Shown here: positions 1-1,514 of the stretch, piece after piece
Layout of the letters: each line of letters begins with the position of its first letter
How positions within the stretch are numbered: position 1 is the first letter of the stretch
NCBI GenBank assembly: GCA_000004985.1
Contig: GG739398.1
DNA: 1,514 nucleotides
Reading direction: 5' to 3' (one strand)
From: Naegleria gruberi
Lineage: Eukaryota
Made by a program: the position numbers and the translations under genes
Notes under the pieces: generated by a model
Seen by the model: only the letters and a program-made list of their open reading frames with translations
Database searches by the model: none
What the model was told of the DNA's origin: nothing

Positions 1-301
1 AAATAAATCGCAATACATTACCGAGACAATTAATTAAATCGGCCTTACTCATGGCAACTCCTGTATCAATGATGGTTAAAGTCTTGTTAACCTTATCAGG
101 GATGATACGAATACACAATTCCCTTTCAGTGTCCAAGACTGATGGTTCAGTCAAACTAATATGACGAAGCTTATCCAAAGCATCAGAAGCATTAGAAATC
201 AATTCTCTCAAGAAGATTTCCTTATTGCTATAAAATGTATTGATGATCAAACTCATCAATTGGTTGATTTCAGCTTGAAATTTAAATGTTTCGGTAGACA
301 T
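1..301 (-). CDS. HSP90: Hsp90-family molecular chaperone, N-terminal ATPase (GHKL/Bergerat) domain. 5' end of the gene: ATG at 301..299, about 100 codons in the window, continuing past window position 1
   Basis: Manual reverse-strand translation from the ATG at 301 gives [100 protein letters not shown]. Residues 4-45 are essentially identical to the canonical Hsp90 N-terminus ([41 protein letters not shown]) recalled from yeast, human and plant Hsp90. The start context caagaATGTCT (A at -3, Ser TCT second codon) is typical of a highly expressed yeast gene. No in-frame stop occurs between 301 and 2. Confidence 0.9.
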
Positions 302-313
302 CTTGTTGTTGTA

Positions 314-321
314 TTTTTTTT
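314..321 (-). promoter_or_regulatory. dA8 tract on the coding strand (T8 on the plus strand) 13-20 nt upstream of the Hsp90 ATG. Poly(dA:dT) tracts are nucleosome-excluding in yeast promoters; this one may lie in the 5' leader
   Basis: A run of eight T at 314-321 on the plus strand. Established knowledge: poly(dA:dT) tracts are characteristic of yeast promoters. Confidence 0.35.
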
Positions 322-340
322 CGAAGTAAAATTCGGAAGT
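320..340. promoter_or_regulatory. Direct repeat TTCGRAAGT (ttcgaagt at 320-327, ttcggaagt at 332-340), 20-40 bp upstream of the Hsp90 ATG in the core promoter / 5' UTR
   Basis: Seen in sequence. The second copy contains one of the CGGAA pentamers. The TTC-GAA spacing of 0-1 nt is not a canonical HSE spacing. Confidence 0.25.
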
Positions 341-426
341 GCTTTTTAACAAAAACCTTCTGAACGGAATGTTTTATTGTAAACGGAACGTTCCGTGCAT
401 ACAAAAAATACACAAGACATTCCGTT
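331..426. promoter_or_regulatory. Cluster of five CGGAA/TTCCG pentamers: CGGAA at 334-338, 365-369 and 384-388, and TTCCG at 391-395 and 421-425. It includes AACGGAATG half-sites at 363-371 (plus-strand orientation) and 418-426 (inverted), flanking the central palindrome. Centre-to-centre spacings are about 20, 5 and 30 bp
   Basis: The pentamers were counted directly. About 0.2 occurrences would be expected by chance in 170 bp of roughly 33% GC DNA on both strands, against 5 observed. The spacings in multiples of about 10 bp put the sites on one face of the helix. Confidence 0.4.
383..396. promoter_or_regulatory. Perfect 14-bp palindrome ACGGAACGTTCCGT. Its core GGAAcgTTCC is two inverted nGAAn units (GAAnnTTC), so it is a candidate heat-shock element about 88 bp upstream of the Hsp90 ATG. 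Alternatively it is a CGG-N6-CCG zinc-cluster (Gal4-class) site
   Basis: I verified the self-complementarity of 383-396 by hand. Established knowledge: HSF binds alternating nGAAn/nTTCn pentamers, Hsp90 genes are HSF targets, and Zn2Cys6 factors bind CGG-Nx-CCG. Confidence 0.45.
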
Positions 427-470
427 TAATGTTCAACCAATTCACTGTGAATGTCTGACCAATAAATTAT
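400..470 (-). terminator. Probable 3'-end formation region of the Ser-rich gene (AT-rich, with TTTTTTGTAT and ATAATTTATT on the coding strand); not precisely mappable
   Basis: Position immediately 3' of the TAA at 473..471. Yeast polyadenylation signals are degenerate UA-rich elements. Placement is inferential. Confidence 0.25.
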
Positions 471-1460
471 TTAATTGTTGGGATTGGTTTCAGAAGGATC
501 AGACTTCCTCTTAAATGATGGTAATTTGGGTCTATGTTGCTCAGTATTCTGTCCAGCACTAGTTGGTGGTTGTAAATTAGAAGAGCTATTGTTAGTGGAG
601 GAAGATGCACTTCTTTTCCTCTGGTCACCAACAGGGGGTGCTGCACTCAATGCTTTCTTCTTGTTGAATGAAGAACTTGTTGGGGGTAAATTAGAAGAGG
701 AAGGATTCTTTGTGGTTGTAACAGCAGAAGAGAAACCAATTGAATCAGCAGCAGTTTTGGAAGATGTATTTCTTAGTGAGGCATTAATTGGTGCTCTTTT
801 TGTTGATGAAGAACTTGCTAATACATTGTTGGATACAGTAGATGATGAAGAATTTGTTGATGCAGTATTGGATGATTTCTTCTTGGTTGATGAAGATGAT
901 TCATTTCTTAAATTATTCAAAGATGGTGGTTTCTCTTGAGGTATTCTTTGTGAAGAATTCTTTGAAGAAGAAACTCTTGATGAGTTGGATGAAGAATCAA
1001 TTGTCTTGTTGAGAGACTTGTAAGAGGATGCCAATTGATCATCCTCAGATTCATCTTGAATAACCTTACTCTTCCTTAATGGTAGTGGTAAAACGGTGGC
1101 AGTTTTCTTTTTGTTGCTTGATTCTTTAGACGATTTCTTTTGAGGTGGTACTGAGCTAGCACTGTTATCAGATTCATCTGAAGAATCATCATTTTCTATA
1201 ACTTTAGACTTGACAATATTTCTATTATTATTCTTTTTAACCTTTTTAGGTCTTGAAATCTCCTCATCAGATTCCTCTGGGACGTTTCCTAAAAGTAATG
1301 ATCTTTTTTCCTTTTCAAACCTAGTCTGTTTTTTCTTATTGGTTTTCTTCTCATGCTCATATCTTTCCATTCTAAAATCTTGATACACCTTTTCATAATT
1401 GGAGGATAATTTCTCTCGATTAGCATGTTTAACGAGGTGATCAATTATGGGCTTCCTCAT
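471..1460 (-). CDS. Complete 329-aa Ser/Lys/Asn-rich low-complexity protein. It has a charged, structured-looking N-terminus (MRKPIIDHLVKHANREKLSSNYEKVYQDFRMERYEHEKK), acidic Ser/Asp/Glu clusters (EESDEEIS, DDSSDESDNSASS, DESEDD) and basic clusters (RPKKVKKNNNR, KSSNKKK, FNKKKAL, SFKRKSD). Likely a nuclear or nucleolar phosphoprotein; no confident homolog recognised
   Basis: This is the longest ORF in the window. Its first ATG (1460..1458) lies about 30 nt downstream of an in-frame upstream TAA, and the TAA stop is at 473..471. Codon usage is yeast-like (TCT/TCA/AGT Ser, AAG/AAA Lys, AGA Arg). The non-repetitive N-terminal 60 aa argue against a random low-complexity ORF. The long plus-strand ORF opposite it is compositionally a mirror artefact. 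Confidence 0.7.
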   Translation of the reverse strand: MRKPIIDHLVKHANREKLSSNYEKVYQDFRMERYEHEKKTNKKKQTRFEKEKRSLLLGNVPEESDEEISRPKKVKKNNNRNIVKSKVIENDDSSDESDNSASSVPPQKKSSKESSNKKKTATVLPLPLRKSKVIQDESEDDQLASSYKSLNKTIDSSSNSSRVSSSKNSSQRIPQEKPPSLNNLRNESSSSTKKKSSNTASTNSSSSTVSNNVLASSSSTKRAPINASLRNTSSKTAADSIGFSSAVTTTKNPSSSNLPPTSSSFNKKKALSAAPPVGDQRKRSASSSTNNSSSNLQPPTSAGQNTEQHRPKLPSFKRKSDPSETNPNN

Positions 1461-1483
1461 TCCAAGTCGTGTAAATTTGCCAT
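1457..1483 (-). other. Candidate upstream ORF: ATG GCA AAT TTA CAC GAC TTG GAA TGA (MANLHDLE*). It sits in the +2 frame relative to the Ser-rich gene, and its TGA stop overlaps that gene's ATG (gaATGAgg)
   Basis: Manual reverse-complement of 1457-1483. The uATG context aaaATGg (A at -3, G at +4) is better than the main ATG context ggaATGa (G at -3). Confidence 0.25.
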
Positions 1484-1514
1484 TTTAACTAAACCAGAGG
1501 CGAGTTCTTTAAGT

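Follow-up and report, generated by a model that had tools for sequence, protein, structure and literature searches.

The tolerance of Hsp90 to individual substitutions has been described for yeast Hsp82 in a deep mutational scan that covered six conditions (Flynn et al. 2020, eLife; PMC7069724). At Gly83, the second glycine of the DxGxG signature (motif II) of GHKL/Bergerat ATPases, the G83A change gave s values of 0.0003 and 0.0019 in two replicates under standard conditions and of -0.006, 0.008, 0.019, 0.013, and 0.045 under nitrogen depletion, salt, ethanol, diamide, and 37 °C, respectively. For G83S the values were 0.016 and -0.020 under standard conditions and about 0, down to -0.18, under the stresses; G83C fell to about -0.4 (standard) and -0.25 to -0.84 (stresses), and the remaining measured changes lay between -0.8 and -2.0, with similar values under the stresses, stop codons being at about -1 (PMC7069724). 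Among the replacements measured at this position, only Ala and Ser are fully tolerated and Cys is partly tolerated, Asn and Lys being outside the measured set (PMC7069724). Values for T85S were -0.025 and -0.033 under standard conditions and -0.03 to +0.15 under the stresses, those for I82V were -0.048 and -0.031 and about 0, and those for R78I and S80T were about 0 throughout (PMC7069724). At residue 92, the A, S, G, V, I, M, Q, H, D, and E replacements of Asn were all at about 0, with Cys outside the measured set (PMC7069724). In human Hsp90, Gly97 and Asn106, which correspond to yeast residues 83 and 92, are ligand-pocket contacts in a docking study (PMC5012869).

A probable first exon of cytosolic Hsp90

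The window, which here means the whole 1,514-nucleotide stretch of DNA that was analyzed, carries the start of an Hsp90 coding region on its minus strand. It has two close relatives, namely, L001 (ENA accession number ERZ929261, a 1,048-bp metagenome contig with protein P0001) and L002 (ENA accession number ERZ27315067, likewise a metagenome contig, with protein P0122). Window residues 1 to 94 carry the same numbers as in Saccharomyces cerevisiae Hsp82, in agreement with the wild-type residues of the scan. The features of the coding region are as follows.

22..301, minus strand: probable first exon of a cytosolic Hsp90 gene, 280 nt, ending in phase 1 (translation, gapless Hsp90 match, and homology to the L001 intron)
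1..21, minus strand: putative start of a spliceosomal intron, 5' splice site G/GTAATG (intron at the same nucleotide in L001)
53..55, minus strand: codon 83, GCC, Ala, usually the second Gly of DxGxG (yeast G83, human Hsp90-alpha G97; translation)
47..49, minus strand: codon 85, AGT, Ser, usually Thr (translation)
26..28, minus strand: codon 92, TGT, Cys, usually Asn (yeast N92, human N106), found lineage-wide in the window, L001, and L002

The Hsp90 ATG is located at 301..299, and the exon comprises codons 1 to 93 plus one base of codon 94 (Gly). Translated literally, 301..1 on the minus strand gives 100 residues that start with MSTETFKFQ and end with LINCLG and then NVLRFI, and the Hsp90 reading frame is free of stops and frameshifts for 94 codons, out of roughly 700 in Hsp90. 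The N-terminal homology to Hsp90 is gapless (7,988 matches at an E value of ≤0.001, the best at 70 to 87% identity), and the 94 residues are 70 to 79% identical to the Hsp90s of many eukaryotes, represented by thousands of sequences; the nearest named Hsp90s, mostly from plants and various protists, are all at about 70 to 75% identity, and named sequences reach about 75 to 79% at most. By sequence, the closest solved structure is PDB 3H80, "Heat shock protein 83-1," which we take to be the Leishmania major protein and which aligns without gaps over residues 3 to 94 (E value of 1e-40). Positions 1 to 91 of the HtpG equivalog model were also matched (E value of 1e-31), with a score under the whole-protein cutoff because only 94 of about 614 model positions are present, and the match to the Pfam HATPase_c model on this fragment was weak and below the cutoff (E value of 0.028), as expected since about half a domain is present. 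Motif I of the GHKL/Bergerat fold (ExxxNxxD) is present as E33, N37, and D40, positions that are at least 99% conserved in 230 homologs. In motif II, D79 and G81 are kept and the second Gly is Ala, which departs from the strict DxGxG consensus. The motif III/lid sequence (GxxGxG, GQFGVGF), which would be encoded in exon 2 of the gene, is present in L001 and L002, and both relatives reach the charged linker and the region covered by PF00183.

We consider it highly probable that 301..22 represents the first exon of a functional cytosolic Hsp90 gene, followed by the start of an intron, with constrained residues typical of its lineage and two private, tolerated changes in motif II. The encoded protein would be expected to bind and hydrolyze ATP as a normal GHKL/Bergerat chaperone. 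A sequence-only reading of this DNA had described residues 1 to 45 as canonical Hsp90, which was borne out, and the N-terminal domain as atypically divergent beyond them. The latter description was not confirmed, given the gapless alignment, the 70 to 79% identity, and the finding that residues 47 to 78 are variable in all Hsp90s.

A probable intron at the window end

At the edge of the window the minus strand reads TGT CTC G/GTAATG, with GTAATG at 21..16, its first G being base 2 of the Gly94 codon. L001 reads GAT TTA ATT AAT TGC TTG G/GTAATT and has a 102-nt phase-1 intron at the identical nucleotide (G/GTAATT…TTACAG/GT ACT ATT GCT AGA TCT GGA ACA AAG), beyond which exon 2 restores G-TIARSGTK. 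The donor pentamer GTAAT is common to the two sequences, and the nucleotide similarity between them falls at the donor. A phase-1 intron was called in the window because L001 has an intron at the same nucleotide together with a restored frame; this strongly supports the fallback offered by the sequence-only reading, and NVLRFI is almost certainly intron and not protein. The collapse in similarity at the window edge would then reflect an intron rather than divergence. If splicing in the organism from which the window derives proceeds as in L001, the window covers the first 21 nt of the intron, and exon 2 would resume with GT ACN ATH GCN, giving G-T-I-A-(R/K)-S-G-T. Reading through the donor would place V, L, and F at the positions of yeast I96, A97, and S99, three of the 17 sites in yeast Hsp90 that tolerate substitution least. 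The lid start had also been reported as altered (LINNLGTIAKSGT), a claim that survives for N92C; its remaining changes are a product of reading into the intron.

An alternative donor, GTATTG, located five bases downstream, was rejected, as L001 has no GT there. L002 lacks an intron at this site, and its coding frame is continuous across it, indicating presence/absence variation of the intron inside the lineage. The L001 intron (positions 408 to 509) contains an internal duplication of approximately 50 nt, with positions 416 to 454 and 466 to 506 being 95 to 100% identical.

Upstream region and neighboring reading frame

Two further features lie upstream of the Hsp90 ATG.

302..470, minus strand: putative promoter and 5' leader, 169 nt between the upstream TAA and the Hsp90 ATG (blocks conserved with L001 and L002)
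471..1460, minus strand: neighboring open reading frame of 329 amino acids, Ser/Asn/Lys-rich, ending with TAA, not part of Hsp90

With a GC content of 35% and an intergenic gap of 169 nt, the window would come from the compact, AT-rich genome of a microbial eukaryote. Conserved blocks are located in the 130 to 170 nt upstream of the gene (L001 positions 1 to 127 and L002 positions 390 to 596). One of them, CAC..TTCCG.A.TTTT…AAAAAAA.ACA, about 15 to 45 nt before the ATG, is conserved in the window, L001, and L002, and the block TTTACAATAAA is conserved between the window and L001. TTCCG/CGGAA and TTCnGAA units recur across these upstream regions, and the window promoter has GAAnnTTC at 386-393 and TTCnGAA at 332-338 and 358-364. 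The GAAnnTTC is the only canonical heat shock element dyad in the window; in the heat shock element counts (one GAAnnTTC and three TTCnGAA), neither motif exceeded the shuffled expectation. The Hsp90 gene is probably heat inducible.

The 329-amino-acid reading frame matched no Pfam family and no homolog among 5.8 billion protein clusters, and a search for its exact sequence returned no entry. It has a weak match to the reading frame upstream of the L002 Hsp90 gene (14 of 34 identities; E value of 8e-4), which may mean that a fast-evolving orphan gene has kept its syntenic position. A plus-strand reading frame at 475-939 is most likely its antisense shadow.

Relatives and selection

Among the 5.8 billion protein clusters, the closest protein was P0001, at 87% identity to the 100-residue read-through query (BLASTP). 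Over the 94 coding residues, the window is 90% identical to L001 (85% at the nucleotide level) and 87% identical to L002; P0122 and the spliced L001 protein share 84% identity. Nine of the 94 residues differ between the window and L001, and five of these differences are clustered at residues 78 to 85. Using the Nei-Gojobori method on 282 coding nucleotides, dN/dS was 0.048 for the window and L001 (dS of about 1.0), 0.121 for the window and L002, and 0.095 for L001 and L002. Residues K7, L45, R60, and C92 are common to all three sequences, I48 is common to the window and L001, and positions 2, 63, and 82 differ in all three. Private amino acid changes number two in the window (A83 and S85), four in L001, and seven in L002; by this count the window branch is not lengthened and has the fewest private changes of the three. 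On the same alignments, the shared K7, L45, R60, and C92 are lineage traits under purifying selection, and this constraint, together with the shared upstream region, fits orthologous, expressed genes. The earlier suggestion of a lineage with a genuinely unusual Hsp90 can be kept in the weak sense that these four residues are shared and constrained.

These comparisons also bear on whether the locus is a decaying duplicate, that is, a young pseudogene with its first lesions in motif II and the lid. A literal reading of the lid, in which the intolerant I96, A97, and S99 would all be replaced, fits such a duplicate, but the conserved intron explains that reading. The 94 codons contain no stop or frameshift, dN/dS is 0.05 to 0.12, the branch is not lengthened, and the upstream region, including the promoter, is conserved. 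All seven positions within residues 1 to 94 that are critical in the yeast scan (R32, E33, N37, D40, D79, G81, and G94) are intact. We therefore regard decay, which the sequence-only reading had listed among its explanations, as very improbable.

Searches for sequence extending the window returned no match in two scans of JGI metagenome contigs with back-translated lineage signatures, nor in a scan of viral contigs. A scan of bacterial and archaeal genomes gave one match, to an ordinary planctomycete HtpG, which was picked up because YTN also encodes Phe and was set aside as irrelevant. The HtpG gene of a planctomycete metagenome-assembled genome (L003, positions 2668 to 4563) also carries RHISLTEP, a string that had seemed unusual on first reading.

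Several database entries required care. The gene call for P0001 (L001 positions 128 to 493) runs through the intron and translates TGA as Trp (NYFYIISWFLNK), and it looks like a prokaryotic gene-caller artifact on a eukaryotic contig. Truncated or read-through first-exon "proteins" of this kind make up the majority of top matches for Hsp90 N termini. In L002, an in-frame TGA at positions 1629 to 1631 (RRVFIMDN[TGA]EDLIPEYLNFIKG; context VFIMDN[TGA]EDLIPEYL) occupies a site that is Cys in 44 of 45 homologs, and past it the frame yields 67 further codons of Hsp90 before the contig ends. This suggests either that Cys is encoded by UGA, in the manner of the euplotid nuclear code, or that a TGY codon was misread as TGA; the former, if real, would help to place the whole lineage taxonomically. 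The window Hsp90 frame contains no in-frame TGA, and the upstream reading frame has no Cys and ends with TAA.

Residue usage among Hsp90 homologs

To place the individual residues, the window was compared column by column with a panel of 230 homologs, which is biased toward sequences resembling the queries. Positions 47 to 78 are variable throughout this panel, and most window residues there are common variants, including H47 (26%), P53 (41%), V55 (41%), and R65 (25%), as is V82 (21%). The window residues at 78, 80, and 82 (R78I, S80T, and L82V) are likewise common natural variants. IRH follows ALDK in 58 of 236 sequences, and the LRH of the window differs from this common variant solely by I45L. 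Eight residues are rare, each being found in less than 3% of the panel: K7, L45, I48, R60, C63, A83, S85, and C92. The residues that look odd at this locus would fall into three classes. The first would be ordinary variation in the segment from 47 to 78, and the second would comprise residues kept by purifying selection, either in both relatives (K7, L45, R60, and C92) or in one (I48). The third would consist of G83A and T85S, which are conservative, private, and located in the DxGxG loop.

Substitutions in motif II

Motif II reads D79-T-G81-V-A83-M-S85, the plus strand being GGC at 53-55. The literal statements of the sequence-only reading, among them GCC as codon 83 and the Thr-to-Ser change, were all confirmed. 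Position 83 is Gly in 225 of the 230 homologs, Ala in two, Ser in two, and Cys in one; position 85 is Thr in 223, Glu in five, and Ser in two, one of which is P0099. Four homologs thus carry Ala or Ser at position 83, namely, P0041 (Ala; an MMETSP transcript), P0072 (Ala; a JGI/ENA metagenome contig), and P0042 and P0087 (Ser; both from ERR run accessions in the "merc" source), and at least three of them are from transcript-derived marine-protist catalogs (MMETSP/"merc"). The combination of A83 and S85 is absent from L001, L002, and all 230 homologs. Ala and Ser are both the alternatives tolerated in yeast and those that recur naturally at this position. Since G83A is wild-type-like in yeast and Ala or Ser occurs in natural Hsp90s, the second Gly of DxGxG is not an absolute requirement, and its replacement alone in an Hsp90 should not be taken as loss of ATPase activity. 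This reading treats yeast fitness as an indirect proxy for ATPase kinetics, obtained in a different Hsp90 background from that of the window, which also has C92 and L45. Position 92 is Asn in 213 of the 230 homologs, with Ser, His, and Leu as other rare variants. A subtle kinetic or inhibitor-binding effect of these residues may exist, with no pointer to loss of function.

The sequence-only reading had expected the motif II change to alter nucleotide binding and had proposed an ATPase-impaired paralog. Neither is supported, in view of the dN/dS of 0.05 to 0.12, the branch length, the conserved promoter, the wild-type-like behavior of G83A and T85S, and the natural occurrence of Ala and Ser. 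A related possibility is a functionally diverged paralog, with a canonical copy elsewhere in the genome. In it, nucleotide or inhibitor binding would be altered by A83, S85, and C92 jointly, with a slower ATPase or resistance to ansamycin- or resorcinol-type natural products as examples. In keeping with this, A83 and S85 are private and lie in a loop lining the adenine/inhibitor pocket, the docking contacts of which include human Gly97 and Asn106 (PMC5012869). Residues 78 to 85 moreover hold five of the nine differences from L001, and synonymous divergence is about the same for each pair of the three lineage sequences. However, G83A and T85S are neutral in yeast under six conditions, R78I, S80T, and L82V are common natural variants, and the window branch is the shortest of the three. 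The canonical relatives also have the promoter blocks, and the upstream reading frame weakly matches that of L002. Taken together, we judge a diverged paralog to be unlikely. If the gene encodes the main cytosolic Hsp90 of its organism, it is also quite improbable that the private A83/S85 and the lineage-wide C92 have reshaped the adenine/inhibitor pocket by adaptation and not drift, with altered ATPase kinetics or resistance to Hsp90-targeting natural products as the outcome. A change in inhibitor binding through these three residues would, if true, be of modest interest for Hsp90 pharmacology.

A base-calling or assembly error, with GGC (Gly) and ACT (Thr) as the true codons, would account for both motif II changes, as each is a single second-position G/C transversion (GGC to GCC and ACT to AGT), they are 6 nt apart, and L001 has GGC ATG ACT. 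Two independent errors would nevertheless be needed in a nonrepetitive stretch, each producing a conservative and experimentally tolerated residue, and we give this explanation hardly any weight. Under the favored interpretation of a functional first exon, the biological weight of the locus is small, as it would be an ordinary Hsp90 gene of a eukaryotic lineage that has been little sampled.

Comparison with known Hsp90s

The relatives L001 and L002 resemble the window in the shared strings DKLRH, SLTEP, TERELxI, (I/V)NCLG, and FKFQAEINQ, and L001 additionally has the same intron site with a 5' GTAAT. Both differ from the window in having a canonical G-x-G-M-T, and L002 also differs in lacking the intron. 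The homologs with Ala (P0041 and P0072; G[IV]AMTK) or Ser (P0042 and P0087; GISMTK) at position 83 are otherwise normal Hsp90 N-terminal domains that share the altered position with the window; unlike the window, they belong to a different clade (GTIAQSGTKAFMEAV), at about 70% identity, and keep T85 and N92. Compared with yeast Hsp82 and Hsc82, human HSP90AA1, and the 3H80 chain, the window has A83 in place of Gly, S85 in place of Thr, C92 in place of Asn, L45 in place of Ile, and K7 in place of Ala, whereas Cys at position 63 is shared with the 3H80 chain (LCIR). Like eukaryotic cytosolic Hsp90s, the window retains motif I (E33…N37xxD40), D79, G81, and G94.

Follow-up and report, generated by a model that had tools for sequence, protein, structure and literature searches.

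Repeated single CGGAA units as predicted regulator sites in a compact Hsp90 promoter

Which protein reads a cluster of CGGAA/TTCCG pentamers packed into the short spacer upstream of an Hsp90 gene is the question raised by this locus. A sequence-only reading had offered three options, namely the heat-shock factor (HSF), a zinc-cluster factor, and a distinct regulator. The window, by which we mean the whole 1514-base stretch of DNA analyzed, is AT-rich (about 35% GC), and its codon choice, read off the sequence, is TTG/AGA/GGT/CCA. Both genes lie on the minus strand, in the order intron start, Hsp90 exon 1, spacer and Ser-rich ORF along the window. The sequence-only reading was silent on this orientation, and its description is the reverse complement relative to transcription. 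Hsp90 exon 1 occupies positions 22-301 (minus strand, ATG at 301-299) and comprises 93 full codons and, at its end, the first base of a codon for Gly. The intergenic spacer (302-470, 32% GC) contains the promoter/5′ leader of Hsp90. It probably also includes the 3′ end of the gene upstream, a Ser/Asn/Lys-rich orphan ORF of 329 codons (471-1460, minus strand) whose TAA stop codon borders the spacer. The spacer length of 169 bp and the distance of the farthest site, which ends 125 bp from the ATG, are as first described.

The downstream gene had been named as Hsp90, and this identity is confirmed, the translation of exon 1 (first 94 residues) matching Hsp90/HtpG proteins and PDB Hsp90 N-domains. 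The protein has unusual residues, such as DKLRH in place of DKIRY and INCLG in place of (V/I)NNLG. The search for relatives covered a protein collection, contig collections from metagenomes, genomes and viruses, and a set of 1.84 billion representative proteins, and found a single close relative, protein P0001 encoded on L001, a 1048-bp contig from ENA metagenome run ERR1078381. Hsp90 exon 1 of this relative shares 90% of its protein and 85% of its DNA positions with that of the window, with differences at 34% of third codon positions. Among the proteins listed, none of them longer than about 1.75 times the query, all other matches to the Hsp90 fragment stand at 81% or below, apart from P0222 (82% over part of the query). 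Full-length named Hsp90s fall outside this size range, and the list is therefore no guide to taxonomic placement. P0222 was set aside as a typical plant-like Hsp90 on a contig without promoter. Of the 80 related Hsp90 loci recovered from metagenomes, none exceeds 78%. A degenerate pattern encoding an 11-residue clade-specific Hsp90 peptide had no match in metagenome or viral contigs, and in genome contigs it matched only a bacterial HtpG. The fragment is 70-78% identical to Hsp90s from many eukaryotes and to giant-virus copies alike, its comparison with PDB entries gives no taxonomic resolution, and the neighboring ORF is an orphan. For the latter, no Pfam family was found, the exact-record look-up of its protein was empty, no homologue of the N-terminal half was found, and the full protein had zero matches among the 1.84 billion representatives.

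The relative also defines the end of the first exon. Hsp90 homology stops at INCLG in both sequences, at the boundary G|GTAATG in the window. In L001, a 102-nt GT...AG insert (408-509) follows INCLG, after which the frame resumes with TIARSGTK; once the insert is removed, the product is colinear with Hsp90 genes that lack introns. Since the insert lies at the same residue and the spliced product is colinear, exon 1 of the window is assigned to 22-301, and a spliceosomal-type intron begins at position 21 (1-21, minus strand, GTAATGTATT...). The spacer had been discussed as a yeast stress promoter. The intron at the end of exon 1 (G|GTAAT...), the peptide INTFYSNKE, where ascomycete yeast Hsp90 has INTVYSNKE, and a neighboring ORF without homologue among the 1.84 billion representatives leave a yeast origin unsupported.

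CGGAA occurs five times in the window, both strands counted, and all copies fall within 334-424 (91 bp), inside the spacer between the Ser-rich ORF and Hsp90 exon 1. Relative to the ATG, these are site A at -123 to -119 (420-424, minus strand; AAACGGAATGTC on the gene strand), site B at -94 to -90 (391-395, minus strand; GCACGGAACGT on the gene strand), site C at -87 to -83 (384-388, plus strand), site D at -68 to -64 (365-369, plus strand; GAACGGAATGTTT) and site E at -37 to -33 (334-338, plus strand; TTCGGAAGTGC). Two copies are thus forward and three reverse. Sites B and C abut head to head, as the distal and proximal halves of a perfect 14-bp palindrome, ACGGAACGTTCCGT (383-396), which is not extendable (A at 382, G at 397). 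This palindrome holds a two-unit heat-shock element (HSE) at 385-394 and a CGG-N6-CCG dyad at 384-395 (CGG AACGTT CCG). The positions and sequences first given for the palindrome, for AACGGAATG (363-371, with its reverse complement at 418-426) and for TTCGGAAGT (332-340) were correct.

The cluster is non-random and is no chance event, as the sequence-only reading had held. At least four copies in 95 bp were reached in none of 5000 dinucleotide-preserving shuffles of the window and in none of 5000 shuffles of the spacer alone; when any pentamer with at least three G/C was allowed, 4 of 500 shuffles contained five in 95 bp. The excess had been put at 25-fold, and while the excess itself is real, this figure is too low: with about 0.09-0.10 copies expected per 91 start positions under a mononucleotide model, it is about 50-fold. 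The DNA is CpG-depleted (observed/expected 0.44 in the window and 0.57 in L001), and the spacer carries 7 of the 20 CpGs of the window, six of them within CGGAA copies or at the palindrome center. The C preceding GGAA had been singled out as conserved, and it is a real constraint: GGAA/TTCC is preceded by a 5′ C in all eight occurrences in the window and L001 promoters, versus 0 of 28 elsewhere in both sequences. On the 3′ side, the same eight sites continue with TGT (3), CGT (2) or GTG (3), the window copies reading CGGAATG (twice), CGGAACG (twice) and CGGAAGT, so that an extended consensus, valid for both orientations, would be CGGAA plus TGT, CGT or GTG. No consistent helical phase emerges from the center-to-center distances, which are 29, 7, 19 and 31 bp for the window and 27 and 33 bp for L001. 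Flanking similarity of 12-16 nt is shared by sites A, C and D. The locus also has two repeats that carry CCAAT.

In the relative L001, the sequence before the ATG is limited to 127 bp. All three of its CGGAA/TTCCG copies lie within this region, of which they are the only CpGs, and they align with sites B, D and E with order and orientation kept and with spacing within 1-2 bp (B-D and D-E, 26 and 31 bp in the window versus 27 and 33 bp in L001). Site B is kept as CTCGGAAGTG (L001 23-27), with both flanks changed, and sites D and E are kept in the same orientation as CATTCCGT (L001 51-55) and CACTTCCG (L001 84-88), respectively. The cores at these three sites are identical at 15 of 15 positions though their immediate flanks have diverged, as seen in the window and L001 flank pairs GCACGGAACGT versus TCTCGGAAGTG, GAACGGAATG versus TGACGGAATG, and ATTCGGAAGTGC versus ATACGGAAGTGT. 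Conservation of site A is only partly assessable, the orthologous position being the start of the contig, where GAATTG alone is visible. Site C is absent, the aligned sequence being GAATTGC within CGGAAGTGAATTGC, and with it the palindrome: the second half-site is gone (CGGAAgtGAATTGC), and the two units are direct (GGAAG TGAAT), not inverted. In the pairwise alignment, 21 of 23 motif columns are identical versus 74 of 112 for the rest (one-sided Fisher p = 0.011), a footprint that relies on one close relative whose promoter is about 66-77% identical overall and ends 127 bp upstream. Its power is limited, as further blocks, TTTACAATAAA, TTTTGTTAAAA and AAAAAAATACAAC, are equally conserved.

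Because a palindrome half was lost in L001 while single CGGAA copies were kept, the conserved unit, as judged from this alignment, is at least the single CGGAA word in either orientation, the palindromic pairing being specific to the species of the window. By the same comparison, the two-unit HSE and the CGG-N6-CCG dyad both lack conservation. The CGGAA copies are probably binding sites for a regulator whose specificity differs from that of the usual HSF, and among the three options first offered, the distinct regulator is the best fit, given that single copies are retained and dyads are not. We give a probability of about one half to the reading in which the cluster consists of repeated predicted sites in a compact Hsp90 promoter, each read as a single CGGAA unit by one and the same regulator. 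The segment would be the working part of this promoter, with five copies from -123 to -33 and at least three in the relative, and the protein bound to these sites would act on Hsp90 rather than on the upstream gene, multiple occupancy driving or gating Hsp90 transcription. The palindrome would then be copies B and C happening to abut head to head, not a conserved functional unit. As a feature, this is of an ordinary kind, a cluster of repeated putative transcription-factor sites. No such density is seen in the controls, about 29 other eukaryotic upstream regions (a set that leaves out L030 and L038) and 80 giant-virus Hsp90 upstream regions, which carry at most two CGGAA copies each.

Several observations weigh against a single regulator. 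The 3′ flanks are of differing types (TGT/CGT versus GTG), which could mean more than one reader, and the flank similarity of sites A, C and D could reflect local duplication rather than independent selection. Sites D and E lie so near the ATG (-66 and -35) that they may belong to the core promoter or 5′ leader, where an activator site would be unusual. Finally, the single relative and the three other equally conserved blocks limit the weight of the footprint on this point as well.

HSE control is the default expectation for such a gene, with a three-unit HSE at 8/9 or better in about 13 of the 29 other eukaryotic Hsp90 upstream regions. A typical HSE comprises at least three contiguous, alternately inverted nGAAn units (PMC8379338). 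For HSF, the core of the palindrome, gGAAcgTTCc, could serve as a minimal two-unit HSE, with the isolated GGAA units recruiting further trimers, making up a compact heat-inducible promoter. Indeed, the chaperone gene is preceded by a perfect head-to-head nGAAnnTTCn pair, GGAACGTTCC (385-394), the only perfect one in the window; as the sequence-only reading noted, there is no third in-phase unit. HSF DNA-binding domains do bind two-site HSEs, yet the head-to-head form is a weaker binder than the tail-to-tail form (PMC8379338). However, the whole window, including about 1.2 kb upstream of the ATG, holds no three-unit HSE scoring 8/9 or more and neither a gap-type nor a step-type arrangement. The region covered includes the coding sequence of the Ser-rich ORF, where canonical three-unit HSEs would have counted against the first reading of the cluster; at the same threshold, none was found there. 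In addition, the other copies lie 19 and 29 bp from the dyad, out of the 5-bp register, and the C, as well as the G before GAA, is invariant in all eight copies, for which HSF has no requirement. The 127-bp upstream region of L001 lacks the two-unit HSE while keeping its three single CGGAA copies, which goes against HSF as the reader. It is thus unlikely that HSF accounts for the cluster. HSF may touch the palindrome but does not explain the CGGAA motif; it might use the palindrome as a weak two-unit head-to-head HSE, selection having kept something else.

It could also be that the copies have no function and arose by local direct or inverted duplication of a 13-20-nt segment, their apparent conservation coming from close kinship. 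The similarity of sites A, C and D, with a direct repeat of 16 nt (81% identity) and inverted arms of 13 and 21 nt, is what such a history would leave, and overall promoter identity is high enough for three of five pentamers to survive by chance. Nevertheless, site E and the L001 copies of B and E share the core alone, with a different flank (CGGAAGTG), the cores stayed identical while their flanks diverged, CpGs in this CpG-depleted DNA survive only inside the motif, and the cluster is placed exactly in the promoter. Duplication without function is therefore regarded as distinctly unlikely.

Another explanation places the inverted copies at the service of the upstream gene. An imperfect inverted repeat able to form a hairpin spans 380-428 (minus strand), the arm of site A pairing with that of site C. 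In the gene-strand RNA (428 to 380), it gives a 20-bp interrupted stem of -23.3 kcal/mol (z = -5.9, versus z = -3.8 for the whole spacer). This stem starts 43 nt past the stop codon of the upstream gene, with AAUAAA coming after it. The corresponding AATAAA (373-378, minus strand), in block TTTACAATAAA and identical in L001, may be the poly(A) signal of the upstream gene or else a TATA-like element. The conserved blocks outside CGGAA (TGTGT...TTGTAT, AATAAA, and a T-rich run then TTAAAA) resemble fungal-type 3′-end signals but could equally be TATA-like elements. It is plausible, from this layout, that the CGGAA sites lie within the 3′ UTR of the upstream gene, promoter and 3′ UTR sharing sequence. 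The inverted copies might then exist for the stem-loop, in 3′-end formation or as a block to read-through. The extreme version of this proposal is that the window comes from a giant virus: Mimiviridae polyadenylate at hairpin-forming palindromes, the so-called hairpin rule (PMC4402537). A likeness to giant viruses is seen in the compact tandem arrangement of the genes, in the orphan ORF and in the AT-rich composition, and Hsp90s from giant-virus MAGs, at 54-78% identity, are as close as the best cellular matches.

The stem, however, follows from the inverted orientation of sites A and C and from the similarity that extends into their flanks, and since inverted copies of any one motif will pair, a low folding energy is expected. 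The best-conserved copies, D and E, are not part of the hairpin, and the stem arm at site C is lost in L001, with neither a compensating change nor an equivalent hairpin in the available part. A comparison with Rfam gave no family match (one sub-threshold chance match falls outside the spacer). As for a viral origin, the spliceosomal-type intron of Hsp90 is one that Mimiviridae, being cytoplasmic, would be unable to splice. Upstream of giant-virus Hsp90 genes, GC content is 12-25% at nearly all loci, versus 32% for the spacer; many of these regions carry an ATTTAAA-type motif, and none has more than two CGGAA copies. A stem-loop as the reason for the inverted copies is thus improbable.

The last rival takes the palindrome as a CGG-N6-CCG inverted repeat, with Ppr1/UaY-type spacing, for a Zn2Cys6 homodimer, the other copies being accessory half-sites; it is highly improbable, for although CGG AACGTT CCG is an exact inverted CGG pair and inverted CGG repeats at fixed spacing are the classic zinc-cluster site (PMC10954478), the second CGG is gone in L001 while single copies stay, so that the dyad is unlikely as a functional unit and the zinc-cluster option first offered finds no support in this form. 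The dimer reading also needs a fungal host. To our knowledge, Zn2Cys6 proteins are essentially fungal, and Ppr1/UaY-type regulators control nucleotide metabolism, not chaperones.

If one regulator does read single CGGAA units, the most natural candidate would be a monomer-type Zn2Cys6 protein should the host be a fungus, and otherwise some GGAA-reading factor. The Rgt1-type consensus is CGGANNA, and Rgt1-controlled promoters carry several copies of the site, in either orientation, within about 90 bp. By analogy, an Rgt1-type multi-monomer mode fits the architecture seen here, with several single CGG sites in either orientation in one promoter. The Rgt1 motif has been written as CGGAA (bioRxiv 10.1101/385047), AmyR binds CGGAAATTTAA (PMC5468973), and zinc-cluster proteins recognize CGG triplets paired in an inverted, direct or everted arrangement, monomer binding also being reported (PMC10954478). 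The likeness to known Zn2Cys6 sites (Ppr1/UaY, Rgt1, AmyR) thus lies in the CGG of every copy and in the one CGG-N6-CCG pair. Unlike these sites, the dyad is not conserved and position 7 is not A (0 of 5 window sites match CGGANNA, with G or T there), and the known examples regulate sugar or nucleotide metabolism.

Among GGAA-reading factors, ETS proteins bind (C/G)CGGAAGTG sites (e.g., GABP), and CGGAAGTG is found at window site E and at the L001 copies of B and E. The ETS domain is, as far as we know, confined to metazoan proteins, and CGGAATG and CGGAACG, i.e., four of the five window copies, are poor ETS sites; no feature of the locus points to a metazoan host. Testing for an CCGGAAGT-type ETS flank found CGGAAGTG at one of five window sites and two of three L001 sites, CCGG nowhere, and T or C after GGAA at the others. 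The CGGAAGTG copies lie near the probable start site, as do ETS sites in human promoters, where the ETS core marks TATA-less proximal promoters (PMC3464117). TEA/ATTS sites (GGAATG / CATTCY; TEAD, Tec1, AbaA) compare similarly: GGAATGT is present at sites A and D and at L001 site D, whereas B, C and E lack GAATG, and the 5′ C lies outside the TEA/ATTS consensus. Other candidates were rejected: for the Myb-type YAACGG, some window sites have the AAC prefix but B, E and the L001 sites do not; no STRE (AGGGG) occurs in the spacer; and a budding-yeast centromere with CDEIII-like TTCCGAA would lack CDEI and a CDEII of more than 90% AT.

A precedent for chaperone genes under a repeated non-HSE motif and a non-HSF factor comes from Plasmodium, in which AP2-HS is associated with a tandem G-box upstream of hsp70-1 and hsp90 (bioRxiv 10.1101/2021.03.15.435375). 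The motif differs, being a G-box and not CGGAA, and there is no sign of apicomplexan origin here. A replacement of this kind would parallel the AP2-HS/G-box system: the host lineage might have swapped HSF/HSE control of Hsp90 for a reader of CGGAA units, with its sites interleaved with the 3′-end signals of the upstream gene, an analogy that we offer tentatively and consider doubtful. The host lineage is barely present in public protein and metagenome collections, and the scope is at present one promoter and one relative. If the reading of one regulator on single CGGAA units is true, a chaperone gene would be controlled through a repeated motif other than the canonical HSE, and promoter and terminator signals would be packed into a very short spacer. 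It would also provide a new data point on how the near-universal HSF/HSE circuit may be supplemented or replaced.

The spacer between the Hsp90 start codon and the stop codon of the upstream Ser-rich ORF also carries a 14-nt direct repeat, AATGTTCAACCAAT / AATGTCTGACCAAT, whose copies lie 22 bp apart on the plus strand (window 428-441 and 450-463). This repeat places two CCAAT boxes (438-442 and 459-463, plus strand; ATTGG when read on the gene strand) at approximately -137 and -158 relative to the Hsp90 ATG, with the upstream stop codon at most 35 bp from both. These boxes are possible sites for an NF-Y/HAP-type factor. L001, a metagenome contig carrying a close Hsp90 relative, ends short of the orthologous region.

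Many Hsp90 genes on giant-virus MAG contigs (L084-L163) share an (A/T)ATTTAAA(A) motif, such as TAATTTAAAAGCAAAATG, located 20-45 nt upstream of the ATG in regions of 12-25% GC, where it presumably serves as a promoter element of the virus. The window sequence TTGTTAAAAAGCAC, at about -55, bears only a loose resemblance to it. The 102-nt intron of L001 (L001 408-509, and within it 476-490) contains an imperfect direct duplication in two copies, cattatttcttga..ttaacaaattattatta, and a sequence resembling the heat-shock element at 8 of 9 positions, TTTCTTGAAATTTAT; given the AT-rich sequence, this match may be due to chance. Only 21 nt of the window intron are present, too short for comparison with that of L001.

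The Ser/Asn/Lys-rich ORF (471-1460, minus strand) matches no Pfam family, and a search of 1.84 billion protein representatives returned no homologue. Its 329 codons, free of stops in DNA of 35% GC, argue for a real gene, and it is therefore a lineage-specific orphan. The 154-codon ORF antisense to it (475-939, plus strand) is most likely not a gene but a by-product of low-complexity codon composition.

None of the homologous proteins listed reached about 1.75 times the length of its query (at most 165 aa for a 94-aa query and 296 aa for a 169-aa query), and full-length, named proteins are therefore absent from the lists that these gene-fragment searches gave. The window Hsp90 shares the unusual DKLRH and INCLG with L001. 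Additionally, it encodes DTGVAMSK at 56-79 (minus strand), where L001 and other Hsp90s have D(S/T)G(I/L)GMTK; the DxGxG nucleotide-binding box thus carries Ala in place of Gly. This substitution may be the sign of a divergent paralogue.
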